Assembly (NCBI RefSeq): GCF_006345805.1
Contig: NC_042999.1
Span: 130,448,001-130,512,000 of the forward strand
Reading direction: 5' to 3'
DNA length: 64,000 bases
From: Octopus sinensis
Lineage: Eukaryota
The notes under the pieces are model-generated. The model was not told the origin of the DNA, did not search any database, and saw only the letters and a list, made by a program, of their open reading frames with translations. Below, piece after piece: positions 1-64,000 of this stretch; positions within the stretch are counted from its first letter, which is position 1; every line of letters begins with the position of its first letter. The position numbers and the translations under genes are program-made.

Positions 1-171
1 AAATTTTTCATGTTATTACTATTTTGTACATACGCGTGGCCTTCTTGAATGTAATGTATATGTAATATTGTATTTTCTTGTGCACATATACAGGCTCTAG
101 TTTTTTTTTATATGCACGTATACATGCTCCCACATAACCTCCTTGAAAGTAATATAAATATAATATTTAGT

Positions 172-930
<759 letters not shown>

Positions 931-1129
931 GTGTGTTCAGGCTAAATTTGACATGTTTTAAAATATAATGTTGCCTTTTTTAGGAACAGCTGGATGTGTA
1001 GGCGAACAGTCAACGACGTGGAAGAGCATAAAGGTGAAAATTGTATCTGAGAAAAAGTTAGCTGCCTTGGAGGACTAGGAAGCATTTGAATACTGTAAAA
1101 GAATTAGCTGTATCATGATGACTTGAGCC

Positions 1130-1720
1130 GTTTATCAAAATGTCGACATCATGACCGCCACTCAGTGCTCTGTGCAGACTGCAAAGGCTGTAAGATGTAA
1201 CATGGACAGATGCAGCGGAGACTACGAATACCGTGTCGTGCAGGAGGGGACACAGAATGTGTTCTGAATGCATTCGCACGCCGGAATTCATCCCCACATC
1301 TTTGAACAGGGCCTTAGGCTCAATACAGACGGCTATGTAAAGCTACTGGAAGTTGTGGTTAATCCCTGGTTGGAATGGGTTGCTGCTGGAAATCCATATG
1401 TGTAACAGCAGGATTTGGCTCCTTGCCATAACTCCAGAAAGAGTCAAAAGTGGTTGTCGGATAATTTATACTTCACCAGCTCCAATTTCTGGCCTCCCAA
1501 TACTTCTGATTGTAATCCCATAAATTACTATGTGTGGAGCACAGTTAAGAAAGATACCAACCACTCTGTCTGCAACACCAAGGCCAAGTTGGTAACCAAG
1601 ATTAGGATGGTGTTCGAAGAGTGAGGAACATTTGAACCAGGTTCTGAAACCGTTTTGAGGCCGCAATGGAAACTGATGGTGGAAGCCTTGAGTAAACTAT
1701 TATCTCTCAGTCACAATCTA
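1130..1720 (+). mobile_element. Internally deleted Tc1/mariner (maT/DD37D-like) transposase remnant
   Basis: N-terminal-like TQCSVQTAKAVR...DYE and SECIRTPEFI joined directly to the catalytic C-terminus PHIFEQGLRLNT...QQDLAPCH...WPPNTSDCNPINYYVW; contains stops and frameshifts. Confidence 0.75.
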
Positions 1721-1949
1721 GTTGATGTTTTTTTTAATTTTTAAAGATACCTTTATTTTTTGATGGGATATTGTGTTTTCTGTTCTTTTCATGCAAACCA
1801 TTAAATTTAACCCATACATATCAGATTTGTATTTTCAGTTTCTTCCAACCTTTTTAGGAAAATATCTTCATTTAAATATCTTCAAGAAACTAGATCAATT
1901 TTATGAAAATAAAATTACAAAAACTGAACCTAGAACATACAAAAACAAT

Positions 1950-2480
1950 AATAAACTACATAATGGTACAATTAGAAATATGAATTCTCTTAATAACCAC
2001 AACACTTATGAATCAATAAAATCTACAAATAATGCCACATCACCCATACACGCAAATTGAAATTGTAGAGACCCAAACGCTTGTAAATTAGACAGAGATT
2101 GTAAAAGAAAAAATGTTGTATACCAAGCAACAATTATAACACAGGATTCCTCTAAGTATCTTTATAACGGATGCACACAAAACTGGATCAAATCGCGAAT
2201 TTCTAACGACGAATCGACCTTTAGGGACCAAAGAAAAATGAACAGCACTGGACTCTCAAACAAAATTTGGCCCCTCAAAAAAAAAAGCAATATTGATTTC
2301 TCAATTTATTGGAAAATTCTATTATCTGCACCTTCTTACAAAATTAACAATAAGACCTATAGATTATGCCGTGAAGAAAGCTATAAAATAATGAAAATGA
2401 ATAGAAACCTAGTAAATACGAGGGATGGAAAATATTTTTCATGTAAACACATGACCAGATTCCTTTTCACTCATCTAATG
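1950..2480 (+). mobile_element. Penelope-like element C-terminus (GIY-YIG endonuclease remnant)
   Basis: Frameshifted translation gives CRDPNACKLDRDCKRKNVVYQAT...FRDQRKMNSTGLSNKIW...IYWKILLSAPSYKINNKTYRLC...SCKH, matching the typical PLE GIY-YIG C-terminal pattern. Confidence 0.8.
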
Positions 2481-2711
2481 TTGTTTGATATTATTTAACA
2501 TCACACTATATACCCCCTTATTTAACTAAATAACATCGTAACTTTTTTGATTTAATAATATTTCTTAATTCTGTAGCTTACATTATTTAATTATGATAAC
2601 TAAAAGACATTCTATATATATGGCCAATATGTATCCTGTGTCTCTATATATATTGATATCTATGCATATATGAAATTTAGCTTGTCTATGCTTTATAAGC
2701 TTCTGTCTGTA

Positions 2712-2739
2712 CGTATATATATATATATTATATATATAT

Positions 2740-2786
<47 letters not shown>

Positions 2787-2965
2787 TGATGTGCCTATAT
2801 TCGAATTTAATTACCCATTTACTTGTGCATGTGTACTAATAAAATCTGTTACTGGTTCACGGATAAGCGTAAGTGGGAGTATATGTGGGAATATATCTAT
2901 ATTTTTTTATTTATTATATATAGAGATATGTGTATATATGTGTGCGTACATGTATGTGTATGCGT

Positions 2966-3046
<81 letters not shown>
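2712..3046. repeat. (TA)n and (CT)n microsatellites
   Basis: Runs at about 2712-2785 and 2969-3046. Confidence 0.95.
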
Positions 3047-3048
<2 letters not shown>

Positions 3049-3260
3049 CAAAAACAATTAAGATTCAAGTGAATTCTAATGAATTCAAATGAATATGGTA
3101 CTTAACTTAGATGCACCAGAATTCTTTATGGTATTAACCATAAAATAATGTGGGGTGGTTATAACCAAGAAAAAAGCAACAAGAATGGATTAGTAGTTTA
3201 GTACAATTGTTTCATATATATATATGGAATTAAACGCAGGTGTTATTCAAGTTCTTTTAC

Positions 3261-3346
3261 TTCCGACATATGTTTCGAAGACAACGTTGGTATTATTCCA
3301 AAAGAAATAAAATGGTGTAAAACAATGTGATCTTCTTATCAGGGAA
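3261..3346 (-). ncRNA. Type-I hammerhead ribozyme-like motif (core variant CUGAUAA)
   Basis: Minus strand reads UUCC-CUGAUAA-GAAGA...UCUUC-GAAA-CAUAUG-UC-GGAA; stems I and II pair and stem III is the palindrome ACAUAUGU. Confidence 0.6.
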
Positions 3347-3962
3347 AGAAAGAAAGAAACCAAACTCATCAATAAGACATTTTAACAGAATGTGATGAAT
3401 GTGTATAATGATGAACGGAACGCTATTAAGTTGTTTTTTTTTAAAAAAAACCGTTTGTAGATATAACGTCAAAGGTAGCCTATAGAAAGAGAAGGGGTAA
3501 AAGAAAGAAATACGCAGAAAACTAATAAAGGAGAAATATAGAGCGATATGTAAATTAAAATAAAAGCTTAAAGGGTTGGAAATAGATATATCTAGTGGAA
3601 GTGAAATGTAAGAAGAAAATCAATGTTCAAATTATATTGAATGGTAGAAATTACTTATAACTAAAGGTATGAACTTTAGTTTATAGTCTGAATGCAAGTT
3701 ATAAGTTTCACATTAATTCATCGTAGACATTCTTGTTTTTCCGCAACTTTAAGCGAGACATCTACATCGGCTGGAATAGCTTTATCACGGGTCCCAAATA
3801 ATGAGGGCGGGGAATAAGTACGGGAGACTGGACATTTGCTTAATTTCATTTAAGCGAGTGGATTGGAATAAATGGTGGGTGGAAAATCGGTAATTTTATA
3901 GTGGTATTTGACATTTTTTAATTTTCTAGGTTGTCTCCCTTGATTTTTGAAAACCAGTTATT

Positions 3963-6900
3963 TACTCTCGGGTCCCAAATAATAGAGGGGTGTTGGAATA
4001 TGCGGGTGGGTTAGACATTTGCTTAAATTCATATAAGCGAGTGAGTGGGGATCAATAACTGTATGGTGTATGATCGATAATTAGCAAAACAAGCATCTTT
4101 AAGTACATATGACATGAGGTGAAAGAAATTAAGAGACAAGTGAAATTAACACATACGTGTGCTTCAAACGTTCACTTTATTTAAGATAGACATTTGTTAA
4201 TTATGGTAATTATGGGATTTTATTTTTAATGTTGTGGACTAAACAGATATTGATACAAGCAACACGTCTTAAAAAGAAAGAAAAATAAAACACAATGAAA
4301 AGAGTATAATCACCGTTTCGTGAACTTGCAGTATTTATTATACTATACATAATAAAACATAGCACTCTGTAAATAGTTATAATGATACACATGATTTTTC
4401 GTCACTGTCTTTCTGCAGGTTTCTCGGTTTCGATATTCGCTTTTTTACGGATTGCCGAGCTTCACTGACGGTTGACATGAGTTTGTTTCGATATGGCAAG
4501 AAAAGTGTAGAGGTCTCGTTTTTTCATCCAACACTTGTACTTTTTCAAGGAACAGAGCATTTTTATTAACCTGATCATCACTGCTGATTCCTACAGGAGA
4601 GATAGAGCTTCCTGTCATCATGTTTTGCCGAACGTGCTTTGGCTCCTGAGAAACTTCCATGGGGATTTATCCAGATGGACCAATCACCTCCAAAAGATTC
4701 CCAGATGACTCACTTTCGGCAGCTTTTTTCCTCAATGCCGCCACCATCAAATAGTTCTGAGCCTTCAATATTATTTGCACGCTTGACCCCTTTCGGTGGA
4801 ATTAAGTTTTTAATGACTCTCTGAAAAGTATTCGGGTAGGATTTTGACATCATCTCTAGATAAAACTCTCACATCGACGGACCGACGAAGTGCATGGTTC
4901 GGTCTGATACCTTATAATCTTCAGAGCCATCGAAAGCGTTTGTAGCCCACGTCAACTTGAAAGCAGCTTCGACATCAATCTTGCAATCTGCATGTGCTTG
5001 ATGTAGCATCTGCATCATCTCGGATCGATTGGACGTGGATACTTTATTCGGAGTTTGAGTTAATTTTTCCAACATCTTTGTTTTCTCTATTTCGCGATAT
5101 TTTGCTTTCAGTTGTTTGGGCAAGTGTATGTCGTTAACTTGAACAAATACGGCGATACCATTGCCGATGATGATTAGCACATAACCCCTTTTCCAGAGGG
5201 GGTCTCTCACCTCCAGCATAAAATGCAACATGTAATCATCGAGCACATAAATTGCAAAGTTTGCATGTGAAAAGTTATTGAATCGGTTTGGAAGATTTTC
5301 AATAGTACAGAGCAGTTGTTCTAATCTGTGAGAACCTTTAGGAGACCATTGATATTTCATTGTAGGCAGAGCATGTAGAGTGGTGGTCTTTTCCAGTTCC
5401 TCTAAATACAAACTCTGGGATAAGATTGATTTTGGTATCATTGCTAACCTGGGTCAACATTGTGATATGTTCCCAAGACAAATGGTTCTTTGACGAACGT
5501 ATCTTGATTTCTAAATAAGGTACCATGTCCGCTACTTTCATTCCAGTGCAAGGGCATTTGATAAGAGGATATACGCCAAATTTATCAAGGAAATAACGAC
5601 GCACACTCCATATGTTCTTCAAATAATCCTGAATGCGCTCAACACATTACTCTTTAGAGACTGAAATGCGCTTGTTTGGAAATTTTAGTGATACTCCATA
5701 CTCTTTTTTGCCAACCTTTCATCCAGCTGTTTGAAAAACAAAGCTTTCCCCATGTGGTATGTTGGCAAATGGATTCCTCATAAAACTTCTCAGCCTGTAA
5801 TAGGAAACGAGCGTGATGATCTCCCATGCAGCAATGTTCTAACATCCACAAAGCTTTCAAACAAGGCGATTTTCACGCTTGGTGCTTTTGTTTTACGACC
5901 TCCTCCAGCGACTTGAAATGTTTCTTTGGATTTTTTTCAGCGCTGTCAAGTTCGCCTTTCAGATATCTTTAATAACAGCGTTTGGCTACCTTAACAGCAG
6001 AATCAAATAGTTCATCAGAGCTTTTGACACCGGCCAAATTCGAGTAAAACAAACGAACTGCTTTGGCGAGATATCCCTGTTTCGCGTGTCTGGGACATGG
6101 CGTTTCCTTTTAACATCCCAATGAGTTTTCCCTTTCATTCGCTCTAATTCAGCATCATACTCCTCTTAGAATTTGTCTACCACTATAGCAACTGTTTGCT
6201 TTTCTCCTATAGAATAATTTCCATACGTCGCACCACGAAATATTCTTTTCTTTGTCATGATATTATGAAAAAAAGTTCGTATACAAATTGCTTGAGTCGT
6301 GTTGATGTTGTTAAATCCTTATTCCGTAAAAAGCTTGTCTGTAAGGATAAACAGTTCGTCATTGAAGCTCTTAGTTTGCGTGAAATTTGTGTTGATGATT
6401 GGTAGAGAAATCATAGAGAAGCTGAAAATGAAGATTTGTTGACTACAGTGTAGAGTAGTTGTAAACTCACGCGTATGTTATAGATTGGGGCAGTTGTCCA
6501 GCCTCAAGTTTTTATAAACTCTGGCTGGTTGTAAAGCATATTTTCTGACAGCAATTTGTTTTATATGTATCCTAAAGCAGGTGTGTTGTGTCTCGAAATG
6601 ATTGATCTTAGGGTTGAAGGTTATCAATGCCCTGAAATTTTGAAGGCTCACCCGCATGAACGTTGGCTACATATACAGTGGATAATATTTTTCTTCAATG
6701 CGTTATGAAAACAAATAGAACACACCAGATTTTCTTCCCATTCCTGTCATTTTTTTTTTTTTTTTTGTCATGCTGATTCACAATTTGTGTCAGTCAAAAT
6801 AATAATGAATGCCCCAGAGTTTATTATTTTGTACTAGTAACGGGAATCAATTTAATCGACTTTTCCCTTCCTTTTAAATAGCTGGCCTTGTGCCTAAAGC

Positions 6901-7344
6901 ATCGGGCAACGTGCCTTTCGGCATAGAGTTATGGCCCATTACGTTCTGAGTTCAATCCTGCTGAGGTTAACTTTACTTTCATCCCTACGGGGTCGATAAA
7001 ATAAAGCACCAGTAATCCACTTTAATCCACTTGTCCCTCCCCACAAATTGTTGGCCTTGTGCCTAAATGAGAAATCATTTAAAATTTTCTAGGCTATCAC
7101 CCTTGATTTTTTTTAAACCAGAATTAATTATTTAGCTTATATATCCAATTTATTTTATAACATATGGTATTATTTGTAATGTTCTTTTTTTTTCATATAT
7201 ATGTATAATATTTTTAACGTAAAATAAAATTATCAGATTCTCCAGCTGTTGTATCAATATGAATAGCTTACAATAAAATTTCACAGGAGATAGATTAGAA
7301 AAATTTAATAAGCGGGGGTGGGCGTTATTCAAGACCCCAGAGTA
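3963..7344 (-). mobile_element. Degenerate pogo-superfamily DNA transposon (CENP-B-type HTH plus DDE_1 transposase, about 6370 to 4445)
   Basis: Fragments GGGRKTKAP...F-DVR, FSNSWMKGWQK, QWSPKGSHRLEQ, YVLDDY, VQVNDIHL, TNAFDGSED; TIR pair TACTCTCGGGTCCCAAATAA (3963) vs reverse complement TACTCTGGGGTCTTGAATAA (ending 7344), 16/20 identical. Confidence 0.8.
6880..7075 (+). mobile_element. SINE family B copy (nested in the pogo element)
   Basis: Shares ttacgttctgagttcaa...ggggtcgataaaataa...ggccttgtgcc with many copies in the window. Confidence 0.8.
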
Positions 7345-7399
7345 TCTCTACAATAGTGCCTGACTTTTGTTCTTTGTCCCAAAGAACAAGGTCGACTCT

Positions 7400-7800
7400 T
7401 GCGTTTATAGCAGATTGCTGTTTTTATAGGAAAGGCCCACCTGTGTTCCTTATTTCTAATGTGTGAGTATATTCTGATTCTTGTGTATCTTTCGTATGAA
7501 CATCAGAACAACCCTTCGTAGTTTTTTTTTTTTTTTTTCTCAGAAACGTCTTGTGAAAAAGTAGCATTTTGCGGACATTTTGAGGTAGCTGGTGATGATG
7601 TGCGATATCTTTCATAACGGTATGACACAACTGACATTTTCTGTCATAACGTAGTGATCTAGAAGCATACTTATTACTTTGATCATATATTTAGAAGTTG
7701 CCTTCTGGGAGAGGCTATTCTTCCGTCTAATGTAGTCGCTACCTCTAATGTTTGGGGATATCTACCCATTCATATCTTTCAGGTGATATGATGAAAGTGT
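7400..7800 (-). mobile_element. RLE-type (R4/Dong-like) non-LTR retrotransposon C-terminal fragment
   Basis: Frameshifted QKATSKYMIK...RKCQLCHTVMKDIAH/HIITSYLKMSAKCY resembles the CCHC finger preceding the restriction-like endonuclease. Confidence 0.5.
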
Positions 7801-8973
7801 CTAAGTTTCTACTGAAGTAGATCAGTTCAGCAAACCTACTTGAACTTGTTCAATAAACACGATGCGAAATTAGAAAGCTGTTTCGACATGGCGTATCTGA
7901 AATGTAATCAGTTCATTTTCAAATTGAATTGACTGGAGTTATTAAATCTGCCGGTGCCTGGCCCACCTGATGAATAGCTAACTATTAGCAACTGTAAATG
8001 CATATCTAAGCATGTTCAAGAGAATTTGTATTTGTGACTCTTCTGTGACTATTAGCTGTTTGAAGATAATTTGTGATGACCGTGCGAATCAAGGTGGCGG
8101 GAATGGCTCTTTAGTACATCACACGGTCGATACAATAAATATAAAATGAATAGCACATGTAAGTGCCTGAGAGAAATAGGAGACAACCGAATAGAATAGT
8201 TAAGATAAGATTTATTGATATGTATACATGTGTGACTGTGTGCGCGTTATGTATACAGAATAATTGACAGGCCGTCATGAGAGCAAAATGTGCATGTGTG
8301 TAAGCATAGATGTATGTTCGTGTGAGGAACATATAAGAACGGCAATGAAGAGAACGATGAAAGAGTCTATAGCCATCGAAGTGAGAAGTTCATAGACACA
8401 AGAATGAGAATAGCAGTTCGTAGTCAAATGTACACGGTAGTTGAAATGCTGTATCAAAAAGTTGCGGCCATGATGCTGAGCCGGTTGCAGGTACATGTAC
8501 GTGAAGTCGTGGCTGTGATGCCGCTGCCTGGGTCACTTGGTACAGGAGTTCTTGCAGGTTATATATTCTCTGTTGATCCATGGTGAAGTAATTCATGAAC
8601 AGAGAAGTGTTGGAACCTGGTAGAGAGATGATGTTGACGACGTTGAAAACATGACGGTGGCGATGATGGAGACTGCCGTAATGCTGTTGGACGAAGTTGT
8701 AAGTCCCAACGTGGCTGCTGCGGTATCGTCGCTAAAACTGGATGTGTGGTCAGTGGCGAGACCTAAAATGGTCTAGAACCAAAAGACCTCGAGATGAGAA
8801 GTTGGGTTTTTATAAGGAGCTGTTCGCTCAAAACTGGGTTGAGAACAGGCTATTTCGCGTGATTTTATTTAGAGGCTGCGATTGGTTATACGCGGCATGT
8901 TGGGGCGACAGAGTAAGAGACAAATTGCATCGATACCAACCAACCAGAGTAGTGGACACGACGTGATCTAAAT

Positions 8974-9350
8974 CATCATCATCATCATTGTTCGACCGTG
9001 GTCGAGACAATGGAATTTACTATGTTACGCCAGACTTCACGGTCCATCATAGCATTACGGAGGTCCTGTTGCTGGATGCCTGTATCCCTGGAGATTACAT
9101 CAGGGTAGGAGAGTGTGCGCCCTCTGGTATTGCGAGTAGATGGCTTCCAGAGGAGAAGAGTAGAAATTACTTCTTTTTCAGCTCTGCAACAATGTCCAGC
9201 AAACTGGACTCTCCTACCTTTCACAAGAGATGACACAGGTGGTAATTTCCCATATATTTGCATTTTGGTTGGATGGCGCTTCCACGAGAGATTTTGAGCT
9301 CTCATAAGGAGGCGAGTGTAGGTTCCATCCAACCGCCTCTCAAGCTTCTT
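8974..9350 (-). mobile_element. 5'-truncated RTE-type LINE 3' end with (TGA)n tail
   Basis: ORF 8985-9332 contains RRVQFAGHCCR...LLLWKP...RGRTLSYPD...MMDREVWR; 10-bp TSD TGATCTAAAT at 8964-8973 and 9351-9360. Confidence 0.9.
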
Positions 9351-9547
9351 TGATCTAAATAGCGGCCAAAGGCTAGCTTTTACTTGCTACGTTCGAATGC
9401 ACGTATATATAATAAAGCGGGGAGAGGAATTTCACTCGACTGTAAGCTACAAATCTTAGTGTTAACTTGTGTAGAAACAGTTGTAAAATGATTGTCTTCA
9501 ATGACACTTATCAGATTTTGACTGTTAAAAGCTTAGTAATGTGATTG

Positions 9548-9768
9548 CTCTTTTAGTCTTTTACTTGTTTCAGTCATTTGACTGTGACCATGCTGGAGCA
9601 CCGCCTTTAGTCGAGCAAATCGACCCCAGGACTTATTTTTTGTAAGCCTAGCACTTATTCTATCGGTCTCTTTTGCCGAACCGCTAAGTTGTGGGGACGT
9701 AAACACACCAACATCGGTTGTCAGCTTAGTCTTTTACTTGTTTCAGTCATTTGACTGTGGCCATGCTA
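9548..9768 (-). mobile_element. SINE family A 3' portion with duplicated tail
   Basis: Matches the full copy at 52232-52653; the tail segment is repeated at about 9726-9767. Confidence 0.85.
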
Positions 9769-10493
9769 ACTTTATGTAAGATGTTGAAAGCAATGAGTTT
9801 ATATGACAAAAAACTTTGTGATACATTATTTTAGATATACGAGGTTGAATTTTTTTTTAGTTGAAGCTGAAAGATTTATCAATCAGCATTGTATTTCATA
9901 TGAATGATTAGATCGAAGGTTTAGTTGTTTTAATGATTAAAATGGTGTCAGTTGAAGACTGTTTCTCGTTGAAGCATAAGTATAGCATTAAGTGAGTGAG
10001 TGTTGGAATGCCTTGGAGAACCTATTTAGACGCTTGACATGCTCAATGTCTGTATCGCCTTAAAATGCAAGATCAACTCTGAACAAACAGGCCTATAATC
10101 AAAGACATTTTAGCTACACCTGTCCCGTGTTTTTCCTATGTATAGGGAACGCAGACTACATTATCCAATTTTTTAAATTTCTGATTGCGATTCGAGGCTT
10201 GAGGTTTCTTCGTTAGCGTGTTGTGTTGGATTCGATCCTGCCGACGTGAAAAACTACCTACGATAGAATAGCGTCCTATCCAAGGGAACGTTTATTTCAA
10301 TTTAATTTTACAGATAAGTACCGACCTTACGTATCCACAAGAAATGGATTAGCCGGCTATTCCACCCTTCCTCCTTGTTACCTCTTTGTCCTCAGTTCAG
10401 GTACTCAGTTACTTTGGTTTTAAAAAGAAAAGAAACTAAACATTTGTTACTATGGCCGAGTTTCGAAATTTTTAACTTAGCCTATATTTGATA

Positions 10494-10700
10494 TAAGGCG
10501 ACGAGCTGGCAGAATAGTTAGCGCGTCGGACAAGAATGTTTAGTGGCATATTTTCCGACTCTTTAGGTTCTGAGTTCAAATCTCTGTCGAGATCATCTCT
10601 GCCTTTCATGCCTCCGGAGTCAATAAAATAAAGTACCAGTCAAGTACTGGGGTCGATGTAATCGACTTGTCCCCTCTCATCTAAAATTGCTGGCCTCGAA
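10494..10700 (+). mobile_element. SINE family B copy
   Basis: aaggcgacgagctggcagaa...aaataagtaccagt...ggggtcgatgtaatcgact. Confidence 0.85.
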
Positions 10701-11396
10701 CTGCGCTACAAACCAGCGTCTTTGCCCTGAATACAGGAGTAAGTTGTAATTTCAATCATTTATATGGATAAGCTAGATGGAAATCGGGTAACTGGCTTTT
10801 TGAGTCCTACGACCCATATTTATATAACATCGATTAGATATTGCGAGATTACAATTCATATTCAAGGCTGCGATGACGCTATAAGGTGTTACTCATGTAC
10901 TCAACTCTGAGTCCACTGCGTCTTATAGCAGAACAGTTTTAAGCTAATGAATTTCAGAAGATAATCGTTTCTTCCTTTGTCATCACATTTTCTTTTGTGC
11001 GTGTATTTTTTTAACTGGCCATTCACTCTTAACGGGATTTAACTATTGTGGCGTAAATTGCAGTTCAACAGACTTCGTTCTGGTAGTGCTATAAAACAAT
11101 CCATAGTTTGGCCTTGGAGTGAGATAAAGGATCGGTATATCAGACAAATTGCGTGCGATGTTTACGTTCTGAGTTCAGAATCTGTCAAGATCAATTTTCC
11201 ATTTCAACCTTCCTGTAGTCAATAAAAACAAATAAAAAAGTTCTGGGATCAATTCAATATTTGTGTAGATATGGACAAATCGCGGACCTTGGATTGCATG
11301 CAATTCTTTGTGACTTTTGGGGGTGCGGGGGGGGGGGGGGATAAGCATAATATCAGTGTGTTACTAATCACTAAAACTCTGACAATTTTTAGATAT

Positions 11397-11660
11397 CTTT
11401 TTACCTTTTACTTGCTTCAGACATTAGACTGCGACCATGCTACAGTACTGCTTTGAAGAATTTTTAGTCGAATGACTTGACCCCAGTACTTATTCTATCG
11501 ATTTCCTTTACCGAACTGCTAAGTTAAGTCATCAAGCGGTAGTAGGGGACAAACACAGGGATACACACACACACACACACAAATGGGCTTTCAGTTTTTG
11601 CCTACCAGATCCACTCATAGGGCTTTGGTCAACCCGAGGCTATAGAAGACACTTGCAGCA
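11397..11660 (-). mobile_element. SINE family A copy (degenerate)
   Basis: Similarity to 52232-52653 including the internal (CA)n. Confidence 0.8.
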
Positions 11661-11942
11661 GAACAGTTATGGGGTGGGGGATTTACTGAATATGGTCTTC
11701 CATCAAATAATTACATATGTAACACAGAAGCAGTGTTTGTTTAAAACAGTAATCTGTGTATCATACTTAAAGCAGTTAAATCATTGGGAGCCGAATGAAT
11801 TGTGGTATTCGCCTTAAGATCGTATCTCAAACGTACGGTGTTAAAAAAGGGACAAATATATCAATAGCAGATGGAAATTATCCAGCAACAGTGATGGTAT
11901 TATTCATTTCTTAAATATACAAGTTACAGATTTTATAATATA

Positions 11943-13113
11943 CAGGGTGTCCATAAAGTCTTTTTACAATTTACAAATTTTATTACAAAAGGCAATTGAT
12001 AAGATATCTTAATCAGACTTGTTTTATTGTACTCAGTGCTTTTCAAAGTTTTTTTTTTTTTTTTGCCGCATTTAATACACTTCTATATGGGTACTATTAG
12101 TCGCACGAAGCACATCAAGAGTGTACTCGATTTCTTGCCATGTTCGCTGCCACATAGCCTCGTCAATGGTTGCAATCGCATCTGTTATCTTTTGCTTTAG
12201 TTCGGTAATGTCCTGTATCTTTGTTCGATACACGATATCTTTAACATAGCCCCATAAAAAGAAATCCAGAAATGTGAGGTCTGGTGAACTTGGTGCCCAC
12301 GGAATTGGTTCATCTCTTCCAATACAACGGTCTGGAAATGTTTGATTGAGGAACTCCCGAACATGCAGTCCCCAATGTGGTGGGGGCACCCTTTTGCTGG
12401 AAAATGATGGTCGGTTGAAGGTTCTGGAGTTGTGGTGCCACATATTCAATTAAAAGGTCAAGGTAGACATTTGTAGTAACTAATCTCTCGTTGAAGAAAA
12501 ATGAACCAATAATTCGATTGCACATAATTCCATAGCCGACATTCGTTTTGGGACTATCGTGCTGAACTTCTCTAGTCACTTTAGGTTGTTCTGATCCCCA
12601 GATTCTTACATTGTATTTTTTTCAGATTCCCTGAAACATGAAACGTTGCCTCATTACTAAAACAAACTCGCCTGAGGAGACAATTTTCGTCTTGGTTTAT
12701 CATTTGGCTCGATTGCCTGTAGGAATTGTACTTTATAAGCATACAATCGCAGGTTCTTGTGTAGGACTTTGTGTACTGTTGAACGCGGTAGCTCAAACTG
12801 TCTAACAACAGTACGGATGGACTTTGTGGGAGAACGAGAAAAGTCTCTCTTACACGATCAATGTTTTCCTCAGATGTTCTTAGTCGCCCACTCATTCTAA
12901 CACTGTCCATGTCTCCTTAAATTTCTTGTGCCATGCACGAATTAACGGACGTGATGGTAGATCTCTTCCATACTTTGTTCTGTAGTTTCGGTGAGTCTGC
13001 GTATCCGATTTTGTCTCAATAAACCATAATACGCATTGTGCCTTCCCTTGAGGAGTAGCCATTTCTTAGGGGTTCTTTTAAAAAAAACGCCTCTTTGATC
13101 TGCAGGATGCCTG
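11943..13113 (-). mobile_element. Tc1/mariner DD41D (rosa/Visitor-type) transposon, pseudogenised ORF 13062 to 12072
   Basis: MATPQGKAQCVLWF..., FSNEATFH, FQQ(K)GAPPHW, WAPSSPDLTFLDFFLWGYVKD; 41 residues counted between the 2nd and 3rd catalytic positions; TA-CAGGGTGTCC terminus at 11941; other end uncertain. Confidence 0.9.
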
Positions 13114-14372
13114 AAACACAATGTGATTAAAACTTCGAAAACCAATACTTCGGTATTGCAATCGGGATGCGCAAGTTGTCCCACACATCAAATTTCAAAG
13201 TGATCGTAGAACAACGTGAAATGAAGCGTTTCACACAAGAATAGCGTATCGCCCGAGACTCGAAACTACAATTTTACAATCGCAACACCTTAACCACAAG
13301 ACCGTGTGTGTGTCACACACAGACATACACAACTTCTCACTAACGCCATCTGAGAAAAATACGTTTTGCTGAAGAGGTCTAATAAGACTGAGGTGTCCAT
13401 TGCGTTCACCAGTTGACTTTAAAATGAGAAGATCCACTCCCACATGCATCATCTATATATTTTGCTAGTATTTCTTTCAATTACTGTCTTCATGACTAAT
13501 TTCAGTTAATCGAGGTTTTTCGACTAGTTACACATGTTAAAAATCTTCTCCGCATATATTAGTAGTGGTATGACCCTATTTATGACGTGCACTATCTCAA
13601 TAGAAAAAGGTTATTCGTGCCAACTAGAAAGGATTCCTACATGTGAATGAAGTAAAAGAAATGGATATCAGCTGGGATGCAGCTTTTTTAAAATTTTTAA
13701 TGCTTAAATAACTGTTTTGCTACATCAATAGCATGATAGAAAATAAACTGTATTAATCACACATGAATTTAGCAGATTGTAAGTGCATGAGTAGTTTTGT
13801 CTAAATTGCTTTTCCTCCCTTTGCTACTTTTCAGGTTGTCAATGTATTCAAAAAGAACATTTAATATACGATGCGCTAGGAATCACTTAAAATTTGGTTA
13901 GATTATTTCATTAAACGAAAATGAAATTAATTCATTAGTGATGTCGCGAGTCTAAGACTTAGTTAACGAGTTGGTGAATGAAAATATATTTCTTGGGCTC
14001 TCCGAAGATGTATGTGAACAACGTCCGCGAACATTTAACAGAAGAATTTATCCTACATAAAGACAAACTGTGGTCTTTTACAGTTAACAACAGCAATAAT
14101 TACATACTGGGAGAGAAATACTGCTCCGATTTTACAGCAAGCTAACGAAACATGCGGTTTGCCCAATATATCTGAAAACACTTGTGCTATTTATCTGTCA
14201 GCGTCATGTTTTAGCCGTCTGGTTGAGCCAACTAGTGGGGGTCATTTGATATAGAAAGAGTAAAGACACGTATCTCTCAACTGCCTCAACATTCTTCCTG
14301 GTAAGGGTTTAATGTTTATAAGAGAGCGAGTGGTATACTAGTCAGTCACAGCTTAATACCAATACTCTTTAA

Positions 14373-14573
14373 GGTGGCGAGTTAGGAGAATTGTAAGCAC
14401 ACCAAACAAAATACCTAACGGCATGTTGTCGGCCTTTACGTTCCGAGTTCACATTCCACTAAGATCGACTTTATTTTTGACCTTTCCGGGATCTATGAAA
14501 TATGTTGAACACCGAGGTCAATGCATTCAACTAACTTCCCAAAAACTTCAGGCTTTGTGCCTATAATAGAAAG
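14373..14573 (+). mobile_element. SINE family B copy
   Basis: Family motifs present. Confidence 0.75.
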
Positions 14574-16560
14574 GATGACTGGTGCTTATTTTATTAGCTC
14601 TCGAAGAACTTGAAAAGTGGTTGTGACGAAATCAAAATACAAACGGTAAAAGAATCCGTTAAATGTAAACGCTGAACATCTTTTCAAACTGATAACTTGA
14701 TAAAAAAAATTTTCCACGAATCGACTTCGTTTTGCCCACCCCTGGGCCAGTAAAATAAATACTAGTAACATAATAGAACCGTAGACTCTTGTGATATATG
14801 ATCTCAGATTTAATACAACTTCAAGCTTTCTAAAATTACGTAAGATTGCTCTATTTTCCTCGGTGTATTATGGTGAAACTGTCTCACTCAAATACATCCA
14901 GTGCATAAGCACCTGCCGATATAAAGATTTAAATAAACATTAACTAGTTTCGTCTGTATACCAATACACAAGTAGTCGGTGCCAAATAAAAAGTAAATAA
15001 ATAAACTCCGGTTGTGAAATGACTGACCAAGATGCCACTCTGGCAAAGCTTAAAGATTTAGTTATTTGAGAAATTATGGTACAAATCCCTGTAAGGTCTT
15101 AGTATTAAGCCTAAGAATAAATAATCCTGTAGGATCAGGCAGAGAAATAGAACTGCTAATAATATTCGATGCTAAAAAAGGAAAAGCAATTAGACAATTA
15201 GATAACTGAGATGATTTCACTTCATTGCCATAGAAACAGAAAACGCTGACGCCCAGGTTATCTTTTGAAAGCACCAAATGAGGAAAGAATAGTTTTGGTT
15301 TGAAGTAGGGTACCAACCAGTGATTGGCTGGAACCGGTAGCTGTCTGCTACTAACGATGGAAATGCAACTGACTTGCTCACAGACGTTATTACCAGGTGA
15401 GCTACTGTATACAAGTAACGGTAGCCTGACAGATCTTTTTCGTTCAGAAGATGACAATTGTATGCGTGAGAGACTCGGTTAAACAGCAAGTTGGATGAAG
15501 AACGATATCTTACGAAAGACATTTCTAACAATCCCGTACCCTTAAAACGTGTCACTAAACGGGAATACTGTATAAAATAAGTAACAGTAACTTTAGTAAT
15601 GGAAAATTATCGGCTTAAATTAGTTTGTCCTTCCCCACTCGATAACTAAAATATATCAAGATGACGACTACATTTTAAGTTAAGGAAATATCATTTCAGT
15701 ACCAGATTCCTACTATGTATACACATCAGCAGCTATTAAATTCCACATGTATAAAGATTAAATCATTTGCATACATCGCCATCCATAAACTAGCGAGGCT
15801 ACCAAGTTGTTATTCGTGGGTGTAAACAAACTTAGATTAAGAAATGGTGAATACTCCACCACTACCACCTCAAAATTAAACTCTATTAAAATGAGAAGGC
15901 AGTAAAAATACACTCCACCCATAACTTTAGGAGGAGGGTGGGCGGCTGCCTGCCTTAAAACTAATAGAACACCTGTCACTAATAACTTGCATTCCGTCAT
16001 TCTTAGATCCTACTTACCTACCACGTTTGGCGTTTGCAACAAATAAATCTCACTGCTGTCGTTTACCTGAAAATCTGTTTATCTACCTCCTAAACCATTA
16101 GAGTAATTGAATGCTATATACTCTCAGTTGAATTCCAACATCTTATAAAATAAGTGTTCACAGTTTTGCGTTTTAACAAGAAAACATCGGTTATAAAATG
16201 TTTAAGTTTCAACTAGTTATTTTTAGGAACTATTTTCTTTGACTATGTTTCAATGGTAAATCTTACAAACCAAATACGATTTACATATTAAGAGTTCTGA
16301 AGAAGAAGAAGAAGAAAAGTAAATCTTCGCACATTCTGTAGTATTTTTATTTACAGCCAGTATGTTCCATATAATATCAAAAGCATAATTAAAATATTAA
16401 AAGTATAAATCTTAACGAACAATTATTTTTGAAACCCTTAACAAGGAATGCACACTAATTTTTAAAACATCCCCTTTATTTGTAGGAATAACTGAGGTGG
16501 GGTAGAAAACAATTTAAATATCAAAATCTAAAGCGTCCAAAAATATTTTCTCGATTGTGG

Positions 16561-17006
16561 TTAAAATTGAGAGTAGGTACAACTCTTTTGTTTTAGCAAA
16601 TCATCTAATTCTTCTTGAAGTTGATTTTTATAGAATTCTAGTTTACTTATTTCGTTGCTTATCGACCTTAAAGTTAATGGCAACTTATTGAACTCTGTCA
16701 ACCGACATTCAAGAGAATTAGTGTTCTTCACAATTTTGTCTTTAGCTTTCACACTATCCAAAATAGCCCCATGGACAAGTGTTGTGTCAATGCCAGTAGA
16801 TTTGGCTTTTTCCTTTAATGAAGTGAATTTCTGAAAACCATTTTCCAATCCTACAACTGGCTCCTGACAAAAACTGATGGTCCTAGATAATGTAGAATGG
16901 GTCAGGCCGTAGTGGATCTTCATACTCGAGTGGTTGTCAATACTGGGTTTTAATTTGAATTTCTGTTCGGAGACCACCTGCATTTCGTTTTTAAGATTTA
17001 TCAAAG
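16561..17006 (-). CDS. HAUS1: HAUS augmin-like complex subunit 1-like, last coding exon
   Basis: Acceptor ttcgcag at 17007; phase 1 matches the previous exon (A-LINLKNE); GIDTTLVHGAI...LECRLTEFNKLP resembles human GMDASLSHQSL...LKKKLESYLDLMP as recalled; TAA stop. Confidence 0.8.
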
Positions 17007-17806
17007 CTGCGAAGCAAATACAAAATTAATTTTTAAAGAAAATTATATATACATAAATATATTTTTTTTAATACAAAAACCAATAGAATAAAGTCTGAAA
17101 TGAATGTCAAGATAAAAAGCAAAAAAAAAAAAAAGCCAAACCAACAAGCCATTCACATCCGTAATCAGCCGTTTAGCTTTTAAAAATGATAGATTTAAGC
17201 TAAATTCAGATATGCAATCATGTTAAAGGAATAAGAAAAATTAATGTGTATTAAAAGGAAGACTAGTTTTCTTTGCATTGTGTGGGATAAAGGATGTCCA
17301 CACGCTCACCAAGCCGTCTAGTTTATTGAAATCACTTCAAACGGAGATTTAAAAAAAATATCGCTGTCTTAGCTTTCCTGGTGTGCAGCTCTTGCTTCTC
17401 AACGGTACTAGATATAATATGAAATAGGTTTAATGATACAAACAGGTAAACAGAACTCAAAAACACATGTACATATTTATTAAGTTAGTTGGCAGAAGTT
17501 ACAAAATGACTCAAAGGCCGAACATTTTGTACTTCGGTACTTATATGTTAAGTTCCAATTCACGACCCCACCCCGAGCGCCTTTGCAACTTCTGCGGATC
17601 AAGTTAAAAGTATAGTATAAAATATTAATTCTAACAGTGTAAAGCCACAAATTCGAATCTATTATATGCTAATTTAATTCACTAGAACTTAAAGACATAA
17701 CTAAAAGGTTTGATGCTGCTTATCCACTGTTCACGATGGAATGTTAATTTACAAATCGATAAGAGATAAATATGAAAATTATCGTTCAAAAATTAGACAT
17801 ACTTAC

Positions 17807-18122
17807 CCATCATATAACTAGTTTCTGATAAACTGTTAAGGTTTAGTAGACGAGCAAGTTCGCATAATATTTCCAGATATTTCTTAGAACATTTGGAATT
17901 GTTACCCACTTCCAGTTCCATAAAGTTTAGCACTCGAGACAAGTTTCTATTTTCAGATTTGTATTCTAAGGCTTTCTGATTTAAATCACTGACTCGGAGT
18001 TCGCTAGTTTTATCCTTGATGTAATTAATATTCATTAACGATCGAAGAATGAACAATGAACGTTCGTTATACTCAAACTTGAAATCATCTAAACCGAGAG
18101 TTTTCTTCAACCAATCAGTAAT
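17807..18122 (-). CDS. HAUS1: HAUS1-like coding exon 2
   Basis: Polypyrimidine-AG acceptor and GTAAGT donor; ITDWLKKTLG...FEYNERSLFIL...DLNQKALEYKSE resembles the HAUS1 N-terminus WLKKIFG...YEVNPRT...DLKQKASEYESE as recalled. Confidence 0.9.
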
Positions 18123-18142
18123 CTAAAAAAGAAAAGAAAAAA

Positions 18143-18582
18143 AATGGTTTCAGATTTCGGCACAAGGGCCACGATTTCCGTTGGTGGGGGCGGAGTCGAT
18201 TGTATCAACCCCAGTATTCAGCTGGTACTTATTTTATCAATCCTGAAAGGATGAAAAGCAAATTCGACCTTGGCGGAATTTTAACTTAGAACGTAAAAAA
18301 GAACGAAATGCTGTAATGCATTTTGTCCAGTGCGGTAACGATTCTACCATCTAGTCGCCGTAATAATTCTAATTTTGGCACTAAGTCAGTAATTTTAAAG
18401 GTAGGGGAAGTCGACTACATTGACCACAGCACTTCACTAGTGCTTTATTTTATCGACCCTGAAAGGATGAAAGGCAAAACTAATCTCGGCGGAATTTGAA
18501 CAACTCGGAATATAAAGACGTAAGAAAGGCTGCTGAGGATTTGTCCCTCGCGGTAATAATTCTACCAGTTTCACCGCCTTAA
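18143..18582 (-). mobile_element. Two tandem SINE family B copies in HAUS1 intron 1
   Basis: Reverse-complement family motifs at about 18143-18360 and 18365-18582. Confidence 0.8.
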
Positions 18583-19149
18583 TATAATTTCAAAACGTTG
18601 ATAAAAATAAAAGGATTTACAATAAAAACATACAAACGACTTCATTGATCCGGAGAGGATACTAATACACCTATACAGTCTCTCTGTGACTGAACCAACT
18701 TCAGGAATCTATAACCATTTCGATTAAAAGTAGCCGTGTAAGCTGTCTGAAGTTTCGGACTTTATCACAAAGTAACACATTTAAAGATTATGAAAAGAAA
18801 AGAGATACCCAGAGTCGCAACTTTGCATAAATGAATGGTTAGATAAGTACGAAAATGTTACGTGAAGAGGACCAAAATATTTTAATCCAGATTTTAATTA
18901 AGATTTATGGTGAAGATCAAATAATCATTAGCTTAATGATCAATGGTAGTCAGGAAAAGCAAAGGAGAGAATTTGAGGAACGAGTGTTTCTCGCCACTAC
19001 GGATGTGATTTTAAGATTTTTTGGTTCACTTAAACAGCAGACATTATCAATCGACCTTTCATTGGAGAACAGTGAACATCATCAATTGAGGTTTCAAAAA
19101 TTTTATATGGATATGACTATCACCAAAGGAAGGTAAATACTTTACGGTA

Positions 19150-19445
19150 CTTTGCAATAATGCTGCCGCTTCATGCTCTTGCTTGATGAGGCTGGGGTCA
19201 TCCCAGGTTAGTGGTCCCTGAGACATCATCATGCGTAGAGCCGACAAGGTCTACCAGCGTTCTCCATCGCTGGCGGTCCCGTACCAAGCCCTTTGCATCC
19301 TCCAAGGCGATGTCGTGCTTCTGGAGATCTTCCCCAATCACGTCCGGCAATATGATCCTGGGCCTGCCACGAGGCTTCTTCCAGCCCGTAGTTGCGTCGA
19401 ATGAGAGTAGAGCCTTGGTAAGATGAGCTAGCGGGGGACGGAAGA
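19150..19445 (-). mobile_element. RTE LINE 3' fragment
   Basis: GWKKPRGRPRIILPDVIGEDL...VRDRQRWRTLV, an RTE C-terminal motif. Confidence 0.8.
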
Positions 19446-19650
19446 CGTAAATTTTGTGTGAGATCAACAATTGTTACGGTTTTTGTACTTATTTAAAGTG
19501 AGAATGACAGTAAAAATTACCCTTAAGAAAAAGAGATAATTTAGGTTGAGAGTGTCACTTAAGGGTTAGTAAAAGTTAGCCATTATTCTAAACTACAGAA
19601 GTAAACCAGTATTATATTCTCTCAGTTGCAACAGATCCCTTTTTAAAAAA

Positions 19651-19693
<43 letters not shown>

Positions 19694-19812
19694 CTTAGGC
19701 TGTACAAACAGTTGTTTATTAATTGCAAAACATTCATGATTTGATGCTAATTCTAGGTTCCGTTTAGATAAAACTTTTCAAGTAAAGAAGAGAGTAGTTC
19801 AATTTTGCTTAC

Positions 19813-19851
19813 GTGTGGATCCAATTTTATAGAAACTCTTGGTGTTGCCAT
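19813..19851 (-). CDS. HAUS1: Putative HAUS1-like first coding exon (MATPRVSIKLDPH)
   Basis: gtcATGG start, 13 codons, GTAAGC donor in phase 0 matching exon 2; gives a 266-aa protein, close to the length of known HAUS1; chosen by inference among possible donors. Confidence 0.55.
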
Positions 19852-19960
19852 GACTGGATGCTGAATCAGGGTTCTAAAGGTATTAAACTTCAATTCCGTT
19901 GAGACCCGAAACGTTTAATGCAGAAAAAGCCTCAAGAAGGACGTTAAATATTGATGATAT

Positions 19961-20920
19961 GATTCTTTATTACCCACTAGGGGCGACACAGAGGGGGACA
20001 CCACAAGACATGGGGACATAGAACATTATAATTAAAAATTTATGAAAAATGATAATATGAAAGCGATGCTAAAGGCCCCATCCGTTAGCATCACTTACCT
20101 GTCCTTTGGTTTTCACCGTCACTTGAATGTTCTTTCCCAATACGAATAAATTCCATATCCATTCTTACTCCGAAATACTCATCCATATTTTCCACGAATT
20201 CATCGCTCATTCTTATATCTTTCGCCTCCCAATTCTCCCTTCCACACCTCACCATAAACTCATCTATGTTCTTCTTTTCAATCACAGCATACCTAGTCTC
20301 ACCAACTTCATACCATTTATACTCTTCCATTAGCCTTTTAACTTCATTCTGTTCAGTCATCGTACAAATGTACGGCCTAGGTTCGATTTCAATCTCTCGT
20401 CTGTCTGTATTATATTTTTTCTTTTTTTGTTTTCTTGTTGGGGGGAGCGGGTGTCTGCAGGGATAGGGTGGGACTCAGAGGGTGTGGGTGGTTTTGGGGT
20501 GGATTGGTGTTCCATGTTATTTTCTTTTCCTCGTATTCTTCTCTTCCTCTTCTTTCCAGCTTCCTTCCATTTCTGTGTATTCTCTTCCTCTTCTACTGTC
20601 TCCTTCTCTGGTTTCTGCTTCTCTCTGTGTGGTTCGGAATCCATTTCTTTCCCTGGGGGAGGGCAGAAGGCTCTTATGTGACCCCTCAGGCCACACTTCT
20701 AACAACGTGGAGCTCTGCCCTCCACCCACACTCTCATGACCACGTCTCCCAATCTGATGCTTTCCGCCAGGTCCACCAGTACCTCGTTCTCTGCCTGTAC
20801 GTTCAGCTCCACTGTTACGCCTCTCCAGCCCTCGGTCTTAACCGAGGCATGGAGAATATCCACTTCCTCCTCGTGGCCGCTGATCACAGCCGCCACAATC
20901 CACTCTGCCTCCACGTTTGG
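19961..20920 (-). mobile_element. 5'-truncated second copy of the ORF1-only element (pseudogenised)
   Basis: Near-identical to about 20921-21905; begins at PNVEAEWIV; TAG replaces the Tyr next to the first CCHC Cys; frameshift in a G-run. Confidence 0.9.
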
Positions 20921-22708
20921 TGATTCTTTATTACCCACTAGGGGCGACACAGAGGGGGACACCAAAAGACATGGGGACATAGAACATTATAATTAAAATT
21001 TATGAAAAATGAATTGTTAAGTGAAAGAAAATGATATTATGAAAGCGATACTAACGGCCCCGTCCGTTAGCATCACTTACCTGTCCTTTGTTTTTCATAG
21101 TCACTTGAATGTTCTTTGCCAATACGATTAAATTCCATATCCATTCTTACTCCGAAATACTCATCCATATTTTCCACGAATTCATCGCTCATTCTTATAT
21201 CTTTCACCTCCCAATTCTCCCTTTCACACCTCACCATAAACTCATCAAAGTTCTTCTTTTCAATCACAGCATACCTAGTCTCACCAACTTCATACCATTT
21301 ATACTCTTCCATTAGACTTTTAACTTCTTTCTGTTCAGTCATAGTACAAATGTACGGCCTGATATCGATTTCAATCTCTTGTGTGTGTGTATTCTTTTTT
21401 TTCTTTTGTTTTCTTGTTGGGGGGGAGCGGGTGGGTTCAATGTCTGCATGGATAGGGTGGGACTCAGAGGGCGTGGGTGGTTTTGGGGTGGATTGGAGTT
21501 CCATATTATTTTCTTTTCCACGTATTCTTCTCTTCCTCTTATTCCAGCTTCCTTCCATTTCTGTGTATTCTCTTCTTCTGTTCCTTCTCCTCTGGTTTCT
21601 GCTTCTCTCTCTCTGGTTCGGAATCCATTTCTTTCCCTGGGGAGGGCAGAAGGCTCTTATGTGACCCCTCAGGCCACACTTGTAACAACGTGGAGCCCTG
21701 CCCTCCACCCACACTCTCATAATCACGTTTCCTAGTCTGATGCTTTCCGTCAGGTCCACCAGTACCTCGGTCTCTGCCTGTACGTTCAGCTCCACTGTTA
21801 CGCCTCTCCAGCCCTCGGACTTAACCGAGGCATGGAGAATATCTACTTCGTCCTCGTGGCCGCTGATCACAGCCGCCACAATCCATTCTGCTTCCACGTT
21901 TGGTGGCACTCCCTCCACCCTTATTCGTGTAATCCTCCTGTTTAAATACGTAGGTAACAGTGTTACCTTTTCTGACTTCACCGCCTTCGCCGCCATCTTC
22001 CTCGCTGCAGACTCAGTTTTGAAATGCACAACTACGGTACCGTACTTGGATCCTCGAGTCAGAAAATTTATTTCCTCCTCAGTTCTTCGCAGGGCTTCCT
22101 CTATCCATTCCATGGTTACAACTTCTACCCTCTTCCTTTCGTTTGCGAACACCCTGTAAATAATGGTCCTCTTATCATACCATTCTTTTCTCCTGGGTGT
22201 CGGTGATAGTTCCACCTCACCGCTTTCCTTTTTCATGTATTTCTGGTAACTTGGCAACTTGGCCATGTCGACCCCTTTCTCTTCCGCCTTCTTGGTTACA
22301 CCGGCATAGGTATAACTCAGCTTCTCTTCCAAATTCCTCGCTGCCATTTCTAGCTCCTTCTCAGACGTAGGCGAGTCTGATAAAGACTCGAAAACTCCAG
22401 CCTTTTCTTCCATCAGCTTCATTGCAATTGCCTGTTCCAGTTCCTCATCTGTCGTGGACAAGTCTGTTAGAGACTCATAGTCCATTTCCCTCTGTCTGAC
22501 AGACCGAAAACGGCCGCCAAAACAGAAAAAAGTTTAACGCGCTGAACGAGCGAAACGCGAAACCGCGTCAACGCCGTTCAGAATTTCCACAACAACAACA
22601 ACGCTTTTTGTTCTTTTTTTTCCGAATTTCAGGAGCCTTATTTTGTCCTTATTATATTTCAAATGACGCAAGCAGGATAATTTAGAATAAACCGAGTTAA
22701 CCTTATAA
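20921..22708 (-). mobile_element. L1/Tx1-like non-LTR element carrying ORF1 only
   Basis: CpG-rich 5' leader, one 470-aa ORF, about 150-bp 3' region ending GGGTAATAAAGAATCA; no EN/RT sequence; 5' boundary approximate; no TSD found. Confidence 0.75.
21073..22485 (-). CDS. ORF1/Gag-like nucleic-acid-binding protein (RRM-like region plus CX2CX4HX4C zinc knuckle), 470 aa
   Basis: Uninterrupted ORF; YAGVTK motif, IRVEGVPP...V-VEG-APRCYKCGLRGHIRAFCP, typical of L1/Tx1-clade ORF1. Confidence 0.85.
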   Translation of the reverse strand: MDYESLTDLSTTDEELEQAIAMKLMEEKAGVFESLSDSPTSEKELEMAARNLEEKLSYTYAGVTKKAEEKGVDMAKLPSYQKYMKKESGEVELSPTPRRKEWYDKRTIIYRVFANERKRVEVVTMEWIEEALRRTEEEINFLTRGSKYGTVVVHFKTESAARKMAAKAVKSEKVTLLPTYLNRRITRIRVEGVPPNVEAEWIVAAVISGHEDEVDILHASVKSEGWRGVTVELNVQAETEVLVDLTESIRLGNVIMRVWVEGRAPRCYKCGLRGHIRAFCPPQGKKWIPNQRERSRNQRRRNRRREYTEMEGSWNKRKRRIRGKENNMELQSTPKPPTPSESHPIHADIEPTRSPPTRKQKKKKNTHTQEIEIDIRPYICTMTEQKEVKSLMEEYKWYEVGETRYAVIEKKNFDEFMVRCERENWEVKDIRMSDEFVENMDEYFGVRMDMEFNRIGKEHSSDYEKQRTGK

Positions 22709-23075
22709 TTTTTTTTTTTTTTCAAGTAACAAGAATTAATGGTTTGGACAGTTCTATTTTTAGCTGGGGTGGGATTACCGAGTTAAATTGTTTTCTGGTT
22801 ACCATTCCAGCTCTCTACGATTCTAGTTCAAATCCGCTAAGGTCAGCTTTGCTTTTATCCTTTCGGAGTCGCTAAATAAAGCATTGGTCCTGTGCTCGGG
22901 GAGTTGAAAGTGTAAAGCAAAAGTGTTGTAAAATAAAGCAAAGCTCTTGGCCTCTTGAGTTCTTGACTTCATTTTAATCTCTAATTTTCATTTTAAGTAG
23001 TTAATGTTCTTGAAAGAGCAGCGACGTCATACAATTTCATCAGTGCCGTCTTAATCATGAGCACATTGGACTGTG

Positions 23076-23377
23076 TGGAGACACATTGCCTAGTGGTTAG
23101 AGTAGCGGACTCGCGGTCGAGGGATCACAGGTTCGAATCTCAGACCGGGCGGTGTGTGTGTTTATAAGCGAAACACCTAAGCTCCACGCGGCTCCGGCAG
23201 AAGGTAATGGCGAACTTCTGCTGACTCTTTCGTCATAACTTTCTCTCACTCTTTCCTCCTGCATCTAGCAGCTCACCTGCGACGGACCGGCGTCCCATCC
23301 AGGTGAGGAACCTATACGCCAAGGAAACCGGGAAACTGGCCCTTATGAGCCAGGCGTGGCTCGAGGAGGAACAAACA
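23076..23377 (+). mobile_element. Full-length tRNA-derived SINE family C with TSD
   Basis: A/B-box head (TAGTGGTTAG...GGTTCGAATC); 13-bp TSD ACATTGGACTGTG at 23063-23075 and 23378-23390. Confidence 0.9.
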
Positions 23378-23690
23378 ACATTGGACTGTGACTCGAGCAC
23401 CCCCACCAGTCTAGCGAACCCAATGCTAATCTATGTATGATGTGGTTATGTATGATAAGCTCCAGCACATTGATCTGCTCGGCGGCGGGGAGTCCCATAA
23501 CGCTATTAAAATGGCTCTGAATCTCATTTATCTTTCCTTATACATCCTAATTAAATGAGAAGGAATAAACATGTTAAAAGAGTTAAAGAATGTCACAAAT
23601 ACTCCCATTTAATTAGTGAATGGAAGAAGAATATGGACAAAAGTTGTACTTAATTATTAGCTAAGAGGACTGTCAATCTGTCTGCTTAAA

Positions 23691-23895
23691 GTAAGGCGGC
23701 AGAATCGTTAGCACGCTGCGCAAAATAGTTGGCGGCATTTCGTCCGTATTTACGTTCCAAGTTCAAATTCCGCTGAGGTTGACTTTGCCCCTTTCGGGGT
23801 CGATGAAATAAGTACCAGTCGAGCACTGGGATCGATGAAATCGATTTAACCCATCCCCCAAACTTGCTGGTTTTGTGCCAAAGTTTGAAACCAAT
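23691..23895 (+). mobile_element. SINE family B copy
   Basis: Family motifs present. Confidence 0.85.
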
Positions 23896-24097
23896 ATGTA
23901 GGTTTTAAATAATTTTCTCTGGTTGAATAATTCCAGCAGTAAACTGAGAAACAAAAAGCATCCAATGTCTGAATTACGGTAAATATAAATGTGCTATTTA
24001 TCTATTTATTTATTTTAATAAAAATATGTTCATATTTTGTGTTGATTTAAATTCTACCCATGTCATTTTAAGATGCAAGGACAGAAGAAAAAATAAA

Positions 24098-24440
24098 GCT
24101 GGGTGGTAAGAAGCTTACTTCCCAACCACATGGTTCTGGGCTCAGTCCCACTGAGTGGAACCTTGAAAAAAATGTCTTCTACTAAAACCTCGGACCGACC
24201 AAAGCCTTGTAGACGGAAACTGAAAGTAGCCTGTCGTATATGTGTGTGTGTGTGTCCACCATCGCTTGACAACCGATGCTGGTGTGTTTACGTCCCCATA
24301 ACTTATCGATTCGGTAAAAGAGACCGATAGAATAAGTACCGGGCTTACAAAGAGTAAGTCCTAGGGTCCATTTATTCGACTAAAGGCGGTACTCTAGCAT
24401 GGCCGCAGTTAAATGACTAAAACAAGTAAAAGAATAAGAG
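24098..24440 (+). mobile_element. SINE family A copy
   Basis: tRNA-like head, internal (TG)n, aaacaagtaaaag tail. Confidence 0.85.
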
Positions 24441-25159
24441 AAAGAATCTACTTATTTTGCATTCAACTTTGGCTATGCTCAACGCTCTTAGCTGCCATTC
24501 GAACCACCGACCAAATGATATCGCCTTTAAAATTTATTTGAAGATAAATAATTTAACTCTTGGTAGTCCAAATCATTTTTAATAAGTTTGTCCTAAAGGT
24601 CTAAGTTTGCTTTCAGACTTTTAATTAGTCCTTTTTCCATACCTTATGAATAATATAAAGCTTTCATGGGACTTAAGTTCCTGCTGATGGTTGAAAAAGA
24701 AGAAAGAGTGTGTATCATATACGACGCACAGAAGCCAGGAAGGCAAATGAAACTCAAGATAGGCAAAGGGTTAAGATCTTCACAATTTTTGGAACTTCTC
24801 TTCAATTACTATCATACATTTATTAATAATATACGTGTTTTCAAAGTGCAGTGTACAGATCATATTACATCTTCCTCAATTGGAATACTACTTGTATCTG
24901 CGGTTATGGAAATTTGAGATTTTCGAATTAGTTAACGTCACCTTGTATGTATTTGTTAAAACTAAGATCTCATTGATCTACATAGCATTTCCATTCAACA
25001 GTTTTTGTATTTTCTAATATATTAAATATGTATTAAAACCTCTCTCTCAGTTGGATGTTCGTATTTCATTTGAAAATAATCGACATTTCATGTTGCCTGG
25101 AATGACATTCAACAATTTGAACTACATTATTTTTCATATTGTATCAGTATAAATTTCTC

Positions 25160-25715
25160 ACGTAGGTAGATTTGGTGGAGGGGAGAACAGACGATTTAAT
25201 TAACCTTAGAACATGACTAGTGATTTATTTTATCAACCCTATAAGGTGGGAAACAGTGTTGATCTTGACAATTTTTTATTCAGAAGGTAATGCCAATTCT
25301 AATACTGATTTCAAGCATTGACACAAAGCTACACACTTTTGAGTTGGGAGATAGTATGGTCGATTAGCTTGTACTTGACTAGTACTTTATTTGTCTTCGA
25401 AAAGATGAAAGGCAAAGTTAACTTCAGTGAAATCTGAACCCAGAGCATAAATGTTTGTAACTAAATATCCTTTCTGCATTAGGCACAAGGCCTAAAATAT
25501 TTTAGGAGAGAGGGCTAGTGAAGTGCATCGGCCCCCACCGCCACCAAACCCCAGTGCTCAATTGATACTCATTTCATCAGTCCCGAAATGATAAAAGGCA
25601 AAGTCGGCCTCGACGGAATTTGAGCTCAAAACGTAGAGACGGTCGAAATGCCGCTAAGGTCTGTAACTAAGTATCGAAAGGCACTTTGTCCGACGATGCT
25701 CTAACGATTCTGCCA
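25160..25715 (-). mobile_element. Cluster of about three degenerate SINE family B copies
   Basis: Repeated reverse-complement motifs (gatgaaaggcaaagt, cggaatttgagctc). Confidence 0.7.
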
Positions 25716-26129
25716 ATGTAACAGAGTAGAACGGGTTGTGCAGTGAATTATTGAAATAGCAGACTTGATTATTTCCTTCTACGTTCTAATTTTAAACTCC
25801 AGGCCTGTTTACTTTGCCTTTCAATGTGATATGGTTCAACGAGGGAGCCTTACAAGCCAACGGGAGATCTTTTTCGTGGACTTACGAATTGCTAAAAATA
25901 AAAGCCAAATCTCCTTCAAATCACACCCTGCTGCCATAAAGAAAGGGTGTAAAATAATGTAGTTCTATATACTCCTAAGAAAACAACTGTACTTTTATAC
26001 CTGAAATGCCTTTGATCATAGTTCTACTCAAAGATGACCTCGGGTTAAACAACAACATGTCTCAAGGTTTGTTGACTAAACCCCTTTCCTATAAATATGC
26101 GGCCATGTACTGAAGTTAATATTAACTGT

Positions 26130-26322
26130 TAAAGCGACGAGTTGGCAGAATGTTTGGTGTCATTTCGTCTGTCTTTGTTCTGAGTTCAAATTCTGCTGGG
26201 GTCGGTTTTCCTTTCATCTTTTCGGAGTCGATAAAATAAGTACCAGAGGATAACTGGGATCGATGTAATTGACTTACTTCCGCTCCCGAATTTACTAGCC
26301 TTGTGCCAAAATCTGAAATCAA
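26130..26322 (+). mobile_element. SINE family B copy
   Basis: Family motifs present. Confidence 0.85.
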
Positions 26323-26783
26323 TATTAATACAACTGAAACTAAGAAACAATACAAGCGTAGCTGGTGGGGTGTGACGAGGGATGAGGTCCACTCCGGGCA
26401 ATGATTTTATGGGGAACGGCCCTTTGGGGTTTACTGCATCACCTTGTATAGGCTAGAGGGAGGGGGAGCTAGTGGGGGAGGGGACGGAAAACTCAAGGGT
26501 AGCCCTGAGCAGCACATTCTCAAGCTAAGTCGCTGAGAACCAATCAAGAAATGGAATCGGTTTAACCTTTCTTCAAAAATGTTTGGCTTTGTGTCATTGC
26601 TGAAAATAAATAGTAACACAATCAAAAAGGACAAGTTTCGCTCCTTTCCAAATTCAATTCTCACTTGTATTTTTACAATAATTTTACCATTCAAATGGGC
26701 ACATGAATAGGTATCGGTTACAAAGTCCACTTCGCAACAACATGGTTCCAGATTCAATCCAATCGTCGGGAATTAAATTACAG

Positions 26784-27290
26784 GTGCAGGTGTGGTTGAA
26801 GGGTAAGAAGCTCACTTTGGTATCATATGGTTTCAGGTTCAGTCCCATTATGCAGCACCTAGGACAAGTGTCTTTATACTATAGCCCCAGACCAACCAAT
26901 GAATTTGGTAAATGGAAACTGTGTGGAAATTTTTGTGTGTGTGTCTTCATGTTCATCTTTCCACCACTTAACAACCAGTGTTGGTTTGTTTACATTTTCG
27001 TAACTTAGAAGTTCGGCAAAAGGAACCAATAGAAAAAGTATCAGATTCTAAAAAATAAATACCGAGTTTGTTTCCAGTTGGTGCTCCAGCATGACAGTAG
27101 TCAAATGACTGAAACAAGTAAAAGATAAAAGAGGATCACTGAGAGTATTAGATACAAGTATGGCTACATGGTTAAGACATTCACCTCACAAATAACTGGT
27201 TTCAGATTTCATCCCACTGCATGACATTTTGGGTAAGTGTCTAAAACCTTGTGATGGAAATTTGCTAGACTGAAACTAGAAGCTCATTGT
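26784..27290 (+). mobile_element. SINE family A copy followed by a second partial head
   Basis: Copy at about 26784-27133, partial at about 27155-27290. Confidence 0.75.
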
Positions 27291-28544
27291 ATCACCCTCA
27301 TCATTTTCACTTCCACTTTTCCATGCTTGCATGCATCAGACACAATTCATTGAGACAGGTTTTCTATAGCAGGACACTCTTTCTGTTGCCAGCCCTCACT
27401 TGTTTTCAAGCAAGGTAATATTTTCCCATAAGCAGACATGTTTTCACAAACAATTTAGAAGAATTATTAGAACTGATAGAATAATATTTTCAGGCTGCCA
27501 ACCTCATCCTTTCATTTCTCTTTTGTTCGAAAACTCATTTCCAAATGTCTGTCTCCACTCACTATAAAGTGCCATATACAACTTGTTTATAGTATATTCC
27601 AATAAGAAGTTGGATTATTGCATGAAATTTTGAAGTACATATACATAATGCCTAATGAGTAGAATTTGGTAGAGAGGGAACCATGTGGGATCCAATCAAA
27701 GGGACATTTCCTGTTCTTGGGTGATAAAGTTTATAGCATCTTCATTAAGGCAAAGTACTTCTATCATTCTATACTATTTTCCTCTTCTCAGGTGCTGTAC
27801 AGATACCCACACACCCTTCAAGCATTTCTTTGCTTGTGCTGGTTTTTTCAGCCCTTCTACTTTCCCTATTAATGTATTTATAGGTGAGAGCTCTCTCTCT
27901 CTCTCTCTCTCTTTCTCCTTGGAAAAACACTTTTAGGTCCAGCCTGGCTAAGCAAAACTGGTACCTCATATTAAACTGTGTTGTCTTCCAATGCCAAACC
28001 AACATTACAGTACTAAACGACAGGCCTGATCTTGAGGCTGTTGTAACTGATTGTTTGATGTTGCTGTTGTGATTATGTTTGTTTTTATTGTTGTTGCTGT
28101 TTACAATGTTGTTACAGTTGTTGTTCTCATCTTTGCCATTACTCAAATTAGCACCACCACTATGCTTTTAACTAGATCCATTCAGTTGCAAGTGTTTGGG
28201 CCAGACCTGTTTCAGGCTAACTTCCTCTTAACAGTCTTCGGGCCTGTTGCCCTTTCTCCTTTCACACTCTTATGATCTTACCTACCCATTCACCCTATCC
28301 AATCTCTGATGTTCTCCTTCTTGTAACTTGAGGGTATATTTTGACACCTCTGCACTATCTTCTCTCCTTTTCCAACTAGGGTAGCCACGTATCTCCTCCA
28401 CTGCAAGACACTTATCTCTATCCCTCTCATAACCTAGCATAAAGTCACCTCTTCAATACAACACAACATCAGTCGATGGGTCTTGTTTTGCAAGTTACTT
28501 GGTGACCTCATTTGTGCCAGTACTGTATAAAAAAGCACCAAGTA

Positions 28545-28682
28545 CACTCTGTGAAATGGTTGGCATCCAGCCACAGAAATCATACAAAAGAAGACACTGG
28601 AGCTTGGCACAGTTCTCTAATTCATCAGCTCTTGCCAAACTGTCCAACCCATACCAGCTTGGAAAATGGATGTTAAATGACT
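28545..28682 (+). mobile_element. RTE-3'UTR-related repeat (family D) fragment
   Basis: Similar to 44390-44565. Confidence 0.65.
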
Positions 28683-29797
28683 ATATATATAATTCATATA
28701 TACACACGATGTACCAGATGATGAACAAACAATCTTTGAAACAATGTTAAAAACAACTGAAATATAAAGTTAACTAAAAAATGTTTCTATCAAGTTGATT
28801 TAACTCAGTTTCAATAGTAACTGCAGTATCCAATACTACAAACCTGAAAGAAAGTTCCTTCTAGTGATAACTAGATATTATGTCAGCTTGGAATCAATAA
28901 TGAAATTATAGTAATTATTGAAAAGACAAACTATTTTTAGATTTGATCTATTTTATTATTCAATGGAAGTTACCAGTCCTGACACTTGTACTAGACTTAA
29001 ACAGACCTCAGTTTTTAAGTCTATTTCTCAAATGAACAGAAAACAGTAAGGATTTAAATGTATTCAGTACATTCAAATATACATTAGGCATTTGTATTTC
29101 ATTTGTAAAGACATCAGTTTTATAATTTAAAACAAAAAAGCTGGGATTATAATTTTTAATCCCCACTGAAAATTCACAACACTAATTTTGATGAATAACT
29201 CTTCTGTAATGATGATGATTTTTATGATAGTGCAATTTTTTTCTTTATTTTTTTTTAATAGACTTTCTGACATATAAAGAAAGCTTAGGTTTAGACTAAA
29301 TAAAGAGCTATTATAACTTTACTACTAAAGAACATTAAGTTGTCTTATGATAATAATTAGAAGCACATTAATACATGAAGACTGTCATACAAACCCCAAA
29401 TGTAAAAGGGCCTTTCTTCTTCAGAGTGTTTTATATAAACAGAAAGGTTTAATATTTACAACTATTGTAAATGTTTAACTCTCCATAACAGACTTAGCTT
29501 ACAGAACTCAGCACTTCTATGTGTGTGTGTGTGTGTGTGTGTGTTACTGTTAAATATCAACACAATATATATCCTCTGACTATCAATAGTGTGAGTGCCA
29601 ATAAATTGTACCAGTTTGAAAGGTCAGTATAATCAGAAATAAGCATGAAGTCCACATTAATAAACTCCAGTAGTAATTTTCCCTCTGAGCTGTATGCTTG
29701 TGTGCATATGTCTTACAACTAGTGCAACAAAGGAAATACTGTGTGCACACAAAGTTTTTCAAGATGAAATTCAATTTCTTTTTTAATGAAAATAATA

Positions 29798-30018
29798 ATC
29801 ATCATCATCACTATTTAACATCTGCTTTCCATGCTGGTGTGGATTGGACAGTTTGACAGGAGCTGGTGAGCCAGAACATTATTGCAAGCCCCAATGTTTG
29901 TTTTGGTACAGTTTCTATGGTTGGATGCCCTTCCTAATGTCAACCACTGTGCAGAGTGTACTTGATGCTTTGTATGTGGTATCAGCACCAGTGAGGTCAC
30001 CAAGTAACTTGCAAGACA
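29798..30018 (-). mobile_element. RTE-3'UTR-related repeat (family D) with (GAT)n tail
   Basis: Reverse complement of the 44390-44565 type sequence. Confidence 0.75.
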
Positions 30019-31399
30019 GGGTGAATACAAAATCAGGGGTGCAGAGAATTGGAAGGTGAATCGTCAATACAGCATTTGAGCAATGGTTACTCACATGAAT
30101 GGGCACATTTTTTGCAATGAAAGACAATTTTCACACAAACAAATTTCTCACAGACCCACAGCAAAATATTAGAGAGAACACTGCCCAGTAGACAAATGAA
30201 ATCATAATCTTTAGAGCAAACACTTCTGCTACACTTCCAATAACTTCATTCTTTATGCTGCTGTTACTTTTGAAAGATTTATAATGCTTACCAGACTTCA
30301 TGGTTCTGTTATCATCTTAAAGCTAAATGTACAGCAATGACACATGAATTATTATTATTTAAAGTGACTTAAAAGAGAAATGCATGATATAGCAACATCG
30401 CTTTATATACCTTTCTTTCTCATTGAGATGTAACTTTTCTTCTTCAGAAATGGGGGGAAAAAAACAGAGTAACGTTAGTTGTTATCACTCATTAACTCAA
30501 AAAGGAAATGCTGAGTCCAAAACCTACGAATGACATCCAGAAAAGTGTTCTAACCGAAGAGATGGAAGTATGATATATTGATATGGTGTTAAAAACTAAT
30601 TTATTAATGTATTATGCATGTTGTGTTTCACTGAGAATGCAATATAGAGTAAAAATTCAATTAGTTTTATTTTTTTAAATATAAAAAATTACATGAGAAT
30701 TATGTTTGTATATTAATAGCTATTAAAAAAAGGTGAGAAAATGTAAAAAGGCACTTTTGACAAGGCAAGAACATTGCATTTTCTTAACTCTAGGTTTGAT
30801 TAGTTAGGTTAATATATCTAACAGAATAAATATTTCTTCAATAGAATCAAAGTAATAACTGATAATGTTTCCAAATATATAATGAACATATTTATTACAT
30901 ACAACATATAATTACTGGGATATTTTTTTCATTATGTTGTAATATCACAAAAAGGCACCTTTTATAATTTACTGGAAAGTAATAAATTCCTTTAAGGTGT
31001 ATGGCATTTTCTTTATTATGTTTTTGTAAAGATTATCAAAATATAATCATTTCTAAAATAAATACTCATACATAGATAAACAGACAGATAGATAGATAGA
31101 CATAAAATTTCAATTTTTAAAACCAAATGATATTTAAAACAGTACCAAAGATCTAATCCAATATTTTCCCCCTTGACTCTTTTAAATTACTTGAACACTC
31201 TAGGTAACTACCTTGATATGTTCTAATGAATGGATATTTATTAGAACATGGTTATTAGCCAGTCTCTTTGAAACAACTTGGTCAGTATCATAACAGATCA
31301 AACAAACTAAATTGTAGAAGTGGCCTCAAGACTATTCAAATTTCATAAGATGCTATTGCAGTGACAGCAGGTTCTTCAACTTGAGAAGGTTCTCTGGGC

Positions 31400-32230
31400 C
31401 AAAATCAAAGAGAAGGACAACAGAGTGTTAATTCCTGTTTGCAAATGATTATGTTCTCAAAGCAGGTTCAAAATCTGAGATACAGCAGGACATGAACAGG
31501 TTCTTCTCTGCTTGTGATGATTTTGGCCTCACCATCAGCACAAAGAAAATTCAAGTCATGTACCAATGAACCCTTTGTAAGGAGTACATAGCACATGTAA
31601 TGAAGGTGGAAGATTAGACTCTACTTACCATTGACAAGTTCACATACTTTGCCAACAATCTCTCAAGAATGTTCACAATGATTTTGAAGTAAACCACAGA
31701 ACTGCCACACTCATCATTGCCTTCAGTGGACTTCACAAAAATACATGAGTGAAAGGTCTCAGCCTCTGAACAAAAGGTCTACAGAACCATTATTCTACCA
31801 ATTTTACTATGTGACAGTGAGACATAGACTATTTACAACAAGCTGGTTAAAAAGCTGAACTATTTGCACAAATTACAGCATACCCATTGTTAGAAAAACA
31901 TCCCAGGCACTGAGGTCCTCACTAATGCAGTGTTGCCCTGCATCCACATTCTTCTCTACAAAGCCTAGTGGTTGTAATCTGGTCATAATACCAGAATGGA
32001 TGATGAAATATCTTTTCCAGAGAGTTGATGAGGAGGAAACATTCAGTACACTGATACTTATAAGTTCAAGATCTTCCCAAGAGACTTCTAAATTAAAACA
32101 AGTCATAATAGAATCTCACAACTGAGAAATACCACTGGTGCAGGCCCGTAAGAAAAGATGACATAGCATCTAAGCAGACGAGGAGATGGAATGAACAGAA
32201 GAGAGACCTGAGAAAGCCAAAAGCTACCTG
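31400..32230 (+). mobile_element. Degenerate RTE (BovB-like) LINE RT C-terminal fragment
   Basis: DYVLKAGSKSEIQQDMNRFFSACDDFGLTISTKKIQVMYQ; many stops. Confidence 0.75.
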
Positions 32231-32666
32231 CACACTGGCAAAAAAGAATTCATCAGCTATTCTTGAATACATCCATAAGTAATGATATGTTCATGGTCCA
32301 TATGTATAAGCACAAAAAAACTATGATTCCTAAACAATTTTAAAAGGAACCACTTTATTTTTCATAATAAATTTAAAAAGCAAAATAACCACGCAAGTTT
32401 TATTGTTCCTATTTCTTGCAGCATCTCATATTAACACCCATAAAGACAGTAGAATAACAGAAATGAAAGAGTACTAGATTAAATAATTTGGGGCAGTTGT
32501 TTAGATTGCTTTGTGTCCTACCAGAATCATAAAAATCACCAGTAACATATTGGAAGTATTTCAATATATCATAATCTTCCCCTAAAAATGTGTGCCACTG
32601 TGTCAATGTTAGCATTCAATATTAATAACTGTAACAGTAAGAGTGAAATTGTTAACATCATAGATG

Positions 32667-32856
32667 CAAGCATGGCTGTGCAGTAAAAAGTTTGCTTCCC
32701 AACTACATGGTTCCAGGTTCAGTCCTACTGCATGGCCCCTTGAACAAATGTCTTTTACTAATAGCCCCTGGCCAACCAAAGCCTTGTTAGTGGATTTGGT
32801 AGACAGAAACTGAAGAAAGCCCATTATACGTGATTGTGTGTGTGTGTGTGTGTGTG

Positions 32857-32892
<36 letters not shown>

Positions 32893-33105
32893 TTTGTGTT
32901 TAACTTCCACCCCCAACTGACAACTGGTGTTCGTTTGTTTATGTCCTGGTAACTTAGTGGTTTGACAAAAAATATTGATTGAATAAGTATCAAGCTTTGA
33001 AATAATAAGTACTGGAGTCAATTCATTGGACTAAAACCCTTCAAAGTGTTGAGTGCCCCAGCTTGGCCACAGTCCAATGACTGAAACATATAAAAGATAA
33101 AAGAT
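32667..33105 (+). mobile_element. SINE family A copy with (TG)n(AG)n
   Basis: Head and tail motifs present, CpG-decayed. Confidence 0.8.
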
Positions 33106-34382
33106 CTATAACAGTTCAATGTTGGGATCCTGGATGCATTCCAGGCCAATGTCTACAGTCATGTTATCAATGTAAGTAAGACGTTTTTCTCTTCTTACAT
33201 CACCATGAAGTGGGATCCACAAGACATTTGTCTTGGATACTTCCTGATCAGTGTGACACACACAGTGACCAGATAGTCACAGCCATCTTTGCCTGATCTT
33301 CTTGCTAACTTTCAGCATATTTTACTTAATTTCAAAATGGAAACAAGGTGTTTCTCTATTTTAACATATTTGGAGTTACTATTCCAAACACTAGAGCATA
33401 CTTTAATACCTATTTATAGTGAAGCACCAGAGAACTAATAATATTATTGATTTAAATGTCATATTCTTCTTCTCCTCTTACATACAAATTTATCCAAACA
33501 CACAAACTTCACTATATAATTTTTGCCAACATTGTTCACCACCAGTTTCCTTGATGTCCTTGTTTTATCAAATGTTATTATATTTATTTGTAAATAAGAT
33601 GAAAATTTTACAGAACTATGTAAAAGTTAAGAACAAAGTATTATTAATTAACAAAAGTATTCATCAACAACAGACTAACAGGAACCTCTATGTAGTCACT
33701 TGACCTGTTAGAACCAGTAACCAAATCTCCCTCCAATTGTTTTCACCAATTAAAAAAGAAATAATGAAGGACGCATTAGACAATGTACACTCTTTGTTCA
33801 GAAAAAGAAAATATGATATTCCTGACTGGAATACCTTTGATCATAAGTTTATGAGGCCTAACAACAATTATTTTGGGTTTTTAATCAATACAAACACAAC
33901 TTTTACTTCTTTTTTCGTTTTTATCATTTCAATTTCTTCAACTAAAATTGAAATTATTAAATTTTACAAGACTAATTTCCTTTACCACAAAATTTTACTT
34001 CAAATCGTTGATAACTACAAAACCTTTTTTTAATTATTTAGCACCAATTTACTATATTGACTAAGAACAGAGTTAGAAAAATAATGTGATATGGTAATGT
34101 AAATTATATATAATAAAGATGTGGTGTCTGAATGATAAATGTTTTAAATAGTTTTATATCTTAATTACAAGCAATACCTGACACCTTAAGCCAAGATAGA
34201 TTACTCCGATTGACTATTTCTCTAGAACAGAGTGAGGTGATGGAGAGCATGTCGTAAAATTATCTGTCCTAAAAATTCAGGCAAATATGCAAAATTTGAG
34301 ATGATATTTCCATGTTAGTGTAGCAGTATAACATAGCAGCTTAATTTGAAAAGGACAAACATGAGAAATCATCTGAGAATGG

Positions 34383-34613
34383 CTATTGATTTTCAATACT
34401 TGTGAGAGGAGCTAAAACTGGTTCTTTTTGCTGTGAACGTGCAACAGCAATCTGCAAACACTGCACCCATTGTTCCACATTCTGTTCATCCTTTGCTTTC
34501 AACACATACCTCTGGTCAGCAGTAAATATTTCAAAAGCTTTTGGAATGTCTCTAATACCTTTTCGTAAAGCTTTCACACTTTGTATTTTACTGACTGGCA
34601 ATGTTTCTTTATG
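34383..34613 (-). CDS. VEPH1: VEPH1/melted ortholog, last coding exon (PH domain C-terminal part)
   Basis: Acceptor tttcag; HKETLPVSKIQSVKA...IPKAFEIFTADQRYVLKAKDEQNVEQWVQCLQIAVA resembles the VEPH1/melted PH domain; TAG stop. Confidence 0.95.
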   Translation of the reverse strand, partial: HKETLPVSKIQSVKALRKGIRDIPKAFEIFTADQRYVLKAKDEQNVEQWVQCLQIAVARSQQKEPVLAPLTSIENQ

Positions 34614-35618
34614 CTGAAATAAACACAGAAATAAGAAATAAGGTTTAACATATACCAAGTTTTACATAGTAACGAATTAACTACCTAAGAGCTGTGTAAT
34701 ATATATAATCCCTGAGCTTCAGACAAAAGAACTGTTTCAATGAGTCTGCAAATGTTTTCTGATTAAATTATATCAACGCACAAAACAGACGTTAATACTT
34801 CCCATGCTGAGTAACAAATTGATACATTTTGTTCTACTCAGTACAGCAGCACTATATTTGAGTAATTAAGGCATTGAACTTCTAACCTAGGGTTCAAGAA
34901 TTCAAATCTTGTCACACACTTTAGTTACTTCAGTTTACTCTTATAAAAATATGACTACTATCTTTGCACATTCACGGAACCTGTCACATCCCACAACTCT
35001 AGAATAAAGACTTTGATGGGGAGGGGGATTGTTTTGGTTGGAAGAAGAGGATGTTCTTACAGTTTTTATATGATATTATATTATATCAGTGTTTTACTTG
35101 AGCAGTTGCAAGTTGATGGAAGTACGAAAAATATGAGCAGGGAAAGAATTACTGAGAGATGGCATTCCAGAGAGGAAGTATTGAGAAAGTAGTTAATGTA
35201 GAGCCAAGAGTGGGCAGGACATAATATGGGTAACAATGAGAGGAGAAATGGATGAGACAAGAATGCCTGAATAGCAGTACTACAAAACCAGCCAGATTTG
35301 AGGAGCAGAGACCATTAGTGTAGTGAGAAAAAAAAACTGAGTGAGAAGACAGCATGAAGTACAGGTTTGGAGTATGTATGTAGATAACTTCACGCCAATC
35401 AGTACAGTAGCCTCTATAATGTATGTACGTGTAGTGATAGCACCATCTCAGGGGTGAGAGTGGTATTCTGTTGTAAAATAATAAGTTTTTACCATGTGCA
35501 CAAACCATTGTTTGTATGAACTAAAACCATCTTTACTGTTGTCCCCATGACTTGTAGCTTAGAAATATCAAAAGGAAAACAAAAAAGTTTAAATCAAAGG
35601 GGAAGGAAGAATACTTAC

Positions 35619-35723
35619 AGAATCACCTTTGCTGTAGGTAATGTTTGATCCTGATAAGCTGAAATACCGCGTTTTCCATCGTTTCAGAAATTTCAACCGA
35701 CCCTTCTTCTCTTTTAGTTGTCC
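35619..35723 (-). CDS. VEPH1: VEPH1 exon (PH domain start)
   Basis: [35 protein letters not shown]; AG/GTAAGT, phase 0-0. Confidence 0.95.
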
Positions 35724-36464
35724 CTTTAAGAAAGCAGAGATTTTACAAATCTTAGTAATAAATCAATAGAAAACTTCTGTAAAACTATATACTGGGAATG
35801 GCTAACTACAAGGTAACAGGAAGATGGGTACTATTTAATACCACCTTAAATAGTACCCATTCAACAGGAAAAACAAGCTTTATGTTGATACTAATGCGCT
35901 GTAGTTACACAAAATAATATAATTAATATTACAACACTACTGATCAGAAAAACAAACTCATTAGCTTAATGAGTAATTCTGGTTGAGAAAAGGAAGGGAG
36001 ACAACTCTAAAATTTCAACTAAAATTTACTGACGGTAAAGTCTGATCTTTGGCAAGTATGGTATTAATTCCAGTTGTGTTTTGGTCTAATTAGGCCTCCT
36101 CAGCGAAACCTACTCATAACTTATACTTGCCAGACCTATGACTACAAAGAGATACAAAAGGGTGAGATCATATTCACTCCCCACTGGATGCCAACATTTT
36201 TCTATTTTAGCTAATTAAATTTCAGAATTGTTTATTCTATCTTTCTTCATCATAATCTATCATAAATTAATTTTCTTGTCTCCTCACTACAAGTGTAATG
36301 TTTTAATAAAAACTTTTTAGTTTATTACATTAAGTAGTTTAGCACCAACTCAAGCAATTAGCAGTTTTGTCTCTGGACATTGCTGTACTTTACTTAACAG
36401 CCTTTGTAAATAAAAGAAAGAAAAAGGTACAAGAGTTGAATGGTGCATCAATGTCATCCTCATA

Positions 36465-37237
36465 ATCATCATCATTTAACATCTGCTGTCCATATTGGCA
36501 TGGGTTGGACAGTTTGACCAAACTGGCACACTGAAAGGCTGCACCAGACTCCAGTCTGATTTGGCATGGCCTTCTACAGTTGGATACCCTTCCTAACACC
36601 AACCACTCTGAGAGTGTGATGGGTGCTTTTATGTGCTGCTGGTACGGATGCCATTTACATGACACTGGGGAGTTTTTATGTGCCACTGGCATCGGTGCCA
36701 ATTTGCATGACACCGGTATCTGCCACAACTGTGATTTTGTTTGGCTTTATGGGTCGTCTTCTCAAGCACAACATAATGCCAAGGGTCTCAGCCACTTTGC
36801 CTCCATGAGGCCCAACACTTGAAAAGTATTCCTTACGTGCCACCAGCACAGGTACACTTGGCTTGATGGGTCCTCTCAAGCACAGCACATCACCAAAGGT
36901 CTCGGTCACTAGTCATTGCCTCTGTGACGCTCAAAGTTTGAAGATCATGCTTCACCACTTCGTTCCATGTCTTCCTGGGTCTACCTCTACCACAGATTCC
37001 CTCAACAGTTAGAGATTAGCACTTCTTTACACAGCTGTCTTCGTCCATACACATCATATGACCATACCAGCACAGCTATCTCTCTTGCACACCATATCTT
37101 ATGCTTCTTATGCCTAACTTTTCTCTCAAGATGCTTACACTCTGTTGAAAATGCACACTGACATTGAACATCCAGCAAAGCATACTGGCTTCATTTCTTT
37201 CAAGCCTATGCATGTCCTCAGCTGTCACAACCCCCGT
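36465..37237 (-). mobile_element. RTE LINE 3' end (ORF C-terminus plus 3'UTR plus (GAT)n tail), same family as 43560-44565
   Basis: Reverse complement aligns with 43700-44565 (GRGRPRKTW region, UTR, tail). Confidence 0.85.
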
Positions 37238-37592
37238 AACAAATGGAAATAATATATAAAGTAGAGAGTATTTCTTAAGTTTTTCTTTTTTTCTATTAGT
37301 TACTCATAGAAGGTGGAGTTAGTCAATGCCCATGAGAATTGCCAAGCCCTCCATACTGGTGAGATTGCAGTGCTTAGTTCAGTTTATTCATTTAATATGA
37401 ACAGAGAAAGAAAAAGCTTCAACTAGACACACCTGTAGGTCAATAGATCTGGTTTACCCATTCATGAAGGTCTCTGATATACAGCCAAATAATAGACAAA
37501 ATCATCACATAACAACAGAAAAATCTCCAGAGAAGAATAGTAACATCACAGACTTATAACGGTAATATGAACTGAAATATATCTTTACTTAC

Positions 37593-37742
37593 AGAAATAA
37601 ATGGACTACCATCCTGAAGTAAAGTGACCATCTTTTCAGGGTGGTTGCACATAAAACATGCCCAATGGTGCTCAGCAGCATTGAATTCAAAAACATCGAA
37701 ATAACGGACACTGTGAAGTTCATGAAGAAGAGCATCTTGATC
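37593..37742 (-). CDS. VEPH1: VEPH1 exon
   Basis: DQDALLHELHSVRYFDVFEFNAAEHHWACFMCNHPEKMVTLLQDGSPFIS; phase 0-0, canonical sites. Confidence 0.95.
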
Positions 37743-37869
37743 CTACAAAGACAAGAAAACAACTGAATTTAAGACATTGAAATTAAATATACCATAATTA
37801 TTTCATGACATTTAATCCAAGTTCCATCATTCTAAGTGGTAGTATTACATTCATTTTCTGTTTCAGCTT

Positions 37870-38880
37870 GATTCGAGTCATTTGCCAATCATCTCTGATC
37901 CATTTCATCATCATCCAGTGTTTTAAATCCAAGTTTTCTCCTCATTAATGGGAGTGGCCATATCTACCTCAATGCCATAGCAACCACCCTCACACCATCT
38001 TGCCCTGATTTGAGTGTCCTCCTAATCTCCTCCTTCACCTGTCCCCTCCACGTTTTCCTCAATCTACCTCACTTTCTCAGTCCATTTACCTAAAATTCAA
38101 GCACCCTCCTCAGAACATGCTCCTCATCCCTCCTTCAACCCCAGCATCCCCATCAAGTCCTCAGTCCTCCTCTTATCAAACAGCTTCACTCCACACATTT
38201 CTCTCACCATTGCTCTCTCAGTCCTTCTCAAAATTGTCATCTCTCTCTCCCTCAAACACCATGTCTCACTCCCATACAGCAATGCAGCTCAAGCAACTCC
38301 TATAGCCCTTTCCTTTCATCTTCATTGAGAACCTTTTCCCACATAACAACGTTCCATATTCCTTGAACTTCACCCAGACAAGTCTCACTCTTGCTGTCAC
38401 AGCTGCTTCACATCCACCACTTACATCCACCTTATCTCCCAAATAACAAAACGCTCTCACCACTTCCACCTCTTCACATAGTGTTTCCACTGGTTCTCCC
38501 AACTCTCCAGCTCTTTTCTCACATCTTCCACAAATAAACTCTCTTGCCAGTCTTAGGGTCACCTTCTTCCTTTTCATACATCTACCAGGAATCTATTTCT
38601 CACACCTCTACACAACACCATTTTTGCCATTACCCTCCTCCCACATACACCAAATGGATCCACCTTACTCACAAACATTTCTCCTTCCACCCTGCTCACC
38701 ATCACCTTTGTCTTCTTTGCTTTCAAGCGTCTCCTTCCATTTCCAAAATTTCTCCCTCAATCCCTCCTTCATCTCACTCATCAGAACACGTTAATCCGCA
38801 TACAGCATCTCCATTATCAATCCCTCTCTTGCACTCCCTGTCACCACACCAACCACTATTGCAAACAACAACCATTTACC
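37870..38880 (-). mobile_element. Degenerate RTE LINE fragment
   Basis: VEVVRAFCYLGDKVDVSGGCEAAVTARVRLVWVKFKE. Confidence 0.85.
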
Positions 38881-39063
38881 ATAAACAAATAGTTCACAAT
38901 ACATGTACAATAGTTCATTCATTCATTTTCATCAAATCTGTACTTAGACACGTAATTGTTCCAACACTTAATTTCTCCAGTGCAAAAAATCTCGAATTTT
39001 CATGCTCCTTGAAGAAAGTAATAAGAAACTACAGCCGTTTATCAAATGTACTTTGGCATCACA

Positions 39064-40340
39064 CCAGGTTGAGTCAAGTCTTTTTTGAATTCTCACTGAT
39101 GATTTTTCGGTGACTTGTATTTCCACGTTATATCATTAATTTGACACAATTTGTAGTCCAACTGTTGTTGAATTGTTTATTCGTTATTTTCATATATAGC
39201 TTACAAATATTGTTTATTGTTTATTTTACAGCTTTGATAATGAGTGATAAAAAAAATTGCAATTAGAGCCATTTTACACTACCTGTGAGAAAAAGAACTG
39301 AGTGCAAGGGCAGCAACAGAAGAAATTAATGATGTGGAAGACCCAGGAGCTGTCAACGAACATGTAGCACAAAAGTGGTTGACATTTCAAGGAAGGTGAC
39401 ACCTGCTATGAAGACAAACTAAGATCAGGAAGACATTCTGTTGTGGAAAATGAGGCCATGCTTGAAATGGCTGAACAACAGCCAAATACAAGCACTTGTA
39501 CATTGTCAGCAGAACTTGGTCCTTCACAAAGCACCATCAATCAACACTTTTATAAGCTCAACCTTGTGAACAGAAGCTGTCAAGAAACTTTTCATGTACT
39601 AACCAATGACCAGGCTCAACAATGAGTGAACATTTGCAAACAACTGCTGGCAATTCCCTAAGATGCCTATTTTTGGTGTCAAATTGTAACTGAGGATGAA
39701 AAATGGATCTATTTTTGCAATCCTAGTAAATCAGTGGCTTTGTTCCAGCCAGACTTCAGAACATGTTGTCAAACAAGGGTAATTTAAGCAGAAGGTCATG
39801 TTGTGTGTTTATGGAATTTCATGGGAGATGGTTGCACTTAGAGCTTATCCTAGATGGTCATGCTGTGAATGTTAACCTTCATGCTCAACAATGGCAGGGA
39901 CTACATGATGCTTTGAAAGCCAGTTACTCAACATTGGTCAATCAAAAATACACACTTCTACAACATAACAATGCCCTAGCACATACTGCCAATGTGACCA
40001 AGTGCTAACTTGAGTAACTTGAAGGAATGAAAGTGCTGCCTTGCCCTGCCTATAATCCAGACCTTACACAATCAGATTACCACATTTTCTGACCCATGGC
40101 TCATTTCCTGTAGGGACAGAATTTCAACAATGTAGATGAGATTGAAAATGGGCATAGAGAGTATTTTGCCTCTAAACCAGCCAAATGGGATAAGCATGGA
40201 ATAGAGCTTCTGGCACAACAATGACAACAGACAACCAAACATGATAGAATACAATTTGGTGAATAAACACTCTTAGTGTATAACTTGTTTGAACTATTAA
40301 TCAAAGCTTGAAATATAAAAAAATTCTTGACTCAACCTGG
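39064..40340 (+). mobile_element. mariner (DD34D/SETMAR-like) element with TIRs, pseudogenised
   Basis: TIR CCAGGTTGAGTCAAG at 39064 and its reverse complement at 40326-40340 followed by TA; remnants IVTEDEKWI, LLQHNNALAH, P-YNPDL-QSDYH. Confidence 0.9.
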
Positions 40341-41456
40341 TAGTAGTTACACCTGGAAATAAGCATGAAACACAATGAAGGTCAGTGTTGAATCCCAGTC
40401 TTATATGGAAGGAAGAAGTTAGACCAGATAAATGCATGCACATACATAAAGACTATGTAGAGTGATGGAACTAGTAGAAACTACAGAAGAAGGGTCATTA
40501 TAGAATTTGGACAGTATGAGAGAGAGATTTCACAGTAAGTCATATTAGATTCACAGAGTAGAATTATTGTCTCAGTTGAGTGGTTTCAGTTTATCTTCTT
40601 ATCTCTCATTTAACTTAATTTCAAATGAATAAATCTTTAGTTACAGCTAGGTAACCTATTTCTAGTAACACGAGTCCACATATAAATGAATATGATTATT
40701 TCTAGTAATATAAAACATATACATAAATATTCATACTTCTAGTAATATATTTGTATGCATGGAGTATAAACTGCTCCTACTACCAATCATTATCATTGAC
40801 TGAACTTCCTTTTATTCACATTAGCAGAAAAACTAATCTGGAATCTCTCGTGAACAAGTCCAAACATTCAGTGAAATAAAAATTAAATAGAGGAATTGTG
40901 TATATCATACTTATGTAATAATTGGAAATTCTACACCCAAGAGTCTTAAAATATTTGTTTCAAAAGAAAGGTTGAAAATAAAAAAATGAAGAAAGAAATC
41001 ATAAATCATCAAAATTTTGTTTTAGAGCTATAGAATTTTAATCCAACAATGCTAAATAAATAAAATGAATTTTATACTGTCAACAACTGCTGAATGATTA
41101 AACCTTATGTTTTAAAGTGAAATAACTTATCTATTGGGCCAAGTGTAATATATGATGCCTTCTTTTTACTATCTAACCATGCTAATAAGGAAAAAATTCT
41201 GCTTCCTTTTCAGAATTTGAGCATTTTGATGTTGATGCAACAGATATTGCTTCCCCAGTTAAATGCTCTTCTGATAACGAATTAACCATGGAGTAAGAGT
41301 AGAATCTGTAGTCACTGTGGTAGACTGAGGCAAATAAAATCATGTTCAATGGTTAAAGTCAATCTGAAAACAATTTAGTCAATGGTAGAGTATTTTAACA
41401 CATTAACAATGTGTTTTGTTTTGGTTTTTAAGCATTTGATCATAAATACTAATACA

Positions 41457-42343
41457 TATGGGCTGATCAATAAGTATCCGGACTGTTGCAATAGTAATGA
41501 AGCTAAAGCACGGAGAGGGAAGCTGCTTGATACAGATTGACCTTGAACTCTGCTGTGCATGTGCACTAGCTTTTAATGTTGTAGCTCACTTCTGCTGTTT
41601 ACAACAGTGCTTGGAAGGAAGGTGTGTAGCGTGTGATCATCACATTGACCATGACAAAGAATGTTGAGCAGAGAATCTGCATCAAATTTTGCCAAAAGCT
41701 TGGCAATACCTGCTCAGAGGCCCACGCAAAGTTTTCAAACAGTTTTTATCTTTCTCAACACAATCAAGGAGATCTTGTGCAACTGAAACCTGAGTGTCAT
41801 TTTGGTCAGCTGAGAGCAGTGTTGGCACAAACTTGGCAAACACACATCTCGTACCCAAATCTTCAGTGATAATGGACTGAACTGAACTGTAACTAATCTT
41901 CACATCCTCTGATAACACATGAATGGTGATTCGATGATTTCCCCTCACAGCTGCATGCACATCTGTGATGTTTTTCTCAGTTCAGCTGGTTGCAGGTCTC
42001 CCAGAATGTTCACTGATGTCGACATTTTGTCAGCCATCTTGGAAACGTCTGAACCATTCATACACTTGAGTGCAACTCATACACTCCTCTCCATACACTT
42101 TCTGCAACTTTGCTTAGGCCTTTGAGCAAGTATCAACTTTCTCTGTGATGGTCAATGTGAGGATCACACGCTACACACCTTCCTTCCAAGCACTGCTGTA
42201 AACAGCGGAAGTGAGCTAGAAGATTAAAGCTTAGTGAACCTGCACAACAGAGTTCAAGGTCAATCTGTCCCAAGTGGCTTCACTGTGTGCTTTAGCTTCA
42301 TTAATATGGCAACAGTCCGGATATTTATTGATCAGACCTCATA
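41457..42343. mobile_element. Fold-back mariner derivative: two 5' halves in inverted orientation
   Basis: About 41457-41660 is the reverse complement of about 42150-42343; both strands encode mariner N-terminal sequence (EQRICIKFC; YEWFRRFQDG...SGRPATS). Confidence 0.9.
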
Positions 42344-42388
42344 TAAGTAAAAAAATATGTATTGAAAAAAATACAATTAATTACTAAC

Positions 42389-42523
42389 CTTAGCTGATGG
42401 AAATGATGATGTAACAACAGTAAGAAAACTACTTGGGCCTTTTTCTGACTTCAGAGCATCCCAGCATCGTTTCAGACAACTTACAGATGTATCTTGTTGG
42501 CCTAAAGCAGAAATGGCTTTGGC
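42389..42523 (-). CDS. VEPH1: VEPH1 exon
   Basis: AKAISALGQQDTSVSCLKRCWDALKSEKGPSSFLTVVTSSFPSAK; phase 0-0; AG/GTTAGT. Confidence 0.92.
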
Positions 42524-42813
42524 CTAAAAAGAAAGTTCACAAAACTTAAATGTTTTGAATAAACAAATTTTAGAAATTATAAAAATGAATTTGTTTTATA
42601 GGTAAGAAAACATAGAACTTTGAGGCAAACAAAATGGAAAATCATGCGAAATTTTCAAACAACAGAGTGAGTGATATAATGGGTATTGCAAATGGAAACT
42701 ATAAGTTAGGAGTAAATTGCTGCAGCATCACTGCCATAAAAAATACACAAAGCATAATTGTAGCACATCATTATAGATAGTAATATACAATATATAACAG
42801 TATATGCAATAAT

Positions 42814-43070
42814 GTGGAGGCACATGGCTTAGTGGCTAGGGTGTCAGTATCATGATTGTAAGATTGTGGTTTCGATTCCTGGACCAGGCGACGCGTTGTG
42901 TTCTTGAGCAAAACACTTCATTTCAAGTTGCTCCAGTCCACTCAGCTGGCAAAAATGAGTAACGCTGCAATGGACTGGCATCCCGTCCAACTGAGGAACA
43001 CATATGCCATAGAAACCGGGAAACTGGGCCCATGGGCCTGAACAGGCTTTAAAAGGGTGCATTTTCTTTT
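42814..43070 (+). mobile_element. tRNA-derived SINE (family C-like, CORE-like middle) with TSD
   Basis: 13-bp TSD TATATGCAATAAT at 42801-42813 and 43071-43083. Confidence 0.9.
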
Positions 43071-43559
43071 TATATGCAATAATACATGTTCTTATCTAAA
43101 ATTTATATATACCACTACAAATTTGTAATTGCAGAAATGTACATATGTACATTTTCTGTCACCTAAGACTTATATATAAATAAATCTTTCATGTAACTTC
43201 AATCCAAAGATCAGTGTTTAACTCAGTTTTTTCCAGTGACAGACAAATATTCTCCTAGATAAATATTTAATCTATCATACAAATTTTCTCAGAAGCTCTA
43301 GTGCCTATTCTACATACTTAAATGAATTAAAGTGATTTCTATAATTTGTTTGGGTTACAGAGGTACTGACGCATCACATAATGTATTTAAACCTATCATA
43401 GCCAGACTTTACTCATGCACTGCAAGTTACTACAGCACTGCAAGATAATGAAGCAAACACCAATTACTCAGTGCTTCAACTTCTAGAAGTGATAGTTTAT
43501 TAACACAGTATTTATTTCTAGATGGTGAGCATATTTACAGGTGCTGAGATATAAACTAG

Positions 43560-44565
43560 TGAAAGTGTAACTGCTAGAGTAAGAATAGCTTGGGCAAAGT
43601 TTAGAGAGCTCTTACCTCTGCTGGTGACAAAAGGCCTCTCGCACAGAGTAAAAGGCAGACTGTATGACGCATGTGTACGAACAGCCATGCTACATGGCAG
43701 TGAAACATGGGCCGTGACTGCTGAGGATATGTGTAAGCTCGCAAGAAATAAAGCCAGTATGCTCTGATGGATGTGTAATGTCAGTGTTCATAGTCGACAG
43801 AGTGTAAGTACCTTGAGAGAAAAGTTGGACCTAAGAAGCATCAGTTGTGGTGTGCAAGAGAGACGTTTGCGCTGGTATGGTCATGTGGCGAGAATGGATG
43901 AAGATAGTTGTGTGAAAAAGTGCCACACCCTAGCGGTTGAGGGAACCTGTGGAAGAGGCAGACCCAGGAAAACCTGGGACAACTTGGTGAAGCACGACCA
44001 TCAAACTTTAGGTCTCACCGAGGCAATGACTAGAGACCGAGACCTTTGGAAGTATGCTGTGCGTGAGAAGACCCGGCAGGACAAGTGAGACCATAACCCA
44101 TGGCCTCTACATGGGATGTAGCCAGTCCACTTATGCATACCTTTCCTTCTTGGGACACAAAACTCTACTTGTGAAGACCTGTTGAGGCAAGTGAAAATCA
44201 AAAAATCAAAATCAAAATCAATCAACATCAATGGAAATTGCAGCTGTGATACCAGTGCCGGTGGTACATAAGAGAACCATCCAAACGTGGCCGCTGCCAG
44301 CGCCGCCCCGACTTGCCTTGTGCCGGTGTCACGTAAAAAGCACCATCCGATTGTGGCCATTTGCCAGCTTCATCTGGCATGTAAAAAGCCCCCACTACAC
44401 TCACGGAGTGGTTGGCGTTAGGAAGGGCATCCAGCCATAGAAACATTGTCAGATCAGACTGGGCCTGGTGCAGCCTTCTGGCTTCCCAGACCCCAGTTGA
44501 ACCGTTCAACCCATGCTAGCATGGAAAGCAGACGCTAAACAATGATGATGATGATGATGATGATG
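43560..44565 (+). mobile_element. Young 5'-truncated RTE LINE: ORF C-terminus (to 44088), 3'UTR and (GAT)n tail
   Basis: VTARVRIAWAKFRELLP...ERRLRWYGHVARM...GRGRPRKTW; one internal TGA; CpGs retained. Confidence 0.95.
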
Positions 44566-44891
44566 TGGTAGGCCAATACCTATCAATTTGGATAGCTGTA
44601 ACTCTCATGTTTAACACAAGTGACAAAATTGCTAAAGAAAGAATTGGTGTAAATTTTAAGACTCTATGCTAAGGAAATATACCCAAATATTTGCTTTTTT
44701 GTAAGCAAAGAAAGGAATATTAAAATAATCTTATTAAAACATTTAAAAAAAATTAAATACAGAGTATCATTAAAACTAAATCAGATATGAATTACATCTA
44801 TTCAGTAGTCAATATAGAAGATAAGTGTGCACTAGTATTAAAATTAGAGTCTTATAAAAATTGAACTTGACTAAACTAGGTAAATAAATCC

Positions 44892-44892
<1 letters not shown>

Positions 44893-44942
<50 letters not shown>
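44893..44942. repeat. (TTA)n microsatellite
   Basis: Visible directly. Confidence 0.95.
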
Positions 44943-44943
<1 letters not shown>

Positions 44944-45899
44944 AATATCAAAGAAATTAAGAAAAATACAAGCTTATATGAAGTGTTCCTACATACAATC
45001 CATTGTGGCTAAGCATCCAATTGTAACATACAATACAGAAGTCCCAAACAATTATAGCAGTGAATAAATGTAGGGAATAAATAATATACACATGTGCTTA
45101 TAATTTCTTCTACATTTGTTCTGTGTATCATAACCATTTTCACTATTAAGAATAGTAGTAACCACCCCATTATGCTGGAAGCAGATTGACTGATGATACT
45201 CTAAGTGGAGTTCTAAACTCAACAGAAGCAGTTGTACATTTAACAGTACACACAAGACATACTATTAAAATATCTAAAGATATAATGGATAAAAATATAT
45301 AAAGATATTCTTAGAGGTATGTATAAACACTTGTTAATATCATCAGAATTTTCAATGTAGCTACAATTATTTTTGATGATATAAACAAGGTCAAGCAATT
45401 CTATGAGCTGTTGGCAGGAGTTATCCATGATAAAGCTAGCTTATAGAAAAAAGTGACCTGAAAATGATGTGCATCATAAAAAAGAATAACAAAGGGTCAT
45501 GGTGCATGATGGGAAACTGTATGGCAGATTCATCTCACTTGTGTCATTAAGAAATAATTAAAATTAGTTAAATTAAGAAATATCAATTGAAATGTTTCAT
45601 AATCTTAGGTGAGGTACATAACACTGCCTACTGCTTAGCTGATACCTTCTCACTTTGTAAATAGCTGTCAGAAAAACCATCCAGCTATAAAAATATTCAA
45701 TCCAATAATTAGTACATGTGAAAATCTACCAAAACTATCCCACCTATGTATGAGAAAATTATGGATGTAAAATACTAATAACAAACTAAAAATCTGTAGC
45801 AGCTCATGGAATACTAGCTATCATCAACATCACTAGCATTGTTGTAGTTGTCATAGTTACATTTTTTGTGTTTCTTAATAATATAAATGAGATAAATTT

Positions 45900-47260
45900 G
45901 CCATACAGTATCATACCATGCATCATCAGGTCGGGTAAGGTGTGGGGACATGCACTGCATTTGTCAGAATATTCTTAGGTCTCCCCAGGCAACCTATCAA
46001 GTAAAATCCTAGTCAATCCCCCATCTTTGTGAGATACCACCTCATCTGCTGTGACCATGTGGTCTACCAACATGACCCATCAATCCAGCTGGATCTTCAG
46101 TGAAAAGAACATGATAAGCAGGGTCTAACTTGAAAAATCATGTCAAACAGTTTGGGCTGGTGCTCCCAAGTCATACAAGTAACAGGACATATCCCAGTTT
46201 CTAAGTAGAGTCATTGGCTAGATACAAAATCTGACCAGTGGTAACCCACAATCCTGCAAAGCATCCTAGTACCAAAGGAGTTCAGGTGACTCCTAAAGGT
46301 CAGGGGCAGTATCCAAGTCTCACAACAACAAAGTAGGATAGGGAGGACTAAAGATGTAAAGATTCAAACCCTTGGCCTCCTGCTCAGATATCAGCATTGC
46401 CAAACACAGTTATCCAATGAGTCCACAACTGCACCAACTCATCTAAGCTTTTTTTTAAGATTTCAGACTCACAGCTAATATCACTATGAATCTCACTGTC
46501 AAGATAAGTTAAGCAGTCAACAACTCTTAACATTCTCACCCACAACAAAGACAGACAAGATGGAGTCCTCCAAGAAACCAAAGAAGGAATGGATCTTTGT
46601 CTTGACTCAAGAAACTCAAAGACATAATAGCTCCACTTCCTTATTTAGTGAAAAGAGAGCACTCCTTAAGACATCCAGAGACTCAGCAAGAATAACTGCA
46701 TCATTAGCAAAATCTAGGTCTGTAATCCTATGAGTATACCATAACTCAATCAAACTAGCAGGCATTAAACAGAGTGGGAGCCAAAGCACAGCTTTGATGG
46801 TCCCTAGACCTAACTCATAAAATGTCAGATGCTGAGCTCCCAATCTCAATCAACACTGACTGTTCCGGTGTACAAGGCCATAATCAGCTTAATCAGTTAA
46901 GTAGGTATACCTTGCAGTTCCAGAATCCTCCAAAGCACATCTTGTCCACTAATTCAAACACCTTGCAGAGGATGACATAGGCTACAAGCAGCTCCTGCCA
47001 AAAGCTCCACCTGCATTCAATGAGTACACAAAGAGCCAGAATCATGTCAGTGGTAGACCTCTTTGGCATGAATCCTAACTACTCCAGCTGCTGAGAAGCA
47101 AGCAGATGATTTCACACTCTATTCAAGATGACCCTAGCAAAGACCTTACTGGACACAGAGACAAGTGTAAGAGCCCTATAATTGCCCCATAGTGGGGTAA
47201 TTATGCCCCTGTTCCAGCCAGGTTGTATGATGCCACTGCACCATGATCCTTTGTTCTTCT
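45900..47260 (-). mobile_element. Degenerate RTE LINE reverse-transcriptase region
   Basis: SKVFARVILNR...GFMPKRSTTDMILAL...; DLDFANDAVILAES; DCLTYLDSEI. Confidence 0.8.
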
Positions 47261-47444
47261 TTTATGATGTACCTCATTCTCAGATCTAATCTAATAAATC
47301 TATCCCTTTTTTTTTATAAGCTATCTCTACCACCGATGACTCCTACCAACAGTTTACAGAATCATTTGACCTAGTATGGCATCACAAATTTACATTATAA
47401 AAAGTAATTTTCAAAATTTGTCTTGAGACATCTTGTACACTTTG

Positions 47445-47600
47445 TAAAGTGCTTGGCATTAAAAAGTGCATCCAGTTGCAGAAATCATACTAAAGCAGAC
47501 TGCAGAGCTTGATGCAGTCTTCTAGTTTGCCAGCCCCTGTGATACCATGTAGCCAAGGCAAACATTGAAGGCAGATGTTAAATGATGATGATGATGATGA
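47445..47600 (+). mobile_element. Family D repeat with (GAT)n tail
   Basis: Similar to 44390-44565. Confidence 0.7.
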
Positions 47601-47808
47601 TTTACCAGTAGTTAATGGTTATGTTAACTACTGGTAAATTGTTTAATAACAAAGCTGAGGAAAGCATATAAGGACTTTGTTAAATTTTTAAAGTGTTTCT
47701 TTTCTTTGCATTTCAACAATTTTTTCAAAGAAAATTATTTAATTAGGCTAACATACTTCTACATAACTATAAAATATCTAATTAAAAAACTGTGTAAAAG
47801 TCACTTAC

Positions 47809-47951
47809 CTGCAAAGCTAGAAACATGAGATGAATCCAGGTTTTGGGTATGTGTGTAATTAACACAAAACAATTATTACTATAAAGACACTCATCTCCAC
47901 GATGACTGGAACATACAAAGTTTAGCTTAACATAACGTTTATGGCGACCAT
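47809..47951 (-). CDS. VEPH1: VEPH1 exon
   Basis: (N)GRHKRYVKLNFVCSSHRGDECLYSNNCFVLITHIPKTWIHLMFLALQ; phase 1-0; GTAAGT donor. Confidence 0.95.
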
Positions 47952-48193
47952 CTAGATAAATAAAGTACAAATATAGCATGATATTAATAGATCAGATATT
48001 AGGAAAAGAAAATATAGACAAAAATAGATGAAAAAATGAGAGGAAGTTTTATATAATTTTAACTTAATAAATAAACTAATCACATTGCAATAACAGCTTT
48101 ATCTATCTAATCCCACATTATAACACAATGTTGAAGTATTTTTCAGATAATAGTTACAATTCAAAAAATGTGGTTTTAAAAAAAAATACTTAC

Positions 48194-48311
48194 TAACAAC
48201 ACTACATTTTACAGGTGATGGCAAACGAGCAGTCACATTATTGATAAAAACACGGATCTTTCCAAGATGCTTTTCACAAAACTGTTGGACAACATCACGA
48301 TACAGTTCCTT
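48194..48311 (-). CDS. VEPH1: VEPH1 exon
   Basis: KELYRDVVQQFCEKHLGKIRVFINNVTARLPSPVKCSVV; phase 0-1; resembles melted RDAVQHFCEKH as recalled. Confidence 0.93.
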
Positions 48312-48384
48312 CTGAGAAATTCAAAAATTACAGAAAGTTAAAACAAACACAGGAAGTGTATGTGTACTTGTGTGTGTATGTAGG

Positions 48385-48712
48385 TAGTGAGGCAAATAGC
48401 TTAGTGGTTAAGGTATTTGGCTCATGATCATAATGTCATGAGTTTGATACCTGTGGGTGTGTTATGCTCTTGAGCAAGACACTTTATTTCATGTTGATCC
48501 AGTTCACTCAGCTGGCAAAAGTGAGTCGTACATGTATTTCAAAGGGTCAGCCTTCCCACATTCTGTGACATGCTGAATCTCCCTGATAACTATGTTTAGA
48601 GTACGCATGTCTGTGGAATGCTCAGCCACTTGCACATTAATCTCACAAGCAGGATGTTCTGTTGATTAGATCAGCTGGAACACTCATCATCATAACCCAA
48701 CAGAGTGCCAGC
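48385..48712 (+). mobile_element. tRNA/CORE-like SINE copy
   Basis: cttagtggttaagg head; cttgagcaagacacttta...cactcagctggcaaaa shared with 42814 and 55530. Confidence 0.75.
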
Positions 48713-51149
48713 CTGTAGGTATGTGTGACTGTGCATACATTGATGCGCAGTTGGTTGCATGTGAAATAAAAATGCATAAATGGAGGATGCTTTGGCATTG
48801 AACAACACCTGAATAATTTTTATTTGTCTTCTGAAGAACTCTGGGAAATATTTTTCAAGATCAGAAGTGAAATGTCAAGTTTGCATATAGATAATGACTG
48901 TATACAGGTTGTTAAAGAGGAATAAAACATTTGTTGTTAGACATAGCAGAAAATAAATCATTAAGAGACAGAAAGAAAAGTCTGGGAGATGTAACCAAAC
49001 CTTTAGATAAACCACAGAATCAATAGAAACATCAGGATTAAGTTCAAATATATGCCATGTTATAAGTTTCTGAGGCTTACTCTAAATTCAACCATGCCTG
49101 CATGCATGCATGAATGTATGCATGCAGCAAAAACACAAATTAGAGATAGTATTTAAGTTATGTCCAAGACATTTTGTTTTAATCAGATACACAAATACCA
49201 AATTCATGTAACAACAACTAAATGCAACTGGTGGACAAGTTATATTTATCAGATGTTATAACAGTCAAACATGTTGGTAAATTACACTTCTTCCCCTATT
49301 TTCTTCAGTTTCTCTTCCTCAAGCTTTATCCACTTAGAGTGCTTGGTAGTTCTTTATACAATTGACATCTTCCACACACATTGCAGACCTAACAGTAGTC
49401 TCTCTCTCTTTTTTGTACACTTAAGTTTTTCCAAAGTCACAGTCAATGACTTTGCTGATACTAAAGTTTCCAAAGACAAGATAATGACAAACTGTCAGGG
49501 AGCCTCCAAACCAGTCATAGCCAAACTGCAACCCACAGAACTTTCTGAATGGCATGCTTAATGGAAAATTATCTCAAATTTTTCTAGCAGTTCAGCCTGT
49601 TTGATGATGAACCATGTCTCATGTAGCCCTCTTCTTGGAAAAGGTTGTCAATGCCTGATCTAAACAATTACTTGGCAACTCAAAATATCAGGTAAATCTC
49701 CCTCATATTGTATCCTACTGTCTTTAGATGGGAAGGATACATTAATAATATAGTTATGTGTAGAGACACTAAGAGAAAGCGGGGAGAGAGACAGGGGGAG
49801 AGAGAGAGGGGGTAGTGACAACTTGAACAACTGTGATTATAGGTCTGTCTAATCAAAGTTCAACTGGGTCTAAACAACATCAACAAAACAAAATGATGCT
49901 ATTTGACCCCCAGATCATCTCTGATTGACCAAACTTATGGTTAAAAATATTCCAGCTGTACTTATCTGTTTTTAGCAATATGCATCTACTTATGATCAAA
50001 AGCATTCCATTACTATCCAGTTTTTTTATCATTTTTATCTCAGGCATGTTGTCACAGATTACATTATCTGATGTGTTTTTCCTTCCTTTTTTTTTTTTGA
50101 AGGAAGTAGTGGGGTTTGATCTGAGAGAGAGGTGACTACTAACTCTAGCAGGCTGAGTAACTATATAAAATTACTGCCAATCTTTAATAGATTGTCATTT
50201 TGGTCTCCCTTTGCTTACTAAATGCAAAAGATCTCCAAAAGATCTAGATCATTGAGAACAAAAAGTAATCTGAGGTAATGAAAAAGGCTACTATTAATAA
50301 TAATTGTTTCTATTTGGCAGGCATAGAGACGTTGGAGGTAAGAGCTGTAGGCTGCTAATTGGTAGTTAATTTGGTACAGTGAGAGGTGTCTAATTTCTTG
50401 GCTTATTTTCATTGTGGATTGTTTTCAAATCTCAATGTAAATACTTGTAAAGAGGAAATGGTTTCAAAATTTTGAAGCAGATTAGTTAAAGGTGATCACT
50501 AAAACACCGAGACTTGATAGGCTTATGTACAGAAAAAAGAATTCTGTATCTGGCAGTTATGTGCATAAAGTGGTGAGGAGAGCCAGCTACAGAAGAGAAG
50601 TCTTAAGTTATGTATGTGTGATTGCTTATACACACACACACACACACACATATGCACAAAAAGTTAGGGGGAAATAAGCATTAAACATAGAGCCTCTGAA
50701 GGTGTACTGCTTACTACACTAATCAGTGAAATTATTAATTAATCATTTACACCTTCATAAACTTTACCACCTACACACATAAAACCTCATACCTATATAA
50801 AAGGAGACATTAAAGATAAAATATTCATGACTATCTCATAATTATCACTGTATCATCGAGACTATCAGATGCTGTTTATACACCACTGATCATAATGCAC
50901 TTCCTCACGTTGTTGTAATTTTCAAATGATGCTAGCCCAGTGGTTAGGTGGGAAGGCTAACATTACCCCTGAATGAAGCACCAATCCATTGCAGGGATAA
51001 CCCATTTACACAAGAACACAATGCACACCAGTCTGGCAATTGTGGGTGCAACAGTATGAGGCCATGCACCCTCACCAAATTATGTTAAACTCACTGGTAG
51101 TGGGGGAGGGGGTGAAAAACAAAATATAGGCAGCATTCATGTCACTCAC

Positions 51150-51288
51150 CATAGAAGAAACAGGAGATGGACAGGATGGATTTGTGGCAGTTGATGTCAG
51201 ACTGTTACTAAGAGGAATGTCTGATACCATGGTTTCAAAACTTGGGCTAGTTGGTCTATCAAATATTGGGTCAGTATTTAATGAACTT
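51150..51288 (-). CDS. VEPH1: VEPH1 exon (Ser/Pro-rich linker)
   Basis: ttttcag acceptor, GTGAGT donor, phase 2-0 bridges the flanking exons; supported by phase logic more than homology. Confidence 0.8.
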
Positions 51289-52231
51289 CTGAAAATACAC
51301 AACAAATGACATCAAGTTTATCTCTAAAGATTTTCTATAGAATGTAGAGCCAGCACTGAAAGTTATGATGCTTCATATACATCTAAATAAACAATGTAAT
51401 CAAAAACAGAAAAATGGGTAATGAGTGCATATGCATATTTCAGGAGTTATTGTTCTTTCTTCAGTATCACATCCAACCCATTAACTATCCTTAAATACAT
51501 TGCTTAAATAACCACTAAGTTTAGTAATGTAACACTATTGAATAAACCAATTTACATATTAAACACATTCCTGGCAACTGGTTTGTTCATATTAATGAAA
51601 ACAATGCACTGATAATACAAAAGTAGAACACAGCATTGACTTATAAACCTTTAGTATATTTGGTAGTGTATTATGGTTGCAAAACAAAATATGGTCCTTA
51701 CCAGCAATTAACAACAATTGACATATTAACCCTTTAGTATCTAGATTACTCTGTCAAATGTAATGCTTATTTACATTGTTTTGAATATAATATGCATTAT
51801 TTTGTAGCATCAATGCTGAGACAGTGTATTTTTAGAATGACATTGTAGGGTAGATGTAAGAAGTCAGATCTGACCATTTTGAATATAAAACATGAGAATA
51901 TTTGGGCCAGATATTGCTAGTTTAAATATTAAAGGGTTAAGAGTATTGAACCTGTCATTGTTTCCTTTTGTCAAGACTAAAAACATTGATTTTAAGAAAC
52001 TTAATTGGTAGGTTAAGTTAGAAATCATTTAATTTAATAGAATCTTGGGAACAAATGAGAATACTTTCTTGGAATGTTTTGCCCAGTCAGATAGTACTTA
52101 GAAATCTGGCACTATGTTTATTGTCTATAATTAAATTTTTGGTGGGTAGTACAAGATAAAATCAGAACTTTATTTCGAATGAAAAATATTAGTTGTAAAA
52201 TACAAAATGATACTCTTAAAGGTTTGCATTT

Positions 52232-52653
52232 ACTCTCTCTCTCTTTTACTCTTTTACTTGTTTCAGTCATTTGACTGCGGCCATGCTGGAGCACCGCCTT
52301 TAGTCGAGCAAATCGACCCCGGGACTTATTCTTTGTAAGCCCAGTACTTATTCTATCGGTCTCTTTTTGCCGAACCGCTAAGTGACGGGGACGTAAACAC
52401 ACCAGCATCGGTTGTCAAGTAATGCTAGGGGGACAAACACAGACACACAAACATATACACACACACTTATATATATATATACATATATACGACAGGCTTC
52501 TTTCAGTTTCCGTCTACCAAATCCACTCACAAGGCATTGGTCGGCCCGGGGCTATAGCAGAAGACACTTGCCCAAGATGCCACGCAGTGGGACTGAACCC
52601 GGAACCATGTGGTTGGTTAGCAAGCTACTTACCACAAAGCCACTCCTGCGCCT
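52232..52653 (-). mobile_element. Full-length tRNA-derived SINE family A
   Basis: tRNA-like head (GTGGTAAGTAGC...GGTTCAGTCCC), central (TA/TG)n, (GTAAAAGA)n tail; near-TSD tttgcattta/tttgtattta. Confidence 0.92.
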
Positions 52654-53561
52654 ATTTGTATTTATTTATTTTTTTACCCAACTGAAATTTAAATAATTGT
52701 AAATAGTTTAGTAAAATACTTTTCATAAATAATAAGTTTACATTCTCCTGCAAGATGCTGCATGATGAAATAAGACCAAATCATACAAAATATATCAAAC
52801 TCCAAACAAGATAGTAAAACCCAAAAAATGATTTAATCCAAATAACTGCAATTTTATCATAAAGCTCTATTTTACAAGTTTATTGCATGACTTTAAATTT
52901 AAGGCATTATTCAGGTAGTTTTTCAGGCTGAATTTATGACCTACAGTATAGACAGGCTAATAAGCAGGCAAATTTCTTGAAGCTTTTTTGGTTACCTGAC
53001 TAACATGACTGAACAGTCCAGTGTTAGTTTTTATGTTATAAAAATCAGTTTGCTGGAGAAAATATTTCATCACTGCTCATCCTGCATAACTAGTGTATAT
53101 CCTTGCATGTTGAAGGGCATATCTACATGAGTTCATAGTATGCTGTTCAATGTCAGTGAAATCTGGTTTCAAAATATCAAATACAGGCACAACACCAGCT
53201 TCGTGGATGCTGATAGTCCAGAACCTCTTATAATCTACACTAATTTGTGAGCCGGAAATTCAAATTCCTGCAACTGATAGACTAGTTTACTGGTACCTTG
53301 CACCGTACAGTATTAATAAACTTATATCATTTATATTAATGTATAGGTACCTGTATTTCATTTAATTACTTAAATAAATTTAATGTTTGTTTAATATAGA
53401 GTGTGTTAGCCAAGGTGACCAACCCTAGCTTGGAAAACAAAATCAGTAGTCAAGAAAGGCTTTGGAACAAAAGGTTCTGGAAAATCAATGTTATACTTGT
53501 ACTAAAACAATCTCACTTAAAGTAGCAGCATCGTGATTGGATGACCATCTTATCATTAGCA

Positions 53562-54060
53562 TCATCATCATCATCAATTAGCAACTGTTTTCCATGCTGG
53601 CATAGATTAGATGGTTTGACCGAAACTGATAAGCCAGAGAGTTGCACCAGGGTTCAGTCTGTTTTAGCTTGATTTCCACAGTGGGATACACTTTCTAACA
53701 TCAATCACTCCATAGAGTGTACTGGATGTCTTTCACATGTCACTGGCATGGCTACCTCTCGTGTATCACTGGCACCGTTCTGGTGGCACTGGCTCAGATG
53801 CCTTTCGAGTGTCACCAGCATGGGTGCCTTTCATGCGTCACCAGTATGGGTGCCTTTTGTGTGTCACCAGCACAGGTGTTTCTCACTTGTCACTAGTACG
53901 GGTACCTTTCACATGTCACCAGCATGAGTACCTTTCACATGTCACCAGCACAGGTGCCTTTCATGTACCACTGGCACGGGTGCCTGTCGCATATCACTGG
54001 CACAGGTGCATTTCATGTGGCACCAGCACATGTGCCTTTCACATGTCATCAGCACTGGCC
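53562..54060 (-). mobile_element. Family D repeat with expanded 26-bp minisatellite
   Basis: (GAT)n tail at about 53562; 26-bp units such as gtcaccagcatgggtgcctttcatgc from about 53730 to 54060. Confidence 0.8.
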
Positions 54061-54319
54061 AGAAAACATGTACCTGAAGAAACCACTTTGATACGTTACT
54101 TGTCAATGATGTCATCAGTTGGAGAAATCTAACCTACAGTGGTTTCATCAAAGGTGGTTAACAAAGATGCTTAGATTCCAAGTGAATAGTACTGACTCTC
54201 AAAGAGAAATGTTAAGGACTACAAAACATCAATACTATGTTGTATAATATTAAAGCAGATTTTGATGCTCATAAGGAAATGGTTGGAAAAGTGCTATGAA
54301 AGCAACAATAATGATAGAC

Positions 54320-54440
54320 GTGGTGGTGGTGGTGGTGGTGGTGTGGTGGTGGTGGTAGTAGTAGTAGTAGCAGCAACAGCGGTAGCAGTTAGTAGTAGAT
54401 GTAGTGGTGGTGATAGTGGTAGTAGTAATAGTAGTAGTAC
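54320..54440. repeat. (GGT)n/(AGT)n trinucleotide repeat
   Basis: Visible directly. Confidence 0.9.
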
Positions 54441-54696
54441 TAGCTGGACCCATGAAAAATTCACGTAATACATAAAAAATGTAAGCATCTGTAAATTGTG
54501 TGCTGGTGCCATGAGAAATGTTTCTATATTGCAACAGTTACAGAATATAGAAAGAAGAGTAAAACCAATAACTATATAATCCAACTAAAATATCTCAGTT
54601 ACGCAAACATAAACAGAATTATTATTTAACCTTAAAATATATCGCACATATTCAAAGAATCTTCTTGGTTTAGTGGTACGGAACGTTCTTCTGGTA

Positions 54697-55010
54697 TTCT
54701 TTTATTCTTTTACTTGTTTCAATTATTTGACGGTAGCCATGCTGGAGCACCACCCTTGAGTCGAAGAAATTGACCCCTGGACTTATTCCCTGTAAGCCTG
54801 GTGCTTATTCTATCAGTCTCTTCTGCCGAACAGCTAAGTTACGGGGATGCAAACACACCAACATCAGTTGTCAAACAATGGTGGTAGGGGACAAACAGAC
54901 ACAAACAGAAACACATAAAAATATATATATATGACGGGCTTCTTTCAGTTTCCACCTACCAATTCACTCACAAGGCTTTGGTCAGCCCAAGGATATAGAA
55001 AACACTCTTT
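54697..55010 (-). mobile_element. SINE family A copy
   Basis: Similarity to 52232-52653. Confidence 0.85.
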
Positions 55011-55529
55011 AAAGTATAGAGTTGAATTTCGTGTAGCCACCTGTTGGTAACTTTTTCTCTCAACCCATTTTGTAGGGGTATTACCCATTTTCCTGGGCTC
55101 TTTTCACAGCTATACCCTATTTGAAATTTGCATTAGTTTTTATGTGAAAAAAAAGAGGAAGGGAGTGGAGGCTTGTTTGAAGTTTGTAGAGAAAATGTTA
55201 ACCGTACCTGAAAAAAAACATGGTCTTTCCCCTCCAACTAAAAGACATGAAGAACTATGAAAGAAGGTAAATAAGTACCAGGGGTGGGGGAAAGAAGAGA
55301 GAACTAACAGTCGATTGTTCTAGAACTCCCAGAATAAAAACGTAAACACCTGAAAGACTTACCCTCTATTCATTACTAAATGTCTTTCCCTCTTCTTCAT
55401 TGTTAAAAGTAAAGAAGCTAGAAAAGACTGATCATATTTCAGTCTAATAGTCCTTGTAGATGACTGAGGCTTTCCTTTCTCTGTCTCTACCATTTCACTC
55501 CTTTTCTCTATGGTTAAGAGAGTGAAGGT

Positions 55530-55830
55530 GATTGGCTCAGTGGTTAGGGGTATTCTGCCCACGATCATAAAGTCACAAGTAGGATTCACTGCAGTGTGCT
55601 GTGCTTTTGAGAAAGGTACTCTACTTCACCTTGCTGCAGTCCACTCAGCTGGCAAAAATGAGTTATAGCTGTAATTCAAAGGGGCCAGCCTTGTAACATT
55701 CTGTGTAAGGCTGAATCTCTCCTTATCTCTGTGGAGTATTCAGCCACTTGCATGTTAATTTTATGAGCAAACCGTTTGTTGATTAGAAAAACAGGAACCT
55801 CGTCGTCGTAACCAATTGAGTGCCATTTTT
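55530..55830 (+). mobile_element. tRNA/CORE-like SINE copy
   Basis: Same family as 48385-48712; a partial copy also at about 56098-56260. Confidence 0.75.
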
Positions 55831-56578
55831 TTCAGTGACAGAAAAGGAAATGTTCCATATCACAAGGCAAAAATGTCATCTGAGAAGTGAAAGCTAAGAC
55901 AAAGTAATTACTATTCCATCATGTATTCGCCCTCGATTCAACCTGCACATCAGTGTTTATCTGGGGGCTTGGTCTCCACATTGGTGAGACCCACAAATGC
56001 CACTGTTAGGACCAGATTAATACCCATAGTAACCCTAATGACTAAATAGAGTTTCCTGCCCCAATATAGGACCTTTTTTTCGTTTTCTTCCAACCACTTG
56101 AGATTTATCTTGCTCTAGTCCACTCAGCTGGCCAAAATGAGTTGTAGCTGTAATTCAAATGGACCAGCCTTGTCATATTCTGTGTGAGACTGAATCTCCC
56201 TGAGAACTATGTTAATGATATGCATGTCTGTGGAGTACTCAGCCACTTGTAAGGTAATTTTATCCTCATCTGGTAATGAAAAGTGAAAGTGACATCCAAT
56301 ATTTGCTGTATTTATGTATCTATAACTTTTCTTTCGATCTATGTATTTCTCTTTCTCCTTCACTTCTGTGTCCCTCTTCTCCCCCACTTTTAATTTAACA
56401 ATGTGTGTATGTATCTCTGTATCAACTTTACTTTGGATCTATGTATCTACTTTTCTTGCAATGTAATAAACGTTTAAAAACACAATATGAACACCGTCAC
56501 CACCCTCTTTCTCTCTCACTCACTCTTACTTCTTCTCTGAAACATTTAAAAACACAAAACAAACGTCATCACCACTCA

Positions 56579-56581
<3 letters not shown>

Positions 56582-56653
<72 letters not shown>
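56582..56653. repeat. (CT)n microsatellite
   Basis: Visible directly. Confidence 0.95.
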
Positions 56654-56656
<3 letters not shown>

Positions 56657-56997
56657 ATATTACTTCCTCTCTGTCCTCCTCTCTCTTGCTTTGCCACTCG
56701 CTTCTCTGAAGTGTGACACACACCACAGGTACGAACAAAAACAAGCACAACCAAGCGTATTAATATTATTAATAAGTAGTAGTAGTTGTAGTAGCAGCAG
56801 TACTGTGACAGCAATTTAACATCTAGTCTGGCCAGTTTTAATCAACATATCAAGTTTTATTTGACACTTTGACTCAAAAATCTACATTGTGATAACTTAC
56901 AACATTTTAAAAACCTTTTTTTTCTTTTTAATTTAAAATGAAAACAAAAGAAAAAATAACGAATTGTTCGAATAATGAATTAAACAGAATCAGGTAC

Positions 56998-57165
56998 CTG
57001 CTTGCTTTTCTTAGACTAAGCTGGTTCAAGTTATAGGGAGCTATTAAATTATGTTTAACTGGTAGTGTATCACTTGGATATGTGCAGTTGGGTGGATTAC
57101 CGACCGTAATCACAGTAACAGTCCCTTCAGTTTGACTGGACACAGATCGGACTTCTTTTTCAGGC
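56998..57165 (-). CDS. VEPH1: VEPH1 exon
   Basis: PEKEVRSVSSQTEGTVTVITVGNPPNCTYPS...; phase 2-2 fits both neighbours; donor GTACCT is weak. Confidence 0.8.
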
Positions 57166-57689
57166 CTTTAATACAAGACAACAGTGGGGAAAACAAATAA
57201 TAGTATTTTGAACTGATAGAATCTTGTGTAATCAACATTAAAAAATACATATATACAATATGAAAAAATCTCCAAAATACACAAACAAAATATTCACACA
57301 TACCATTACTGTCATCAGAAAAGATATCATGACTAACGTCAGCAAATACAACAATAATGCTATCATCATCATCTACAATATCATCATTAACCTCAACTTA
57401 TATCCATTTCTAAAGTTGTCATGGATTACATACACCTTCATTCAGTATATCCCTATACGTTACAATACAAAGTGGTTTCAGTAGTAAAGTTTACAATAAA
57501 AATTTACAACTGAAATCTAATAAAGAATACTAATTCCAATTTTTATCAGTTATATTCAATTTCTCAATTAGCTACTGGTTTGGATTCCTGGCTCTCACCC
57601 AGGTGGCTCAGGTTTGATTCCTGGCATGGGAATGCTATGCTTTTTGTACTCAAGAAGACCCACCCACTACAACAGAATTGAGATATTAA

Positions 57690-57895
57690 AACCAAGGTGC
57701 CATGTAAAAAGCATCGGTAATGGTGCCATGTAGAAAGCACCCAGTACACTCTGGCTGGCATTATGAAGGGCATCCAGCTGTAGAAACCAAACCAAACAGA
57801 CTATGGAAGATGCTGTAGCCCCTGCTCAAGCCAGTTCTTGTCAAGCTGTCCAACCCATGCCAGCATAGAAAACTGACATTGATGATGATGATGAG
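57690..57895 (+). mobile_element. Family D repeat with (GAT)n tail
   Basis: Similar to 44390-44565. Confidence 0.75.
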
Positions 57896-58073
57896 TAGGA
57901 TCTCAGCTGGCCTAGAGAGGTCTGTGGTGTAAACTGCAAGAACACTATAAATAATATTTTATTAACTCACAAAATTGAGTTCAGATCCTTCACTGGGACT
58001 TATCTCAGTGATAAATTGCTGGTGTGGTATAAACAAAGCCAGTGGCTTATTTATGCTCAAAAGGCTTGGGTAC

Positions 58074-58116
58074 TTCTGGCTGATGAGACACATATTGAAA
58101 CACCAGTGTCCCGGAA
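58074..58116 (+). ncRNA. Type-I hammerhead ribozyme motif
   Basis: UUCUGG-CUGAUGA-GACACAUAUU-GAAA-CACCAGUG-UC-CCGGAA: intact core, 6-bp stem I, stem III ACAC/GUGU, weak stem II. Confidence 0.7.
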
Positions 58117-58689
58117 TTCCTTGCAGCAATGAGTTGAGTGTGTTATGATCATACTATCATCATAAAAGTGTAAAGTTGTTCCCCTGTGGCATACACAACA
58201 GCAACTAGCATTTGAATGTGTTGGAACATATTAAGAATAACTGAGTAAATCATTGTAGTAAATCTCACTGTACACAGTGCAGATAATGATTTTTTAACCT
58301 TTTTTTTTCATTTCAGTGCAACATCATACAACAGAATTTCGTTAATACTGTCTATAACAGACAGTTGTAACCATCTTGCCTTTATAATAGAATATCATCA
58401 CAAACAGAAAAATAGGGATTAACCAGACTAGCTTCAATATTGCATTGAGATTTCATCAGTGGTTGGCATTAGGAAGGGCATCCAGCTGTAGAAACATTGC
58501 CAGATTAGATTGGGGCCTGGTGCAGCCGTTGCTCTCCAGACCTCAGTAGTAGGAAAACTATCTAATTCACAATTTCATTCACTGAATTCAAGTTCTCCAG
58601 CGGACATGGGCAATTACAAAAGTATTCAAACTATAGCGCTGTTTTAATAATTCTTATCACTAAAGTGTACTTGATATGAATAGACTCAC

Positions 58690-59021
58690 GTGCTTCCACT
58701 AAGATGAATGTCTCCTTCAGAAAATGTAACAAATTTTTTCCGCAGCTCCTCACCCTCAAACGAAACATACTTTTTACGCATCTCTTCTGTCTCTGGGCAT
58801 GTTGCACTTCGCTTCTTTAAGTCTTCACGTAACTGATGCAAAAGGTCAGCAACATAAGGTTTGTTTTGACAATGTTTATTGATTTCTGGCATGTGTTGGC
58901 CCAAAAGATGAGGAGAGGATGCTGCAATCATCTTCAAGCCATTTAAGTACAATGGAAGGGTAGTTTTGTCAGCATTTGGCAGCTGTCCCATGAAGTACTG
59001 TAGACTACGTTTAGCATCATT
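58690..59021 (-). CDS. VEPH1: VEPH1 exon
   Basis: NDAKRSLQYFMGQLPNADKTTLPLYLNGLKMI...; resembles VEPH1 ARSCLTYLVSQL as recalled; phase 0-2; GTGAGT donor. Confidence 0.92.
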
Positions 59022-60444
59022 CTGTCAAAATTGAAATAAAACAAATTGAAACAAAACAAAACAAACAAAAAATCACCAGACATTCTTCATTTTCTTTCTT
59101 TAAAAGTTAATTAATTTTGACAGATTCCCTTCTAGGCATTTTCTTTTTATTGCTGCTTTTACATTAACCTTTAGTTGGCAAGGTTTAGATAATTCAGTAA
59201 TGCATTGTTGCTGAAAATTTCTTTTGTAACTGTAACCACTTGACTTATTGTATTAAGAGTTGTTCTTGTCACTAAAGTGAAATTCAAACCACAAATGAAT
59301 GTTATCACTTGTAGAAATAATTTCTGATATAAAGGTTAGTCTCTATATTAAATATGAAGTGCCAATAATTAGCAACAAACAATTGCCACACTTGTGGAAT
59401 ATATATAATTCATTTGTTTTACATTTGAATTTCTGTGGCCGATGCCAGTGGCATCTGTGCCAGTGGTATATAAAAAACACTATTCAAGCGTGGTTGAGAC
59501 CATGATTTTATAATCACAAGTACAATTCTCTAACCACTAGGCAACATGCCTTCAACACAAATACTTATTACTGAGGCATTATTTTACAGCCAGATACCTT
59601 TCCTGTTGCTGACTCGTACCTGCTTTTTAAGTAAGGGATTCTTTTATCCCACTTGCCAACAGATGCATGGAGCTACAGGAGAATTTGTTCACACTACAAT
59701 ATGTCATAATTGTTGGCATTTTTTTTACATATTGCCTGTTTGGTGATAGAAAAGGCATCCAGCCATAGGCAATAAACCAACCAATTTAAATGTACAGGTG
59801 AGATGTTAACTCCACAAGTTTCATCACAAGGTACAAGGACAGCAATTCTAAGAACTGATACAGAGGAGAGAGAACTCAATAGTCCTTCTGTATTGAACAA
59901 CCATTCGAGAAGCAACTGCACACTAAAATACACCTAGCTGACCGGTGACAGGAAAGACATCCAACAGCAGAAACCATGCAAAAAGGAAACATGAACTATG
60001 AACACTACAAGCCACCTGTTTAGAAAGGTAATAACTCCAAATAAGAGAGCTGGTACAGAGTAAAGAGAATTCTTAATCCTCTCACATGGGGCAACCTCTC
60101 ATACTGATAGCACAAAAAAATGCATACAACCAACACTGTAAGACATACATGACAATTTCTGGGTGTGTCAAATGACATGGACCATAATGGACTGACCCAT
60201 GCCAGCATGGAAAAGCAAGCATGAAAGGATGAAGACAATGGTGATTATGATACTTAGCTCTAAGTCAAACATGATTAAGCAGATTTATGAATAAGGCATT
60301 CAACCATGATATATCATCTTATTTTCTATAAGTGTACTCAAGACTAGGACTACACCATCCTGAAGGATGCAGTATTGTTTGAAGGAAATGTAGCTGCTAT
60401 TTCTAGCAGCTTGAGTGACCATGTAGATGCTTCTTCATTTAGCC

Positions 60445-60838
60445 AAATGAGATCGTAGCCGTGGCCGATGCCAGTGTCACATAAATGACCTTTTTAAAAG
60501 TACCTTTCAATCATCGGGCAAGATGTTGTGCTTGAGAAGACCTGTTGAGTCAAGTGAAATCGTAGTCGTGGTCGGTGCCTGTGCCAGTGGCATGTAAAAA
60601 GCATCATTCGAGCGTGGTTGATGCCAGTGCCACCTGACTTTCTCCCGTGCCAGTAGCACATAAAAAGCACCCACTACATTCTCAGGGTGGTTGGTGTTAG
60701 GAAGGGCAACCGGCTGTAGAAACCTTGCCAGATCAGATTGGAGCCTGGTGCAGCCTCCTGGTTTGCCAGTCCTCGGTCAAACCATCCAACCCATGCCAGT
60801 ATGGAAAGTGGATGTTAAACGATGATGATGATGATGAC
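60445..60838 (+). mobile_element. Family D repeat (RTE 3'UTR-like) with (GAT)n tail
   Basis: Closely matches 44230-44565. Confidence 0.85.
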
Positions 60839-60859
60839 TCCACAGGGTGTGTAGCTCAG

Positions 60860-62762
60860 AGATTGGAGTCGTTCAAAATCAAGCCATTACTTCTCCACAC
60901 AGAGAGGTCAGGGTTGTTTAGGAGGAGAATCTCCTTCCATTAAGACTTCAGAAAAAAACTATTTCTGGCATTTTCTCTCTCACTTTGCTTAATTTAGGCT
61001 TTCTGGACACACTTTCTTCACTCTTCACACTTGCAGGTTGATTCATTAGAGACATATAAAAAGAAGTTTGCTTTTTCCTGCCTTTCAAAATGCTACAAAA
61101 ATGTGCCAGAGCAGTGTCATTAAATAAAGCAGCTGCACAACCTGTAGATACTTTTACAGGATGATATTTTTCTACAAATTCAAAAGCATACTGCCACTTT
61201 GCTCACACTGTCTTTATGTCACTCGTAAGATAGCCTTCTCCACTACACTGTCCTCCCCAGGGGAACCAATCTTTTCCACCACATCCGAATGCTGCTGCTC
61301 TTCTGAGTGCAAGTCCATATTGATGACTTTTTTTGGCAGTTAACAATGTTGTAGTGCTCCTTCCAAAACTCACAAAGAGTTAGATTTGTATTTTTGGTGA
61401 CTTCAAAGCACCAACAAAACAGACGTTTGGTGTACAATTTCTTAAAATTAGAAATCACCTGTTTGTCCATGGGCTGCCAGATAGGGATGGTGTTGAGTGA
61501 AAGGTATAGAACTTTTATGAATTTAAGTTTGTCCATGATATCATCTTTGAAGTAAGGAGGGATTTTCTTGAGAAGAAAATCATTCTCCAGAAGGTACTTT
61601 CTCATTGCTGGTCTGAAGATAAGGTTGACCCACTTGGTGAAGAACTGCCTGGTGCACAAGGCTTTAATGTTTGCCCGCTACATGACCTGCAGCTTCTCCT
61701 TCATGATTCTGTGCAACTTGAATGCTCATGGGTTTTCGGAATGGTAGACAAGGAGTGACTTAATCTTCATGTCTCAACTCACACTGGTACAAAAAGTGAG
61801 AGTTAGCCTGTCTTTCATAGGCTGGTGGCCTGGCATTTTCTTCTCTTCTGCTGTTATGTAGGTTCTTCTGGGCATTTTTTTCCCCAAAAAATACCAGTTT
61901 CATCACAGTTGCATACCTATTGTGTGATATTCCTCTTGGCTGCAATGAGCTGACGGAATTCACACACAAAATCCTCAGCTGCCTTCATGTCAGAACTTGC
62001 TGCTTCTCCATACCTGATGACACTATGAATACCAGTCCTCTTTTTGAAATTATCAAACCAGCCACAACTGGCCTTAAAAGCCTCTGCTAATGTCTCCTCT
62101 GTCAATGTTCCAGGGTTCTGCTTCAAGAGATCCCCATACAGTGCTTGTGCTTTCTCACAGATGATGGTCTCTATAATCATATCCCCTGTGAGTTGCTTCT
62201 CATTGATCCACAGGAGAAGCAATTTTTCCATTTCTTTGTGGACAGATGTGTGTTGCTTAAAGAGCCTGGAGACACCCTTTTGCTGTTGTAACAGCCTTGA
62301 TCTCGTCCTTTTTCTTCAGATTGTCGACGTGCTATGTCCACTACATGCACTCCTCTCTCTTTATCAATGATTTCCTTCTTCAATTCTATTGTAATCAGCT
62401 TTTTCTTCTTCTCAGCACTGTCTTTTGCACTAATCTTCTTAAGACCCATGGTGAACACAACTAATTATCATAAAATAATAGCAAAAAAAAACACACACAA
62501 AACTAAAAAAAACACTGGGACAAACACAACAGAGATGTTGACATAAGATAAACATGTGAGCTGAGCAAGCAGAGACTACACTTGAGCAGAGACTGCACTT
62601 GAGCAGAGACTGCATTCAAGCAGAGACTAGCAGCTGCTTGTATGAAACTCATTCATACTGTGGATTTCCACTTGTACTTCAAGAAAAAAATTTGCATGGG
62701 CCTTGGCTCATACAGAAAATTACTCATACAATAGTGCACTTATACTGCAAGGTTCTACTGTA
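60860..62762 (-). mobile_element. Tigger/pogo DNA transposon, pseudogenised (ATG at 62449)
   Basis: KKKLITIELKKEII, MEKLLLLWINEKQLTGD, FKASCGWFDNFKKRTGIHSV...GEAASSD, WQPMDKQVISNFKKLY; terminus TA-CAGTAGAACCTT at 62762; other TIR not found. Confidence 0.9.
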
Positions 62763-62996
62763 TTTAGTACATGCTCTGCAGCCTAATAACCAAACATTCC
62801 AATATTTATCCTTCAATTTTTAGAACTTACTTATACTCATTCATCTTCCAGGGAACTGCTTTCAGTATTTCACCATCTACTTACCTTCAATTAATTCAAT
62901 ACAGTAAATAGTTTTAAGTATTTCTAAGTATTTTAAAATTTTAAACCATTTGTTTGCAGTAATCCTTAAAGTTTGTTGCTAAAGTAAGTTTCTTAC

Positions 62997-63206
62997 CTCA
63001 CTAAGAGTAGCAATGCTTCCAATGATAGCAACTGCAGGTTCTGTGTAGACAGGGTAAACAGTGAGTAATGTCTGCAAGGCAGTAACATAAGCCAACAGCG
63101 AGCGAGGATTCACACTAGCTATGTCCACGAGAATGTTCAAAACTGTTGGAGCCATTTCTGGCTGCTTTAGGTAATCACAAAACACAGGAACATATGGCTG
63201 CAACAG
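62997..63206 (-). CDS. VEPH1: VEPH1 exon (most 5' exon in the window)
   Basis: LLQPYVPVFCDYLKQPEMAPTVLNILVDIASVNPRSL...; resembles VEPH1 IILNILIEIAVYEP as recalled; phase 0-0; GTAAGA donor. The 10 exons sum to 1731 nt, open to the stop. Confidence 0.92.
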
Positions 63207-63926
63207 CTAAAAGTAAAAAGAATACAAAATATAATACCCAGTAGTAAAAAAACATACAATACATAATAAATTCATCACCCTTGCCATAACCAATATTATC
63301 ATCATCCAACATTATAGGTTAAATACATGTGTTTCTGCAGTACCTTGGTATTATGCACTCAAGTGGCCAGCCTCAAATTGCAATCACTAGTCTGAGGTAT
63401 ATAAACAAAGTGTAAAGTCTATCTGTTGATGTATAACAGCACCATGGAGGAAGAGAATTGAATTTTGAGTTATATGCAGCTCTAATAATGTAAACATTAT
63501 TGATGTCACATACTTACTGTATGTGTTATATTTATGCACTCATTAGCTGTGGAACAGGATCAGAGGGAAAAGTCCCTTTAAGATACTAAGTGTTAAAACA
63601 TTGAATACTTCAAACCAAGTGAGTCAACTCATCCCATAGGGGATTGAGAAATATAGATACTGATATTTTGCTGTTTTTGCAGCCCATTGGCATTGTGCAA
63701 TTGAGTCACCACAAAACAAATTGCAATTGCTGGTCTGATGTTTATATGCAAATAGTGTAGAATCCATCTGCTGATGTACAACAGTGCTGCATAAGTAAAA
63801 CAAAGTTAAAATTTTGTATTTCAACAAAGCCATTGAGAAATATAATTCAAAACAGCAAGACTAAATACAACAGTAAGTACAAGAACATTTATACAGGAAA
63901 AAAGTGATAATAATAATAATTATACA

Positions 63927-64000
63927 TAGGAGGCGCAATGGCCCAGTGGTTAGGGCAGCGGACTCGCAGCCATAGGATCGCGGTTTCGATTCCCAGACCG
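63927..64000 (+). mobile_element. tRNA-derived SINE family C head (cut by window end)
   Basis: GGAGGCGCAATGGCCCAGTGGTTAG...GGTTTCGATTCCCAGACCG, similar to 23076. Confidence 0.8.

What the first reader, a model, noticed from the sequence alone, without database searches (positions are those of the whole stretch)
19813..22708. The ORF1 element pair sits about 110 bp upstream of the putative HAUS1 start codon, same strand, and carries a consensus splice donor
Seen: the element 3' end is at 19961 and the putative HAUS1 ATG at 19851. Both copies end ORF1 with CAG|GTAAGT (donors at 21080 and 20098, phase 1). A candidate acceptor cctttag lies at 19874, just before the ATG, and HAUS1 exon 3 also has a phase-1 acceptor (17006). 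Inference: the insertion separates HAUS1 from upstream sequence and adds two AATAAA signals. HAUS1 may therefore rely on a tiny proximal promoter, be driven from the element's CpG-rich internal promoter through a spliced leader, or yield an in-frame ORF1-HAUS1(exon 3) chimera linking an RNA-binding retro-protein to an augmin coiled-coil.
Basis: partly seen in the sequence, partly recalled or inferred. Interest (0 to 1): 0.7.

Follow-up and report, generated by a model that had tools for sequence, protein, structure and literature searches.

The report
Retroelement insertion upstream of octopus HAUS1
A LINE-type retroelement that encodes only ORF1 sits 108 bp upstream of the octopus HAUS1 start codon as one full copy plus one 5'-truncated copy, and it carries a perfect splice donor that one public annotation joins in frame to HAUS1. 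No data here show that such a fusion transcript is made, so this is a fairly ordinary transposon-next-to-gene case with some interesting side features.

Summary
The window is Octopus sinensis chromosome CM016861.1.

On the minus strand, a 1.72-kb retroelement unit (22637-20922) is followed head-to-tail by a 5'-truncated unit (20921-19960). The full unit holds a CpG-rich 5'UTR, an intact 470-aa ORF1 and a 150-nt tail. The pair ends 108 bp before the ATG of a three-exon, 266-aa HAUS1 gene.

The family has no ORF2. It shows variable 5' truncation with a fixed 3' end, forms tandem arrays, and is related to an L1-like octopus LINE.

The CAG|GTAAGT donor overlaps the ORF1 stop codon and is present in every copy examined.

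The O. vulgaris annotation contains a model (P0005) that splices this donor in frame to an AG 2 nt before the HAUS1 ATG (window 19854). The model is of poor quality and comes from a single pipeline. The O. sinensis and O. bimaculoides models show no chimera.

The full copy is specific to O. sinensis. O. vulgaris has a single element at this site, and its 5' half carries an ADAR-type A>G hyperediting footprint.

Verdict: a real, ordinary TE insertion; functional coupling to HAUS1 is unproven.

The parts
20922..22637 (-). Full-length unit (copy 1) of an ORF1-only LINE-type element. It is O. sinensis-specific from about element position 120 onward.
   Evidence: Aligns end to end (positions 84/92-1799) with 11 other units in O. 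vulgaris loci L002 and L003 at 95-96.5% identity. It is absent as such from the orthologous O. vulgaris locus L001.
22486..22637 (-). Element 5'UTR, CpG-rich; candidate internal promoter.
   Evidence: 15 CpG in 151 nt, o/e 1.93, against 0.47 for the whole window. Promoter activity was not tested.
21073..22485 (-). Intact ORF1 of 470 aa: N-terminal helices, a tandem RRM-like core, a CCHC knuckle (CYKCGLRGHIRAFC), a basic helix, and a C-terminal domain (CTD, aa 382-470).
   Evidence: ORF listing. AlphaFold model with pLDDT >90 for aa 70-290. Best Foldseek matches are tandem-RRM proteins such as IMP3 RRM12 and hnRNP A1 UP1, E about 1e-4. The zf-CCHC match is weak in the query but significant in relatives. 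348 relatives at E<=1e-3.
21072..21083 (-). Copy-1 donor CAG|GTAAGTGA (GT at 21080-21079). It overlaps the last codons and the stop of ORF1; phase 1.
   Evidence: Sequence. The motif is present in all 15 other copies examined.
21043..21078 (-). 15-bp hairpin immediately 3' of the ORF1 end. It includes donor positions +3 to +6.
   Evidence: RNA fold of the tail: MFE -35.5 kcal/mol, z-score -1.95. The stem is kept, with wobble changes, in other copies.
20922..21072 (-). Copy-1 3' tail with AATAAA at 20932-20927. The last ~115 nt resemble the 3' end of an autonomous L1-like octopus LINE.
   Evidence: shared motif GTCCCC..GCCCCTNGTGGGTAA(A)TAAA.
19960..20921 (-). Copy 2: 5'-truncated unit (element positions 816-1799), shared with O. 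vulgaris at 99.5% identity.
   Evidence: Stop codon TAG at 20701-20699 in the knuckle (TAC in O. vulgaris), plus frame changes.
20091..20360 (-). Copy-2 CTD ORF (89 aa, MTEQNEV...QRTGK*). Its first 87 codons form the 5' exon of the O. vulgaris chimeric model.
20090..20101 (-). Copy-2 donor CAG|GTAAGTGA (GT at 20098-20097), phase 1.
   Evidence: Used as the donor in P0005 at the orthologous position, L001 10262|10263.
19966..19971 (-). AATAAA at the copy-2 3' end.
19852..19959 (-). 108-bp spacer between the element end and the HAUS1 ATG. It holds a TATA-like TATTTAA (19950-19944), a CA at 19920-19919, AG acceptors ending at 19874 (out of frame) and at 19854 (in frame), and a Kozak-like context gtcATGg.
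   Evidence: Sequence reading and frame tests. The promoter reading is inference only.
19813..19851 (-). Putative HAUS1 coding exon 1 (MATPRVSIKLDPH), phase 0, donor cac|gtaagc.
   Evidence: Identical in O. vulgaris and used in P0005. It is needed because Pfam HAUS1 profile position 2 aligns to the first residue of exon 2. It is not included in the RefSeq or O. bimaculoides models.
17807..18122 (-). HAUS1 exon 2.
   Evidence: Pfam PF25762 E=5e-16. 100% identical to O. sinensis LOC115209533.
16561..17006 (-). HAUS1 exon 3 (last coding exon, stop codon included), with a phase-1 acceptor.

Best explanation
This is a promoter-proximal insertion of a non-autonomous, ORF1-only LINE derivative upstream of HAUS1 in Octopus sinensis.

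The element. The unit is 1.72 kb and consists of a 5'UTR, ORF1 and a ~150-nt LINE 3' tail. It lies in the same orientation as HAUS1. It is comparable to mammalian HAL1 and is related to an L1-like octopus LINE.

History of the pair. An older full-length copy inserted 108 bp upstream of the HAUS1 ATG before O. sinensis and O. vulgaris split. In the O. sinensis lineage, element positions ~120-815 of that copy were replaced by a younger complete copy. The likely route is a new retrotransposition into position 815/816, with the 5' end resolved by homology in the shared 5'UTR, or an insertion followed by recombination. The result is the present 'full + 5'-truncated' pair.

The donor. The perfect CAG|GTAAGT donor is a family-wide feature that overlaps the ORF1 stop codon.

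HAUS1 expression. HAUS1 (3 coding exons, 266 aa) most likely keeps its own short first exon and start codon. It is probably transcribed from a start site in the 108-bp spacer or the element's 3' end. Element-initiated read-through transcripts spliced from 20099 to 19853 (an in-frame, N-terminally extended HAUS1) would be at most a minor isoform.

Shown here: the anatomy, the family relationships, the species difference and the reading frames. Inferred: the transcription start, whether the donor is used, and the route of the replacement.
For: - Identity of the locus: 100% match to O. sinensis CM016861.1. The flanks are 99.6-99.8% identical to O. vulgaris OX597816.1.
- HAUS1: PF25762 at 87 bits against a cut-off of 40. 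The profile begins at the first residue of exon 2.
- Element family: constant 3' end with variable 5' truncation, at positions 816, 1009, 1285 and 1477. Arrays of 9 units. No ORF2 within the unit.
- ORF1p: tandem RRM-like core plus a CCHC knuckle.
- Relation to a LINE: 32% identity (E=3e-43) to the ORF1 of a LINE whose ORF2 has APE, RT and zf-RVT domains and best matches human L1 ORF2p at 2e-71. The two share a 3'-terminal motif.
- Replacement history: O. vulgaris has one element. Its 3' part equals copy 2 at 99.5%. Its 5' part differs from copy 1 by 86 substitutions in 573 bp. Private non-A>G divergence is about 3.7% for both the O. vulgaris 5' part and copy 2, against about 1.5% for copy 1. 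The first ~55 nt of the 5'UTR are shared.
- Donor: present in 15 of 15 other copies.
- Frames of all candidate junctions.
- The ATG context gtcATGg and the TATA-like box 31 nt upstream of a CA.
Against: - No transcript data could be consulted, so the transcription start and the real use of exon 1 are unverified.
- The RefSeq O. sinensis model and the O. bimaculoides model both start at an internal Met in exon 2, so exon 1 has no support from them.
- The only model that uses exon 1 is the chimeric P0005. This could mean that the element-derived transcript is the main one.
- No target-site duplication was found.
- The autonomous partner was not identified.
- The direction of the species difference rests on divergence counts against a consensus dominated by one array (L003).
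Confidence: 0.6

Rival explanations
1. The element has been co-opted as the HAUS1 promoter and first exon. Transcription starts in the element, the donor at 20098 is spliced to the AG at 19854, and HAUS1 is made with an 88-residue N-terminal extension derived from the ORF1 C-terminal domain, as in the O. vulgaris model.
For: - P0005 has exactly this junction, with canonical GT-AG introns.
- The junction is in frame in O. sinensis too and gives a 354-aa ORF.
- The insertion, the donor, the acceptor and the CTD ORF are conserved in both species.
- Many O. vulgaris models start with the same exon and run into short junk tails. This is what ORF calling on real spliced transcripts would produce.
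- That annotation used Iso-Seq and RNA-seq through PASA and TransDecoder (PMC10700109).
Against: - All such models come from one pipeline, which also ran ab initio predictors on a repeat-masked genome.
- Models made of CTD exons alone, joined across array units (P0001, P0002), look like unmasked islands stitched together.
- P0005 omits the conserved C-terminal 120 aa of HAUS1.
- P0005 starts at an internal Met although the 468-aa ORF is open upstream in O. vulgaris.
- The acceptor at 19854 has a poor polypyrimidine tract.
- Part of the donor lies inside a 15-bp hairpin.
- No HAUS1-containing protein derived from a transcriptome exists in the 15-billion-protein collection.
- Between the two species the CTD shows one non-synonymous change and no sign of constraint.
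Confidence: 0.25
2. One reading: ORF1 (from either donor) spliced to the phase-1 acceptor at 17006, fusing an RNA-binding ORF1 protein to the C-terminal coiled coil of HAUS1.
For: Both joins are in frame and open to the HAUS1 stop codon: 616 aa from copy 1 and 234 aa from copy 2.
Against: - It needs two good intervening exons and the very strong exon-2 acceptor to be skipped.
- It removes HAUS1 profile positions 2-134.
- From copy 2, only the 87-aa CTD would be fused, not the RRM and knuckle part.
- No database model has this join.
Confidence: 0.03
3. The putative exon 1 is not the real first exon. HAUS1 either starts elsewhere (for example upstream of the element) or is translated from the internal Met MNINYI, as in the RefSeq model. 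In that case the distance of 108 bp has no meaning.
For: Two independent annotations, O. sinensis RefSeq P0006 and O. bimaculoides P0007, start at MNINYI in exon 2.
Against: - The 29 residues of exon 2 upstream of that Met align to positions 2-30 of the HAUS1 profile, including the WLKK motif, so they are coding and need an upstream ATG.
- Exon 1 supplies an ATG in phase 0, with a good donor and a good Kozak context, and it is identical in O. vulgaris.
- A transcript spliced from the element donor straight to exon 2 would give DY* and then the internal Met. This would also explain those two models.
Confidence: 0.1
4. The pair arose in one step: either a local tandem duplication, or template switching by the reverse transcriptase during a single insertion. 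The O. vulgaris single copy would then be a later deletion.
For: - Head-to-tail arrays are typical of this family and of its autonomous relative.
- Copy 1 abuts copy 2 without any spacer.
Against: - The copies differ by 7-9.5% while the two species differ by 0.2-0.4%.
- A deletion by unequal crossover would leave a copy-1-like 5' part in O. vulgaris. Instead that part differs by 15%: 4.7% after removing A>G changes, with private non-A>G divergence matching that of copy 2.
Confidence: 0.1

Closest known systems
HAL1 ('half-L1') elements of mammals: non-autonomous L1 derivatives that keep ORF1 and lack ORF2 (from my own knowledge; mentioned in PMC5753468 and PMC4161310, seen only as search hits)
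   Same: The unit consists of a 5'UTR, ORF1 and a LINE 3' end, with no reverse transcriptase or endonuclease. There are multiple copies with variable 5' truncation and a fixed 3' end. ORF1 is related to that of an L1-like LINE.
   Different: The ORF1p here has a tandem RRM-like core plus a CCHC knuckle, not the coiled-coil/RRM/CTD protein of mammalian L1. There is no poly(A) tail. The family has a strong tendency to form head-to-tail arrays. It is a cephalopod lineage, and the autonomous partner is not identified.
TE-initiated or TE-spliced chimeric gene transcripts, such as L1 splice sites and promoters producing fusion transcripts, and TE-derived alternative first exons (from my own knowledge)
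   Same: A sense-oriented retroelement lies just upstream of a gene, with a CpG-rich 5' region, an ATG-initiated ORF, a consensus donor and a downstream in-frame acceptor. An annotated chimeric model exists in a sister species.
   Different: No transcript evidence is available here. The donor is part of the element's own stop-codon region and is conserved in all copies. The supporting model is of poor quality.
Autonomous L1-like LINE of Octopus vulgaris at OX597840.1 (locus L005)
   Same: ORF1 is 32% identical (E=3e-43). The 3'-terminal motif is shared. It also forms head-to-tail arrays.
   Different: It carries a 1132-aa ORF2 with APE, RT and zf-RVT domains. It is too divergent to be shown to be the mobilising partner.
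Genomic footprints of ADAR-edited retroelement RNA (A>G clusters fixed in DNA; concept from my own knowledge; PMC2873906 seen by title and abstract only)
   Same: The O. vulgaris orthologous copy has 60 strand-specific A>G changes in 520 nt, with depletion of G at the 5' neighbouring base.
   Different: It is seen here in a cephalopod LINE derivative, and the edited part has been replaced in the sister species. This is a side observation and not part of the HAUS1 claim.

Membership tests
Non-LTR (LINE-type) retroelement | Copies share a fixed 3' end and are variably truncated at the 5' end | tested here: met
   Truncation points are 816 (window copy 2) and 1009, 1285 and 1477 (L002). All copies end at ...GGGTAATAAAGAA...
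Non-LTR (LINE-type) retroelement | ORF1 protein of LINE type (RRM-like domains and/or a CCHC knuckle) | tested here: met
   The AlphaFold core has pLDDT >90, and Foldseek gives tandem-RRM matches at E about 1e-4. The CX2CX4HX4C motif is present. Pfam zf-CCHC scores only E=0.08 in the query but passes in relatives P0119 and P0027.
Non-LTR (LINE-type) retroelement | Reverse transcriptase and endonuclease ORF2 | tested here: not met
   The 1.72-kb unit repeats back to back in arrays with nothing between ORF1 and the tail, so the element is non-autonomous.
Non-LTR (LINE-type) retroelement | Target-site duplication flanking the insertion | tested here: inconclusive
   No direct repeat of at least 9 nt with at most 1 mismatch was found next to the ends. 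It may have decayed or may never have been present.
HAL1-like ORF1-only derivative of an L1-clade LINE | 3' end and ORF1 derived from an autonomous L1-clade LINE of the same genome | tested here: inconclusive
   ORF1 is 32% identical to that of the L005 LINE. That LINE's ORF2 best matches human L1 ORF2p at 2e-71 and has a zf-RVT domain. The last ~50 nt are similar. No close partner was found, and no RT phylogeny was made.
HAUS1 (augmin complex subunit 1) | Match to Pfam PF25762 above the gathering score | tested here: met
   87.2 bits against a cut-off of 40, profile positions 2-134, for the 266-aa three-exon product. 100% identical to O. sinensis LOC115209533 over 224 aa.
TE-gene chimeric transcript / TE-derived first exon | Consensus donor in the TE and a compatible in-frame acceptor in the gene | tested here: met
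   Donors at 21080 and 20098. The acceptor AG at 19855-19854 gives an open 354-aa (copy 2) or 735-aa (copy 1) fusion ORF. The acceptor at 19874 and the exon-2 acceptor are out of frame.
TE-gene chimeric transcript / TE-derived first exon | Transcript reads or cDNA spanning the TE-gene junction | not testable with these tools
   Only an annotation model in O. vulgaris (P0005) is available. No transcriptome-derived HAUS1 protein exists in the collection.
TE-gene chimeric transcript / TE-derived first exon | Promoter activity of the TE 5' region | not testable with these tools
   Only CpG o/e 1.93 over 151 nt.
ADAR-hyperedited retrocopy (side observation, O. vulgaris locus) | Dense strand-specific A>G cluster relative to the family consensus, with depletion of G at the 5' neighbouring base | tested here: met
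   60 A>G changes at element positions 280-799. At 57 of the 59 A/G differences between the species, the family consensus agrees with O. sinensis (A). A 5' G neighbour occurs at 6 of 60 edited As and at 62 of 130 unedited As, Fisher p=2e-7.

The most novel reading that the evidence does not exclude
The last 270 nt of this element family would act as a mobile 'start codon + small domain + perfect splice donor' cassette. Driven by the element's own CpG-rich promoter or by an internal start site, it would trap downstream genes. HAUS1, an essential spindle gene, would then be expressed in O. vulgaris and O. sinensis partly or mainly as an N-terminally tagged fusion from this cassette, with the insertion having taken over promoter function.
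Probability: 0.12. Interest if true: 0.6.

Novelty: new member of a known kind. Interest (0 to 1): 0.35.

Why it matters
If element-driven, in-frame HAUS1 transcripts are real, this would be a clear invertebrate example of a LINE-derived cassette supplying the promoter, start codon and first exon to an essential housekeeping gene. It would be conserved in two octopus species, and it belongs to a family whose donor seems to tag many loci. That bears on how the large retroelement load of octopus genomes shapes their transcriptomes.

If they are not real, the locus still gives three things:
- a warning that one public annotation stitches retroelement ORFs onto host genes;
- a description of an ORF1-only, array-forming LINE derivative in cephalopods;
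- a dated structural difference between O. sinensis and O. vulgaris that includes an ADAR-edited retrocopy.

Tried and rejected
- tRNA and Rfam scans of the region found nothing.
- A sequence search of ORF1p against the PDB returned only retroviral zinc knuckles at E>0.1.
- The weak Pfam 'Ephrin' match of the CTD (E=0.001, below the cut-off) and the other sub-threshold matches were treated as chance.
- The O. bimaculoides locus, which would have served as an outgroup or an empty site, could not be retrieved: P0007 is not on record.
- The HAUS1 protein search found only three gene models and no transcriptome-derived sequence, so there is no independent check of the junction.
- No TSD was found.
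- A simple tandem duplication or unequal-crossover origin of the species difference was rejected, because the O. vulgaris 5' part is not copy-1-like.
- G>A (APOBEC-type) hypermutation of the O. sinensis copy was rejected, because the family consensus has A at 57 of the 59 A/G sites.
- The APE-containing tail of model P0004 lies about 11 kb away from the element and was not taken as this element's ORF2.
- The sigma-70 promoter scanner was not used, since it does not apply to an animal genome.
Full report
**Observation**

Read on the minus strand, the region holds two head-to-tail copies of one element. Repeat finding and self-BLAST show that 20921-19960 matches 21905-20921 at 90.5% over 995 aligned columns.

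- CAG|GTAAGT with the G of GT at 21080 and at 20098, both in phase 1.
- Element end ...GGGTAATAAAGAATCA at 19961/19960.
- ATG at 19851; exon 1 donor after 19813.
- cctttag ending at 19874.
- Exon 2 from 18122 and exon 3 from 17006 (phase 1).
- AATAAA at 20932-20927 and at 19971-19966.

The element 5'UTR has 15 CpG in 151 nt (o/e 1.93, against 0.47 for the window). The full 9-mer MAG|GTRAGT occurs only four times on both strands of the window. The donor motif is present in all 15 other copies I could examine. It is therefore a property of the family and not chance at this site.

**Where the window comes from, and the gene**

The ORF1 and HAUS1 protein searches hit only Octopus proteins. The O. 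sinensis locus fetched through P0006 is 100% identical to the window over 21,475 bp: CM016861.1, assembly GCA_006345805.1.

The three exons 19851-19813, 18122-17807 and 17006-16561 give a 266-aa protein. It matches Pfam HAUS1 at 87 bits against a cut-off of 40. The profile starts at the first residue of exon 2.

The O. sinensis RefSeq model (224 aa) and the O. bimaculoides model both start at an internal Met in exon 2. The 29 residues before that Met match the profile, so an upstream ATG exon is required. Exon 1 is the obvious candidate: it is in phase 0, has a gtaagc donor and a gtcATGg context, and is identical in O. vulgaris. Among existing models, however, only the chimeric one supports it.

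**What the element is**

The other copies come from three O. vulgaris loci. They show:
- a unit of about 1715 bp that begins at window 22637, not at 22708;
- a constant 3' end;
- variable 5' truncation, at element positions 816, 1009, 1285 and 1477;
- long head-to-tail arrays, nine units in L003, with the 3' end abutting the 5' end.

There is no ORF2 in the unit.

ORF1p (470 aa) has 348 relatives at E<=1e-3. Its model has a confident core (pLDDT >90, aa 70-290). The best structural matches are tandem-RRM proteins. A CCHC knuckle, a long basic helix and a poorly predicted C-terminal domain follow the core.

One relative, P0014 (32% identity, E=3e-43), is the ORF1 of an autonomous, also arrayed, O. 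vulgaris LINE. Its 1132-aa ORF2 has APE, RT and zf-RVT domains and best matches human L1 ORF2p at 2e-71. The last ~50-115 nt of that LINE resemble the tail of this element.

I therefore file the element as an ORF1-only, HAL1-like derivative of an L1-like LINE lineage. Its mobilising partner is unidentified, and no TSD was found.

A 15-bp hairpin follows the ORF1 stop codon directly and includes donor positions +3 to +6.

**The chimera question**

P0005, an O. vulgaris gene model, is the ORF1 C-terminal domain (MTEQ...QRT) joined to V-MATPRVSIKLDPH, then exon 2 and part of exon 3. Mapped onto the O. vulgaris locus, the first intron runs from ACAG|GTAAGT to CATCCAG|TCATGG. In window terms this is 20099^19853, an AG that ends 2 nt before the HAUS1 ATG.

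In O. sinensis the candidate junctions behave as follows:

| Junction | Result |
|---|---|
| 20099 (copy 2) to 19853 | open, 354 aa |
| 21081 (copy 1) to 19853 | open, 735 aa |
| either donor to 18122 (exon 2) | DY*, out of frame |
| either donor to 17006 (exon 3) | in frame |

The exon-3 join would discard the conserved N-terminal half of HAUS1.

The weight of P0005 as evidence is limited:
- It replaces the conserved last 120 aa of HAUS1 by an odd downstream exon.
- It starts at an internal Met although the upstream ORF is open in O. vulgaris.
- It and at least 12 similar models that start with the same exon all come from one annotation.
- That pipeline combined Iso-Seq and RNA-seq assemblies with ab initio predictors run on a repeat-masked genome (PMC10700109).

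The short junk tails of many of these models fit ORF calling on real spliced transcripts. The models made of CTD exons alone, joined across array units, fit stitching of unmasked islands instead. I put the chance that the HAUS1 junction is really used at about one in three. The chance that it is the main or a functional form is much lower.

**Species difference**

The O. vulgaris flanks are 99.6-99.8% identical to the window, but O. vulgaris has a single full-length element at this site.
- Its 3' part equals copy 2 at 99.5% identity.
- Its ORF1 N-terminal part differs from copy 1 by 86 substitutions in 573 bp. Of these, 59 are A (O. sinensis) to G (O. vulgaris) on the sense strand.
- At 57 of those 59 sites the family consensus has A.
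- Measured against the family consensus, the O. vulgaris copy has 60 A>G changes, spanning element positions 280-799.
- A G is the 5' neighbouring base at 6 of 60 edited As but at 62 of 130 unedited As (p=2e-7).

This is the signature of an ADAR-hyperedited RNA that was reverse-transcribed and inserted.

Private non-A>G divergence is the same, about 3.7%, for this 5' part and for copy 2, and about 1.5% for copy 1. The first ~55 nt of the 5'UTR are shared between the two species.

The simplest history is one old insertion shared by both species. In the O. sinensis lineage, positions ~120-815 were later replaced by a younger complete copy that ends precisely at position 815/816. The 'pair' is therefore lineage-specific. 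The unit next to HAUS1, with its donor, the spacer and exon 1, is shared.

**Conclusion**

The thing itself is an ordinary kind of event: a retroelement inserted just upstream of a gene, in sense orientation, with splice and polyadenylation signals.

The claim of functional coupling to HAUS1 is plausible and has one weak independent hint, but it remains untested. It needs junction reads or 5' end mapping.

Noticed in passing
L001 8900-9420 (O. vulgaris OX597816.1, orthologous element; corresponds to window 22440-21920): There are 60 sense-strand A>G changes relative to the family consensus within 520 nt, with strong depletion of G at the 5' neighbouring base. This is the footprint of an ADAR-hyperedited retroelement RNA fixed in DNA. 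The 468-aa ORF is still open.
   Followed up: yes
window 22520-20922 versus L001 8750-9436: O. sinensis carries a younger complete copy where O. vulgaris has the edited 5' part. This is a net +983 bp structural difference between sister species whose flanks are 99.6-99.8% identical.
   Followed up: yes
L003 5249-20832; L005 4058-14283: The ORF1-only family forms a nine-unit head-to-tail array whose junctions follow a higher-order 9/23/23-nt pattern. A related autonomous L1-like LINE is also arranged head to tail.
   Followed up: partly
O. vulgaris proteins P0001-P0004, P0008, P0009, P0011-P0013, P0015-P0018, P0037: At least 12 'hypothetical predicted protein' models start with, or contain, the 87-aa CTD exon. 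They use the same QRT|GTAAGT donor and run into unrelated or junk sequence, including a hydin-like gene and transposase fragments.
   Followed up: partly
window 21078-21043 (minus strand): A 15-bp hairpin lies directly after the ORF1 stop codon and partly covers the splice donor. It is kept, with wobble changes, in other copies.
   Followed up: partly
L003 units, e.g. 6978-8688: In most array units the reading frame is split into a 383-aa ORF and the 89-aa CTD ORF, overlapping by ATGA. In window copy 1 and in one array unit it is a single ORF of 470-472 aa. Frames also differ between copies in the basic linker.
   Followed up: partly
window 19470-19198 (minus strand, HAUS1 intron 1): A 90-aa ORF (..GRPRIILPDVIGEDLQKHDIALEDAKGLVRDRQRWRTLV..) looks like the C-terminal end of a LINE ORF2. 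It has no Pfam hit and no other copy in the window.
   Followed up: partly
window 23087-23150 (plus strand): A tRNA-like head with A-box and B-box motifs (GCCTAGTGGTTAGAG...GGTTCGAATC) is probably a tRNA-derived SINE. ARAGORN and Rfam are negative. Partial relatives lie at 42965-43030 and 63938-64000.
   Followed up: partly
window 18195-18300, 18445-18501, 23749-23844, 26177-26273: Copies of a short interspersed repeat (75-82% identical); two of them are inside HAUS1 intron 1.
   Followed up: no
window about 19690-19655: An (AT)n microsatellite in HAUS1 intron 1.
   Followed up: no
L001 13437-15290 (window about 16920-15070): The O. vulgaris HAUS1 model leaves exon 3 at an internal GTATGA donor and ends in a small exon 1.75 kb downstream. 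That exon has a strong acceptor and lies beyond the normal stop codon. This is either an alternative 3' isoform or an annotation error.
   Followed up: partly
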